From a virus, in IMG/VR virus record IMGVR_UViG_3300031162_001159, positions 6,650 to 70,649 of that record: 64,000 nt of DNA, one strand, 5' to 3'. Both the position numbers and the translations under genes were made by a program. Shown in pieces: positions 1 through 64,000 of the stretch. The notes below the pieces were generated by a model. That model searched no databases. It worked only from the letters and a program-made list of their open reading frames with translations, and had not been told where the DNA came from. Every line of letters begins with the position of its first letter. Position 1 is the stretch's first letter.

Positions 1-376
1 ATCTGATGTGATGCGTAAAATGTATGAACCTATATGGCTCAATAGATGCATCAAGGATATTGTTTCAGAAGGTTCAGAGATAGCTGTTGTCCCAGATTGT
101 AGATTCACTAACGAATTACTTGGCGTCAAAAAACAGGGCGGCATAGTTATTGGACTAACTAGAGAACCATTTCCAGATCCACATATCTCAGAAAATTCTT
201 TCGATTTAGAGGATTGTGATTATGTTATAGATAATGAAAATATGACAATTGAAGAGAGTTGTCAAGAAATGTTCAAGATTCTTGTTGATCTAGAGTGGTT
301 GAAAAAGAAAGAAGCTCCTAAGAAAAGTAAGGGGACCATGAAGATAAACCCGAACAGGGAGGAAAAGAATGTTTGA
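1..376 (+). CDS. deoxynucleoside monophosphate kinase, C-terminal part (5'-truncated by window)
   Basis: 'IW...VVPDCRFTNE...GGIVI...HISE...D.VIDN' pattern of phage dNMP kinases; P-loop would lie upstream of the window. Confidence 0.75.
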   Translation, partial: SDVMRKMYEPIWLNRCIKDIVSEGSEIAVVPDCRFTNELLGVKKQGGIVIGLTREPFPDPHISENSFDLEDCDYVIDNENMTIEESCQEMFKILVDLEWLKKKEAPKKSKGTMKINPNREEKNV

Positions 377-938
377 ATTGCCAAAAAAGTTTGAAAGCTT
401 TACAGAGTATAGAAAGCAAAAAGTTATAGAGGTAGAATCTAAAGTAGATTATCAATATGGCTACATAAATATGGTAACTGTACATAATAGAGCTTTAGAG
501 GTCTGTGAGCAAGGCTTAAACAAAAAGATTGAGCATGAAGTATTCAAAATACTCATAAGGGATCATCAGCCTACAGTCCACACGACACCATCTAACTACT
601 TTGATGGGACACACACAGAAGAACATAAGAAGTATTGTATAGCTTATTGCTCCCCAGAGATGCTTGAATCTAGCGATATTCGTGATAAATTTGACAATGT
701 GATCGATGTATTAGAATTAGGGGTTGGAAAAGAATATAATTCTCTTGTAACATCTAGAATGGTCAAAGACTTTAGCACCATAAAAGATGAGTTTTTTATA
801 GTCGTTGATCCTCGTAGACTCCGTTTATCAAAGCTAGAATATGAGGCAGACATAGAAGCGGGTAAGATTAGATACTGGATGAAGCTTCTGTTCTCATATT
901 CGGCAGAATCATATCTAGTTATACAAAAAGGAGAATAA
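369..938 (+). CDS. hypothetical protein
   Basis: 189 aa ORF overlapping upstream stop, purine-rich RBS; no recognised motif. Confidence 0.6.
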   Translation: MFELPKKFESFTEYRKQKVIEVESKVDYQYGYINMVTVHNRALEVCEQGLNKKIEHEVFKILIRDHQPTVHTTPSNYFDGTHTEEHKKYCIAYCSPEMLESSDIRDKFDNVIDVLELGVGKEYNSLVTSRMVKDFSTIKDEFFIVVDPRRLRLSKLEYEADIEAGKIRYWMKLLFSYSAESYLVIQKGE

Positions 939-942
939 CGAC

Positions 943-1968
943 ATCTTTGCAACATATTTACGCAGTTCGAGCTACAATACATATGACTTTTGCCCGATGC
1001 AATACTTCATCAATTATAATCTGGGAATTCCCGGAGCTAATTGGAAGGCTTCAACGCGAGGCACTATAATTCATAAGGTGATGGAAGTCCTCGCGGGATT
1101 CAAAAAGTTTGAACAGGACAACCCAAAGAAGAAATACCTATTGTTAGACGATGACAATCTTGGGCCTCTTAAGATCCATAAAGATAAATTTAGGACTGAG
1201 GAATACATCCAAACATTAATAGATGATTGTTATGATTACTACACTAGCAAGTGTGAGAATACATACAAAGACGAAGACTATAAATTCTGTGTAAAATGGT
1301 CAGAAAAAGCCCTATCCTTTAATGATGGAGAATTTGATCCGAGAAATCAGAACATCTTATGTCCAGAACAGCACTTTGATATTGAATTTGAAGAAGATTG
1401 GGCTAAGTACGAATATGAGATGCCTGATGGTAGAACACTCTCTGGTCAACTCAGTATAAAAGGGACGATTGACCTACTCACTCTTGAAGATGAAGAGACT
1501 ATTGAAGTTATAGACTACAAAACAGGTCAAAGAAAAAACTTTGCCACTGGTAAAAAGAAGGACAGGGAATATTTTGAAAAAGATCCTCAGCTTTTGCTCT
1601 ACTTTTATGCAATCAAAAAGTTATATCCTGAATATAAAAACGTGATCATGACGATATATTGGGTGCGTGATGGTGGACCATTCAGTATCAGCTTCGATGA
1701 TGTCGATGAAGAATATTTCCTTGAGAAGATTAAGGAGCGTTTCAACGAGATAGTTGAAGATAAACACCCAACATGTATTAAATATAATCCATCCAAGAAG
1801 AGTAACTGCTATATGTGTAGGTACTATAAGGATAATTGGCCTAATACAAACACTAAGATCTGCAACTTTGTAGAAAAGAATTTGGACTATTTAGGTATGG
1901 ATGAGACTATTAGGGTTTGTGGTGAAGAAGGCTACGATATTAATTACTACCACGCACCGGGAAGTTAG
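943..1968 (+). CDS. PD-(D/E)XK exonuclease, Cas4/RecB(AddB)-like; probable non-canonical ATC start at 943 (ORF track starts at 997)
   Basis: RGTIIHKVME, KGTIDLL, VIDYKTG, QLLLY motifs; C-terminal CxxC. Frame is open from 919 and encodes YLRSSSYNTYDFCP upstream of ATG997; AGGAG at 929-933. Confidence 0.85.
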   Translation: MFATYLRSSSYNTYDFCPMQYFINYNLGIPGANWKASTRGTIIHKVMEVLAGFKKFEQDNPKKKYLLLDDDNLGPLKIHKDKFRTEEYIQTLIDDCYDYYTSKCENTYKDEDYKFCVKWSEKALSFNDGEFDPRNQNILCPEQHFDIEFEEDWAKYEYEMPDGRTLSGQLSIKGTIDLLTLEDEETIEVIDYKTGQRKNFATGKKKDREYFEKDPQLLLYFYAIKKLYPEYKNVIMTIYWVRDGGPFSISFDDVDEEYFLEKIKERFNEIVEDKHPTCIKYNPSKKSNCYMCRYYKDNWPNTNTKICNFVEKNLDYLGMDETIRVCGEEGYDINYYHAPGS

Positions 1969-1977
1969 GGATTTTAA

Positions 1978-4560
1978 ATGCTAAGAAACTATACACACAA
2001 TTCGTTACACAAATCATTCATTACACCGAAAAAGCTTGTGAAAGCAACAAAAAAAATGGGGTTGGATTTTGTGGGTATCTGTGATGAGAACACGATATCT
2101 GGAATGGTGGAGTTCTACAAGGAATGTAAAGATAAGGAAATTAAGCCGGTTATTGGTTGTGAGTTCTCAGTTGGTGATGAAAGGTTTCCTCTGTTTGCTC
2201 TTAATAGAGATGGTCTTAACTCCCTAATTTCTGCTTGTTCTAAAATAGGTTTGGGAGAAACGTTGAGTCAAGAGGATATTGATATTCTTAAATCTAGTGA
2301 TGATATCGTGGAATATCACGACTGTCAAACCGCTAGATATTTAGAGGGGGATTACGATGAATTTAAATTAATCGTTGATTCAAACAAAGATATTGATAAA
2401 GATGAAAAAACAGAGATTAAAGAAAACGCAAATGCTCTCAAAAATTACGTTGATGAAGAGGCAATAAACAAAGTAAGGGCAGAGATTGTAGATCGCGTTG
2501 AAGACTACGGTCTAGCATCAAGACCAGTCCTCCCCTTTTTCTCTTGCCCAAACAACATGGATCAAGATGAATATCTTCGTCACCTTTGTAGAGAAGGGTG
2601 GAGAGATAAGCTGATTGGTTCTGGTAAGATAGACACAGAAGAAGCCAAGAAGGAATATGCAGACAGGGTAAAATATGAATTAGAGGTTCTTCAAGGTGCT
2701 GGACTCTCTGGATATTTTCTTGTCGTCCACGATATTGTTAATTATGTAAGAGAGCAGGGTTGGATTCCGGGACCGGGACGTGGAAGTGCGGCTGGCTGTC
2801 TCGTCTCTTATTTAGTGGGTATTACCTCAACAGATCCAATATCTCATGGACTACTCTTTGGTCGATTTTATAATAAGTCACGTAACACTGAGACTCGTGT
2901 TGAGCTTCCAGATATTGACTTAGATATTCCATCAGAGAATAGAGAACAGGTTCTTGACTATATCAAAGAAAAGTATGGAAACAGTAATGTTTGTCATATC
3001 GGAACATTCGGTACATTGCAGGGGCGTTCTGCTCTAGAGACTGTTTTTAAGGCAAGAACCAACATGACTTTTACAGAAGTCAAAGAAATGACTAAGATGC
3101 TGCCAGAAAAGGCTAGGGTCGAAGATTTAATGGAAGAATCGGAAGAAGATTCCTTGATCCTCTGGACTTTAAAACATAGGCCAGAGATTTTAAATAAATG
3201 GTGTCGTGTAAGTATCGATGATGAGACCAACGAGCTTAGATATCTTGGCGATTATGGTGATCTTTTTGAAATCGCTGTTGAAATTGAAGGTATCTACCGA
3301 TCTTATGGTAAACATGCCGCTGGTGTAATTATTTCACCTAGTGCTATCAAAGATATCATGCCTGTTCGTATTGATAAAGATGGGGATATTGTAAGTACAC
3401 TGACCATGAAAGAAGTTGAATTTATGGGCGGTGTTAAGTTTGATATTCTTGGAGTTGATATTCTTGGTAAAGTCCTAAGTATTATCAATAAGAGCAAATT
3501 GATTCCCGGCATCGAAGTTTTAAAGGATTTTGACGATGAAGAGGTTTGGGATCTAATTTCCTCTGGCAAGACCAAAGGTATATTTCAGCTAGATTCCAAC
3601 ACTGGTCAAACGTGGTCAGCAAAGGTAAAACCCAGAAATATTGATGAGTTGTCAGACCTATGCTCTATTATTAGACCGGGAACACTGAATGCTAAGATGG
3701 ATGGAAAAAGTATGGCAACACACTATGTTGACCGTAAGTTTGGTGAAGAGTTTGAGTTCATTCACAAGGCACTTGAACCTATCCTAAAAGATACCTATGG
3801 TATTATTGTATATCAAGAGCAGAGTATGAAAATTGCTAGAGATATCGCCGGTTTCAGTGAAGAAATGGCTGATCAATTGCGTAAGGCTATCGGTAAAAAA
3901 GATGCAAAACTTATGAAAGAACTTAAATCCGAGTTTCTTGATGGGTGTAAAGAACAGGGGATTATAGATGATGATACGGCCTTGATTGTTTATGAGAATA
4001 TCGAGAAGTCAAACAGATATTCGTTCAATAAATCACACGGTGTCGTTTATGCTGTTAACGCCTACTGGTCTGCCTACTGCAAAGTCCATGATATTAATTA
4101 CTTTTTTGAGGTATATCTAAACCGTGCTTATAAGAAACCAAAATGGAAAATTGAGATCAAAGACTTAGTGATGGATTGTCGCCAATTTAACGTGGACGTA
4201 AGACCGCCAAACTTGAGCAGATTATATGAAGAGTTTTTCTATAATGAAGGTGACAATGTTATTTACTACGGTCTTTCGAAGATAAAAAATGTCGGATCAT
4301 CAGAAACTCAGAGATTTTTTGATGCTGTCAAGGAAGTTGAACTACAATTAGATAGAGGAATAGACAAGTTCGATTGGACTGAGGTTCTGTTGTTGGTTCT
4401 GAGTCGTGTCAACAAGAAAATGGCAGAAGCATTGATACAAAGTGGTTCGATCAATAGTAAAGAAATCAATATAGATAGGAATGAAATGATGTATGAGTAT
4501 GAAACTCTTAGAAATTTACTTAAAAAAGAAATAGATTGGATGAGGGAAAATTATGTTTGA
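1978..4560 (+). CDS. dnaE: DNA polymerase III alpha subunit (C family), N-terminal part: degenerate PHP, palm, fingers, HhH
   Basis: GPGRGSAAGCLVSYL, PDIDLD, HAAGVII, KFDILG, YQEQ.M, YSFNKSH motifs; ends before the OB fold. Confidence 0.95.
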   Translation: MLRNYTHNSLHKSFITPKKLVKATKKMGLDFVGICDENTISGMVEFYKECKDKEIKPVIGCEFSVGDERFPLFALNRDGLNSLISACSKIGLGETLSQEDIDILKSSDDIVEYHDCQTARYLEGDYDEFKLIVDSNKDIDKDEKTEIKENANALKNYVDEEAINKVRAEIVDRVEDYGLASRPVLPFFSCPNNMDQDEYLRHLCREGWRDKLIGSGKIDTEEAKKEYADRVKYELEVLQGAGLSGYFLVVHDIVNYVREQGWIPGPGRGSAAGCLVSYLVGITSTDPISHGLLFGRFYNKSRNTETRVELPDIDLDIPSENREQVLDYIKEKYGNSNVCHIGTFGTLQGRSALETVFKARTNMTFTEVKEMTKMLPEKARVEDLMEESEEDSLILWTLKHRPEILNKWCRVSIDDETNELRYLGDYGDLFEIAVEIEGIYRSYGKHAAGVIISPSAIKDIMPVRIDKDGDIVSTLTMKEVEFMGGVKFDILGVDILGKVLSIINKSKLIPGIEVLKDFDDEEVWDLISSGKTKGIFQLDSNTGQTWSAKVKPRNIDELSDLCSIIRPGTLNAKMDGKSMATHYVDRKFGEEFEFIHKALEPILKDTYGIIVYQEQSMKIARDIAGFSEEMADQLRKAIGKKDAKLMKELKSEFLDGCKEQGIIDDDTALIVYENIEKSNRYSFNKSHGVVYAVNAYWSAYCKVHDINYFFEVYLNRAYKKPKWKIEIKDLVMDCRQFNVDVRPPNLSRLYEEFFYNEGDNVIYYGLSKIKNVGSSETQRFFDAVKEVELQLDRGIDKFDWTEVLLLVLSRVNKKMAEALIQSGSINSKEINIDRNEMMYEYETLRNLLKKEIDWMRENYV

Positions 4561-4795
4561 TTTGAATAGTGTTAAAGATGTTGTTAAGAAGGGTGGAACT
4601 GTAGAATACAGAGGTAATAGTGTCTGCAATTTAGAGAAGGTGCTGAATTACCCATTCAAAACTGATACACCATATCAAGTAAATCTCGCAAAATCAAAAT
4701 ATAACAAGAAAACTGGTGAGTATGAGGGCGATGCTCTCTATAATGATCTTGAGGAAGCAGCAAAATACTTTATTGAGGAATGTAGAAAATCATGA
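4553..4795 (+). CDS. hypothetical protein
   Basis: 80 aa; overlaps dnaE stop; coupled to next gene (ATGA). Confidence 0.6.
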   Translation: MFDLNSVKDVVKKGGTVEYRGNSVCNLEKVLNYPFKTDTPYQVNLAKSKYNKKTGEYEGDALYNDLEEAAKYFIEECRKS

Positions 4796-5211
4796 AAACA
4801 ATTATTTGTGGACCAAGAGACTTTAACGATTACGAAGAACTTTGTTTGGCTATTCAAAAATCTGGAATCAAGATTACTCAGGTGGTTAGTGGTGCAGCTT
4901 CTGGTGCTGACAGTTTGGGGGAGAGATGGGCCAGAGAGAACAAGATACCTGTTGTCAAGTTCAAACCAAAATGGAACGATATATCCCATCCAAAAGCTGT
5001 AGTAAAGACCAATGCTTATGGAAAGTATAATGCACTGGCTGGTTTTATTCGGAATGAAGAGATGGCTATGCACGCACAAGCCTGTATTGCTATTGATACT
5101 GGTTCAAATGATGATATGATTGAGAAAGCAAAAGAAAAAGAGTTGGAGGTTTATTGTCATCTTCCATATGAGAGCGATATGATGGATGAGATGAAGAAGG
5201 TGAAGTTTTGA
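4792..5211 (+). CDS. SLOG-superfamily protein (DUF2493/YspA-like)
   Basis: IICGPRDFNDY...VVSGAASGADSLGERWA...AGFIRNEEMA. Confidence 0.85.
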   Translation: MKTIICGPRDFNDYEELCLAIQKSGIKITQVVSGAASGADSLGERWARENKIPVVKFKPKWNDISHPKAVVKTNAYGKYNALAGFIRNEEMAMHAQACIAIDTGSNDDMIEKAKEKELEVYCHLPYESDMMDEMKKVKF

Positions 5212-5666
5212 GCTTCTTTAATTTCTTTGATAGTGATACTAGAGAAAGACCAAGGCGTGTGACTATTGGGGATAATAGTCCTAGATGGTGTATTACATGT
5301 GGGGAAAAGATAGATCAAGACCCTAATAGTACCGCTATTGAATATAATTGTCCCAACAATCACTGGAATTCAATTTTTCATTATAGTGAACCGCAAGGGG
5401 GATATATACAAAATTGTCCAACTTGTGAGGCCACTAGAAAAACCACTTGTTCTGCTTGTGGGTGTGGTAACTGTTTAACATGTGGTCAGAGATTCTCTTG
5501 TGGTAGTGACATCATTATTAATCTAGAGCCTCAGCACCTAAAAATACCACAAACAAAAGATGACAAAACTATAAACGAAATAGATAAAGTATTAAAGTCT
5601 GGTATGTACCCAGACGATCAACTGATAGAAATAGAAATGATTTTAAAGGAATATTATGCCACTTAA
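5208..5666 (+). CDS. Cys-rich multi zinc-ribbon protein
   Basis: CITC, CPNNH, CPTC, CSACGCGNCLTC; TTG start overlapping upstream stop. Confidence 0.6.
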   Translation: MSFFNFFDSDTRERPRRVTIGDNSPRWCITCGEKIDQDPNSTAIEYNCPNNHWNSIFHYSEPQGGYIQNCPTCEATRKTTCSACGCGNCLTCGQRFSCGSDIIINLEPQHLKIPQTKDDKTINEIDKVLKSGMYPDDQLIEIEMILKEYYAT

Positions 5667-6354
5667 TTTAGTACCATACTGCATATTTGATACAGAAACT
5701 GGCTCGCGTAACCCCCACAACACTCAAGTAACTCAGCTTGCAGCTATTATGCTTGATCCCCGTAGCCTAAAAATTAAGGCTGGTGGCGAATTCAATTGCG
5801 AAATACGTGCATATATCGATGACGAAGTAGCTATCGAGAAGGGACTTGCCCCGCTTGAAGAGGACGCTCTGAGAATCACTGGAAAGACCAGAGAAGAGAT
5901 TGATAAGGCACAGGAATTGACAATCGTCTGGGATAAATTCACAAGTTGGGTGAAAAAGTTCAATAAAAGCAATAATATTTTTACTGCACCTATTCCAGTT
6001 GGCTATAATATTAATAACTTCGACCTACCAATCATCAATAGATTGTGTCATCAGTTCGGAAACGTTAGTGATAAAGATAAGCGACCAAATCTATTCAATG
6101 CAATTAGAAAGGTCGATATGATGGATGATTTGTGGATGTGGACAGAAAGTGATCCAGAAGTCAAGTCTCTCAGTATGGATAACGTAAGACAATGGTTGGG
6201 TTTTCCAGAAGAGAGTTCTGCGAACGCACACGATGCTTTGCAAGACGTTAAGGATACGGGAAACCTGTTTATTAAGTTCCTGAAATATTATAGGAATATT
6301 ACAAAAGAAACTAAGTTCGAGAATGCATTTGCTAAATCTGGGATGTATATATGA
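5656..6354 (+). CDS. DEDDh 3'-5' exonuclease (DnaQ / Pol III epsilon-like)
   Basis: FDTETG (ExoI), GYNINNFD (ExoII), AHDALQD (ExoIII). Confidence 0.9.
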   Translation: MPLNLVPYCIFDTETGSRNPHNTQVTQLAAIMLDPRSLKIKAGGEFNCEIRAYIDDEVAIEKGLAPLEEDALRITGKTREEIDKAQELTIVWDKFTSWVKKFNKSNNIFTAPIPVGYNINNFDLPIINRLCHQFGNVSDKDKRPNLFNAIRKVDMMDDLWMWTESDPEVKSLSMDNVRQWLGFPEESSANAHDALQDVKDTGNLFIKFLKYYRNITKETKFENAFAKSGMYI

Positions 6355-6749
6355 AACCATATCTAATTCATGAAGAAGAATATACAGCATATGTAATCCC
6401 AACAGGTGGTCGCCGTATACCAAACAAGTGTGTATACGGTGATCCTATAGATTTTAAAAAATTTTCCTATTTTAAAAATGGGGAATTCTATGGCTGCTTA
6501 AATCTAACAGAAAATGAGCACTATATCATAAAGGATGAGTTGGAGAAGTTTTGTAAAGCCAATGTTTTAGTGTTGCATTACTATAGAAAGTTGAAAAGAG
6601 GACACGTTCCGTGTTACAGAGAATTCAAGGTAAGCGGTCATTCATTACATATGAGCCTACTTGATAAATTTTTAGAGGAGCACAAACTATTTGAACATAT
6701 GGAAAGAAATCCTAACACTATAGAGGAAAAAAGGAAAAATGAGAAGTAA
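6351..6749 (+). CDS. hypothetical protein
   Basis: 132 aa; ATGA coupling. Confidence 0.55.
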   Translation: MKPYLIHEEEYTAYVIPTGGRRIPNKCVYGDPIDFKKFSYFKNGEFYGCLNLTENEHYIIKDELEKFCKANVLVLHYYRKLKRGHVPCYREFKVSGHSLHMSLLDKFLEEHKLFEHMERNPNTIEEKRKNEK

Positions 6750-7038
6750 AACATGTGATACCTACGGAAATGTAGCCAAGTATGATATGAGAAGACCAAC
6801 TCACCCATACTCTGGAAAAAGAAGAGAGGTATATCAGGAGGGTTATTCAAACCTTAGACCGCTACCATCATTAAGTGGACCCTGCCCATGTAGTGTCCCT
6901 AAAGTTGATGTAGAAATGCCATATTATAAAACTAATGAGGATGGAACAAAGTCGATAGCATATAAGACGGTTGCTGTTCCAGATACTTATAGAAATTGCT
7001 GCTTAAAAAAGAATAGAGTACATGAAAAGATTAACTGA
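6739..7038 (+). CDS. small protein with interrupted SEC-C-like metal-binding motif
   Basis: GPCPCS ... YRNCC resembles SEC-C (PCPCGSGKKYKxCC) with an insertion. Confidence 0.55.
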   Translation: MRSKTCDTYGNVAKYDMRRPTHPYSGKRREVYQEGYSNLRPLPSLSGPCPCSVPKVDVEMPYYKTNEDGTKSIAYKTVAVPDTYRNCCLKKNRVHEKIN

Positions 7039-7531
7039 TCAAATAGCAAATCTTATAAATGCAGATCGCAAAACGACAGCACCACGTACAGAGAAGGTTG
7101 TCAAAATTAAGAGAGCATTGGATAATCCGATGCAGACACTTAAAGATGATGAAAGATATATCTGCGAAAAAGAAGAAGAGTTTTTTGGTGTTAGTCTTAC
7201 ATATTCGGTAGCTGACACGGTTGATATAAATACTAGATATGACTGTGGAAATGTTTTGAAAGAAGCACCTAGCAAGAAGAATGTTGTAATTGTTGGTCAA
7301 GTTTCAAGATGGAATGAAACTAAGGTTAAGAATGGAAAAAACGGTGGTAAAGACATGTGTTTTATCACAATTGAAGATTCTACCGGAAGATTGGACGTTG
7401 TTTGCTTCTCAGATGCCTATAATTCAGATGTGAAGGCTCATCTTTATTCGGGAAGCATCATCTTAATAGATGGCAGAGTGTCTGAGGATAGAAGATCCTT
7501 TATCGTTGATAAGGTTAAACAAGCGGAATAA
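7022..7531 (+). CDS. dnaE: DNA polymerase III alpha, separate C-terminal part with OB fold
   Basis: EEEFFGVSLT (cf. E.e.lG.y.s), then VVIVGQV...TK..G.DMCFITIEDSTGRLDVVCFSDAY...IILIDGRV, the DnaE OB fold. Confidence 0.9.
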   Translation: MKRLTDQIANLINADRKTTAPRTEKVVKIKRALDNPMQTLKDDERYICEKEEEFFGVSLTYSVADTVDINTRYDCGNVLKEAPSKKNVVIVGQVSRWNETKVKNGKNGGKDMCFITIEDSTGRLDVVCFSDAYNSDVKAHLYSGSIILIDGRVSEDRRSFIVDKVKQAE

Positions 7532-7585
7532 GATCTCATGTTGGGATCTAAAAATAGATGTAGTTTTAAGAGGAGAGTTCAAGAG

Positions 7586-7930
7586 ATGAATATTTGTATT
7601 TTTACAGGAAGATTGACTAGAGACCCTGAGACCCGCGATGCGGGTGGCAATACCGTAACATCATTCGGTATGGCTATTGATGATTCTTATAAGAACAAGA
7701 GCACTGGTGAACGAGTTGACCAAGCTGTTTTTCTTGATTTTGAATGCTGGGGTCAAAGAGGTGAAGTTCTTTCCAGTTATGTTAAGAAGGGTGACGAGCT
7801 AAAGATTCAAGGTCGTGCCAAGCAAGATAATTGGGAGAGTAAAGAGGGACAGAAGAGAAGCAAGGTTCTCTTTACTGTAATGGACTTCGAATTCGGTCAA
7901 AAGAAGGGTGGAGGACAGAAGAGTGAGTAG
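7586..7930 (+). CDS. ssb: single-stranded DNA-binding protein
   Basis: MNICIFTGRLTRDPE...F.MA...FLDFECWG...GR...WESKEGQKRSK; AGGAG upstream of ATG7586. Confidence 0.92.
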   Translation: MNICIFTGRLTRDPETRDAGGNTVTSFGMAIDDSYKNKSTGERVDQAVFLDFECWGQRGEVLSSYVKKGDELKIQGRAKQDNWESKEGQKRSKVLFTVMDFEFGQKKGGGQKSE

Positions 7931-17549: not shown

Positions 17550-18390
17550 ACCATTACAGCTAGACCTTACTCTTAAGAGTATTGAGAAGAATTGGGGTGG
17601 TGATATAGATATAGTTTATACAACATCAAAAGAATATATAGATTCATACAAGATTTTAGCTAAACAATACCCTGATTACGAATTTGTTAAGCAGGGTAAA
17701 AATATTTTTAGAGATGTCTATGAAAGCATAGATTCATCACCGGATGACTATATCTGTTTCTTCACAGACGATGACATAGTATATAGAGATGCAGGCAGGT
17801 ATTTGTCTTGTGAGGCTCTAGATAGTGCCTTATCTGATACAGCCTGCCTTTCATTACGTTTAGGGACCAACATCTCAAAACGAGATATATCTGGCACTCT
17901 AGTTGATGACTCAATCCCCCAACTTTTTCCTTGCTCACCCTCTCTTATTAAATGGAACAGAACAAGCATTCCGATAGGTGGATATTGGTCTTACCCACTG
18001 TCAGTAGACGGTCATGTTTTCAAATCAAGTGTTATCAAAAATATAATGTCAGAAATGTCGTCATGGGTAGACCATTGTAGGAGAGATCTAACATTCAGAT
18101 ATGATGGAACCCCTAATATGCTGGAAAGCATGATGCAAAGATTTTGGTTTGAATTACCTGCAATAATGGCAGCACCACTATTTAGTTGTGTCGTCAATAG
18201 CCCAAACAACAGAGTACAGAGTTCAGTAAAAAATAGAAGCGGGGATCTTTTTCCAATTGATCCGAAAGACGCCTTAAAACTATTTGAAGAGGGTAAACGT
18301 ATTAACTTGAATTCACTTATTTCAAGTGAACCAAATATAAAATGTCCTCACCAAGAGATTGACCTTCTAGGATTTACGGAGAAAATTTAA
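17521..18390 (+). CDS. putative GT-A glycosyltransferase
   Basis: IVFSKNRPLQL, FFTDDDI (DxD), YPLSVDGHVF. Confidence 0.6.
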   Translation: MQNIVFSKNRPLQLDLTLKSIEKNWGGDIDIVYTTSKEYIDSYKILAKQYPDYEFVKQGKNIFRDVYESIDSSPDDYICFFTDDDIVYRDAGRYLSCEALDSALSDTACLSLRLGTNISKRDISGTLVDDSIPQLFPCSPSLIKWNRTSIPIGGYWSYPLSVDGHVFKSSVIKNIMSEMSSWVDHCRRDLTFRYDGTPNMLESMMQRFWFELPAIMAAPLFSCVVNSPNNRVQSSVKNRSGDLFPIDPKDALKLFEEGKRINLNSLISSEPNIKCPHQEIDLLGFTEKI

Positions 18391-19034
18391 TGATTTTTGA
18401 CTTTAAAGAAATAGCGAACCGACTAAACATAACAGGTGTTATTCACGTAGGTGGGTTTGTAGGCGAAGAATTATCAATATATAGAGAGTGCGGTCTATAT
18501 AATACGATTATGTTTGAGCCACAACTGGATCTTGCAGAAATAATTGACTCTAAAATGGTAGAGGGTGAAGAGATATGTCCAATCGCTTTAGGTGATGAAC
18601 CCGGAGAAGCCACAATGTTTATATCTGAAACTGAGGGTGGCATAAAAAACGGATCTGGAGCACCTAGTTCTTTATTAAAACCCTTCAAGCATCTCACAGA
18701 ACATAAGAATGTAACATTCCCTGCTAAAAAAAGGGGGGTTTTGGTAGATACTCTTGACAATTGGATTTCTGATACCCTTAGCATAAAAGATGAGCTATCA
18801 TATAACTTCTTGAATATTGATGTTCAGGGGTATGAGCTAAAAGTTCTAAAGGGGGCAGAACGAACTTTAGATAATATCAAAGGATTGATTGTTGAGGTCA
18901 ACAGAGACGAAGTATATAAAGATTGTGCAAAAATATGGGAGATAGACGAATTTTTAGAAAACAAAGGTTTCAAAAGAACACTACTTACTTGGCAAAGCGA
19001 AAGTTGGGGGGATGCACTCTATGAACGATCCTAA
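18390..19034 (+). CDS. FkbM-family methyltransferase
   Basis: IHVGGFVGEE, FEP, NIDVQGYELKVLKG, EVN...Y, WGDALY. Confidence 0.9.
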   Translation: MIFDFKEIANRLNITGVIHVGGFVGEELSIYRECGLYNTIMFEPQLDLAEIIDSKMVEGEEICPIALGDEPGEATMFISETEGGIKNGSGAPSSLLKPFKHLTEHKNVTFPAKKRGVLVDTLDNWISDTLSIKDELSYNFLNIDVQGYELKVLKGAERTLDNIKGLIVEVNRDEVYKDCAKIWEIDEFLENKGFKRTLLTWQSESWGDALYERS

Positions 19035-19812
19035 TTTTTATGAGGCTTGCAGAGTCCCAACCTCTTTATATGATGAAGAATACGCAAAGATAAATGCTGA
19101 TTGGTTGATTGCTAAAAAACTGTACGAGTTACCTGAGAACCAAAGACTAGGTAATATTCCAATGTATATTCATTTTATCTGGCTCGGTGGAGAACTCCCA
19201 GATGAATATGAGAGTATAATTCAGAGTTGGAGATTGTTAAACCCTCGACACACGATTTTTGTGTGGGGAGACAAGGAAGCTAAACAATTTATAGATGATT
19301 ACGCCGACGATGATTTCAAAGGGATGTATAAGAAATGTGACAATTTCGGCAAAAAGTCTGACGTTTTAAGGTATCTCATCCTCGATAACATTGGTGGTGT
19401 TTATTCAGATATCGACTTTATGTGTTTGTCTAACATAGAGCACCTACATGATGTCAACTTCTTTGCTGGTATATGTCTAGAAAAAGATTTTCAGTTAAAC
19501 AACGGCATTATTGGCTGCTCATCTCACCACCCTATAATGAAAAATGTATTTGAACGTGTAGACTTAGATGGATTCAAAGAGATAGCATGTCCACATACAA
19601 GAACATTGTTTCAAACTGGACCTTGGGCATTAACAGATGCAGTTAAAAAATATATCTACGATGGTGATATGTTGCCAAAAGATATTTTATTCTGGCCTCC
19701 AAACTTCTTTCACCCTTTTCCTGCGGCTAAACGACATGAGGGGAATTGGAGAGATTATGTGAAAGAATACTCGATTTTGGCACATTTGTGGCACTGTAGT
19801 TGGATGAAGTAA
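19021..19812 (+). CDS. GT32 (DxD, Och1/TcdA-like) glycosyltransferase
   Basis: IPMYIHFIWLGG, KSDVLRYLIL...GGVYSDID, TGP.ALT, HLWHCSW. Confidence 0.9.
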   Translation: MNDPNFYEACRVPTSLYDEEYAKINADWLIAKKLYELPENQRLGNIPMYIHFIWLGGELPDEYESIIQSWRLLNPRHTIFVWGDKEAKQFIDDYADDDFKGMYKKCDNFGKKSDVLRYLILDNIGGVYSDIDFMCLSNIEHLHDVNFFAGICLEKDFQLNNGIIGCSSHHPIMKNVFERVDLDGFKEIACPHTRTLFQTGPWALTDAVKKYIYDGDMLPKDILFWPPNFFHPFPAAKRHEGNWRDYVKEYSILAHLWHCSWMK

Positions 19813-19874
19813 ATAAAATGGAAGAAGAAACAACACTAAAGAACAATTTTTTGAATATTGGTTAGAGGAGAATA

Positions 19875-20732
19875 ATGAGTAATTTTAGATTGTCAACGGA
19901 AGTTTTTAATCCTCCAGATTCAGTCATGAATTTTGAGGCGTATTTCGGAATAAAATATAAAGACTCTGATAGAAAAGAGGGGGATAGAATTTATCTCCCT
20001 ATATATTGGGTTAACTATTATGTATCCAAGAACTATGGTAATGATGATATGTCAGAACTACAGGAGGAGCTAGATCGTCTACCAAGAGACAAATCTTATT
20101 TTACAATTTATCAATGGGACGACCCTATCAAACAAGACCTAAAAGATTTAGACCTTTATATTTATGGGAGTGGGGGCCACGGTGATTATCCTATCCCTCT
20201 CAATTGTATTCCTCACGGTAGTCATCCTACTAATGAGAAGTTTGACATTAAACCGACATTAGCATCCTTCATAGGGTCTATTGATGGAAGACATCCTATT
20301 CGTGAAAAAATGAGAGATGTATTTCAAAAAGAGTCAGATTGTATCGTTGAAGATAGAAGGGGAAAAGGCTCTTTCTTCCGCTTCACGAAAGTTATGGGTC
20401 AGTCAAAATTTGCATTATGTCCTAGAGGTTACGGCAAAACCTCATTCCGTATTTGTGAAGCTCTAGAGGCTGGTGTTATTCCCGTCTACATATATGACGA
20501 CCCGTGGATTCCTTTTGAAGACATACTACCATTTGAAGGATATGGCATTCTTTGTCACGAAGATGATATAGACATACTTCCAGACGCATTGAGAAGCATA
20601 TCTGAGGATAGAGACCTGATTGATCTTATGAAAAAGAACGGTAAGATAGCATATGATAGATTTTATTCCTATGAGGGTCTGCGTCAGCAGATATTGAAGA
20701 TGGAAAGAGAACACAATGCCAATATATCTTGA
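19875..20732 (+). CDS. exostosin-family (GT47-like) glycosyltransferase
   Basis: ASFIGS...HPIR, SKFALCPRGYGKTSFRICEALEAGVIPVYI.D...PF. Confidence 0.85.
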   Translation: MSNFRLSTEVFNPPDSVMNFEAYFGIKYKDSDRKEGDRIYLPIYWVNYYVSKNYGNDDMSELQEELDRLPRDKSYFTIYQWDDPIKQDLKDLDLYIYGSGGHGDYPIPLNCIPHGSHPTNEKFDIKPTLASFIGSIDGRHPIREKMRDVFQKESDCIVEDRRGKGSFFRFTKVMGQSKFALCPRGYGKTSFRICEALEAGVIPVYIYDDPWIPFEDILPFEGYGILCHEDDIDILPDALRSISEDRDLIDLMKKNGKIAYDRFYSYEGLRQQILKMEREHNANIS

Positions 20733-21312
20733 TTGCGGTTCTAATCTAGGACAGGGTTATGAAATAATGAGAGATCGTTTTAAGATGGATGACTCTTGGA
20801 AGATAGTATTTATTGAGCCAAACCCTAATTGTTTTGAAAAATTAGCTTCTATCAGTCCAGTTGGTTCTATAATTGTCAATTGTGCTCTTGATACAAAAAG
20901 TGGCGAAAGAACGATGAATGTTGCATATTGTCAAGATAAAAAGGGGTGGGTCGGTGGAGAGTCCAACATCCTCTCAAAAGACTCCGGTTGGGAAAGGTAT
21001 TTTGATCACTATAATGAACATACAAATCACTTTGGTGTTACTAAAAAAGTTCAATCTGTTGTATTAGGGGAACTTATTGAGAACTTCAATCCAAACAATG
21101 AGGATGTGTATCTAAAGATAGATATAGAGGGAAAAGAGTATGACGTTCTAGAACAGTTCGTGGAGTCAGACCAGCTTAAAAATGTTAGATATATGGCTGT
21201 GGAGTGGCATTGTAGATTCTTTGGTTATAATCAGGAGGTCTATGATCGTAAAATAGCTATAGAAAAAAAAATAGCGAAAACCCCTAATTTAAAATATGAG
21301 GTGTGGTATTAA
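20716..21312 (+). CDS. FkbM-family methyltransferase
   Basis: YLDCGSNLGQG, EPNP, LKIDIEGKEYDVL, VEWH. Confidence 0.88.
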   Translation: MPIYLDCGSNLGQGYEIMRDRFKMDDSWKIVFIEPNPNCFEKLASISPVGSIIVNCALDTKSGERTMNVAYCQDKKGWVGGESNILSKDSGWERYFDHYNEHTNHFGVTKKVQSVVLGELIENFNPNNEDVYLKIDIEGKEYDVLEQFVESDQLKNVRYMAVEWHCRFFGYNQEVYDRKIAIEKKIAKTPNLKYEVWY

Positions 21313-21899
21313 TGCCAATTTACGAGACATTTGGAACCAGAATTTTACATGTTCATATACCAAAAACTGGAGGGTCTTCTGTTACGGAACTCTTTAGACA
21401 GAACGGTTGGACTGTCGATAAATGGAGTGAGGACGGTAATGCTCAACAACACGCATGGAGAGAGCAATGGAAAAAGTGGGGGGCATTTGATTATGTTTTC
21501 ACCATAGTTAGACACCCCGTGTTTCGTGCTTTAAGTGATGCTCGCGGAAGGGTCAAAGACCCAAATGAGGTTGACCACTGGATACAGAATTGGTGTAAAG
21601 AACCATATAGTTCGCATGGATATCACAATAGACCACAAGTGGACTTTTTTAGACAAGGGGATGGCGATATTTTCTACTTTAATGATAAGACCCATCAAAA
21701 AACACTCATTGATGTGGCGGCATCTAACGGCGATCTTTTCATCAATCAAGTGGGAGAATATCCGCACGTAAAAGGTGACACATATTATGATCATTCCCCA
21801 TCCCTTTTATCTTTGCATACACTTGAGATAATACAGAGTACATTTAAAAAAGATATGGAAGAATTTAATTTTCACTGGTTAGGACTAGAAGATTTATGA
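21312..21899 (+). CDS. sulfotransferase (Sulfotransfer_2-like)
   Basis: HVHIPKTGGSS (5'-PSB), FTIVRHP..R..S (3'-PB), D...F; ATG overlaps upstream TAA. Confidence 0.85.
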   Translation: MPIYETFGTRILHVHIPKTGGSSVTELFRQNGWTVDKWSEDGNAQQHAWREQWKKWGAFDYVFTIVRHPVFRALSDARGRVKDPNEVDHWIQNWCKEPYSSHGYHNRPQVDFFRQGDGDIFYFNDKTHQKTLIDVAASNGDLFINQVGEYPHVKGDTYYDHSPSLLSLHTLEIIQSTFKKDMEEFNFHWLGLEDL

Positions 21900-22831
21900 A
21901 AATAGCATATATAACCACAGACGACCCTAAAGCACAAGGGGATTATCAAGAGAATGTGATACTTCACGGACTCCGTATGATTCTTCGTGACAACTGTATC
22001 GATTACCCCCGAAAGAAAACAATGTACGGTGAATTTGACGAGTGCAAAAAAAGTGATATACACGGTTGGGGGTTTAGTATCTTCCATAGGCCGATACCAG
22101 ACATCGCAAGCGATGCAAGAAATAATTTAGAAGATATTGACTTCGTTATCTATGGAGTTACAGACGCCTATGGAGTACCTGACTATCCAGAGATTAACAA
22201 ACTAGCCAAGTACGGCGTTGTTTATATCGATGGTCACGATCATATGAGAATTAGTAAGACCCCTTGTTTCAAAAGAGAGTGGTCTAAGGAGTTTATAGAT
22301 GGGACAGATAATGTGTGGCCTACTGGTTTTGGTATTCCTGAACATCTTGTTCGTCCGTTGGATTTTGAGCATAAAACGCAAATGATTCAGATAACAGCAC
22401 CACCATATGCTTTGTTCGGACCACAAATTCTTGGAATGGAAGCAAGAAAATTGTACAGGTTTGACAACGAAGAAGACTATTATGATGATATGGCAAGCTC
22501 TTGGTTTGGTCTGACCTGCATGAAGGGTGGATGGGATTCTATGAGACACTATGAAATTATGGCTGCTGGTGCTCTGTTGTTGTTTAGGGATTATGATAAG
22601 AAGCCAGACGGGTGTTCTCCGAATGATCTTCCATGCTTTTCCTACTCAAGCAAAACTGAACTAAATTCACTTATGAAGATATTGGTTGTCGATGGCAAAC
22701 CAACTGGAAAGTATAAAGACATGTTACAGAAGCAGAGAAATTGGCTACTAGAAAATGGGACAACTAAAGCGAGAGCACAGAGTGTTCTATCAACCCTTAG
22801 CAAAATAAAGAGAAGTAAAGATGAAATATAG
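21896..22831 (+). CDS. putative GT-B glycosyltransferase
   Basis: FKRE, YY.DM..S.FGLT..KGGWDSMRHYEIMAAG; located in glycan island. Confidence 0.6.
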   Translation: MKIAYITTDDPKAQGDYQENVILHGLRMILRDNCIDYPRKKTMYGEFDECKKSDIHGWGFSIFHRPIPDIASDARNNLEDIDFVIYGVTDAYGVPDYPEINKLAKYGVVYIDGHDHMRISKTPCFKREWSKEFIDGTDNVWPTGFGIPEHLVRPLDFEHKTQMIQITAPPYALFGPQILGMEARKLYRFDNEEDYYDDMASSWFGLTCMKGGWDSMRHYEIMAAGALLLFRDYDKKPDGCSPNDLPCFSYSSKTELNSLMKILVVDGKPTGKYKDMLQKQRNWLLENGTTKARAQSVLSTLSKIKRSKDEI

Positions 22832-23051
22832 CAGTGAAGGATGGTCGGATTATCTCAGAAGCTTAGGTTTAGATTTTAACCAGACACTACAAATGGAAGC
22901 ATTATTAAAAAGTGTCTTTGAAGATGGTTGGATTACACGGAATAGACAGATAGCTATTGATACAGACGATTTTAAAATGAAAGAGGAATGGGAAGGTAGT
23001 TTTTCACACTTAATAATTGAAAAGGCAAAAGATGACACATCCAAAGATTGA
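22821..23051 (+). CDS. hypothetical protein
   Basis: 76 aa; overlaps both neighbours. Confidence 0.5.
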   Translation: MKYSSEGWSDYLRSLGLDFNQTLQMEALLKSVFEDGWITRNRQIAIDTDDFKMKEEWEGSFSHLIIEKAKDDTSKD

Positions 23052-23796
23052 AGAATTTACAATCAGTCTCCATTGTGGTTGTTCCCGAAAAATAGTGAAC
23101 AATCAAATGAAGGCTTTGGAACCACTAGAGGAAGAATATAATATAACGTGGAACAACAGGATAGATAGACAACTGCATTACGATAGCTATTCGGAATTAG
23201 TAAATCATGCTGTCGAAACGTCACCCACTGAATTTGTTATATTAATTAATGACAGGACGCACCCAAAACCCCACGAAGTAAAACGTATACTATATGCTTT
23301 AGAAAATGGTTACGCTATGGCTACACAATACAGTGTAGGGTTTGTCGGATTTTCGAAAGAGCTATTTCGTAAAATTGGTTGTTACGACCCCCTTTATTAT
23401 GGAGGTGGCTGGGAAGATGACGATTTCGTTCTTCGTCTAAAATTGGCAGATTTGGCTTATTATGAATCGTGTGAATCGAATTATGATTATGATTGGAAGA
23501 CTCCTCTACAGCCACAAGACAGCACCAAGGGCGAAAAATCTGGTGCTTTCTTCAAAGAAAAATGGAAAATATCTCCCGGAGAGATAAAAAAGGTTTTACC
23601 AGAGCCAAAATATGACTATAATTTAGGTGATCCGAGGCCAGATATTAGCGATAGTTGGATGCCTTGGTCTGAATCAGTTCTTGGGGTAGACTTCAAAAAA
23701 AACCCGGAAAAACAGGGGCCGTCACGGACACATCATTTCCTAATAGATGCAAAACATGATCAGCCATATAGAAGAGTCGTAGATGGTACAGTATAG
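23032..23796 (+). CDS. GT2/GT7C-like glycosyltransferase
   Basis: FRKIGCYDPLYYGGGWEDDDFVLRL; ATG23032 preferred over TTG23017. Confidence 0.8.
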   Translation: MTHPKIEEFTISLHCGCSRKIVNNQMKALEPLEEEYNITWNNRIDRQLHYDSYSELVNHAVETSPTEFVILINDRTHPKPHEVKRILYALENGYAMATQYSVGFVGFSKELFRKIGCYDPLYYGGGWEDDDFVLRLKLADLAYYESCESNYDYDWKTPLQPQDSTKGEKSGAFFKEKWKISPGEIKKVLPEPKYDYNLGDPRPDISDSWMPWSESVLGVDFKKNPEKQGPSRTHHFLIDAKHDQPYRRVVDGTV

Positions 23797-23816
23797 AAAG
23801 GGGGAGCTACAGATAG

Positions 23817-24776
23817 ATGACTAAAAAAGTGTGTATAACAGGGGCAATGGGGTTTATTGGATCTTTCAGTATAGATAGATTTTTAAAAGAGGGGTGGGAG
23901 ATCGATGCCGTAGACAATAAATGTAGCAATGCTATTAGCGATACTCCAAAAGGTGTTGTTCTTCACGAGTGTTCTGTTCTAGATTTTGATTATAAAAACA
24001 ATGGACCCTATGATGTAATTCTACATCTCGCATCCCCTGTTGGTCCCGCTGGTGTTCTAAAATGGGCTGGAAAAATGGGGCATCAGATCATTAATGATGT
24101 GCAATGGGGTATAAATGCGGCCTTGTATCACGACGCACATCTTGTCTTCTATTCTACTTCTGAGATATATGGATACAGAGACTCTGTTGTTCAACTAAGT
24201 GAAGATGACGATAAGGTTTTATCTGGAAAATATACCGTTAGAAATGAATATGCAGTCGGGAAAATGCTTGGTGAAATCATTTTAAGTAACACCGCCCTAG
24301 TTAACAACAAACTACGCTATAGTATAATTCGCCCATTTAATATTAGTGGGGCAAGACAACAGCCAGATGGGGGGTTCGTCCTACCAAGATTTGTTAAACA
24401 AGCCCTTAATGATGAAAATATAACAGTATTCGGTGATGGACTACAGCAGAGAGCCTTTACCCATGTTGAAGATATTGTTGACGGAGTGTATAAAATAATT
24501 GAATCAGGAATAGAAGGGGAGGATTGGTGTGTCGGAAACCCCCTCAATAGAACATCTATACTTGAAATAGCCAAAAAAGTTGTTGAAATCACGAACAGTG
24601 GATCAGAAATAGAGCTTGTAGACCCGAAAGGAATTTACGGACCCATGTACGAGGAAGCATATGACAAAATTCCAGACTCTTCCAAATTGAGACGAAAGCT
24701 TGGTTGGTATCCAAAATGGAGTATTGACGAAATCATTGCCGATGTTGTTAGTTATTGGAGTGCGAAGAATGGATGA
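23817..24776 (+). CDS. NAD-dependent nucleotide-sugar epimerase/dehydratase (UDP-GlcA decarboxylase-like SDR)
   Basis: TGAMGFIG, HLASPVG, STSEIYG, YAVGK, RPFNISG, GDGLQQRAFTHVED. Confidence 0.9.
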   Translation: MTKKVCITGAMGFIGSFSIDRFLKEGWEIDAVDNKCSNAISDTPKGVVLHECSVLDFDYKNNGPYDVILHLASPVGPAGVLKWAGKMGHQIINDVQWGINAALYHDAHLVFYSTSEIYGYRDSVVQLSEDDDKVLSGKYTVRNEYAVGKMLGEIILSNTALVNNKLRYSIIRPFNISGARQQPDGGFVLPRFVKQALNDENITVFGDGLQQRAFTHVEDIVDGVYKIIESGIEGEDWCVGNPLNRTSILEIAKKVVEITNSGSEIELVDPKGIYGPMYEEAYDKIPDSSKLRRKLGWYPKWSIDEIIADVVSYWSAKNG

Positions 24777-25059
24777 TGTAGATGATTGGGAAAAGTATTT
24801 TGACCATGTTTTAAAGAAAGTGGTAGAAGCTAGAAAGGCTAACGTACCTCCAGCGACTTGTCATTTACTTATAGAGGATTTGCTTAAAATAACAGAACTA
24901 GGAATGGATAAAACATATCTTGAATATTTAGCTAACTGGAAGTACCAAGAAGTCACAGGGGGAACTATACAAGACCTTTTTCCCCGTAAGGAACTCGACA
25001 ACAATAAGAAAAGCGAATATCCTTTAGATCTATTTAGTGAGCAAAGCGAACATGATTAA
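24769..25059 (+). CDS. hypothetical protein
   Basis: GGAG RBS before ATG24769 (MDDVDDWEK). Confidence 0.5.
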   Translation: MDDVDDWEKYFDHVLKKVVEARKANVPPATCHLLIEDLLKITELGMDKTYLEYLANWKYQEVTGGTIQDLFPRKELDNNKKSEYPLDLFSEQSEHD

Positions 25060-25849
25060 CATTATTGACAAACTTCCACACAATAACCTCGAAAAGAATT
25101 TCTTTTGGGAAACAGCCTTTAGGTTGAGAGATCTAATGGATGACACCTCTTCGGTCAAAAACATTCTCTTTATGAATTACGGAGATCAACACGAAATACC
25201 TCCACAAACAGTCATATTTATGAATGCTGATGAGCAGTATCGTATTCCAGACGAAATATCTAATCCGAATGTGGTCAAAATATTCAAACAATATTGCCCC
25301 TCTGTAAATACTCCTAAATTGGCTCCTATGCCCCTTGGAGTACCTGTTGGATTCAATACAAACGCACCGATCCCTATCCACGAAAGAGATATCGATGTAT
25401 GTTTCATAGGTCAATTAGCACATAATAGGAAAGAGGTTGAAGATTTTTCTAAGGATGTTGCTGGTTCTAACATTCAATCATTTATTGGTTGGACAAGCGG
25501 TTTCAATAAGGGAATTTCTCGCAATGCCTACTCGGAAATAATTAGGAATTCAAAAATCGCCATTTGCCCCTCTGGTACAGCCAGCACTGAAACGTTCAGA
25601 CTCTATGAAGCTGCTGTGTCTGGTTGTATCATATTAACGGTGGAGCAACCAAAAAGTTGGATATATGAAGACCTGCCAGCTTTCTTCTATGAGGGTGGTG
25701 CTCTCTACCCATATGTCGAGAGGATATTAGGGAATACGAAAACTAGGCTGATGGATTATTCAGATAGGAGTCGTTTGTTCTATAATGAGAGATGGTCTCC
25801 ACGAGCAGTGGGTGAGAGGTTATACAAAGATTTAACCAAGGATAAATAA
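25037..25849 (+). CDS. exostosin-like / GT-B glycosyltransferase
   Basis: RDIDVCFIGQ, Y......SKIAICPSG....ETFRLYEAA.SGC; start may be ATG25052. Confidence 0.75.
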   Translation: MSKANMINIIDKLPHNNLEKNFFWETAFRLRDLMDDTSSVKNILFMNYGDQHEIPPQTVIFMNADEQYRIPDEISNPNVVKIFKQYCPSVNTPKLAPMPLGVPVGFNTNAPIPIHERDIDVCFIGQLAHNRKEVEDFSKDVAGSNIQSFIGWTSGFNKGISRNAYSEIIRNSKIAICPSGTASTETFRLYEAAVSGCIILTVEQPKSWIYEDLPAFFYEGGALYPYVERILGNTKTRLMDYSDRSRLFYNERWSPRAVGERLYKDLTKDK

Positions 25850-26601
25850 TGAAAAAATACCTTTTTGTAATGGCTAACTACCCAGATTGGAGACAAGAGT
25901 TCTTCGATACACATATTAGTCCACATAATAAGAAATATTGTGAGAAGTGGGGGTATGAGTATCTAGAAATAAACGACGCTAAACCCTTTCGTGGAAATCA
26001 CACATGGAACAAGTTCAAGATCCCCCATGATATGATGCAACAGGGTAAGTTTGAGCAAGGTGATATATTGACACATATAGATGCTGACATGGCAATCGAT
26101 ATGGATCATGATCTATCCTTTGATAAGAATTTCACTTATGCTATCGACTCATGTAACACACACTGCATGGGCTTTTATTCTATCAAAATCAATGCGTGGA
26201 CGGACCACCTGCTCTATATGATATTGAGCGACTATAGATATAACGCTCTCAAAGATAAGGTGTCGATAGGAAGTATGAATGAGCAATCATCATTTTGGTC
26301 TATTTTCAGAGAACAGGCATCTTGGTATTCACTTGCCGGTATCAAGAGACATTCATGGACACCCTTTTTTACTTTGCCTAACTTTGGATTTCATAGCTCT
26401 CATAACAAGTGGACATACTATAATTTAGATGAGTTAAAGAAAAATGTGGGAGTCCTACCTGTAGAATACAACGTGACACATATTCCAGAAGAGGATGGTG
26501 ATGACAAATTTTACATGAACCCGTGCGATAAAAAGCCAATCATAAGGCATTTTGCTGGAGGAAGAAATTGGCGAGAAGAGTACTACATAGATAAAACCTA
26601 A
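25849..26601 (+). CDS. GT34/MNN10-like DxD glycosyltransferase
   Basis: YCEKWGYEY, W.K, HIDAD, EQ, LPVEYN, IRHFAG. Confidence 0.7.
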   Translation: MKKYLFVMANYPDWRQEFFDTHISPHNKKYCEKWGYEYLEINDAKPFRGNHTWNKFKIPHDMMQQGKFEQGDILTHIDADMAIDMDHDLSFDKNFTYAIDSCNTHCMGFYSIKINAWTDHLLYMILSDYRYNALKDKVSIGSMNEQSSFWSIFREQASWYSLAGIKRHSWTPFFTLPNFGFHSSHNKWTYYNLDELKKNVGVLPVEYNVTHIPEEDGDDKFYMNPCDKKPIIRHFAGGRNWREEYYIDKT

Positions 26602-26616
26602 AAAGGAGAAACTAAA

Positions 26617-26919
26617 ATGGCAGAATCACAAAAATACCACCTTTGGAAAATGGGTAGTCTAGAACACAGGATAAACCCCACACAATCGGCTATAAAAAAA
26701 CTTCGAACGATATTAGAGGAAAATCAACAAGAGGGGGAAGTCCATATCATATGGGGTCCAGATCTAGACCTTATTACTTTAAATGGAGACTCCGAAGTTG
26801 AGCAGATCTTTGACTATGATGCTCTCCCCGATAAGATCGAGACTCTTAAGAAAAAATTAGCTATATATGAGGAACTTAACGAAAAACACCAGAAGTTTCT
26901 TAAGGAAGAAAATAAATGA
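26617..26919 (+). CDS. hypothetical protein
   Basis: strong AAGGAG RBS; C-terminal coiled coil. Confidence 0.6.
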   Translation: MAESQKYHLWKMGSLEHRINPTQSAIKKLRTILEENQQEGEVHIIWGPDLDLITLNGDSEVEQIFDYDALPDKIETLKKKLAIYEELNEKHQKFLKEENK

Positions 26920-27383
26920 AAATAGCAGTATTGACAAATGACCTTTTGATTAGTCAGAAATCATTCTATATGGTCAAAGAACTTGAGAAGTGTCTTAAAA
27001 ACACCGAAGATTGCCCATGTATTTTTTACCTAAATATGTCGGCAACTGTTGTAGATATTCCATTCGCTATTATGAATATTCACAATATCACACACTTCAA
27101 TGGTGTCTGTTTAGCTACAGATTTAGAATCGGCAGAAGTTCTTAGAAAATCAAACAATAAAATGGACAAATTCTTCTACGTTTGGGATTTGGAATGGCTA
27201 AGAAATACGATCCCCTTTGAAAAAGGTGTTGAAATTTTAAGAGACCCTAGTCTGAAAATCATAGCAAGAAGTGAATCTCACAAAAAGGTAATAGAAAATT
27301 ATTGCAATAGAGAAGTTGAAGGTATTGTCCATAACTTCAATCTAGAGCAAATTAAGGAGGTGTGTAGTGGCAGACTTGTCTAG
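26916..27383 (+). CDS. hypothetical protein, possibly a GT-B N-terminal half-domain
   Basis: ATD...KFFYVWDLEW...IIARS; ATGA coupling. Confidence 0.5.
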   Translation: MKIAVLTNDLLISQKSFYMVKELEKCLKNTEDCPCIFYLNMSATVVDIPFAIMNIHNITHFNGVCLATDLESAEVLRKSNNKMDKFFYVWDLEWLRNTIPFEKGVEILRDPSLKIIARSESHKKVIENYCNREVEGIVHNFNLEQIKEVCSGRLV

Positions 27384-28149
27384 TAAAGAGGTTATCGATG
27401 ATATTATAGATCTGTATAAGACAGAAAGCACACACAGTATTGCTAAAAAATATAATACCTATCCGGGTAAAATCCGTAACATATTATTATCAAACGGAAA
27501 GAAACTGAGAACAAAAAAGCAAGCCCAAAAACTGGCCTTAAAAACTGGAACCTCTAAACACCCAACCAGAGGAAAAACAAGGTCGGACGAGACAAAGAAA
27601 AAAATCAGTATGGCTCGCTATAAGGCATGGGTGGAAATGCCAGAAGATGAGAAGGAGGCATTTTGTAAAGCTGCATCAGAAAGATGGAAGAAAATACCGT
27701 TCGATAAAAAGATCGAGATGCAGAGATTAGCTGGAGCAGCCCTTCATAAAAGCAGTATTGAAGGATCTAAGGCTGAAAAGTTTCTATACGATAGGTTGAA
27801 GGAAGAGAACTATAATGTTGTCATGCATAATGATACACTTGTTGACGGAGAATATGAGGTAGATCTTTATCTTCCCGACTTGTTGACAGCAATAGAAATT
27901 GACGGACCACAACACTTTATGCCCGTATTTGGTGAGGATTCCCTAAAAAAGACGATTAGTTATGATTCTACAAAAAACGGAATGATTTTGTCCAAAGGAT
28001 TTGCTATAATTAGAGTGAAGTACATGGCAAATAAAATTTCTCAGCGTGTGAAGAGAGATCTGTACGATATCGTAATTGAACAGATAAATAAAATTGAAAA
28101 ACAATTCCCAGAAGAGGGAAGTAGACTAATTGAGGTAACAGTAGAATGA
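27367..28149 (+). CDS. HTH + NUMOD3 + Vsr/DUF559-like endonuclease
   Basis: IAKKY HTH, GKTRSDETKKKIS (NUMOD3), SKAE...VDLYLP...AIEIDGPQH...D..KN. Confidence 0.8.
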   Translation: MADLSSKEVIDDIIDLYKTESTHSIAKKYNTYPGKIRNILLSNGKKLRTKKQAQKLALKTGTSKHPTRGKTRSDETKKKISMARYKAWVEMPEDEKEAFCKAASERWKKIPFDKKIEMQRLAGAALHKSSIEGSKAEKFLYDRLKEENYNVVMHNDTLVDGEYEVDLYLPDLLTAIEIDGPQHFMPVFGEDSLKKTISYDSTKNGMILSKGFAIIRVKYMANKISQRVKRDLYDIVIEQINKIEKQFPEEGSRLIEVTVE

Positions 28150-28922
28150 CAGATGATTTTGACGATTTTGAAATTGAAAAAGAAGAATTGGATGTCTCTG
28201 AGCTAGATAAAAAGATTATGAATGGTCCTGTTCCCGGAAGTCCTGAGTGGCATGATTTTGTTATGGCATTACTAGAAGATGGGGAATTTGCAGAAGATAA
28301 GGAAAGCGGAAATAAGTATCCATGCTGTCACGGTTTAAGGCGTGTTGCCACATTGCTTTTTGGTAAGCTGACTGGTGGTGTAAAAGATATTATATATCCT
28401 GACGCTAGTGATCCTAGAAGAGTTGTTGTAGTCTACGAACTACTTATCGGAGATCCAGCAGAAGGTGTTCCTTTAGAGAGATATACTGAGGTTTCTGATT
28501 CGAGTCTTGATAACACAGATCCTTTCTTTTTGGAACATGCCGTAGCTACTGCCAGCACCAAAGCTCAAGCTCGTTGTCTAAAAAATGCATTGCTAATTAA
28601 GACGGTTACAGCCGATGAAATAAAAAATGCAGATAGATCAAAAATTATGGGATTAGAGGTCGGTAATGACACTCTTGGTGACTATAATGATAAGGAGCAC
28701 ATAAGTTCGAGACAGTTGAATTACATAGATAAACTTGCTGCAAAAGCTGATGTTGACGTTGACAAGTTTGTTGAAGCACAGTTCGGTAAGAAAATGGATG
28801 CTAAGGATTTAACTGTCGCCAATGGTAGCAAGCTTGGTAGCCTCTTAGATGATTATAGAGGTGGTCGTGAAGAAATTCCCGAAGAAATTAAGGGATACAA
28901 GAAAAACTGGAGAGATGAATAG
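28146..28922 (+). CDS. putative single-strand annealing protein (Rad52/ERF-like)
   Basis: HGLRR.A, ATASTKA.ARCLKNAL...TADE, C-terminal ISSRQLNYI domain. Confidence 0.5.
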   Translation: MTDDFDDFEIEKEELDVSELDKKIMNGPVPGSPEWHDFVMALLEDGEFAEDKESGNKYPCCHGLRRVATLLFGKLTGGVKDIIYPDASDPRRVVVVYELLIGDPAEGVPLERYTEVSDSSLDNTDPFFLEHAVATASTKAQARCLKNALLIKTVTADEIKNADRSKIMGLEVGNDTLGDYNDKEHISSRQLNYIDKLAAKADVDVDKFVEAQFGKKMDAKDLTVANGSKLGSLLDDYRGGREEIPEEIKGYKKNWRDE

Positions 28923-29263
28923 TGAAAATTATAAGAAAGTTCAAGAATGTTGTTGTAGAAGTCGATGGAGATAGTCAGAAGGATCTTTTTGAGCAAGCTG
29001 CTCAAGTTGATGAGGTCTTTGGTGAAGACACCTGTATGAAATGTAACAAGGACAATGTTAAATTCGTTGTCAGAACCGCTCAGGATGCCAAAGGTAAGTC
29101 CTTTAAGTATTACGAATTACACTGTAAAGACTGCTTTGCCAAGAAAACTTTTGGTCAAAAGGATGACGGAACGCTGTTTCCACACAGAAAAGATGAGGAT
29201 GGTGGATATTTACCTGATTTTGGATGGGTTAAATATAACAAGGAAAAAGGATGTTTGGAGTAA
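28922..29263 (+). CDS. zinc-ribbon protein
   Basis: CMKC...YYELHCKDC; GTG start. Confidence 0.65.
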   Translation: MKIIRKFKNVVVEVDGDSQKDLFEQAAQVDEVFGEDTCMKCNKDNVKFVVRTAQDAKGKSFKYYELHCKDCFAKKTFGQKDDGTLFPHRKDEDGGYLPDFGWVKYNKEKGCLE

Positions 29264-29271
29264 ATTAGGGC

Positions 29272-29300
29272 TTGACAAAGCTGTACCGAACTGTTACAAT
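29272..29300 (+). promoter_or_regulatory. sigma70-type promoter
   Basis: TTGACA (29272-77), 17 bp spacer, TACAAT (29295-300), intergenic. Confidence 0.8.
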
Positions 29301-29301
29301 G

Positions 29302-29342
29302 ACTCACAACTTGGATATCACTTCTGGGTTGTGAGTTTTTTT
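29302..29342 (+). terminator. intrinsic terminator
   Basis: ACTCACAACTTGGA / TCTGGGTTGTGAGT stem followed by a T-run. Confidence 0.75.
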
Positions 29343-29355
29343 ATGGGAAAATAAA

Positions 29356-30204
29356 ATGAATATTTTAGTTACTGGTGGAGCCGGATTTATTGGCTCTAAT
29401 TTGGTCTATAGATTGCTAGAATTAGGGCATAATGTCTCTGTTATAGATAATTTATGTACTGGAAAAATAGAGCGTTTAAAAGAGCAGCTAGACAACGAAC
29501 TTCTAGAGAGCCTGATTACTCGCGATTTATCTACATATGAACCAGCAGGATATGAAGATATCGATGTTATTTTTCATCTTGCGGCTTTCTCAAGAGTCAA
29601 CCCAAGCTTTAAAACCCCTAAACTGGCATACAAATACAACGTTAATGGAACAATGAACGTTTTAGAATTAGCTCGGAGATTAGATTGTAGGCTTGTGTAC
29701 GCTGGCTCAAGCACTGTTGATGAGAGATACAGCAGTCCCTATGGCTTTACAAAGTATCTAGGTGAGGAACACTGTAGATTCTATAATATATTATATGGAG
29801 TGAGAACTTCGATAGCTCGTTTCTACAATGTTTATGGGCAGAATCAGATGGGGAGTGGGGATTTCGCTACGTTGATTGGTATTTTTGAGAGGCAAAAAGA
29901 AAAGGGTGAGGCTTTAACAATTACCGGAGATGGAGAGCAGAGGCGGGACTTCATTCATGTGTCTGATGTAGTAGAGGGGCTGATTGCTATTTCTAAGTTG
30001 GATGATAGAGAGTGTGGGGCGTTTAATTTAGGGTCTGGTAAAAACTACTCAGTTAATGAGATTGCCAAACTTATGTCAGATAATGTAAAATATATACCAG
30101 AGAGGCAGGGTGAGGCTCGTGAAACTCTAGCAGATATTTCAGAAACAACAGCCGCTACTGGATGGGAGCCTAAAGTTGATTTAAAGGAATACTTAGATGG
30201 ATGA
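29356..30204 (+). CDS. NAD-dependent epimerase (UDP-glucose 4-epimerase-like)
   Basis: TGGAGFIGS, HLAA, SPYGFTK, RFYNVYG, GDGEQRRDFIHVSD. Confidence 0.92.
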   Translation: MNILVTGGAGFIGSNLVYRLLELGHNVSVIDNLCTGKIERLKEQLDNELLESLITRDLSTYEPAGYEDIDVIFHLAAFSRVNPSFKTPKLAYKYNVNGTMNVLELARRLDCRLVYAGSSTVDERYSSPYGFTKYLGEEHCRFYNILYGVRTSIARFYNVYGQNQMGSGDFATLIGIFERQKEKGEALTITGDGEQRRDFIHVSDVVEGLIAISKLDDRECGAFNLGSGKNYSVNEIAKLMSDNVKYIPERQGEARETLADISETTAATGWEPKVDLKEYLDG

Positions 30205-30231
30205 ATATAAAGAGATACCCGAAGGAACTAC

Positions 30232-30306
30232 GTCGATAGAATTTTGTTAGATATGGATGGAGTCATCACAGATTTTCAAAATCCAGCAATTGAGGCTATG
30301 GGGTAA
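30232..30306 (+). pseudogene. N-terminal relic of a HAD-family 5'(3')-nucleotidase
   Basis: frame reads VDRILLDMDGVITDFQNPAIEAMG*, which contains HAD motif I. Confidence 0.55.
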
Positions 30307-30310
30307 AAGT

Positions 30311-30499
30311 ATGAGAAGATTTTTTATATGTGTCAGTATGGCTTTGTTAGGGCTAATATTACTAGTAGGGATATTAGTAACCCTTGGGTATTATATATTA
30401 AGTCCATCTTTTGATGCTGCTCCAATTACTACAACAGCAGTTATTGCGATACTTTTTGTGACAGTCCATGCAACCAATTTTTATATAGGGTTTAGGTAA
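30311..30499 (+). CDS. small membrane protein (two TM segments)
   Basis: two hydrophobic stretches; ATG30311 (MRRFFICV). Confidence 0.55.
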   Translation: MRRFFICVSMALLGLILLVGILVTLGYYILSPSFDAAPITTTAVIAILFVTVHATNFYIGFR

Positions 30500-30501
30500 A
30501 T

Positions 30502-30960
30502 ATGAGAGAAATTAAATTTAGAGCGTGGCATAAGCCAACTAAGCAATACACGATTCAGTCTTTTTGGAAGTATGGAGATAACGAAGAATATGAAGAGACG
30601 GGAGACCATTTAGCCATAAGTATAGATGGTTGCCTATGTGACGAGGGGTATGGAAATGGCATGTCTGGAGTCCAGAATTCAGATGATTATATCATCGAAC
30701 AATATACCGGAATCAAAGACAAAAATGGTAAAGAAATCTATGAGGGGGATATTCTTGGATGTAAACACTCAGCACAATCTCCCTATTCTCGTTCTAATCG
30801 CAATATTCGCGTTGTGAGAGAAAACCCAAAAACTCACCAATTAGGACTATTTGGCGATACTGATAGTGATTATGAGGCGACTGGTTTTGGCCTAAGTGAA
30901 ACCACTAAGGGGCGTTTTGAGGTGATTGGCAATATTCATGAGAACGAGGAGCTATTATGA
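30502..30960 (+). CDS. YopX-family protein
   Basis: MREIKFRAW...QYTGIKDKNGKEIYEGDI...EVIGNIHEN. Confidence 0.93.
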   Translation: MREIKFRAWHKPTKQYTIQSFWKYGDNEEYEETGDHLAISIDGCLCDEGYGNGMSGVQNSDDYIIEQYTGIKDKNGKEIYEGDILGCKHSAQSPYSRSNRNIRVVRENPKTHQLGLFGDTDSDYEATGFGLSETTKGRFEVIGNIHENEELL

Positions 30961-31589
30961 ATAAATCACAAAAAATTGAAAAATGTAGAGAGATACTTCA
31001 TAAATACGCAGACGAATTGACTATACCAAAAAGAAGTGAAGATTATAACTTCATAAAAGATATATTGTTCAATTACAAACCAGATAGGATAGGTAAAGGA
31101 CAATTCCCAAAAATCTTCGTAACCGATTCAAAGTGGGGTGGAAATAAATGTTTTATGTTCTTGAATAGATATGGAGAGGTTGAGGATTTTTCATTCTATA
31201 AAGCCATCGGAGATGACAAATCAAGAAAAAGAACTAACACGCTTAAAGCATTCAGATATGAAATATATGATTCTGAGGTAGGGGATATACGAATAAAAAA
31301 TAAACTAGACTATAACACCCATGTATGTCACGCTGTTCCTTTTCGGGTTATTCTAGGATTATTCCTTAAAAAAGAAAAAGTTAAATTATCTGATATAAAG
31401 ATAGAGCCTCACGAATGCCTCCAAGAGTCAAGACTTAAAGATAGAAAACTCGCTAAAAAATGGAGAAAGTTTCACCTAGAAAATGCGAAACTAACAATTC
31501 AGTCAAAAGAAGAGAATTTCAAACAAAGAAACGAAATTGATATGCCTCTAATCGCTCTTTTAAAGAGACATGAAATTATAGATAAATAA
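30957..31589 (+). CDS. DUF3223/DCL-like domain protein
   Basis: KCFMFLNRYGEVEDFSFYKAI; AFR.EI; W..FH..NA.L. Confidence 0.65.
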   Translation: MNKSQKIEKCREILHKYADELTIPKRSEDYNFIKDILFNYKPDRIGKGQFPKIFVTDSKWGGNKCFMFLNRYGEVEDFSFYKAIGDDKSRKRTNTLKAFRYEIYDSEVGDIRIKNKLDYNTHVCHAVPFRVILGLFLKKEKVKLSDIKIEPHECLQESRLKDRKLAKKWRKFHLENAKLTIQSKEENFKQRNEIDMPLIALLKRHEIIDK

Positions 31590-31603
31590 TAGAAAGGTAT
31601 GGT

Positions 31604-31840
31604 ATGAAAGATAAGCAAGAAAAAGAGAGGTTGGTTGTAGTCATCCAGCCCGATAACGATTGGGACAATATACTATGTATCGCTAGCTCTATGGAAGCAG
31701 CGGCTTTTGATTTAGAGTGTGAGAGCGTAGAAGAACTTGATATGGAGGCAGAGGAAAATGGCTGGATTATTAAAGATTGGCTATTATCTACTTTGCCTTA
31801 CGACACACTAGAAGAATCTATAGATAGGGAGTGGGGATGA
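31604..31840 (+). CDS. acidic hypothetical protein
   Basis: 78 aa; AAGG RBS. Confidence 0.55.
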   Translation: MKDKQEKERLVVVIQPDNDWDNILCIASSMEAAAFDLECESVEELDMEAEENGWIIKDWLLSTLPYDTLEESIDREWG

Positions 31841-32019
31841 ATCTATATTTTAAATTTATGGTATTTGTAATACTTTTTACTTTGCCAATCTTTGCTTTTA
31901 TGTATTTAATGCTCTATTGTGAAGGTATAATGGATCACGAGTCAGCAATTTTCACGGTTTTTGTCTGTTGGTTATTTGGTATGTTCATGGCAACAATAAA
32001 ATGGTTTTATGATATATAA
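31837..32019 (+). CDS. small membrane protein (two TM segments)
   Basis: two hydrophobic stretches; ATGA coupling. Confidence 0.55.
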   Translation: MNLYFKFMVFVILFTLPIFAFMYLMLYCEGIMDHESAIFTVFVCWLFGMFMATIKWFYDI

Positions 32020-32047
32020 AAAAAGCCACCTTTTCAGGTGGCTTTTT
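32018..32047. terminator. bidirectional intrinsic terminator between the convergent arms
   Basis: A7-GCCACCT-TTTC-AGGTGGC-T5. Confidence 0.9.
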
Positions 32048-32084
32048 CTATGATGGAGGAAAAACTGTAAAGTATTTTTAATTC

Positions 32085-32999
32085 CTATAGATATTCTAAG
32101 GATGCGTACAACGAGTAGGAAGTCTTGCTTCCAATTGACACAGGCGTTGCACTTAAAGCAGCCCTCCATGTATGTCTCGTATCTACACCAGTACCACCAT
32201 ATGTATCAGTGACACCCGTTCCAACATCAGGAACATCATCTGGGCGTGTTGACTGGTTGTAATACTGTCTCCACTTAGGTTGACGACGAGTACCACCGAT
32301 GGTCTCATTAAACTCTGGATTCAAGAACTTCTGACCAGATCCCGGTGAGTTAAGTAAAGGAACGATAATTCCTGTTCCACCAACCGTATCTTTATCACCA
32401 GAAACTCCACCAAGTCTACTGTCTCCATTTCCGTCCTCGGTCGTGAAGTAATTATCAAATCTTACACCAGAAGAGTTCGTGTAGTAGTCCTGACCAGCCC
32501 AAGTAGCGTCCCAAGGTGAACCCCACCAGAACAAGTCGCCCGAACCCACCTGATTACTGTTTGTGGCAACATTAGATGGTCCTGCACTTGATTTCCAAGC
32601 GGTATATGATTTACCGTCAAAGTTTACGATTTCGGCAATTTTGGTATTTACCCCAGAAGCTGGATAGTTAATATTTGCCCTATCGTATACACGCATCTGA
32701 ACGTTCTGTACGTTTACAGCGGTTGAATGATCAAAGTTCATGACCAACGTAGCCACATTCGAATTTATTTTTGATAGAGGCACACCACTACCTAACGCCG
32801 GATCACCAGATGCCCAATTCGTATATTTTACGTTATTGGCTTCTGGACCTTCTGTAGTTCCATCACTATTTGTAACAAATGTACTTTCTTGATAAGAACT
32901 GATCTGAACACTAGAGCCAAATGTAGCTCCATAGAATCCTAGACCAGATCCACCTATATTGATATTGGAATCACTAATTCCAAATGTAATTTCTGCCAT
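32085..32999 (-). CDS. putative virion structural protein
   Basis: G/S/T/N-rich, beta-type composition; GGAGG RBS; preceded by GTGTATA motif. Confidence 0.65.
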   Translation of the reverse strand: MAEITFGISDSNINIGGSGLGFYGATFGSSVQISSYQESTFVTNSDGTTEGPEANNVKYTNWASGDPALGSGVPLSKINSNVATLVMNFDHSTAVNVQNVQMRVYDRANINYPASGVNTKIAEIVNFDGKSYTAWKSSAGPSNVATNSNQVGSGDLFWWGSPWDATWAGQDYYTNSSGVRFDNYFTTEDGNGDSRLGGVSGDKDTVGGTGIIVPLLNSPGSGQKFLNPEFNETIGGTRRQPKWRQYYNQSTRPDDVPDVGTGVTDTYGGTGVDTRHTWRAALSATPVSIGSKTSYSLYASLEYL

Positions 33000-33038
33000 T
33001 ATTCATTATCCTCCAAAGGGTTAATATCCACACTTTAT

Positions 33039-33045
33039 TATACAC
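33039..33045 (-). promoter_or_regulatory. GTGTATA motif, putative late promoter
   Basis: TTTTGTGTATAATA on - strand, intergenic; core also at 54955-54961 and 58356-58362. Confidence 0.6.
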
Positions 33046-33053
33046 AAAAAAGC

Positions 33054-33536
33054 CTATATTTCTTCATTTTTCTCCTTATCCCAGAATCCAAGGGGGCATT
33101 TTTCAGTTTCCACTTTCGCTTTTAGTGCCACAACACATCCACAGTCCATACATCTGCCACCATTGAACATATTAGCTGGACAGGCGTGACATATAGATAA
33201 TCTCCTATCATAATCCCCTTTTCCCGTAGTCTTAAAGCCAGAAGCTGCAAAATTGACCATAGATTTCCCAAAATTCGCCGCTTGCTCTGTGAGTGGTGGT
33301 AATTCTCTCTTCTCGACTACTTCCTCTTCTTCTCCTACCTTTTTTATATTGCCACACTTCGTACATAAAATATCCGATCCACTTGATGATTGCTTAAGTT
33401 CTCCACCACATTCACATGTCGGATCTTTGCAATTATCACCAGAAAACACCTTGCACTGTTTACAGTAATAAGTATTTTCACATTCTGTGTCTACTAACAA
33501 TTTACTTCCACATTCATTACAATTCATAATATTCAT
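33054..33536 (-). CDS. multi zinc-finger protein
   Basis: several CxxC pairs; C-terminal RLSICHACP...CMDCGC...CPLGFW. Confidence 0.65.
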   Translation of the reverse strand: MNIMNCNECGSKLLVDTECENTYYCKQCKVFSGDNCKDPTCECGGELKQSSSGSDILCTKCGNIKKVGEEEEVVEKRELPPLTEQAANFGKSMVNFAASGFKTTGKGDYDRRLSICHACPANMFNGGRCMDCGCVVALKAKVETEKCPLGFWDKEKNEEI

Positions 33537-36500
33537 CCGGCCCCCATCTAAACGAAATAGGATCTATGTCTAGATTATTAATTTTTATGTTCCCATGACT
33601 TTCGAGAGTAATAGAATGGTTGACAGTTGGTTTTTCAGTGATTCGATTTTCTTTTATTTTTTGTGGAAAATCTCTAATGTCTATTGTTGAAAAAGATTGG
33701 TCTTCTGCAAATATATATACATCATGATTAGCTATAAAATTCCACGTTTTCACAATCCCAGACGTAGGATAAGTAATATAACATTTATTTCCATCGCTAT
33801 CGCGAGGTCCGGGTATTGACTCTTCTATAGATTCACGAACAGTTGGGCAATCGCACTCTTCCCAAGTTCCGTATTCGTTCCACCCATTAAACGCCTCTAC
33901 ATTGGTAGACCCCCCTCTATAAAGACAAAACCCATTGCTTGAAAATTTACCATCCTTATCAAAACCAGAATAGAAAATATTGCTATCAACATCAAGATTC
34001 CATCTCCCACCACCAAACGCACATCCATCACTTAGAGGACTACTGGTACGGACTGGATAAGCCCTTATTTTTACAGAGGAGGTTACTTTATACTTATAAT
34101 TATAATAGTAATAGTCAGAACCTTGAACAGCATCTGCATGTATATAATAACCCCCACTAGTTTTAGTTTTTGTCTCCCCTCCCACCGGATAGAAGGTGGG
34201 TAATCCAAACTTCTGACCAAAACCCCCAATACTCGTAAGACAATCTGTGCTCCATTCTAAATCAACAACTGCTTCTCCGGGCCAACCCCCCCTTATCTCA
34301 GACGATGCAAGATTCCCCACAGTATTTGGAAAATCGGGACTAAATGTGTTAGGGTCATAGTATAATCTCTGCCCCAAACTCCTACCTCGTATCAATTTGT
34401 TCGTTTTGTAAGTATAATCGACACAAAAACTTCCGTCTGGAAAACCTATTCCATCCTCATTCCATAACTGTTGTCTTACTCTTTCATATCCTATACCGTC
34501 TAGAACAACACCTGTCCTTCTATCTATACCATTTGTGCTTATTGTGTATCTTAGACTATTATTAGCACTACAAGTTTCACAATTATTGTTAGTGAATGGA
34601 TCCCACTTATTCCTATCAGATAGGGTTTTGGAACCCAAATTATAATCTTGACCAGCCCCACCTAGTCCGGTGTTAGCATCTAAAAAGTAACCATCCGAAT
34701 CCCACACCATAATATTCTGTTGATTGTAAAAATTCTTTAGACACTCTCCTATATCTGTTGAAGTTGTACCTTCTCCGGCAGATAATTGATATACTAAAGC
34801 TTTAATACCTTTATAAATACTATCTTCACCACTGTTTGGTGAAAAAATTGAAGACGGGTTTTTTTCTTCCTCCACCCCCTCAAGTAATTCTATATATGTA
34901 TAATCACGAGAAACCATAGGTTCCTCAACAGTTGTTCCATTCCCCGAACCTACATTGATGTCGTTATATTTTCTCACTGCTTCTATATAGTATGTTTTTT
35001 CGGCTGGTGTACATCGAACAGATGCTATTTTTCTTTCCCACTCAAGAATTAAGTCTGCATATTCTTGTCCATCTCTATCAAATGCATCCTCTGATACGAA
35101 ATTGATTTGACTATAATTTCTTTCCATAACCGTACTTTTAGCCATTTGTGAATGAATCGCAGCTATCGTACAACTATGAAGAGAGTCCCCCATAAACCTA
35201 TCCTGAGTTCCATTGTCGATATAATTAGTATCCTTACCCTTGTGGTATATTATGTCAAATTCCTTAGTTCTCATAGGGACATAATCAGGGGGGAAGCTTC
35301 TTGTTTGAGGAGCAGATATATCTACACCATTAAAAAAGTCATCTTTCCCATAAGTGGAAGTTTCAAAAAGATCTCCAGCTTGCTCATTAACCCTTTCTTC
35401 TCCTACCGCAACATTAAAACCTCTTGTATTCGGTTTCATTCCTATCGTCTCATATGATTTGGAAGGCCACTGACTAATATAATTATGAATTTTAACACTG
35501 TCGCCTTCTGAGAAAAGATTGTATCTGAATGCATATAAATTAATAATAGGAGAGAGTTCTCCACTAAAAACAGAACTAAGGTTAGATGAATCTAGTTCTC
35601 TACGATTTAAAACCGCAACATTTCCATATTGGAATCTCTCCCCACTATATTGACTAATTAGACGGTTTGCCTCTTCTTTTAAAAGTATATCAATAGAACT
35701 TTCATTGGTAGGTTCAATCAAAATATTTACGGTGTAAAAGACCCCTTCTGATGACTCTATGCTTATATACTCTTTGTATTGCTTCGCATATACCCATTCA
35801 CCCTCATTTGCTGAATTTAATCTAAAACCATCAATTGTTAATTTTTTACTGCTACTTATTCCTCTTACACCAGCTCCTACTCCACTTCCTACAACTTCTA
35901 TACCATTAGAAACTCTATATTCTTGACGGGCATTCAAGAGTCCACATGTACGGTCTAGGTCGTCATAACGAACATCGACATCAACAACGGCTCGTGGAAT
36001 CTCTTGATCTGTCCCCTCATAATGGATTGTGTATTCTTCATTATGAGAAGAAACATCTGGTAATCTCACATTTGTTCTTGATTCAATACTCCCACAAAAG
36101 GGTAAAACACAAATTTGTTTTCCTATCGTAAAATCACCTTCTATCGAAGCACTACCATAATAATCGCCACTAGAAAAAGAGCAATCAGTATTTTCATAGT
36201 TAAGCATCGCCCCATTCTCAATATCTTTAAATCCTATAGAGCAATAATACATATGTCGATAATCATCAAGGTCGTAGATTTTGCCATAATTTTTATCCCC
36301 TATATAAATCTCCCCCTCATCCCATCTCTGCCTATACCCCACTTCCTCAAAAGTGTAGTCATTTGCTGTTGGAAGGTAGGTGTCTACAAGAAGGTCTGAT
36401 TTAAAGACACCAGTAGCTGTAGTATCCCCTTGTGTAAGATTCATAGAAAGATCTTTTACTTGAATTTCTGTATCTAACAAAGCAATTAAAACATCAACTT

Positions 36501-37824
36501 CTCCAATCATATCTTCTAGAAAATCACTAGAATCAAAAATAGAATCAGATATATCACTAAGGTCAGAAGATGTAACTTCTGTTTCAGTTTCTCTTACCCT
36601 AAGCCCCCTTTTCCTTTTCTGATCGACATCTCCAATATATTCAACATGCGTATATTTAGGAACCGTCACATCATTTTGAAAGAATTCGGCAAGAACATGA
36701 TGTTTAGCTTTCTCTATAAAAGTAGATTGTTTTATTGTTTTAGTCGCAGTATCTGGAAACCCTTCCTCACCTATAATTTCCCAGCCACTATACTCTTCAT
36801 AGAACGATTTTATAACAGGGATCAAAGCTTCTCTTGTGCTCGTTTCTTTATTAATAAGGTTAACCTGATCTATAAAATCTTTCTCGATTTCAGTATAAAA
36901 TGCATATCCACCTATTGCTCTATGATCTCTATATTCAGCAACAACCTCCGAAAAACTGTTCTTAAAAACGTTGAACAATAACTTCTCAGTCCCCTCTTTA
37001 TTATAAACAAGAAACTGTGTAACATAAAGCTCATCAGGAACAGACGCATCGGAGGCGTTGTCAGTTCCACCACCTTTTTCTATTAGTTGTGTTATTGCAG
37101 ATCTAAAATAATCTGGAGGAAGAATCTCTATATAATCAACTTCTTTTAATTCATCCTCTGGCAGATACTCTCCTAGTTCCTCCATCATATTAAAACAAAA
37201 TCCATCGTCGAATGAATGCGAATTAAAGTTTATGTCTACAATATCGGGAGAAAGAGAGAGATCTAGAAAAAATGTAGAATCTGTCAATGTATCATTACTG
37301 TATGGAAATTCGAAACTTTTTCCAGCAATTTCTATGGTCAACATATAGACAAATTCACCAGAGATCTCTATCTCTCTACTCCTAATAAAAAGCTTTCGAG
37401 TTTTTGTTTTAACTTCAGTTCTTGTCCTGCCTCTATCGTCCTCAACATTTCCCACTGTATTCGACAACGAATATCCAGTTATATCCATAAAAAAAGAGTA
37501 ATTATCGTCTTTAATTACTGAGGTTATTACCCTTTGTACGTCACACTTCTCATCAAGATCAACAACATATGTTCCAATACCGCTGAGATTTTCTTTTCCA
37601 CTAAAAATTTCGTCTATAACGTTTTCAGATATCACGTAATCATCATAATCTTCTGGTGGATTATCTGGGCGTGGATCTCCCGTATGTCTTACTAACTCTC
37701 TAAATTCACTCTCAGACATTCCAACTATCTCATTATTACCATTGGAAAAAACCCTATCTAAAGGTATAGAGCATGACTCTGGAGTTTCATCGTCACAACA
37801 CTGTCTACATCCCGGTCTCCCCAT
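33517..37824 (-). CDS. very large tail-associated / receptor-binding protein
   Basis: ~1435 aa, acidic; ATG37824 overlaps upstream TAA (MGRPGCRQCC); located in distal tail module. Confidence 0.55.
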   Translation of the reverse strand: MGRPGCRQCCDDETPESCSIPLDRVFSNGNNEIVGMSESEFRELVRHTGDPRPDNPPEDYDDYVISENVIDEIFSGKENLSGIGTYVVDLDEKCDVQRVITSVIKDDNYSFFMDITGYSLSNTVGNVEDDRGRTRTEVKTKTRKLFIRSREIEISGEFVYMLTIEIAGKSFEFPYSNDTLTDSTFFLDLSLSPDIVDINFNSHSFDDGFCFNMMEELGEYLPEDELKEVDYIEILPPDYFRSAITQLIEKGGGTDNASDASVPDELYVTQFLVYNKEGTEKLLFNVFKNSFSEVVAEYRDHRAIGGYAFYTEIEKDFIDQVNLINKETSTREALIPVIKSFYEEYSGWEIIGEEGFPDTATKTIKQSTFIEKAKHHVLAEFFQNDVTVPKYTHVEYIGDVDQKRKRGLRVRETETEVTSSDLSDISDSIFDSSDFLEDMIGEVDVLIALLDTEIQVKDLSMNLTQGDTTATGVFKSDLLVDTYLPTANDYTFEEVGYRQRWDEGEIYIGDKNYGKIYDLDDYRHMYYCSIGFKDIENGAMLNYENTDCSFSSGDYYGSASIEGDFTIGKQICVLPFCGSIESRTNVRLPDVSSHNEEYTIHYEGTDQEIPRAVVDVDVRYDDLDRTCGLLNARQEYRVSNGIEVVGSGVGAGVRGISSSKKLTIDGFRLNSANEGEWVYAKQYKEYISIESSEGVFYTVNILIEPTNESSIDILLKEEANRLISQYSGERFQYGNVAVLNRRELDSSNLSSVFSGELSPIINLYAFRYNLFSEGDSVKIHNYISQWPSKSYETIGMKPNTRGFNVAVGEERVNEQAGDLFETSTYGKDDFFNGVDISAPQTRSFPPDYVPMRTKEFDIIYHKGKDTNYIDNGTQDRFMGDSLHSCTIAAIHSQMAKSTVMERNYSQINFVSEDAFDRDGQEYADLILEWERKIASVRCTPAEKTYYIEAVRKYNDINVGSGNGTTVEEPMVSRDYTYIELLEGVEEEKNPSSIFSPNSGEDSIYKGIKALVYQLSAGEGTTSTDIGECLKNFYNQQNIMVWDSDGYFLDANTGLGGAGQDYNLGSKTLSDRNKWDPFTNNNCETCSANNSLRYTISTNGIDRRTGVVLDGIGYERVRQQLWNEDGIGFPDGSFCVDYTYKTNKLIRGRSLGQRLYYDPNTFSPDFPNTVGNLASSEIRGGWPGEAVVDLEWSTDCLTSIGGFGQKFGLPTFYPVGGETKTKTSGGYYIHADAVQGSDYYYYNYKYKVTSSVKIRAYPVRTSSPLSDGCAFGGGRWNLDVDSNIFYSGFDKDGKFSSNGFCLYRGGSTNVEAFNGWNEYGTWEECDCPTVRESIEESIPGPRDSDGNKCYITYPTSGIVKTWNFIANHDVYIFAEDQSFSTIDIRDFPQKIKENRITEKPTVNHSITLESHGNIKINNLDIDPISFRWGPDEYYEL

Positions 37825-40800
37825 TATACACACCCCACATAAATTGGTCTCAACTCATAATTTATTTCAACACACATAACATATACATCACCATCTGCTT
37901 CATCAATATCAACAGAAAGAGAAGGGTCACGATTAACAATGACTCCAATTTCAGGTTCTCCAGTGGAATCTTCTGCATCAAAATGCCACCCCTCACCTCT
38001 AAATATTTTCATTCTCCCCTCTTCGTTTGGATTTGACGGAGTGGTAGGAGCACCAATCGAAGCTGTCAAAGTTCCCTCAACTATTGGCATCATAGAAGTC
38101 CAAACCTGTCTCTTCTTGTGCCATCTAAGCTCAACAGGTCCGACCTTGTTTTTCTTTATATTCTGACCAGCTTCACTATCGAATTGCCCCGTTGGGTTCC
38201 CCTCTCCGTCTTTTATTGCTGGAACTGGTAAACCATTAACATCAAAACCCCAACCAGAAATAGTTCTAGGATAAGAGTCTGCCAAAGTATATATCTTCTC
38301 TTGTGGCTCCTGAATATCTGGATTTAAGTCTACAGGAGTATCTGCAATCGTTGCCCCTCTTTGAACGTTTTCTTTTGCCCAATTCGGATTTAGCTCCTTA
38401 CCTGTAGGATGAAGACTGCCACCATCAAAGAGTCCATCATCATCTACAACTTCTGGCTTCTTCGTTTCTATACTCTCTGTATCATCGTCACCCTCTGGAT
38501 TTCTTCTACTTACAACAGGGTTCACAGTTTCGTTCAGGTCTTTAGTATGAGTCGTCGCCCCGTCACTACCCTCTTTTGCATTATTTGCAGCTTCGTCAGC
38601 ATTTGTTCCAGTCGTTGTTTTTTTGCCAGTGAACGGATTATATCTCTGCATAAATAACGTGTATCCGTTATAAAACTCGGAAGGAACTCTACGATTGATA
38701 GGAGGCTTAGGAATTGGCTTATCAATTGGTGGTAAAGTGTAAAGATCACGAATCTCTTTCAACGATCTAATTGTATTTTTCTGTATATTCGACAGCCTAT
38801 CGTAATTATATTTCTCTAGCTTGCCAGCCTGTTTAGTAAAGCTATCAAAGGTATACTGTGTAGTATATCCACTAGTTCCCCACGACATAGATATAGAAGT
38901 GATGTATGGTCCTTGAGAGGTGAACCTATCTGCCAAACTATACTGAGGGTTGCCCGTTACCTTGATATTTCCATTATCTATCTCTCCAAGGTTTGTGTTA
39001 GCTACGTAGGCAACAGATTCAGCAGCTTGATCCATAAGTGCAGAACTACCAAAAACTTCTGGTCTTAAGTTCGTGTCTTGTACGATCTCAGCTTTTCCAT
39101 TATCTTGAGTTGAAGAATACCAAGGTCCGTAAGTATATCTTCTACTAACTTGAGGAATACCAATCTCAAGAGGCATGATAGGGAGTGGGGGGAGTGTAAA
39201 TTTTAAGCCCTCATATCCAGCAGCTTTAGCAAAGTAAGCTCCTTGTGTATCGGGATCTAGACCAAAGACAAGTTTAGCAATTTGAAAAAGGCCATCTTCT
39301 TGTCTTGTCTCATCAGAGTAGTAAGGCACTTGAGGTACGGTAACTAGGACCATTGCTGTACTATTACCTTGTAGGTCTTTTCTCCAGTAGATTTTGTCAT
39401 CGATACTCACGCCATTGAACGTAGATATACCACTGAATCCTAGAGAATAATCACTACCAAAACTGCTATAGTCATAGATATTAGTGTCTCCAAAAGGATA
39501 CGTAACTGTTGGCTTCAACTTACCTTCACCATCATAGAATGAAATGTCGGAAAAGGGCTTATCTTCTACCCATGCGGAACTAGTGATTTCCCAAGAGCTA
39601 ATATAGTCTTTATCTTCTTCTACAAATTTTAGGTTATTTCCAATTCCTCCCGGTTCTACGGGTAATTTAACAAAGAACTGTTTACCCCAAAAGTTACCAC
39701 CGGCACTGGCAACGCCATCAAAAAGTCTGCGATAGTTCCGGTCTTCTTTAGCCGCTGACAAATATTCCCTATCTCTGACTGCCGTATTATATAAATCTAA
39801 AGGTGTAGCTTCTCCACTTTGTATTTTTGAGACCACATCACTAGTAACCGCCGACTTAGATATTATGTCGGTATCCCCTTTCATAACTTTATAAGCGGCC
39901 CATGCTTCTCTACCAGCCATAGCACACCATATTTCTAAGGGGGTTGCCGAATATTGTTGCCCATTTTCTAATACAATAGGAATCCTTAATGTATCAAGAG
40001 AACTCTCATCAGTAAGAGGGCTTACCAAATATGAACTGTCTCTTAATTTACCCCAAATAGGAAACACATTTCCGGCTAAGGTTTTGGCTCTCCAATAGCG
40101 TGTTGCTTGTCCACCAATTACCACCTTTTGAGTAACAGCATCTGAAAGTTCCCTACCATCACTAGAAGAAACCCAATTCTTCTCATTCTTGAAGTCGATA
40201 ATCTTCTGACTAACAACACCCAACTGAGGTTGTTCAGAACGATCCATCACCTTTGCTTTTATTTTTGCATCACTCGTTATGACACCTCTAGAATCAGTAG
40301 TTCCTTCAACCGTAACAATGAAATCAACAACAGAAACATCGGCTATGTCTCTCAAAATAGAACCTAATGATTGAACTGGCCCCTTAACTCTATATTCATC
40401 AGGAACGACATTTTTTAATTCTGTCAAATCAAGAGTATATTCTGTCTCGCCATATTTTATCTTACCACCAAAGTCATGTTCCCCTCTTGAAATCTCTTCA
40501 AGTAGAGTCAAAAGTGTTGAGGCTGGGAATCCAAAACTATTAACGTTTGCATTTCCGAAGTCGCCACCAAAATCATAATTTTCTTTAATAGCAAAGGGGT
40601 TCCAGACATTCTTAACCTGATTTGTAAAGGCATCTCCTACAGAGCCAATATTAGTCGAAGTTCCAGCACTAAATCCATCCCCTTGAAAGTCGTCCAAAAT
40701 TACAGACACACCTTCAAGAACTTTTTGTGGAGTCTCTAGTGTAACATCCCATATTCTCCCCTGCGTAGATTCTTCATAGTTTCTACGTTGTAAAATTCCC

Positions 40801-40982
40801 CCGAATTGGAAATCTGCAATTGTAAGAATACAAGCTGTTCCAGAAGTAGGTAAATCTATATTGACACCGTTATCAGGATCTTCTAATAGTCTCATTTGAC
40901 ACGAAGAGTTACTTCCGTTACTTCCTATGGTCGGTGATGCTTCCATCACATATGCGTCTAAAAATTTAATTGGTTCTGTCAT
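37824..40982 (-). CDS. tail tip / baseplate hub-like protein
   Basis: ~1052 aa; TAATG-coupled; position downstream of TMP; C-terminal GPVELRW. Confidence 0.55.
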   Translation of the reverse strand: MTEPIKFLDAYVMEASPTIGSNGSNSSCQMRLLEDPDNGVNIDLPTSGTACILTIADFQFGGILQRRNYEESTQGRIWDVTLETPQKVLEGVSVILDDFQGDGFSAGTSTNIGSVGDAFTNQVKNVWNPFAIKENYDFGGDFGNANVNSFGFPASTLLTLLEEISRGEHDFGGKIKYGETEYTLDLTELKNVVPDEYRVKGPVQSLGSILRDIADVSVVDFIVTVEGTTDSRGVITSDAKIKAKVMDRSEQPQLGVVSQKIIDFKNEKNWVSSSDGRELSDAVTQKVVIGGQATRYWRAKTLAGNVFPIWGKLRDSSYLVSPLTDESSLDTLRIPIVLENGQQYSATPLEIWCAMAGREAWAAYKVMKGDTDIISKSAVTSDVVSKIQSGEATPLDLYNTAVRDREYLSAAKEDRNYRRLFDGVASAGGNFWGKQFFVKLPVEPGGIGNNLKFVEEDKDYISSWEITSSAWVEDKPFSDISFYDGEGKLKPTVTYPFGDTNIYDYSSFGSDYSLGFSGISTFNGVSIDDKIYWRKDLQGNSTAMVLVTVPQVPYYSDETRQEDGLFQIAKLVFGLDPDTQGAYFAKAAGYEGLKFTLPPLPIMPLEIGIPQVSRRYTYGPWYSSTQDNGKAEIVQDTNLRPEVFGSSALMDQAAESVAYVANTNLGEIDNGNIKVTGNPQYSLADRFTSQGPYITSISMSWGTSGYTTQYTFDSFTKQAGKLEKYNYDRLSNIQKNTIRSLKEIRDLYTLPPIDKPIPKPPINRRVPSEFYNGYTLFMQRYNPFTGKKTTTGTNADEAANNAKEGSDGATTHTKDLNETVNPVVSRRNPEGDDDTESIETKKPEVVDDDGLFDGGSLHPTGKELNPNWAKENVQRGATIADTPVDLNPDIQEPQEKIYTLADSYPRTISGWGFDVNGLPVPAIKDGEGNPTGQFDSEAGQNIKKNKVGPVELRWHKKRQVWTSMMPIVEGTLTASIGAPTTPSNPNEEGRMKIFRGEGWHFDAEDSTGEPEIGVIVNRDPSLSVDIDEADGDVYVMCVEINYELRPIYVGCV

Positions 40983-42475
40983 TAATATGTCCATGTAATT
41001 GTTCTAGAATATTTTCCTGTCGTTGGACTCCAGTTATCATTCGTATCTGTAATATAGCTCACAACTCCATCGGGAGTATAAGTTGTTATAATACTAGATA
41101 CATCTGGAGCCGCTGCCCTGTTAGCACGGTCCATCGTTAATTCGATAGAGAGTGTTCTTGTGATAGCATCTGCTGCATCTAAGTCTTGAATTATAGGTTT
41201 GTCACTTTTATTCACAACTGGAAAGACAGCTATCAGGTCTCTCTCTCTTGATACGTTATTGTGAGATACGCTTATACTCTCTCTTTTTGAATTCGCAATA
41301 AACTGTTCTTCGTCGGTATATGAATAACTATAGGTTATTACGCCAGCCGTTCTGTTTACAGCAAAGCTTTTTGTGTTTGGGGTATCTCTTAAAGAGAACC
41401 CATCTGTATAATTGTTATTATAGGTCTCATTAGCTATAGTATAAATATAATTCTTGACAGAGGCTAGTGCTGTTCTAGCATTTGTTAAAACATCGTCGGT
41501 ATTTGATCCAACAGAAGAGCTATCTAAGCCGGTAATTGTCCCATTTGCTGTAGCGGTAACAATTCCATCTTCGCTTTCTTGTAGTTCAACATTTACATCG
41601 TGAGTAACTGTCTCTCTAGATGCAAAGAAAGTTTCTGTTGCCGTACAAGACCCAGATGACTTCTCAACATTACCCGTCCTAACCTTATTATAGTATGAAT
41701 AACTCGATAAGTCTAAACCAAAATCCCCACTATTAGTGGAAAATAGTTTAGGGTCAAAGGTTGTCCAATCAGAACCAGATATATTTTTTGATTCGTCAAC
41801 TAGGTTAGTGTTAAACTTAGAAATTACCCAAAGTTGTGCCTGTCTCCAAGCTGCCCCGTCTGTAGCTAAAGTTCCATCTGAGGCATATTTATTAGCACCT
41901 TGAGCAGATAAGTTGTGTGTAACATTGTAAGTCTTATATTTGGTACTTGTTATGTCATGATTTGCACCATATGAGAATTGATCTGCTGGAGTAAATTCCC
42001 AAGATTCGGTAGCTGACTTTAGCCTATACGTAAATTGTTGTTCTCCACTTTTCGAGATATCCTCATAAGCTTCAAACTCCATCGTGTATTCATTGATCTG
42101 TACGCCAGAAGATTCTTCTGGAGAAGATGGTAAAGATATAGATGTTAGTTTAGCATCACTAAATTCAATCGTATTTGGTTGACCACCATAGGGGGTTACT
42201 TCCAATTTACCAACAGCGTTGTTGGTCCCTTGTATCGTTTGTAGCTTGTCGATAATCCCTGATTGCAGATTAGACTGTCTAAGTCCCGCAGTCGCAATAT
42301 CTCCAGAGGCAAGAATAGTACCCGTAACGCTAATGCTATAACGATCCCCAATATGAACATCGTCACCACTAAATATTAATTCACGCTGAATATCAAAAGC
42401 TGGAAATGGGCCTGTAGAGGTTGTCCCACCAATTGTTATAGCGGTTTCATTCTTAGGTGTGTATATAATTGCCAT
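40982..42475 (-). CDS. tail protein (distal-tail-like)
   Basis: S/T-rich beta protein; TAATG-coupled in tail module. Confidence 0.55.
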   Translation of the reverse strand: MAIIYTPKNETAITIGGTTSTGPFPAFDIQRELIFSGDDVHIGDRYSISVTGTILASGDIATAGLRQSNLQSGIIDKLQTIQGTNNAVGKLEVTPYGGQPNTIEFSDAKLTSISLPSSPEESSGVQINEYTMEFEAYEDISKSGEQQFTYRLKSATESWEFTPADQFSYGANHDITSTKYKTYNVTHNLSAQGANKYASDGTLATDGAAWRQAQLWVISKFNTNLVDESKNISGSDWTTFDPKLFSTNSGDFGLDLSSYSYYNKVRTGNVEKSSGSCTATETFFASRETVTHDVNVELQESEDGIVTATANGTITGLDSSSVGSNTDDVLTNARTALASVKNYIYTIANETYNNNYTDGFSLRDTPNTKSFAVNRTAGVITYSYSYTDEEQFIANSKRESISVSHNNVSRERDLIAVFPVVNKSDKPIIQDLDAADAITRTLSIELTMDRANRAAAPDVSSIITTYTPDGVVSYITDTNDNWSPTTGKYSRTITWTY

Positions 42476-45400
42476 TATTCTTCGTATCCTCTAATCATAA
42501 GTGGTTTATCACCGGAAGGTGCTCCAATAGTATCTGGAATTACGAGATTCTTAGAAGCCGTGTCTCCAAATGCCGAAGTTGTATAAAGTGGAATATTGTT
42601 ATCCTTATCTGGACCCTTAACAAACAGGTTCTTATTACCCGTGAGTTCTTCACCACCACCAAGACCTTTTCTTTGTAAGAATAGGGTAGTGTTTGTGTTT
42701 GTTGGTACAGAATTGATTATATATAAAGGATTACCTTTAGATAGATTTGTCACAGTGCCAGACGCTTCATTATTATATAGCGATAGGTTTAGGTTGTCAC
42801 TACTGCTTCCAGTAGGATCATCCACCTGAATAAACATCGGAATATACTTATCAACCGCAACTGATGGTTGACCTTCCATATAAAGTGTTGGTCTGGCATT
42901 TGCATATCCAACATTCCCACCTTCTACTTGCATAGAGAGACCTTGCTGAATATTCTTAATCCCATCATCACCCAGAGTCTGCAAATTAATACTACTGTTT
43001 GAATCAACAGCAGTTCTAGTAACAGTTCCTTCATCTACAAATAAGCTTGAAGAACCCCATTGTTGGCTAGGATCGGCAGCACGAATAGAAAGATTAAGCT
43101 TGTAAAGAGGATCATATGGGTAAGCATATACCAAATTCGTAGAACTGGAAATCGGTTCAACAGTTTTAATAAACAACTCTCTTTCTGTTGTCTTCTCTTC
43201 AAATAATCCTTTAATAAAGGTAGTTATATCCTGACTGTCAGTATTCGTCATATCTAGAGTCATACTGTTGTTGTACCCCTCTGGAACCTTCAACGTCATC
43301 TCTAAGGCATTATTATCCCCAATAACCGGAAGTGTCAAAGTCATATATCCCGGATGATTAGGCTCTATCACAAGAGGTACATCACCATCGTAAGATTCAA
43401 CAGTTTTAATAAAGAGATCAAGGTTCGATGGCTTACCTGCGTTTAAAGCAGTAAGTTTGAATAGTGTCTCGTTTGTGAACCCAAAAGTATAGTTAAACTT
43501 TCTACCAACAATAATTTTATCAGCACCTAAATTCACTATCTTCATAACCTGACTTTCTTGACTGGTGTTTGTCAGTGTCTGTAAGTCTGGAATATATTGA
43601 TCCACTTCATCATCTGTCAATGCAGAATCAAAAGCATACTCAACACCTGTATTGATATTATAGATTTTACCAGTGGACTCTCTCGACATCACAAACTCTG
43701 TATAGTGATCACATAGACCAACAAAAAGGCCAAACAGACTATTTTCTTCGACTGTTGTAGGACTATTTGTACGGACTATAGATGCAACATTACCAATATC
43801 ATAAGTATATGCTCTACCATATCCACCGTTGGTAGATGTATTACCGTGTCCCGGTTCTCCAACTAATAGCTTTTTAGAGTTTTCAGAGTAATCGATAGAA
43901 TAACCGAAGTATCTAACGTCAAACGAAGTTGTTGTAGCAACAAAAGAAGTGGGGGTGATTGTTGAGCTAGTCAAACCGCCAGCATAGACAGCTTCGCTAT
44001 ATGTAAATGTGTTCCCTGATCTATTGAATATGTAAACTGCACCGCGAGGAGAGTATTGTGTGTATGAGGTTATTGTGTTATTAGCCATGTACGGATCAAG
44101 GAGTGGTGCTGATACAATTAGTTTATCATTCGTCAACACTATTCTATGTCCGAAACCGGCTTTTAAGTATTGGTTATAAACAAGGTTGGATTCGTAATTG
44201 GAAAAATCAGCAGTATCTTCAAATTCAGCAACCACTGTCTTTGTCCCATAATCTGAACTATCGCGTCTAACAACTCTGCCAAAGATAGATGTCTGTTCTG
44301 AATGATATAAATCTTCTCCATCCCATACTATCGAGTCGGCAATTCTCTTGTTTGTTTCTAAATATGTTTTTGTGCCTACCGCATTTTCAGAAGTCACAAC
44401 GGTATTGACAGAGAAATCGCTATTTAAGATAACGAGGTATTCTCTACCGACCTGTGTAGAGCCATTGGTGAAGTTGACATGGATAGAAAAGGCTATCTTT
44501 CCGCTATCTGATACTGCGATATCTTTATATGTAATTTTGGATTTTGGGATATAAATACTTGCATCTATTTCTGGTAGTAGGTTGAACACCCTTTTATTAG
44601 AAAGTGATCCATTACTTACATCATATACGATCAGGCCATTTTTATTCTCTGGAGCATTCTGAATAGACGTATTTTCTCCGATAGCAAATATACTGCCGTT
44701 TGAGGCATATGCTCTATTGATTCTGTCTTGACTATAGAATAGGTCTGCTGTAGAAGCATCGGAAGGTGCAGATTTTATATTTTCTCCAAGAGTTGTCAAG
44801 CCGTTATTATCTTCTATCTCATTAAAGCCTACTCCATTCAACTCTTCCAAATTAGTTATAGAGTTGTGATTTCCTACAAGGTTCTCTGAGTTTGAGGTCT
44901 TGTCAAATTTATAATCCGGTCCAGTCAATTTACATGGGTTGTGTGGATTATCATCTATATTGTTAGTATTTGTTGGAGAGTATTTTGTGAACAAAGTTGT
45001 CTCTGAACTATCAGGAATAGGACCAGACATACTAATGTCTAGAGATTTTTCTTCTCTAAAATCGTACATCACCAACGTAGCACCTTGAGTAGCCCCGCCT
45101 TTTGTCTCAGGCATAGAAAGCTTAAGGTTCTCGTTATACGGTGACAGCATATATAGTGGTGCGGAGTTGCTTGTAGGAATTGGCCCACTTATAGACAATG
45201 GTAATACACCTGTGTTTTGCTCTCTACCTATATGTAGCGGGATACTTCCGGTATCTGGAATCATACCAGCCATATATAGTGGTGGACGACCAACTGGAGT
45301 ATTAAACCTCCTATGACCATCTAGGTATAGGGGCATATTCCCCGTATCTTTGATAGGTCCGAACGTATGAAGATTGATATTTCCTGTGTCTGGAATAGGA

Positions 45401-48400
45401 GCTTTTATGTAAAGGTCTTTATCTCCATCTATATCGGGAGTTTCCATATACAGGTTTACGCCAGTAGGTGGGGCGTCAAAACCTTTTAATCTAGGTCCGA
45501 CAAGAGGTAATGAATTATTTTTTGCCCCTTTTGTCTGAGGAATAGAAAGATCTAAAGATCTATTTTTAGTTAACGGCCCAATATATAATGGGAAGTTGTT
45601 ATTATCGGCAGCAATACCAGCAGCATATAATGTATGCCCACCTGTTTTTGGAATGTGTCCCTGTGCAAAAAGAGGTCTATTACCACTTTGGGTAAGGTTG
45701 GAACCGATATATAGAGACAGGAATTCTGGACTATGAACATCAAAAGAGGAATTAGTACCCTTTCTTCTATATGTCGTAGAATTCAAGTTTTCATTATAAA
45801 CTATTTTGTAGTCAGAAAGATCTACACTAACATCAGAAGAAAAATTCCCCAATGAACTTTCAAATATCTGCAAAGAACGAGAAGATACCCCCTTCTTTAT
45901 ATTGCTCTCACTTTCGTCTATATATGCAGAACTTAAAGATTCACCAATACGGATTTGGTTTGTCTCTGATGGGAAAGTCTCTATTATAGTATTTATGTCA
46001 TCGGTTTCTGATATATCTGGAATAGCTATCTTTCTTGAAGCAAGGTCAAATCTACGTAAAGATTTTTCCTCATAAAGAGAATAAGAAAGTCTAAGCGTTG
46101 CGTCCTGTATCTTAGAGGTACTTTCATAGAAGTTCCCACTGTTTAATCTATCCCTGTCGTCCGTATAACAATCGACAGCACCTGATCTACGTTTTCTTAT
46201 CTTGATACCCATAACAAGAGTCTTGTTAACGTTACCAGTATTGCTATAGCTATCTTGTTGTTCATCAGAAGAATCTGTTAATTTACCCTCGACCAAACCA
46301 TCTAAAAATATAGAAGGTGGAATATCAATATCGACACTATATGAACCATCATCCTCTAATACAAAATTCCCTCCGTTATATGTTCCTAGATCATACGGTG
46401 TACCGCTGTCACAAGCACCATTAGAAATTGGTAAGACATATTGTGAACTAATTGTATCTCTAGGATCATTAGGATAAAATACGAGCATTGGTGCGTCATC
46501 TTGAGCACCATTACGTTCAATACTTAATCTAACATTCAATGAGTTATATATATTAACATACCCTTGAAATCTTGGAATATCGAAGAATAGGATTAATGTA
46601 TCATGTCTATAGTATGATTCTACAACAGAAACAGACCCATCAAAATTAGAATCATAATTGTAGCCAACATATGGATTTTGGGCAGTTCCCATGTTGTCTG
46701 AATCATATCTTTCACGAAAGAAAAAATAGTTCTCTGGAGTTACCTGACCAGATAGCGGATTTTTGGTTTTTGTATTCCAATTATCTTTAAATACCACATA
46801 CTCTAAACTATCTCGATAGATAATTTTGTTTTTATGTATATCATATGCACCTGTCATATTGGCATCTGTCCAAGTATAAGTCTCTTCCGACTTACCACTA
46901 TATGATAGATTACCATTTTTAACAAGACCCATTGATGTTAAATCAGACGTAGAAAGACCACTATAGAAGTCATCAGATTTAGCAATACACGGTGCTATCC
47001 TCTGTAATTGTTTATATACATTACCGACCTGTCTCTTATACAATAAAACATAATCAACAGCATTTAGGGATTCGTTACCAAACTCATTAGTTAAACTAAC
47101 TCCGTTTGTTAATAGATATTCACCATATTGAGATATATATTGACCATAATTTCTCCCCCATAGATCGGTTTCTTGAATCGTGATATCTGTAGGTGTCTCT
47201 ATTCTGTCTATTTGGGTAAAATTATCATCTGTAACATCTATAGGATTAGAATATTCAAATATCAATATTCCATCTTCTCTACCAAAGCAAAGAATGTCGT
47301 AGTTATATTCTATCCCGCTAAGCATTGATTCACTTGGGTCTTCATAAATATCTTGTGACAATATAGTGTTAGCAATAGAAAAAGAGGCAGACCCCGTAGT
47401 GTCAACTTCTGTATTATAGATCTGCATTCTATATTTAGATGATATAGCGGTTGAGAAGAAGTCTTTAGATGTGGCGTCTTGTGTAAGGTTGTGTTGGTGT
47501 CCATTGCCCGTACCTCTACCGAATAGGTCAGACCAAACGCATGATCTACTATTTCCAGAGGGTGTTGGGTTGGTCGAAATATCTAGCCAATATTGTTCAC
47601 TAACTGCTGCATCGGCTATATCTATCAAAGAGGTTATGTTTTCTGGATTGGTTAATAGACTATCAATAGCTGCGTGGACATTCGCCCAAGGCTGATCTTC
47701 GGCAGAAATATATCCATCAGAACCAACACCACTCACCTGCCTATTGGTGTCGGTATCTATTCTGAATAGCTGTACCCGTCCAGAAGTTGGATAAGAGGGA
47801 ACAAGTTGCTCCCTTCTCGTATCTGCTCCAAGTCTTGTGTATGTTACCGGAGATCCCGGCTCACCAACAGATAGAGCGTAGAATTCTTCGGCCCCCGTCT
47901 TTATTTTCATAATATCTAGTGAATAGCCGAAATACATTTTAGCTGGATAGTCTGAGTTGGACTTGTAGTTTAATTCAGATAGTCCAGTGGTTGCAGGAAC
48001 CGCAGCGTCCCAGAGGGTTACATCGTTAAGGGTCTCGTTACTGTAGTTGCCACCATAATTAGAGCTTGGGAGCGTTACATTATAACCATTAAGACCTGTG
48101 GGAGAACCATATGACCCATAATAATTCCATGATTGGTAGCTACTCTGTTCAGAATTACCAATACATGTCCACTCTAGACTGGTTAAATTATCAATAGTGC
48201 CGGGAGCTATAGAAAAATCTTCTACAGATCCCGCTTCGTCTGTTCGTGGATCGCTAAATATTGTAAAAGTGTTGCTATCAACCACCTTAACATATACAAT
48301 CCCATTAATATCAGATATCACATTACCTTCCCCAAACTCTCCAGAGATTTTAAGGATATCATAATCAGATAGATCGTGGTCTGTACTAGTTATTTCGTTG

Positions 48401-49374
48401 TTATTATAGGCTTCTATTTTTCCACTCTTCTTATAATAAACATCGATTTTACCACAATCTTCAAATTGTGTAAGTTTTATAAGAGAGGCTGTGACATTTT
48501 TATTTATAGAAAAAAACCTATTTGTTACAGCACATGTGTAGCACAATTTTACAAGTGGATCATCATTGCAAATTGTACATCCATCTTCATTTCCACTGCT
48601 AGAATATGGTGTGTCATAATATACGGGATAAGATTCATTGAGTCTCACCAACTCAGCTTCTACGAAGTCGAAGAGTTCTACGCTAACAGCTATTTTCCCG
48701 GTGTCCTTTATATAATACCAATTGTTAGATGGTCCATCTAGCCATGTATTGTTAGCTTCGCAATTTGTCCTATTCTGATAGATCATACCATATTCGGAAC
48801 TAGTTATAAATCCACCAAAAGAGTGATATGTGGTTTCCCCATTATATTCAATCTTCAAATAAGTATCATAAAAATAAGTGTGGTATTCTGGATCTTCGCT
48901 ATCAACAGTCTCTTCATTTATTTCTGGTGTATCTAAAGAATAATCCAACATAATACCAAACATTAAATTGTAGGATTGGTCATCCTGATCTTCAAAAAGA
49001 ATTCCGTCATTATAGCATACGGCATTGGCGGGTTCTTGCGAATAGGTTTGTTTTGCAACAGACGAAACATCTATAGACGATTTTATTGTCGCCGTATGAT
49101 GAGGGTATCCAACAACACAAATATCATCCTTAATGACGATATCCTTTGGTTGACCGCAATTATTAGCTTGTTGGTCTACAAAATAAGCCTTGTCCGTTTT
49201 TGATACGGAGTTTATGCTATCATCCCAATTTGTAACCTCTGGGATTCCATTTTTCCTTTGCAAGAACAGCGGCATCACATGTTTTGTATCACTGCCTACA
49301 GACATCGGCATAGAACCGCTATCTGTGGCGTGACCATGTATATGTGCTGTTTTATTGTCAAAAATATCTGTCAT
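42475..49374 (-). CDS. giant tail fibre/adhesin with FG-GAP-like propeller repeats and repetitive stalk
   Basis: FGYSLD, VGEPG...SGRVQLF, GFGH...VSAP...GAVYIF, FGYSID...VGEPG..GRAY; tracts of ~14 aa 'LxLY/F..G' repeats. Confidence 0.7.
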   Translation of the reverse strand: MTDIFDNKTAHIHGHATDSGSMPMSVGSDTKHVMPLFLQRKNGIPEVTNWDDSINSVSKTDKAYFVDQQANNCGQPKDIVIKDDICVVGYPHHTATIKSSIDVSSVAKQTYSQEPANAVCYNDGILFEDQDDQSYNLMFGIMLDYSLDTPEINEETVDSEDPEYHTYFYDTYLKIEYNGETTYHSFGGFITSSEYGMIYQNRTNCEANNTWLDGPSNNWYYIKDTGKIAVSVELFDFVEAELVRLNESYPVYYDTPYSSSGNEDGCTICNDDPLVKLCYTCAVTNRFFSINKNVTASLIKLTQFEDCGKIDVYYKKSGKIEAYNNNEITSTDHDLSDYDILKISGEFGEGNVISDINGIVYVKVVDSNTFTIFSDPRTDEAGSVEDFSIAPGTIDNLTSLEWTCIGNSEQSSYQSWNYYGSYGSPTGLNGYNVTLPSSNYGGNYSNETLNDVTLWDAAVPATTGLSELNYKSNSDYPAKMYFGYSLDIMKIKTGAEEFYALSVGEPGSPVTYTRLGADTRREQLVPSYPTSGRVQLFRIDTDTNRQVSGVGSDGYISAEDQPWANVHAAIDSLLTNPENITSLIDIADAAVSEQYWLDISTNPTPSGNSRSCVWSDLFGRGTGNGHQHNLTQDATSKDFFSTAISSKYRMQIYNTEVDTTGSASFSIANTILSQDIYEDPSESMLSGIEYNYDILCFGREDGILIFEYSNPIDVTDDNFTQIDRIETPTDITIQETDLWGRNYGQYISQYGEYLLTNGVSLTNEFGNESLNAVDYVLLYKRQVGNVYKQLQRIAPCIAKSDDFYSGLSTSDLTSMGLVKNGNLSYSGKSEETYTWTDANMTGAYDIHKNKIIYRDSLEYVVFKDNWNTKTKNPLSGQVTPENYFFFRERYDSDNMGTAQNPYVGYNYDSNFDGSVSVVESYYRHDTLILFFDIPRFQGYVNIYNSLNVRLSIERNGAQDDAPMLVFYPNDPRDTISSQYVLPISNGACDSGTPYDLGTYNGGNFVLEDDGSYSVDIDIPPSIFLDGLVEGKLTDSSDEQQDSYSNTGNVNKTLVMGIKIRKRRSGAVDCYTDDRDRLNSGNFYESTSKIQDATLRLSYSLYEEKSLRRFDLASRKIAIPDISETDDINTIIETFPSETNQIRIGESLSSAYIDESESNIKKGVSSRSLQIFESSLGNFSSDVSVDLSDYKIVYNENLNSTTYRRKGTNSSFDVHSPEFLSLYIGSNLTQSGNRPLFAQGHIPKTGGHTLYAAGIAADNNNFPLYIGPLTKNRSLDLSIPQTKGAKNNSLPLVGPRLKGFDAPPTGVNLYMETPDIDGDKDLYIKAPIPDTGNINLHTFGPIKDTGNMPLYLDGHRRFNTPVGRPPLYMAGMIPDTGSIPLHIGREQNTGVLPLSISGPIPTSNSAPLYMLSPYNENLKLSMPETKGGATQGATLVMYDFREEKSLDISMSGPIPDSSETTLFTKYSPTNTNNIDDNPHNPCKLTGPDYKFDKTSNSENLVGNHNSITNLEELNGVGFNEIEDNNGLTTLGENIKSAPSDASTADLFYSQDRINRAYASNGSIFAIGENTSIQNAPENKNGLIVYDVSNGSLSNKRVFNLLPEIDASIYIPKSKITYKDIAVSDSGKIAFSIHVNFTNGSTQVGREYLVILNSDFSVNTVVTSENAVGTKTYLETNKRIADSIVWDGEDLYHSEQTSIFGRVVRRDSSDYGTKTVVAEFEDTADFSNYESNLVYNQYLKAGFGHRIVLTNDKLIVSAPLLDPYMANNTITSYTQYSPRGAVYIFNRSGNTFTYSEAVYAGGLTSSTITPTSFVATTTSFDVRYFGYSIDYSENSKKLLVGEPGHGNTSTNGGYGRAYTYDIGNVASIVRTNSPTTVEENSLFGLFVGLCDHYTEFVMSRESTGKIYNINTGVEYAFDSALTDDEVDQYIPDLQTLTNTSQESQVMKIVNLGADKIIVGRKFNYTFGFTNETLFKLTALNAGKPSNLDLFIKTVESYDGDVPLVIEPNHPGYMTLTLPVIGDNNALEMTLKVPEGYNNSMTLDMTNTDSQDITTFIKGLFEEKTTERELFIKTVEPISSSTNLVYAYPYDPLYKLNLSIRAADPSQQWGSSSLFVDEGTVTRTAVDSNSSINLQTLGDDGIKNIQQGLSMQVEGGNVGYANARPTLYMEGQPSVAVDKYIPMFIQVDDPTGSSSDNLNLSLYNNEASGTVTNLSKGNPLYIINSVPTNTNTTLFLQRKGLGGGEELTGNKNLFVKGPDKDNNIPLYTTSAFGDTASKNLVIPDTIGAPSGDKPLMIRGYEE

Positions 49375-49388
49375 TTGTAAAACCTATA

Positions 49389-52300
49389 TTAAGCTGGTAG
49401 CTCTGTTTGTGAAGTTAACGATTTTGGAAGTCCGCTAGCATCTAACTGTGGAGCTATTAAATCCCTAACCTTTTCAGCAATCCTAGTTTCGGAATCTGAT
49501 GTCAACATTACGTCACCAGTAAATTCAAAGCTTCCAGTAACCTGTAGACCAGCAGCCGCCGCATTATTATTCTTTGAAGGTAAGTTGTCTTGAAGTATCT
49601 TAGTCAAATTAGTAAAGAAATTATATTCTAACTCTTGTCTCTTATCAATAAAGGTCTGTTGTCTCGCACTCTCTAAATCGATCAAAGCTGTTCTAGCTGC
49701 TATTTCTTCTCTACGCACATCGTTAAAGAGTCTCTGCAACTGTTCGACTTCTGTACTAGAATCATTCCTCACTCTATTTTTTTCTTGCTCATTCAATCTT
49801 CTTCCTAGCAAGTTTTGTAAGGTCTGAATATTCAACTCACCCTTAATTTGTGATCCAGTAAGTCCGGGAGCCAATTCAACATTAGCAAATTGATCTAACA
49901 ATTGACCAACAACAGGTCTAAACTGATCTGGAATGCTTTCAATATTACCAGTTGCCAAAACCGTATTAAGGGCTGAAAAGTTTCTCTGTATATCCTGTCT
50001 TCCTTGGTTAGTCGCGAACGTAAAGTCCGTCAAGGAATCAGTAAAGGCTTTAACCTTAGATTGCTCAAAATCTATCTCAGCAAGAATATCTCCCGCACGA
50101 CCAGACTGATCGGCAAGCTCTTTTAATCTCTCTGTGGCTCTAGCAGCGGTGTCTGCAAGTTCTGTTGCTTTAAATGATTCTCTTTCTCTATCTTTAACAG
50201 ACAATGAAAGATCTTGTGCTTTATTTGCAGCTTCTAAACCATCCCGTCTACTATCTCCTATTATTCCTGTATTTCCTCCCCCGGATGGATTACGCTTAAA
50301 AAGTTGATCAACAGACAGACCACCAAAACCACCAGCAGCGTCTCTTTCTCTTCTTATTCTCTCTTTCTCTGCTAAGCTGAACCTTCCCCCTCTAGAGGTA
50401 GCGACCTGTTCGGCTCTCGTTCTTTTTTGATCAACTCCACCAATTTCAAGTCCTCTAATTTTCCCCTCTGATTCAATTATAGCCTTGGTAAGACTGTTCA
50501 TACTCTTTAAATATGAATTATTTGCCTCAACTATACTTTTAATTAAAGCTTCTAGGTCAGCACCTTCTTGTCCTATTAGGTCTTTAATCAAAGAATCTTG
50601 AAAACTACCATCAGTTAATTGTCCTGCTAAACTAAGCCCATCTGTAGAAGATCTTTTTCCTTCAATTATTTTATTAAGGGACTTCTCAAGAGCATCTGGT
50701 AGATTTGCTGTGACCTTTTTGAAACCACTACCTTCTTGGTCAAGTCTCAGACTATCAGAAAGTTCACTAAAGAAATCACCATCTAATTTTTTAACCCCTT
50801 CCGCTAATGTCTTTGATCTATCTAATATCTCCGAAGCTGGACCCCCAAGAGCCGCAAAATCAGCCTCTAATTGATCTGTAAATTTATCTATATTTCCAAC
50901 ACCGGAAAACCCAGAAAAACTAGATTCTCTAGCTGTCGTGTCACCCAATGTTGTAGCAACACTGCTCTCTGTGTTTGCTATAAGCCTTTGAATATCTGCC
51001 ACTGCATTTAGAGCATCCCTTAATCTGTTAGCAGCCTGAATTTCTTGTTCTCGTGCAGCAACAACCAATGCGGTACTATCAGCTAATCCCTTAGCTCCAT
51101 CTCTATAATCCTTAAACTCATCTTCAATTTGCTGAGTCCATACAATATTACCATTAGAAGCAAGACCATTAATCTGTTGAGAGGCTTTTTCTAACTTATT
51201 AAATTCCTCTTCATAGACCGCGAAAGCTTCTTCTGGGGTTGCACCACCCTCTACTTGTGCTATAATCCCCTTATTAATTACTCCTAACCTACTGCTAACA
51301 GTATCTTTTAATGAATTAATTGTCTCGTTTAGGGATGCATCTACAGAATCGATGATGGCTCCCGATGTCTCTATAAATTGCTTATCCTTACGAACCGTCT
51401 TTGCTCCCGCGAATCGAGTAGCCGCATTACCTCCCTCAATATCCCTTACTCTGTCACGAGAAGCTTCCCTAGCCCTACTTAGAAGTTCTACTTTACGTTT
51501 TGACTTTTTCGCTTTAGAAAGACTAGAATCTAATTGGTCAAAAGCTAAGTCTTTATCTCCTTTATCAAAAGACTCTTGAGCTGATTTATTTTCTCTTGAT
51601 GCTTCCCCTGCATTGGTAATAGAATTTCTTGCGACTGTACCAATCGATGTTGGTTGTCCATCGACCCTCACCCCCACTTTATCAAGAGTATTGGTAAGAT
51701 CTTTTATCTTCCTATCATTCCCTATTGATCCTTTTAGAAACTTCTCTAGGGATTTTAATCCGGGGTCAATAACTTTTTCCTTCTCTATCTTCTGAAGGTT
51801 TTCTGCTGCTTTCGCTGCTGATACGCTAAAAAATTGAAGTACAGAAATTAAGCTAATAATAATAAAAACTACCTTACCTATTGGACCCGCTAGAGCTAGA
51901 AGACCCTTACCCCCCTTGGCTACAGCAGCATTACCACTAGCTGCTAATTTCGCCGCAAACGCAGTCAAAGCTTGTCCTACAGTGCCAAGTAAACCAACCA
52001 ATACGGTAAACTGAGAAATACTAGCCCCAAGTCCAGCTTCAACCTCACTACTAAAAATTCCAAGTTGTGATACTGTTGCAGCTACAGTCCCACCCAAAAA
52101 TGCAAAGTTTTGAGCAAGAGCAAAGGATTTGTTTAGAGACTCCCCTTTTGCACTTATTAACTCTTTCTCTTTCTTAGCAGATTCTTCCGCAGTAGATGCC
52201 GCTTTTTTCGCAGCAATCGCAGCACTTTCTTGAGAAGCCTTAATATCTTTTACCGCACCACCAGCCTCTTCTACAGCTTTAGTCAATGCATCAAAATCTG

Positions 52301-54866
52301 ACTCACCTTCTTGTAGAGCAGTTGAAAAAGTAGGGAGTATTTTATTGATCTTATCGACATTCACACCAGCGTTGGATAGTTGCTTCCCAAGACCCAGCAC
52401 CTTAGAACTAATATCTGGGAATTGAGATGTTGAAACACCAACGTTTCCTCCACCCGCAAATTTTTGTACGTTACCAACAGCACCACCCTTGTTAAATCCG
52501 GCAACGCCCGTTTTATTCATCTTTTCAAGACTATTCAGACCAATCTTTTGTGCTGATTTCTTATTAAGAACAAACTCTCCGGGGGTAAGCATAGCGGGAA
52601 CAGTATCTTCTATAGAACCGCCACTCGCAAACTTAGGGATAATACCACCGCGATTCCTCTTAACAATATTAAAATCATTAGATGTCAACTGACCACTTTT
52701 AACTGCTGCTAATACTTTGTTAGCAATAGAACCAGAACCAGATTGTACAGTATCAGAAGATTGGGTTCTTTTTGCATCAAGTAATCTACCACTAACCGAT
52801 GGATCAAATATATTCCCCAATCTTTTCTTTTGTTCATTTGATGGATTGACAAAATCGAAAGTAGCACCCGGATCAGATAAATTTGACCCACTTAATGCAG
52901 AGATAAACCCTTCAAAAATAAATCCCTCTATGGAACTTAAATCAAGCTTATCAACAGCTTTTGATGCTGCTACTTTTTCATCAATATTCAATGGGTCAAT
53001 TTCAAGTGCTGACATTGTTCTAGCCGCCGCCTGATTAATGGCTATTTCAATATTGTCTTTTGTGCTTCTCTGTAATTCGCTAGAAGCCTTATTTTGTAGA
53101 AGACCCGTATAAATATTCCCCTCGATTCTTCTAACTCCCTTTAATCCCGGAAGTTCCTCACCTTTCGGAAGATTTTTTGCAATCCCCTTGGTCCCTCCAG
53201 CCCCTTTTTGCAAGAACAAACCACCAACTACCCCATCCTTTAATCTAGCTGTCTTTGGCCCCTTTTCTCTAAGCCTTTTTTTTCTGAATGCCTCTGCATT
53301 TTTTTCTGCTGCTGTTCCACCTTTAGCAAATTTCTGTACAGATCCTCCAGCATTCATCTGTGCTAGATTGTTCGCACCTATACTCTCCACGCTTTTTTTC
53401 TTAATCACGAACTCACCCGGAGTCAACATCGCAGGCACAGTATCTCTATTGCCAGATCCGGGAACGAATCCACCCTTAGCAAATTTAGGAATAGGACCAC
53501 CTTGATTTCTCCCCAATAGTCCAGAGGAGAATCCAGTCAATGAACGCCCCAGCTTAATTCCCGCAAATACGGTCAAGAGAGGTATCAAAGGAATTAATGA
53601 ATCCCCGACCTTAATTAAAGCCTGAGCTAGAGCAAGAGATATATCAACAATTTCCTTAAAACCTTCACTCTCAGTGAACCTACGGAACAAAGCCTTAAAC
53701 TGCTCATTAACCTTGGCAATTCTAACAGAAAGAGCTTGTTGTGCTGTAGCGGCATCCTCAGTAATAGAATTTTCACCCGCTTGTGCGGCTGCTAATGCTT
53801 CTGTGCTAACTTTGAATTCCTTAATAAGTGGAATAACTTTACCAATCTGACGGAAACCACCAAGACCTTCAACGATTTGGTTGAATCTAAAGTCACGAGG
53901 ATCTAAGCTTCTTAACCCAATAGAGAGTCTTTTAATAGCCTCTAATGGACCAACAAACTTACCTTCCGCATCTTGTAATACGATACCAAGCTCTTTTAAT
54001 TGTTCGATTGTGTCAACACGCTGAATACGTGTAAAGATAGTGCGGAAACCAGTAGCGATAGTATCGGCAGACTCACGAGTAGTCGCACGCACAGAGGTGA
54101 ACACAGCCAAAAGTTCATTCAAGCTACCACCAGCAGCTTCGAAAATACCACCTGTCTTACGAATAACAGTAATCAAGTCTGATGATTCTACAGCAAATTG
54201 TTTAGATACTTCGTTAATAGCACCAAGCGAATCTTCTAAGAACTTAATTTCGTCGCCTGTGCTTCTCGCCTCTGTTTTAAACTGATTAAGTAAAGCGATA
54301 GCACCTTCTGTGGTATCAGCAATATTATCAAAAGTAGGAGCAAGAGTCGTTTGTGCAAGGACTTTAAGAGCACGAGTTGCATCTTGAGAAGCGATACCAG
54401 CCTGTGATAGAACCCTAGCGGTCTTTAAAATATCTCCAGAAGAAACACCAAATGTGGTTGATAGCTTCGTAATTTCTTTTGTCAGACTTCCTAGATCTTT
54501 AATCGTTTTACCCGTAACTTGAGATATACGGACTAGCTCTCTCTGAAAATCTATAGCCTCAGAAATAGCATCTTTTATTCCTCTTGTTAGTCCCAAGAAC
54601 AGACCTGTAACAATAGCCACACTACCAAATCTTCTTGTCGCAGTACCAAACGTTCGTCCCAAAGAGTCTACATTTTTTTCTGTAGCCTTGGCACTTTTAC
54701 CAATATTGTTTATTTGTCCAACAGTCTGTTGGATTTGTTTGTTATTAGCATCAAGACGTACATTCACCGCAACGCCCTGTAATTGGCGATTTATTTGGTT
54801 AACCGTCTGTCTAGCTTGAGAATTAGACGGAGCTTGTAATTGTATCTGACCTACCAAGTTGTACAT
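49389..54866 (-). CDS. tail tape measure protein (TP901-type core)
   Basis: 1825 aa, helical A/L/K-rich; core 'L..LA.......V.......ESADTIATG.RTIF.R'; TM segments; FAxGG..DTVPAMLTPGEFV repeats. Confidence 0.92.
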   Translation of the reverse strand: MYNLVGQIQLQAPSNSQARQTVNQINRQLQGVAVNVRLDANNKQIQQTVGQINNIGKSAKATEKNVDSLGRTFGTATRRFGSVAIVTGLFLGLTRGIKDAISEAIDFQRELVRISQVTGKTIKDLGSLTKEITKLSTTFGVSSGDILKTARVLSQAGIASQDATRALKVLAQTTLAPTFDNIADTTEGAIALLNQFKTEARSTGDEIKFLEDSLGAINEVSKQFAVESSDLITVIRKTGGIFEAAGGSLNELLAVFTSVRATTRESADTIATGFRTIFTRIQRVDTIEQLKELGIVLQDAEGKFVGPLEAIKRLSIGLRSLDPRDFRFNQIVEGLGGFRQIGKVIPLIKEFKVSTEALAAAQAGENSITEDAATAQQALSVRIAKVNEQFKALFRRFTESEGFKEIVDISLALAQALIKVGDSLIPLIPLLTVFAGIKLGRSLTGFSSGLLGRNQGGPIPKFAKGGFVPGSGNRDTVPAMLTPGEFVIKKKSVESIGANNLAQMNAGGSVQKFAKGGTAAEKNAEAFRKKRLREKGPKTARLKDGVVGGLFLQKGAGGTKGIAKNLPKGEELPGLKGVRRIEGNIYTGLLQNKASSELQRSTKDNIEIAINQAAARTMSALEIDPLNIDEKVAASKAVDKLDLSSIEGFIFEGFISALSGSNLSDPGATFDFVNPSNEQKKRLGNIFDPSVSGRLLDAKRTQSSDTVQSGSGSIANKVLAAVKSGQLTSNDFNIVKRNRGGIIPKFASGGSIEDTVPAMLTPGEFVLNKKSAQKIGLNSLEKMNKTGVAGFNKGGAVGNVQKFAGGGNVGVSTSQFPDISSKVLGLGKQLSNAGVNVDKINKILPTFSTALQEGESDFDALTKAVEEAGGAVKDIKASQESAAIAAKKAASTAEESAKKEKELISAKGESLNKSFALAQNFAFLGGTVAATVSQLGIFSSEVEAGLGASISQFTVLVGLLGTVGQALTAFAAKLAASGNAAVAKGGKGLLALAGPIGKVVFIIISLISVLQFFSVSAAKAAENLQKIEKEKVIDPGLKSLEKFLKGSIGNDRKIKDLTNTLDKVGVRVDGQPTSIGTVARNSITNAGEASRENKSAQESFDKGDKDLAFDQLDSSLSKAKKSKRKVELLSRAREASRDRVRDIEGGNAATRFAGAKTVRKDKQFIETSGAIIDSVDASLNETINSLKDTVSSRLGVINKGIIAQVEGGATPEEAFAVYEEEFNKLEKASQQINGLASNGNIVWTQQIEDEFKDYRDGAKGLADSTALVVAAREQEIQAANRLRDALNAVADIQRLIANTESSVATTLGDTTARESSFSGFSGVGNIDKFTDQLEADFAALGGPASEILDRSKTLAEGVKKLDGDFFSELSDSLRLDQEGSGFKKVTANLPDALEKSLNKIIEGKRSSTDGLSLAGQLTDGSFQDSLIKDLIGQEGADLEALIKSIVEANNSYLKSMNSLTKAIIESEGKIRGLEIGGVDQKRTRAEQVATSRGGRFSLAEKERIRRERDAAGGFGGLSVDQLFKRNPSGGGNTGIIGDSRRDGLEAANKAQDLSLSVKDRERESFKATELADTAARATERLKELADQSGRAGDILAEIDFEQSKVKAFTDSLTDFTFATNQGRQDIQRNFSALNTVLATGNIESIPDQFRPVVGQLLDQFANVELAPGLTGSQIKGELNIQTLQNLLGRRLNEQEKNRVRNDSSTEVEQLQRLFNDVRREEIAARTALIDLESARQQTFIDKRQELEYNFFTNLTKILQDNLPSKNNNAAAAGLQVTGSFEFTGDVMLTSDSETRIAEKVRDLIAPQLDASGLPKSLTSQTELPA

Positions 54867-54893
54867 ATTTTATTCCATTTTAGTATAGCAAAT

Positions 54894-54947
54894 AAAAAAG
54901 GGACAGTGCCACTAGGTTGATTTAACTCTTCCCAATAACATGTCCCT
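54894..54947 (-). promoter_or_regulatory. long GU-rich hairpin plus U-tract in the tape-measure leader (terminator/attenuator-like)
   Basis: - strand: AGGGACA-UGUUAUUGGG ... CCUAGUGGCA-C-UGUCCCU-UUUUU. Confidence 0.6.
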
Positions 54948-54954
54948 ATATATT

Positions 54955-54961
54955 TATACAC
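54955..54961 (-). promoter_or_regulatory. GTGTATA motif, putative late promoter
   Basis: ATTGTGTATAAATA, intergenic upstream of TMP. Confidence 0.6.
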
Positions 54962-54996
54962 AATATTAGCGTTTATTTATGCTATTTTGTGAATAT

Positions 54997-55842
54997 TTAC
55001 TTTTTCGTGGTTTTCTTTCTCGTAACTTTCTTTTCTGGGACAGGTTCATCGAAAGTTATTGGATTTCCATCGTCATCTAAGATAGGATTTGCGTCTAAGT
55101 AATCCCCATTTTCATCGACTGGTCTCCCCTTTTTGTTAACTCTCTGCCCCTCTTCGTTTATGAAGTACCCGTCTTCATTAATCAGGCGTCCTTCGTGGTC
55201 AACCCTAGCCCCATCTTCATTTAAGAAGTAATAGTTCTCATCTACGATTTTATATTTTTTCAGGAACCTGTTCTCTACAAGGTTGTCCTCATAGCTTGAG
55301 TCAAGATTATAAAGAAGGTTTGCCAACTCTTCGACACAATCAAGGGTCCATTTCTCTTCTCCTTTTTGTTCATAGTCGTCAATAGAGGAGAATGCCGGTT
55401 TACGGTTCTCATCTAAAACACAACTGACAATCATAGAGTAGAATCGGGCGTTTTCTGCCTGTGCTTCTGCTGTCTTTTGATCCTCTGAATTTCTGTCAGA
55501 GATAAGAAGCCTATGTTCAACACGGAGTTTCTTAAGATCTATTCCCAATTGCTTGAGTTTTTCCTTAGTGATACCACCGGATCTAATCTGATCTTCCTTC
55601 TCTGAGATCTTATCGAGAATTTTCTGCTGTTTCTCTTCATGGTCTTTACCCCAAACACCGTCATCCTCAAGTTTTTTATGGAGTTGTTTTCTTAGGTAGG
55701 CTCCCGAATCTACAGCCTCTCTTAGCACTTTATTATATTCAATCTGTGCTGTTCTTTGTGCTGTGCGATTAGGCTTAACCACATAGAATGTTTTCTCAAC
55801 ATCGTCAACTTTTGTCTTTACTTCTCTTTCTGTCTTACTCAT
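54997..55842 (-). CDS. putative tail assembly chaperone
   Basis: between tail tube and TMP; C-terminal 7-aa (N/D)xxG repeats. Confidence 0.55.
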   Translation of the reverse strand: MSKTEREVKTKVDDVEKTFYVVKPNRTAQRTAQIEYNKVLREAVDSGAYLRKQLHKKLEDDGVWGKDHEEKQQKILDKISEKEDQIRSGGITKEKLKQLGIDLKKLRVEHRLLISDRNSEDQKTAEAQAENARFYSMIVSCVLDENRKPAFSSIDDYEQKGEEKWTLDCVEELANLLYNLDSSYEDNLVENRFLKKYKIVDENYYFLNEDGARVDHEGRLINEDGYFINEEGQRVNKKGRPVDENGDYLDANPILDDDGNPITFDEPVPEKKVTRKKTTKK

Positions 55843-56206
55843 TTCCTTCCTCTCCTTTAAAATTTAAATCAAGCTGGTACTGTCTAAAGTTAACCTCAAA
55901 GTTTTCAAGATCTCCCTTTAACTCTCTAATCTGTTGATGCCCCTTATCAAATATCTCTTTTCTTATTGTTTGATACATTTGATATAGTTCTTCCTGTGTG
56001 GATGTCCTTACAGAACCATCCTCATTCTCCCATAAACACGAGAGATGCGTTTCCATAGAATCTAATGCACTAATAAACGAAGTCTTTATTCTCTTTTCAA
56101 CAGCTTCGCATAGTTTCTGTTTTGAAGCCTGAGCTTTAACCTGACTCCTTTTGGCATCCATCTCTCTCTTTCTTCTCATCAACGAATCGAATTCATCATT
56201 TTTCAT
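55835..56206 (-). CDS. hypothetical helical protein (tail module)
   Basis: 123 aa; coupled to neighbours. Confidence 0.6.
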   Translation of the reverse strand: MKNDEFDSLMRRKREMDAKRSQVKAQASKQKLCEAVEKRIKTSFISALDSMETHLSCLWENEDGSVRTSTQEELYQMYQTIRKEIFDKGHQQIRELKGDLENFEVNFRQYQLDLNFKGEEGNE

Positions 56207-56208
56207 TA

Positions 56209-57246
56209 TTACTTACCTTTCCTTATTTGTTCGACAAATCCTTTATTTGCCTTCATTGCTTGGTCTTGTTTCACATCTTCAAAGTGTCCCTGTTTGGCTC
56301 TCCCCTTGTCATTAATAACCTGACCTCTATCTCTAATAGCCTGTTTAGCTCTGGCATCATTCATATCAAAGATCCTCTTAGCATCTTCTGGATCTTTAGC
56401 CATAAGAATAACCTCTTGAGAGTTCGCTATTTTTGGGTTACTAAACAACGTCTTCTTGCTCTTTTCAAGTCTGTCTTGATCCTGCTTTTTACGCTGGACT
56501 ATAAACCAACCGTCTAAGCAGTCATCATCCATCACTACCTCTTCTGGTGGAGACTCCATAGCTTGATAAACGTTATCATACATCACAGAATATTGACATA
56601 AAGACAGTTGATATTCTGTAAGATCGGTCGAAGGTCTATCAAACAAATCGCCCGTTTTTGTAGATATCATCCACATAGTTCTCCAAGGGTCGTTCTTTGA
56701 TATATCCCTTATTTGTGATTGGTTTAGCCCATTAGACAGATAATAGTTAATTATATCCTCTTCTGACAGGTCTTGACCAAATTTATATTGTCTTCCCTCT
56801 TTATCGAAGACACTGTTATAAATTAACCACACCCTCCTTTCTTCTTCTGCTAATCCTTCACACGTTTGCCTATATAGCTGGTTCTTTTTTGACTCTATAC
56901 GTGTAACATCTTTTTCTAACTTCCTTATGTGTCTCTTGGTATTTATTAGCTCTTTTCCCTTATAATAATTCTCATAAGCGTAAACCTTTAAATTTTTTAT
57001 TTGCTCTCTCATCTCCTCAATTTGTTTATCATCATGAGGTGTCCAAAGACCATTCTTTGCTAAAATTTCAAAAGACTCAGATTCCACATAATTACCAGCA
57101 GCTATAGCCTCCTCATACACGCTATCATACACTTCATATGATCTATTAATAAGGTCAGCGTTCGGATCATTGATATATAAAAAAAGATCGCCCCTAGAGA
57201 ACTGGAGGCGACCTGTTATGATTCTATATAATACTCTATCCCTCAT
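56209..57246 (-). CDS. hypothetical protein, possible tail assembly chaperone
   Basis: 345 aa; coiled coil; directly after tail tube gene. Confidence 0.55.
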   Translation of the reverse strand: MRDRVLYRIITGRLQFSRGDLFLYINDPNADLINRSYEVYDSVYEEAIAAGNYVESESFEILAKNGLWTPHDDKQIEEMREQIKNLKVYAYENYYKGKELINTKRHIRKLEKDVTRIESKKNQLYRQTCEGLAEEERRVWLIYNSVFDKEGRQYKFGQDLSEEDIINYYLSNGLNQSQIRDISKNDPWRTMWMISTKTGDLFDRPSTDLTEYQLSLCQYSVMYDNVYQAMESPPEEVVMDDDCLDGWFIVQRKKQDQDRLEKSKKTLFSNPKIANSQEVILMAKDPEDAKRIFDMNDARAKQAIRDRGQVINDKGRAKQGHFEDVKQDQAMKANKGFVEQIRKGK

Positions 57247-57284
57247 AGTCCTATCCCCCTAAAATCCAAAACTCTCAACCTTTA

Positions 57285-58298
57285 TTATGTCCAGTAAGTT
57301 CCCCCACCTTGTACAGTAAGAGAGTTGAATGAACTGTATGAATAGTTAACTGTAGCATTTCCACCACCAGTATCACCACCACCATATGAAACAGAAGTAA
57401 GCTTATTGCTTGTTCCTGTTGACACAACAGTTCCGGCATCATCTGCAATAATAATTGTACGATCTACCAAGTTCTCAGCAGTACCTGAATGTGCTACCTG
57501 ATCACCACGAGCGGTAATTACTTCAAATTCCGAAGTCACTTCAATTGTTGAACTAGGAGTCTGGAAGTAAGGTCCGAAGCTACCAAGTTCGTTAGCATCT
57601 TCACGACCGAAGTCTGCTGAAATCGAAATACTTTGGATACGTCCTTTGTTGTTACCAACATTCGGAATATCTCCCGGAATTGTACAGTTCGCAATATCGA
57701 CATTGGCACGACGAATAATACCCGTTGCTGGTGTATCAGTACCATCTAAACCAGTTGCGGTGTTTGTTCCCCACAATCCAGAAGGTGATAGGCCAATAAC
57801 ACCATATGTGTTTGTGTCCCAAAACTTTTCATTACCAGTTACAGTAATAGATTCTGTTGCGAAGTTATCAACAGACCAAGAATAACTTACGTTACCCATA
57901 ACCAAACCAGAGCAATATACAACATGTCTTGGTGTAGTGTTATCAACCTGTGCAACGCTATCGTCATAGATAGCTAGATAGATATCAAAATCTTTCTGTG
58001 ATGCACCAATTAAGTCTGTTTTTCCGATTTCTCCAACACAGTCAAGATACAAAAGTTTCTCACCATCAATGGCTTTCTCCATTGTGACTTCAACTTCTGC
58101 GATATCTTCAAGGTTAGCATAGATTTGAGATTGCCCAAATTGAAAAACCTGAGTCAAATCAAAGTTTGTATTAATGCCTAAAGACTGCACACCCTTCGCA
58201 AAATCTACTTCATTGCCAACACCACCATTAGGTGGATGGCCTTTTTTGCAAATAGCTACAGCTTGGCAAGCATAGAAAATTCTGTTATTATCTGCCAT
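57285..58298 (-). CDS. major tail tube protein
   Basis: GVQSLGINT.FDL.QVFQ.GQ..IY.N.E...EVEVT; G/T/S-rich; position; strong RBS and own promoter motif. Confidence 0.7.
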   Translation of the reverse strand: MADNNRIFYACQAVAICKKGHPPNGGVGNEVDFAKGVQSLGINTNFDLTQVFQFGQSQIYANLEDIAEVEVTMEKAIDGEKLLYLDCVGEIGKTDLIGASQKDFDIYLAIYDDSVAQVDNTTPRHVVYCSGLVMGNVSYSWSVDNFATESITVTGNEKFWDTNTYGVIGLSPSGLWGTNTATGLDGTDTPATGIIRRANVDIANCTIPGDIPNVGNNKGRIQSISISADFGREDANELGSFGPYFQTPSSTIEVTSEFEVITARGDQVAHSGTAENLVDRTIIIADDAGTVVSTGTSNKLTSVSYGGGDTGGGNATVNYSYSSFNSLTVQGGGTYWT

Positions 58299-58355
58299 TA
58301 TTTAGCTCCATATTGTTTGAGTTGTTTCCTCTTTTAAAAGGATCATCTGTATTAA

Positions 58356-58362
58356 TATACAC
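58356..58362 (-). promoter_or_regulatory. GTGTATA motif, putative late promoter
   Basis: TTTTGTGTATATTA upstream of tail tube gene. Confidence 0.6.
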
Positions 58363-58376
58363 AAAAAGCACGTATA

Positions 58377-59339
58377 TTACAAATTTTTACGTGGAACGGT
58401 AGCTGTGAACCTAGCTACCCCCATCCACAGACCCGGATTAAGCTCTTTAATTTCTTGAGAAGCGGCATTGTTTATATAACACTTCTCACTATATTTGTGA
58501 TTATCAATCATGTGAGGATACATACCACTAGCTCGTGCGTTGTCAACCAAATAGCCATTCTCATCGAACGGATATATACCAGAAACACCTACTTTAGTAG
58601 AGTCAAATAGCTCTATAGCTCTATCGTTTTCGTCAGTAATAACTCCACATAAATTATCAGCTTCCCACTCTTGTTCGGTAAAAATATAAAATATTATATC
58701 ATTACTAACATCCTGTCCACCACCTAATTGATATGGCTTATGAGATTTATTAGACACGACCTTGACACCAACCAAGGGCAACTGTAGCCTTGTTTCTGAA
58801 AGCCCCATCCAATCTCCAGAACCAAAGAAATCAAACGTGGGATTGTCTACCCTAAAACTATTTTGTTGAATTTGACGAAGGAAAGGGATACCATCAGATG
58901 CTGTAACTTTAATGTCTTTTGCTGAATACTCAACACTTATTGTTCCGGTTGAAGGGATGGCATTGTCAAAAACAATCTCGCCATTTGCATAATCTATGTT
59001 AAATGGATATGTGGCGTTACCCGTCCCATAAAAACCCCCATCTATAAAAACCCCTGAAATATCTATAGGTGGAGATGTCGGATATACTCCAGTTTCCCAA
59101 ACCCAATTTGAGCGATATGAAGAATAAATAGTCCCGTCTGTCTTATTAGGATTCTTCTTTCTCTTTAGAACCTCTTTATCACCACCATAAATATTATCGT
59201 CGCCACTACTTATGTTGTCATATTGCCCCATGCTTATAAAACTCCAATCCAAATATGAAACAAAGTTCTCTAACAACATTGTTCCTAGACCCGGATCTTG
59301 AGTATTTAAGCTACCTCTAAGTTGTTTATTGAATACCAT
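58377..59339 (-). CDS. putative tail terminator / neck protein
   Basis: directly upstream of tail tube; IDY.NG.IVF segment. Confidence 0.5.
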   Translation of the reverse strand: MVFNKQLRGSLNTQDPGLGTMLLENFVSYLDWSFISMGQYDNISSGDDNIYGGDKEVLKRKKNPNKTDGTIYSSYRSNWVWETGVYPTSPPIDISGVFIDGGFYGTGNATYPFNIDYANGEIVFDNAIPSTGTISVEYSAKDIKVTASDGIPFLRQIQQNSFRVDNPTFDFFGSGDWMGLSETRLQLPLVGVKVVSNKSHKPYQLGGGQDVSNDIIFYIFTEQEWEADNLCGVITDENDRAIELFDSTKVGVSGIYPFDENGYLVDNARASGMYPHMIDNHKYSEKCYINNAASQEIKELNPGLWMGVARFTATVPRKNL

Positions 59340-59342
59340 AAA

Positions 59343-59957
59343 TTACTCCACAAGGGCTTTTAATATTTTTTCGTTAACACCTTCTAGTGCTCTACTTACA
59401 AAGTTGTCAGAAATAGTTCCAGAGTATTGTGGGTCAATTGTGAATGCTCCACCGGGAACCATTCTTGCCCCTCCACTTCTACCATATGGCCCATACTCAA
59501 CACTCCATTCGGCAACGATTATCGAATCACCCTCTACTAGTAACCAAGACAGCCAAGGAAGCTGTTGCCCCTTTTCTGTTACAACTGTTCCAAAAGATTG
59601 TGTAAGCAAGTTAGAAAAGGAATTGGGCTGAATCTCTACCTTATAATCCCCCTTTGCACTATTACCTAATATTCTAAAGTTTGGCTTTCTAACATTTACC
59701 GAGCTAGCTACGGCAGTGGCGATTAGGGGGGTTGGGTCGTTCCCCTCTTCTATACCTAAGTCGAAAGCTAGTTGACCGCTTCTAAGAGCGTTCATTTCTG
59801 GAGAGTTATAAACCGCGTCATAGGTTATCTTACGAATCTTATTTTCTGCTTGGCTTCTCTTTTTATCAAAGTCTTTAGTTATCAAAGAAACGAGTTCTTT
59901 TAACGACGATTTTATGAAATTGGCGGTATTTTTTAATTTGAGAGATATCCTACCCAT
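59343..59957 (-). CDS. putative tail completion (neck) protein
   Basis: position; LPWL.WLL...G.SG.ARM...NFVSRA. Confidence 0.5.
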   Translation of the reverse strand: MGRISLKLKNTANFIKSSLKELVSLITKDFDKKRSQAENKIRKITYDAVYNSPEMNALRSGQLAFDLGIEEGNDPTPLIATAVASSVNVRKPNFRILGNSAKGDYKVEIQPNSFSNLLTQSFGTVVTEKGQQLPWLSWLLVEGDSIIVAEWSVEYGPYGRSGGARMVPGGAFTIDPQYSGTISDNFVSRALEGVNEKILKALVE

Positions 59958-60459
59958 GTTGTTTTGTCCAAAAGGTCGAGTAATATTGTTGATAGTTCTG
60001 TTGGAAACCTTGGGGCTTTGGAGATCCGTTAATTATAAATCTCTGCTCTCCATAGTCGTCTATATTGAGTTCGCGAGGAATAATATATGATGCCTGTAGA
60101 ACTTTTGGTAAATCTATTTCTCGTACTAGTACCTCAATAGCCCCCTCTGGCAAATTCATTTTAGCAGAAAGACTCGTCCATTTACTTCTGTTCCAATATA
60201 TTCTGGCTCTGATATCTTGAGAGGTTGCCGTATCTCTATATCCAACACCATTACAGTAGGGGCATTTTCTTCCACGAGGAAAGGGGATTGGCCCACCTGT
60301 CACATACACAGAGATAGAGCGATTTAGCCCTAAAGTTGTTATTTTACAGTTTGGGCAATCTGTCTTTTCTGCTGGATATACAACCGTTATTGGTTTCTCA
60401 AAAAGATCTCCTATGACCTCATTCAGAATATTAAAAGCACCACTAGGGATTGTTACCAT
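59950..60459 (-). CDS. putative head-closure protein with zinc finger
   Basis: CPNC...CPYCNGVG; position after adaptor. Confidence 0.5.
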   Translation of the reverse strand: MVTIPSGAFNILNEVIGDLFEKPITVVYPAEKTDCPNCKITTLGLNRSISVYVTGGPIPFPRGRKCPYCNGVGYRDTATSQDIRARIYWNRSKWTSLSAKMNLPEGAIEVLVREIDLPKVLQASYIIPRELNIDDYGEQRFIINGSPKPQGFQQNYQQYYSTFWTKQHG

Positions 60460-60468
60460 ATCTTACTC

Positions 60469-60969
60469 CTATTCAAAGAGGTTGCCAGAATCGCCAGACT
60501 CTCTACCACTTACATTACCACTTCCCGGAGAATATGGGCCAAGGATCGCTAATCCACCGACACTTCCACTCATAATAAACTGGTTTCTAGCCTCTTCGTA
60601 ATTCTCACACAAGTAGTCGGCTTCTGCCTTAAGTGCATCATAGACACCTTTAAGGCTGATACTACTCGGCCCATCTGTCATACTAATAGCACTTGATGCT
60701 TGGGTCTTCGCTTCCCATCTTAAAATATTACAAGCTGCCTTTAAAGCGGTTAAGCTAATAAAATCAAAATCAGAATTGTCTGTTGGGTCTGGAGCAATAG
60801 TTTCAGTAGATAGCGTTATAGTATATGTATTTTCAAAACTAATACTGCTATATACGCTATAAGCAGAGACAATCGCCACTTCCTCAATTCTAGCATCAGT
60901 ATATGTTGTTTCGTCAAGATCATTAATTAGAACCCTAACCATCTTTGTAACATCGTTCTTCCAAGTCAT
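60469..60969 (-). CDS. putative head-tail adaptor
   Basis: VRVLIND...YTDARI pattern of gp15/gp6-like connectors; AGGAG RBS. Confidence 0.6.
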   Translation of the reverse strand: MTWKNDVTKMVRVLINDLDETTYTDARIEEVAIVSAYSVYSSISFENTYTITLSTETIAPDPTDNSDFDFISLTALKAACNILRWEAKTQASSAISMTDGPSSISLKGVYDALKAEADYLCENYEEARNQFIMSGSVGGLAILGPYSPGSGNVSGRESGDSGNLFE

Positions 60970-60978
60970 ATGAACTCC

Positions 60979-61305
60979 TTATAGGTTAGCGTGAACTTTA
61001 AATTTGACTGTATCGCTATACCACTGACCAGAAACAGAGGCTAGATAGACTTGTAATTCCCAATCTCCAACGGCATTTAAATCCCCATCTATTATTGTAT
61101 ATTCTAAGTATCCATCTGTACCATCAACTGAAAAAGAAGCTGTTTTTGTAAGTTTTGTTCCGTCTGGTTTCTTTAAAATAAATTGTTTTGTAGTCATCGC
61201 ACTAATATCATCGGCGGCATTATTACCAGCCGAATCAGTATTATTAACAAGAACTTTTATGAGGGTTCCATAGTCATTCTTGTGTAGTTCTTCGATTATA
61301 GCCAT
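60979..61305 (-). CDS. BppU-N / Ig-like virion protein
   Basis: KKPDGT....A....DGTDG.LEY....GDL...G.W.LQ. Confidence 0.65.
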   Translation of the reverse strand: MAIIEELHKNDYGTLIKVLVNNTDSAGNNAADDISAMTTKQFILKKPDGTKLTKTASFSVDGTDGYLEYTIIDGDLNAVGDWELQVYLASVSGQWYSDTVKFKVHANL

Positions 61306-61569
61306 TTATCTCTCCACAGTAAAATCACTTTGTCTGTTTATAGCTAATGACAAATCAGCTTGTGTATTGATAGAAGTTAAAAAATCTATCCGTTTATTTA
61401 TACTAGTTGAAAAATCCCCTCTCCTATTAATAGCTATTGAAAAATCCCCCTGTTTATTAATAGCTGTAGATAATATTAAGACATCAGGATCTGAAAAAGT
61501 ACCAATGCTCGAAAGACCAAGATACTCATCTTCATGCTCCAATATAGGGATTAATAATTGTGGTCTCAT
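61306..61569 (-). CDS. small virion protein with five 10-aa repeats
   Basis: AINKQGDFSI / AINRRGDFST / SINKRIDFLT / SINTQADLSL / AINRQSDFTV. Confidence 0.6.
   Translation of the reverse strand: MRPQLLIPILEHEDEYLGLSSIGTFSDPDVLILSTAINKQGDFSIAINRRGDFSTSINKRIDFLTSINTQADLSLAINRQSDFTVER
61321..61470. repeat. degenerate 30-bp tandem repeat (5 copies)
   Basis: aaatc recurs every 30 bp, with tt.at at a fixed offset. Confidence 0.75.
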
Positions 61570-62774
61570 TAACTAGATGCGTCCCTACCAAGAAGTTTAG
61601 AAAAGCTTCTGGTTCCAGAGTCTATACTTGCAGAGACTATAACTAACGCAGCTTCCCCATTGGTTAATCTACTTGTCCCTTCATCGTATTTATAAGAACC
61701 TGTTGAGCCTATTTGTGTCATAGCTGTTGAAGCTACTAAATCGGTTCCAGCAGATCTATTAACGACCTGTATTGTTGGAGAGGTTATCCCCGAAGTGATT
61801 CTTGCTCCGTTTTTAAACCATGTTACTGTATATTCGTCCTGAGTATTAGCACCATCCACAGTAAGTTGGATATTTGCATGATAAACGTCCTCAGAAGCCG
61901 CTAGGGTATAGCCAGTTTTATCTTGAGGTAAAGCAGAAATTAGTCCCGGCACATCGTCGGTTTGCAATTCGTTTGTGTCTGTGACAATGGCTGATAACTG
62001 AGTTGAATTACTATCCATCTCAGAACGAACTTCTTCTGCAATGGATGTTACTGTATGAACATGGGCAGCTAAAATAACAAACTCATCACCATTAGCAGGA
62101 GCCTCAACTAAGGTCTCATCAAGAGTGATTGTTTTTGTTGTGCCATCGTAATTTTCAACAACAGAAGCAGAACCAGTTAAATTGCCAGACACGAAAGCTA
62201 GTACTAAATCACGATAATGTTCATCAGTCGTCTCTGTTAAATCGGTTACAAAGCTTATAGTGGTGGCAGAAACATCGTCTACAGCACCTTCGGCACTAAC
62301 CAATCCTTCATAAAGCTTTTTCATTGCTCTACCAAATGTACCAGATGTATTATGACCTGAAGTTGCTTCGTCCCAAACGGCATCTGTAATCTCGGCTGCG
62401 GTTGGCACGTTGCCGACAGATGTGATGTCACCATCTGACTCAATACCCAATGCCCCGAAGTTGGGAGGTCGTGTGTAGATAACCGAACTCGGTAAACAAA
62501 CCACCTGAACTCCAGCAGTTGATGATTGTGGGTAGAATGTCAACTTGTCTCCGTTGGTCTCCGCTTGTGTAAGGTCGAATCGGTACTGCCCGCCCTCAAC
62601 CTCAGTGGGAGCAACATCATTTGTGGCTGTTTGAGTACCATCATCGTCCTGCTCAACCTTGCAAGAGATATTCGCAGCATCACCCGTAACCGGCTCGCCA
62701 GCATCAAGTGATGCGTGTCCAGCGTCAGCGAATGCTAAGACTGTTAGTTTTTGTAATGCTGTGTTCTTAAAAAT
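61569..62774 (-). CDS. virion structural/decoration protein; probable ATT start
   Basis: T/S/D/G-rich; G.Y.FDLTQAETNGD, I.DAVWDE motifs; GAGGTG 4 nt before ATT62774 (ORF track uses TTG62786). Confidence 0.6.
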   Translation of the reverse strand: MFKNTALQKLTVLAFADAGHASLDAGEPVTGDAANISCKVEQDDDGTQTATNDVAPTEVEGGQYRFDLTQAETNGDKLTFYPQSSTAGVQVVCLPSSVIYTRPPNFGALGIESDGDITSVGNVPTAAEITDAVWDEATSGHNTSGTFGRAMKKLYEGLVSAEGAVDDVSATTISFVTDLTETTDEHYRDLVLAFVSGNLTGSASVVENYDGTTKTITLDETLVEAPANGDEFVILAAHVHTVTSIAEEVRSEMDSNSTQLSAIVTDTNELQTDDVPGLISALPQDKTGYTLAASEDVYHANIQLTVDGANTQDEYTVTWFKNGARITSGITSPTIQVVNRSAGTDLVASTAMTQIGSTGSYKYDEGTSRLTNGEAALVIVSASIDSGTRSFSKLLGRDASS

Positions 62775-62792
62775 ATCACACCTCAATGTCTG

Positions 62793-63446
62793 TTATAAAG
62801 CACATGACTGATAGTATCGCCTGAAATTAAATGCTGGAGCTTCGGGAGGAGCAATATCCCGAAACCATAAATGGACTCCACGCTGGTCAAGGCCGGAAAA
62901 AGCACCCCAGCCTGTTGAATTCACGCTGCCTGTTGCAGACGCTGTGCCTTGTACGAGAGAAGCTATGTATATTTCTGGCACCCCACCAGTATTTGCACTT
63001 GTATAGATATTCGAGTAGCCGCTGGGATTCGTTTCACTATTTTGATGAAACCCAACACCCGTAAATACAACTAAAGAGTTGTCTTGGTCAGGCGTCACGC
63101 TCGGACAAGTCAGAATAGACGAGTTTGTGTTTGACTGTGCAGCAGAACCCCCATAGCTCCCCACGCCGCTGAATCTCTGAATCACCGCTCTTGTATCGCC
63201 GGTTCCTCCACCCCATGTGTACGAACTGGGTGGTGTTCCTGAAGCGATTATGTACCCAACCCAACCCCAGTCACTACCTGTCGGATAATGTTCATAGCTA
63301 TCAACCTCAGTCCATCCAGACGGAGCGGTAAATTCCGAGCTACCGTCACCCAACACAGCAACTAACAAATCACCGTCTACCGTACCCGAAGGAACATTGA
63401 CGGTGTTTGTGCTGGATATTGATGTTGATTCGTATGCAATCGCCAT
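62793..63446 (-). CDS. virion beta-sandwich (adhesin-like) protein
   Basis: VPSGTVDGDLLVAV...PSGWT...PSSYTW...PSVT. Confidence 0.6.
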   Translation of the reverse strand: MAIAYESTSISSTNTVNVPSGTVDGDLLVAVLGDGSSEFTAPSGWTEVDSYEHYPTGSDWGWVGYIIASGTPPSSYTWGGGTGDTRAVIQRFSGVGSYGGSAAQSNTNSSILTCPSVTPDQDNSLVVFTGVGFHQNSETNPSGYSNIYTSANTGGVPEIYIASLVQGTASATGSVNSTGWGAFSGLDQRGVHLWFRDIAPPEAPAFNFRRYYQSCAL

Positions 63447-63452
63447 TTAATA

Positions 63453-63893
63453 TTACTCAACTGTCGCTATTAACGTATCCAGTAAGCCCCGCAATTGAGC
63501 CGTTGCCTCTGAAGAAAATTTACGGTCCTGAATACCTGATGATGTAAACCTAGTTGCCAGCAGGTAGCCATTATCATCAACAGGAAACGACGACTCAATA
63601 CCGGAAATCACTGAATTGATAGCCGCTTTAGTTGCCGCAAATTCCTTGGCGATGTCAAGCATGTCGCTACCTTTCTCTCCACGAGCGTACTCTTGCAAGC
63701 CAACTACGCTCTGTAGAATTTCTAGCTGCTGTTTAGCCTGAATCATCTGAGTGCGTAGGTCGATAATCACTCCCGATGCAACGGGACCACTCGACATATC
63801 CGCTTTGCGACGTTGCGAATATTCCTTCACTCGAAACATCACCGTATCTACTTCTGAAAGTTTTTTACCTAATGAATCTGTAGGCCAAGCCAT
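63453..63893 (-). CDS. hypothetical protein
   Basis: 146 aa; AGGAG RBS; GC-richer codons. Confidence 0.6.
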   Translation of the reverse strand: MAWPTDSLGKKLSEVDTVMFRVKEYSQRRKADMSSGPVASGVIIDLRTQMIQAKQQLEILQSVVGLQEYARGEKGSDMLDIAKEFAATKAAINSVISGIESSFPVDDNGYLLATRFTSSGIQDRKFSSEATAQLRGLLDTLIATVE

Positions 63894-64000
63894 TATTTAG
63901 CTCCTATTTAAATAAATACATTGAAAATAAGCAAGTAAAAAGAGGATTTTAGGATGCAGTGTCACCACTATTAGGAGAAACATAATATATATTTCCCTGA

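What the first reader, a model, noticed from the sequence alone, without database searches (positions are those of the whole stretch)
1978..7531. DnaE split without inteins, with six genes including a proofreading exonuclease nested in the 2.46 kb gap
Seen: the 860 aa ORF has palm/finger/HhH motifs and stops at ...EIDWMRENYV*. The missing C-terminal region and OB fold are a separate 169 aa ORF at 7022. The halves look contiguous and both are intact. No intein termini or intron-encoded protein are visible. The gap holds a SLOG protein, a Zn-ribbon protein, a DEDDh exonuclease, a SEC-C-like protein and two unknowns, all coupled by overlapping stops and starts. Established: known split DnaEs (cyanobacteria) rejoin via split inteins. 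Inference: either a two-subunit polymerase co-expressed with its epsilon, or rejoining at RNA/translation level (e.g. TAT4552 to TAC7019 would give ...RENY-MKRL...).
Basis: partly seen in the sequence, partly recalled or inferred. Interest (0 to 1): 0.75.

Follow-up and report, generated by a model that had tools for sequence, protein, structure and literature searches.

The report
Intein-free split phage DnaE polymerase
An uncultured marine phage encodes its main DNA-copying enzyme as two separate genes with the proofreading nuclease gene lying between them, a rare variant of a split layout that is widespread among its uncultured relatives.

Summary
An 860-aa DnaE N-part (1978-4560) and a 169-aa OB-fold C-part (7022-7531) are exactly contiguous against an unsplit relative. 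Six overlapping ORFs fill the 2461-nt gap, one a DEDDh exonuclease. No intein, intron, junction repeat or excised DNA form was found.

It is not an assembly artefact. Contigs from other studies bridge both junctions. Two further phage species carry the same split with 7 or 4 gap genes.

Best reading (0.8): the two pieces are translated separately and assemble non-covalently, with the exonuclease as proofreader. The complex model scored 0.79 against 0.00 for controls, but this may reflect memory of solved full-length alpha.

The wider context was unexpected. Among related IMG/VR loci, 76 of 87 have dnaE split elsewhere, at palm|fingers (~617), with the same exonuclease in that gap. Three are unsplit, with the exonuclease just upstream. 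So the window is a rare break-point variant.

RNA- or translation-level rejoining is not supported. Five full-text searches found no description. Expression is untested.

The parts
997..1968 (+). PD-(D/E)XK nuclease, the conserved upstream neighbour of the dnaE module
   Evidence: PF12705 E 4.5e-17. It lies upstream of dnaE in nearly all related loci.
1978..4560 (+). dnaE N-part, 860 aa: PHP, palm, thumb, fingers and HhH/beta-binding region
   Evidence: Pfam and NCBIfam hits. Aligns to Taq Pol III alpha 384-945. 48% identical to unsplit P0049 up to its residue 960.
4553..4795 (+). g80, a small conserved protein of unknown function that always lies next to the exonuclease gene
   Evidence: A homologue is present in L007, L105, unsplit L018 and 18 split-617 loci by blastp. 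26-sequence alignment A4. AF2 pLDDT 89; best PDB match is only YkuJ at Z 5.9.
4792..5211 (+). SLOG (YAcAr) protein
   Evidence: PF10686 E 1.4e-13 and phrog_289. Present in all three split-962 species.
5208..5666 (+). Cys-rich 152-aa ORF with a TTG start; a variable accessory gene
   Evidence: No family hit. A shorter 99-aa version is in L007 and it is absent from L104/L105.
5656..6354 (+). DnaQ-like DEDDh 3'-5' exonuclease, the presumed proofreader
   Evidence: PF00929 and phrog_192 'DNA polymerase exonuclease subunit'. Catalytic residues are conserved in 78 unique homologues. It is co-inherited with dnaE.
6351..6749 (+). 132-aa ORF of unknown function; a variable accessory gene
   Evidence: 64% identical homologue in L007 and absent from L104/L105. 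No family or atlas lead.
6739..7038 (+). 99-aa ORF with a CPC...CC pattern, function unknown
   Evidence: Homologues in L007 (94 aa) and L104/L105 (96 aa). No SEC-C hit.
7022..7531 (+). dnaE C-part, 169 aa: an N-terminal helical segment of about 60 residues plus the OB fold
   Evidence: PF01336 at 40.1 bits. The best NCBIfam hits are all DnaE C-termini. Aligns to P0049 972-1131 and to E. coli alpha 1009-1057. Stand-alone 169-170-aa relatives exist at 56-65% identity.
7538..7930 (+). SSB, the conserved downstream neighbour; a terminator-like hairpin follows at 7954-7980
   Evidence: PF00436 E 6.5e-20. Syntenic in related loci. Hairpin.

Best explanation
The phage's replicative C-family polymerase is made as two polypeptides from one tightly packed operon. 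The first is a catalytic N-part (PHP, palm, thumb, fingers, HhH). The second is a small C-part consisting of about 60 helical residues plus the OB fold.

The C-part's N-terminal segment completes the beta-binding/HhH domain of the N-part. The two therefore assemble non-covalently into a DnaE-like enzyme. The DnaQ-like exonuclease encoded between them acts as proofreader, and g80 may be a further subunit.

Nothing is rejoined at the DNA, RNA or protein level. The layout arose by gene rearrangement in a lineage whose dnaE was already broken around the g80-exonuclease pair at another site. The other gap genes (SLOG, Cys-rich ORF, g132, g99) are accessory genes that have accumulated in that gap.

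Shown here: the anatomy, the exact contiguity, conservation, and DNA integrity in other samples. Inferred: separate translation, assembly, and the order of evolutionary events.
For: (1) The halves are exactly contiguous against unsplit relatives, with no missing or extra residues.

(2) The same break is kept in three phage species with DNA context: the window, L003-L007 and L104/L105. N- and C-parts are 55-65% identical between them. C-parts are 169-175 aa, each with its own start (ATG, ATG, GTG). Gap content differs (6, 7 and 4 genes) while the break point stays fixed. Further stand-alone C-parts and 854-891-aa N-parts exist in the protein collections.

(3) The C-part profile hits 1099 proteins at E<=1e-3. 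263 of 272 fetched relatives project onto the C-terminus of DnaE. This marks it as a DnaE piece rather than a generic OB protein.

(4) Complex prediction on N 500-860 plus the C-part scored 0.79 (runs 0.78-0.80) against a best control of 0.00. That mark was reached by 58 of 80 solved complexes and 2 of 110 mismatched pairs. The runs agree in at least 93% of contacts and the partner's pLDDT is at least 84. The interface is N 724-860 with C 1-60 and 118-123.

(5) All eight gene junctions overlap. No + strand terminator-like site lies before 7954, just after SSB.

(6) The exonuclease catalytic residues are intact and its tree shows the same major groups as the DnaE tree.

(7) Contigs from runs of other studies bridge both junctions with 0 differences, and no joined form appears in the 4 runs laid.

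(8) In 87 related loci the order is N-piece, exonuclease, C-piece, split at about 617. A multi-piece DnaE is therefore the norm in this group.
Against: There are no expression, protein or activity data, and no run on record as RNA holds the stretch.

The complex score may come from the model's memory of solved full-length Pol III alpha. It shows likeness, not binding.

The C-part has no clear Shine-Dalgarno sequence upstream, so its translation would depend on coupling to the 99-aa ORF.

Polymorphism among L003-L007 was too sparse to test selection: 0 differences in dnaE-C.

By my recollection, the OB domain is mobile in solved Pol III alpha structures. A free OB subunit might bind only weakly.
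Confidence: 0.8

Rival explanations
1. The two ORFs no longer work together. The N-part is a self-sufficient polymerase and the 169-aa protein has become an independent OB-fold accessory factor, for example an ssDNA or template binder that is not stably bound to the polymerase.
For: The OB domain is the last domain and, by my recollection, is flexibly attached in solved Pol III alpha. An SSB gene lies directly downstream. No binding has been measured.
Against: C-part residues 1-60 are not OB fold. They are predicted to pack against N 724-860 with about 110 contacts. The invariant motif at C 49-62 lies in that interface. The break point is fixed while the gap content changes.
Confidence: 0.1
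2. The halves are rejoined after transcription or translation, by trans- or cis-splicing of an intron, by ribosomal bypass from TAT4552 to TAC7019, or by a split intein.
Against: Six conserved protein-coding ORFs fill the gap. There were 0 Rfam matches at E<=1 over 1500-8500. No intein or Hint domain was found, and the contiguity leaves no spare residues for intein halves. In L007 the codon before the C-part start is AAT, and in L104 the start is GTG. The gap is 2461 nt, against the 50 nt I recall for the known T4 gene 60 bypass.
Confidence: 0.02
3. The gap is a mobile or excisable DNA element, for example a homing-endonuclease cassette or a developmentally excised element. It interrupts an otherwise intact dnaE, and the intact gene is restored by excision.
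For: Split phage polymerase and RNR genes with homing endonucleases in the gap are known (passages of PMC2677866; listing and abstract start of PMC3045599). A 12-nt exact direct repeat lies at 4519 and 7002.
Against: No endonuclease, recombinase or transposase domain appears in any of the six gap ORFs. Deletion between the 12-mers would be out of frame (my arithmetic). No joined form was seen in 4 runs. The exonuclease is co-inherited with dnaE rather than moving independently.
Confidence: 0.03
4. Assembly chimera, or a decaying pseudogene.
For: The window comes from a metagenomic virus record estimated 46% complete.
Against: The stretch is held by 20 runs of 9 studies. Independent contigs bridge 4553-4560 (X9, X16) and 7022 (X9, X10). 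Both ORFs are intact and conserved in other species.
Confidence: 0.01

Closest known systems
dnaE split at about residue 617 (palm|fingers) around g80 and the exonuclease in related uncultured phages
   Same: Same DnaE clade at 40-50% identity. Same PD-(D/E)XK ... SSB synteny and the same exonuclease (30-55% identical) and g80 in the gap. No inteins at the break.
   Different: The break lies about 345 residues earlier. In 22 of 87 loci the N-piece stop overlaps the exonuclease start, so no ORF lies between them. The window is continuous across that site and is broken at 962/963 instead.
Cyanobacterial split DnaE with a split intein (Synechocystis type)
   Same: The catalytic alpha subunit is encoded by two genes. 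NCBIfam models of the two cyanobacterial halves (PRK09532, PRK07373) also hit the window's parts.
   Different: There the halves carry intein halves, lie at separate loci and are ligated into one chain (passages of PMC2677866). Here there is no intein, the genes lie in one operon, the break point differs and no ligation is expected.
'Fractured genes' in marine metagenomes (Dassa et al. 2009, PMC2677866; passages read)
   Same: Environmental DnaE loci whose two halves flank an intervening free-standing gene.
   Different: Those three DnaE loci carry split inteins and a putative homing endonuclease. Here neither was detected, and the intervening genes are a proofreader and accessory ORFs.
Split gp43 (family B polymerase) of some T4-like phages, and split NrdA of phage Aeh1
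   Same: Intein-free breaks of essential replication enzymes whose pieces work as separate subunits, with 2-3 kb between the gp43 halves (as summarised in PMC2677866; PMC3045599 seen as listing and abstract start).
   Different: Different enzyme families. A homing endonuclease caused or accompanies those breaks. None was found here.
E. coli Pol III core (alpha-epsilon-theta)
   Same: A C-family polymerase with a separate DnaQ-type proofreader and a small third protein encoded alongside (family knowledge).
   Different: Alpha is one chain in E. coli. g80 shows no theta-like match; its best PDB match is YkuJ at Z 5.9. As far as I recall, the bacterial genes are not nested.
Two-CDS DnaE in deposited phages: Rossellomorea phage phiT1 and Alicyclobacillus phage MMB025
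   Same: DnaE is annotated as two CDS with small ORFs or an 'endonuclease' between them. The breaks map to P0049 614/627 and 749/750.
   Different: Only about 30-34% identical to the window's enzyme. There is no exonuclease in the gap and the break points differ from 962/963.

Membership tests
C-family DNA polymerase, DnaE type (Pol III alpha) | PHP domain, palm NTPase domain and fingers domain in canonical order | tested here: met
   PF02811 E 2.3e-16; PF07733 1-260/260 E 5.6e-70; PF17657 E 1e-43. TIGR00594 at 550 bits against a cut-off of 434. Taq alpha 384-945 aligned.
C-family DNA polymerase, DnaE type (Pol III alpha) | HhH/beta-binding region followed by a C-terminal OB fold on the same polypeptide | tested here: not met
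   HHH_6 scores 25.4 bits against a cut-off of 25.6 in the N-part. The OB fold (PF01336, 40.1 bits) is on a separate 169-aa ORF 2461 nt downstream. The domains are all present but lie on two chains.
Split-intein DnaE (cyanobacterial / 'fractured gene' type) | An N-intein at the end of the N-half and a C-intein at the start of the C-half | tested here: not met
   No intein or Hint Pfam hit. N ends at P0049 ~962 and C starts at ~963, leaving no spare residues.
Intron-interrupted gene (group I/II) | A structured intron RNA between the exons | tested here: not met
   0 Rfam matches at E<=1 over 1500-8500. The gap is filled by six conserved ORFs. Only described intron families can be detected this way.
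Homing-endonuclease-mediated gene break (T4-like gp43A/B, Aeh1 NrdA type) | A free-standing homing endonuclease gene in the gap | tested here: inconclusive
   No HNH, GIY-YIG, LAGLIDADG or Vsr domain in the six gap ORFs. Four of the ORFs have no family at all, so a novel nuclease cannot be excluded.
Programmed translational bypass (T4 gene 60 type) | Matched take-off and landing codons across a short non-coding gap | tested here: not met
   The gap is 2461 nt and codes for six proteins. The Tyr landing codon is not conserved in L007. L104 starts the C-part with GTG.
DnaQ-like DEDDh 3'-5' exonuclease | Exo I (DxE), Exo II (D) and Exo III (Hx4D) residues | tested here: met
   D12 and E14 are present in 74 of 78 unique homologues; the other 4 are gaps from truncated ORF calls. 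D123, H192 and D197 are present in 78 of 78. PF00929 at 37.9 bits against a cut-off of 24.

The most novel reading that the evidence does not exclude
A large, abundant lineage of uncultured marine phages runs on a multi-piece C-family replicase with no inteins. Its break point has moved during evolution, from about 617, to fused, to 962. Throughout, the g80-exonuclease pair stayed directly upstream of the OB-bearing piece.

Under this reading the N-piece, g80, the exonuclease and the C-piece form an obligate core. The nested gene order is kept by selection, for example for coupled translation and assembly. The window would then be a natural 'second solution' showing that DnaE can be cut inside the beta-binding domain and still function.
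Probability: 0.35. Interest if true: 0.7.

Novelty: new variant of a known kind. Interest (0 to 1): 0.55.

Why it matters
By my recollection, C-family polymerases are studied almost only as single-chain alpha subunits. The known natural splits are re-ligated by inteins (passages of PMC2677866).

Here an essential replicase appears to work in pieces. The break lies at two different domain boundaries in related phages, and the proofreader gene is always wedged between or just before the pieces.

This offers natural fragment-complementation sites for Pol III alpha. It gives a test case for how essential genes survive fission, fusion and re-fission. It is also an annotation warning: in these phages a 169-aa 'OB-fold protein' and 515-860-aa 'truncated DnaE' ORFs are parts of one enzyme, not pseudogenes.

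The group is seen in many marine and estuarine metagenomes. At least 563 related stretches occur in IMG/VR. No deposited phage record comes from this group.

Tried and rejected
**Relatives in sequence collections**
- Phage records (INPHARED): the C-part and the exonuclease gave no match. DnaE hits were all at most about 34% identical.
- Alignment A2 was too divergent for a locus scan, so A3 was used instead.
- Earlier findings of this scan: none on this genome.

**Tests at the break itself**
- Junction repeats: only a 12-nt A-rich exact repeat at 4519 and 7002. Deletion between the copies would be out of frame, so I treat it as chance.
- Rfam with permissive filters: nothing.
- RNA evidence: no RNA holder listed. 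X19 is only guessed to be RNA and is stored as contigs, so it says nothing about transcription.
- Selection from polymorphism among L003-L007: 1-9 differences per locus and none in dnaE-C, so it is uninformative. dN/dS between the window and L007 was not attempted, because at 55-65% amino-acid identity synonymous sites would be saturated.

**Function of the gap genes**
- g80 as a theta/HOT-like subunit: the AF2 model is good (pLDDT 89). Foldseek found nothing at E<=0.001, and the best VIA match was YkuJ at Z 5.9, rmsd 3.0 over 64 residues. That is below the level that means more than a common arrangement.
- g132: the atlas gave no usable feature hit and only TM<0.5 structure rows on a low-confidence model.
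- Homing endonucleases in the gaps of other loci: Pfam found a C5 methylase, a formyltransferase-like domain, DUF6165 and an HTH, but no endonuclease domain. My impression that the 357-aa ORF of L018 looks HNH-like was not confirmed.
- Exonuclease-DnaE fusion proteins as a Rosetta-stone test: none. The long C-terminal proteins are C-pieces with inserts of 120-400 aa.

**Caveats on other results**
- Short C-terminal proteins that start at the conserved M of the MLYEY motif may be gene-caller artefacts at contig ends. I did not verify them in loci and do not count them as extra break points.
- Promoter-like sites did not exceed chance: 31 found against 30.0 expected.


Full report
**What is there.** The window is part of a 70.6-kb IMG/VR virus record estimated 46% complete. 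Its GC content is about 38%. It carries an 1825-aa tape-measure protein, so it is a long-tailed phage.

Ten + strand ORFs run from 997 to 7930. In order they are:
- a PD-(D/E)XK nuclease;
- the 860-aa DnaE N-part (1978-4560);
- six ORFs of 80, 139, 152, 232, 132 and 99 aa;
- the 169-aa DnaE C-part (7022-7531);
- an SSB.

From the N-part stop to the C-part start, every junction overlaps by 4-17 nt.

Pfam finds PHP, palm and fingers in the N-part, plus a marginal HhH, and an OB fold in the C-part. The 139-aa ORF is a SLOG/YAcAr protein and the 232-aa ORF is an RNase_T-type exonuclease. PHROGs and NCBIfam agree. They also place the two DnaE pieces on adjacent stretches of full-length profiles.

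**The halves are one gene's worth of protein.** I compared both pieces with an unsplit relative, P0049 (1132 aa). The N-part aligns up to residue 960 at 48% identity. C-part residue 10 aligns to residue 972 (E 1e-15). So the break falls between about 962 and 963, with nothing lost or duplicated.

On solved structures, N 228-826 matches Taq alpha 384-945. C 106-156 matches the OB domain of E. coli alpha at 1009-1057.

A profile of the C-part found 1099 proteins at E<=1e-3 among 1.84 billion representatives. The 169-aa ORF is therefore a DnaE tail, not a generic OB protein.

**It is not an artefact and is not rejoined.**
- The 5954-base stretch is held by 20 runs of 9 studies, labelled marine, seawater, estuary or sediment metagenomes.
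- Contigs from runs of other studies bridge the N-part/g80 junction (X9, X16) and the g99/C-part junction (X9, X10) with 0 differences.
- No contig joins across the gap in the four runs laid.
- No intein domain was detected.
- No Rfam family matched at E<=1.
- No meaningful junction repeat exists. The only one is a 12-nt A-rich repeat whose recombination would be out of frame.
In L007 the codon before the C-part start is AAT. In L104 the C-part starts with GTG.

**The break is conserved.** A second species is 62% identical in the N-part and 55% in the C-part. It is represented by loci L003-L007, five contigs that carry the whole region. Its order is N-part (854 aa), g80, SLOG, short Cys ORF, exonuclease, an extra 114-aa ORF, g132, g99, C-part, SSB.

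A third species (L104/L105, C-part 64% identical) has only g80, SLOG, the exonuclease and g99 in the gap. So the break point is fixed while the gap holds 4, 6 or 7 genes.

Further stand-alone C-parts of 169-170 aa and N-parts of 854-891 aa exist in the protein collections.

**Predicted assembly.** Complex prediction on N 500-860 plus the C-part scored 0.79 (three runs, 0.78-0.80), against a best control of 0.00. That mark was reached by 58 of 80 solved complexes and 2 of 110 mismatched pairs. The runs agree in at least 93% of contacts and the partner's pLDDT is at least 84.

The interface joins N 724-860 to C 1-60 and 118-123. The first 60 residues of the C-part include the invariant motif at positions 49-62. 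They would thus complete the last domain of the N-part.

Full-length Pol III alpha structures are solved, so this pass may reflect memory of an intra-chain contact. It supports the idea but does not show binding.

**The wider picture.** A profile scan of IMG/VR found at least 563 related stretches, of which the 80 best were kept. I classified ORFs in all loci held.

| Architecture (87 loci covering the fingers region) | Loci |
|---|---|
| Split at P0049 ~617-632 (palm\|fingers) | 76 |
| Split at 962 (window type) | 8 |
| Unsplit | 3 |

- The 8 window-type loci are the window, its own genome piece L001, and six contigs of one other species.
- The 3 unsplit loci are L018 and L025/L026.
- At 90% non-redundancy the split-617 form makes up 55 of 59 rows.
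- The sample is the set most similar to the window, so it is not unbiased.

In 87 loci the order is N-piece, exonuclease, C-piece. That exonuclease is 30-55% identical to the window's. A g80-sized ORF precedes it in up to 56 of the 87 loci. blastp with the window's g80 recognises it in 18 of them. In 22 loci the N-piece stop overlaps the exonuclease start directly.

In the unsplit loci the exonuclease lies just upstream of dnaE, preceded by g80 in L018. The constant feature is therefore that the exonuclease, usually with g80, sits ahead of the OB-bearing piece. What varies is how much of dnaE lies upstream of it: 0, about 617 or about 962 residues.

Other loci carry unrelated genes in the gap: a C5 methylase, a formyltransferase-like ORF and DUFs. 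No endonuclease domains were found. The gap therefore behaves like an ordinary insertion-tolerant intergenic site.

**Evolution (inference).** I built a quick ML tree of the fingers region with 66 rows.
- The four split-962 rows form a clade (SH-aLRT 100).
- That clade sits with the unsplit forms in a weakly supported group (83), inside a well-supported clade (99) that is otherwise split at 617.
- The basal lineages and the outgroup L023/L024 are also split near 617-632.
- An AU test does not reject one clade for all 11 rows that are continuous across 617 (p 0.39).
- The exonuclease tree shows the same major groups.

The simplest reading is as follows. The 617 split is old. One lineage re-fused the gene, with g80 and the exonuclease ending up upstream. 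The window's lineage then broke it again at 962, or moved the module there directly.

This rests on weak ground. The trees are quick searches under LG+G4. The tool raised long-branch warnings for L025 and L085 next to the window's clade. The root depends on one outgroup.

**Comparison with what is known.**
- Split DnaE is known in cyanobacteria and in marine 'fractured genes', in both cases with split inteins. The fractured genes also carry a homing endonuclease (PMC2677866, passages read).
- Intein-free two-gene polymerases are known for family B in T4-like phages, as summarised in that paper.
- A chimallivirus split polymerase is reported in a 2026 preprint, of which I saw only the listing and the start of the abstract.
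- A fragmented NrdA assembles in phage Aeh1 (PMC3045599, listing and abstract start).
- Two deposited phages have DnaE annotated as two CDS, broken at P0049 614/627 and 749/750.

Five full-text searches found no paper on an intein-free split phage DnaE, or on an exonuclease nested in dnaE. Subscription journals and supplementary files were not searchable.

No deposited phage record belongs to this clade. The best DnaE identity was about 34%, and there was no match for the C-part or the exonuclease.

**Verdict.** The 'two-subunit polymerase with its epsilon' reading is well supported by comparative evidence but is untested biochemically. Rejoining is very unlikely.

The finding is a rare break-point variant of a widespread multi-piece DnaE layout in uncultured marine phages, one that appears not to have been described. 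It is a new variant of a known kind and of moderate interest (0.55).

Noticed in passing
proteins P0137-P0272, e.g. P0054, P0143, P0159: Many C-pieces of related phages carry inserts of 120-400 aa at P0049 positions ~681, ~728, ~750 and ~795. P0054 has an intein-splicing Pfam domain. Inteins therefore seem to riddle the fingers domain in this clade, separately from the intein-free breaks.
   Followed up: partly
L056:1540-5950: dnaE here appears to be in three pieces: 1-617, 622-863 and 880-1132. The exonuclease lies after the first piece.
   Followed up: no
L022:9992-13686: The gap between the exonuclease and the dnaE C-piece is 3 kb here. It holds several ORFs, including a C5 cytosine DNA methylase (PF00145, E 5.5e-44).
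   Followed up: partly
L023 and L024, 9959-11765: These more distant phages have a dnaE C-piece starting at about 632 followed by SSB. No N-piece or exonuclease is detectable within 10 kb upstream.
   Followed up: no
L102 (Rossellomorea phage phiT1) and L103 (Alicyclobacillus phage MMB025): These deposited phages have DnaE annotated as two CDS, broken at P0049 614/627 (a 49-aa ORF between) and at 749/750 (an 'endonuclease' between). These are the same regions as the marine clade's break and intein sites.
   Followed up: partly
window 7954-7980: The only + strand terminator-like hairpin between 300 and 8700 (12-bp stem, 7 GC pairs) lies right after the SSB gene. This fits one transcription unit ending there. 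It falls inside the ORF called from a GTG at 7908.
   Followed up: no
window 32000-64000, minus strand: Gene strand and GC skew flip at about 32 kb. The minus-strand block holds very large ORFs of 2299, 1825, 1438 and 1056 aa. Only the 1825-aa one (tape measure) has a PHROG match, and 9 of the 10 ORFs tested have none.
   Followed up: partly
window 8690-10354: The 554-aa ORF downstream of SSB is syntenic and well conserved in L007 (557 aa) and L104 (555 aa). Its function was not examined.
   Followed up: no
L018:8958-10031: In an unsplit relative, a 357-aa ORF with an N-terminal HTH and two repeated C-terminal modules lies between the exonuclease and dnaE and overlaps the dnaE start. It looked endonuclease-like to me, but Pfam gives only HTH hits.
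   Followed up: partly
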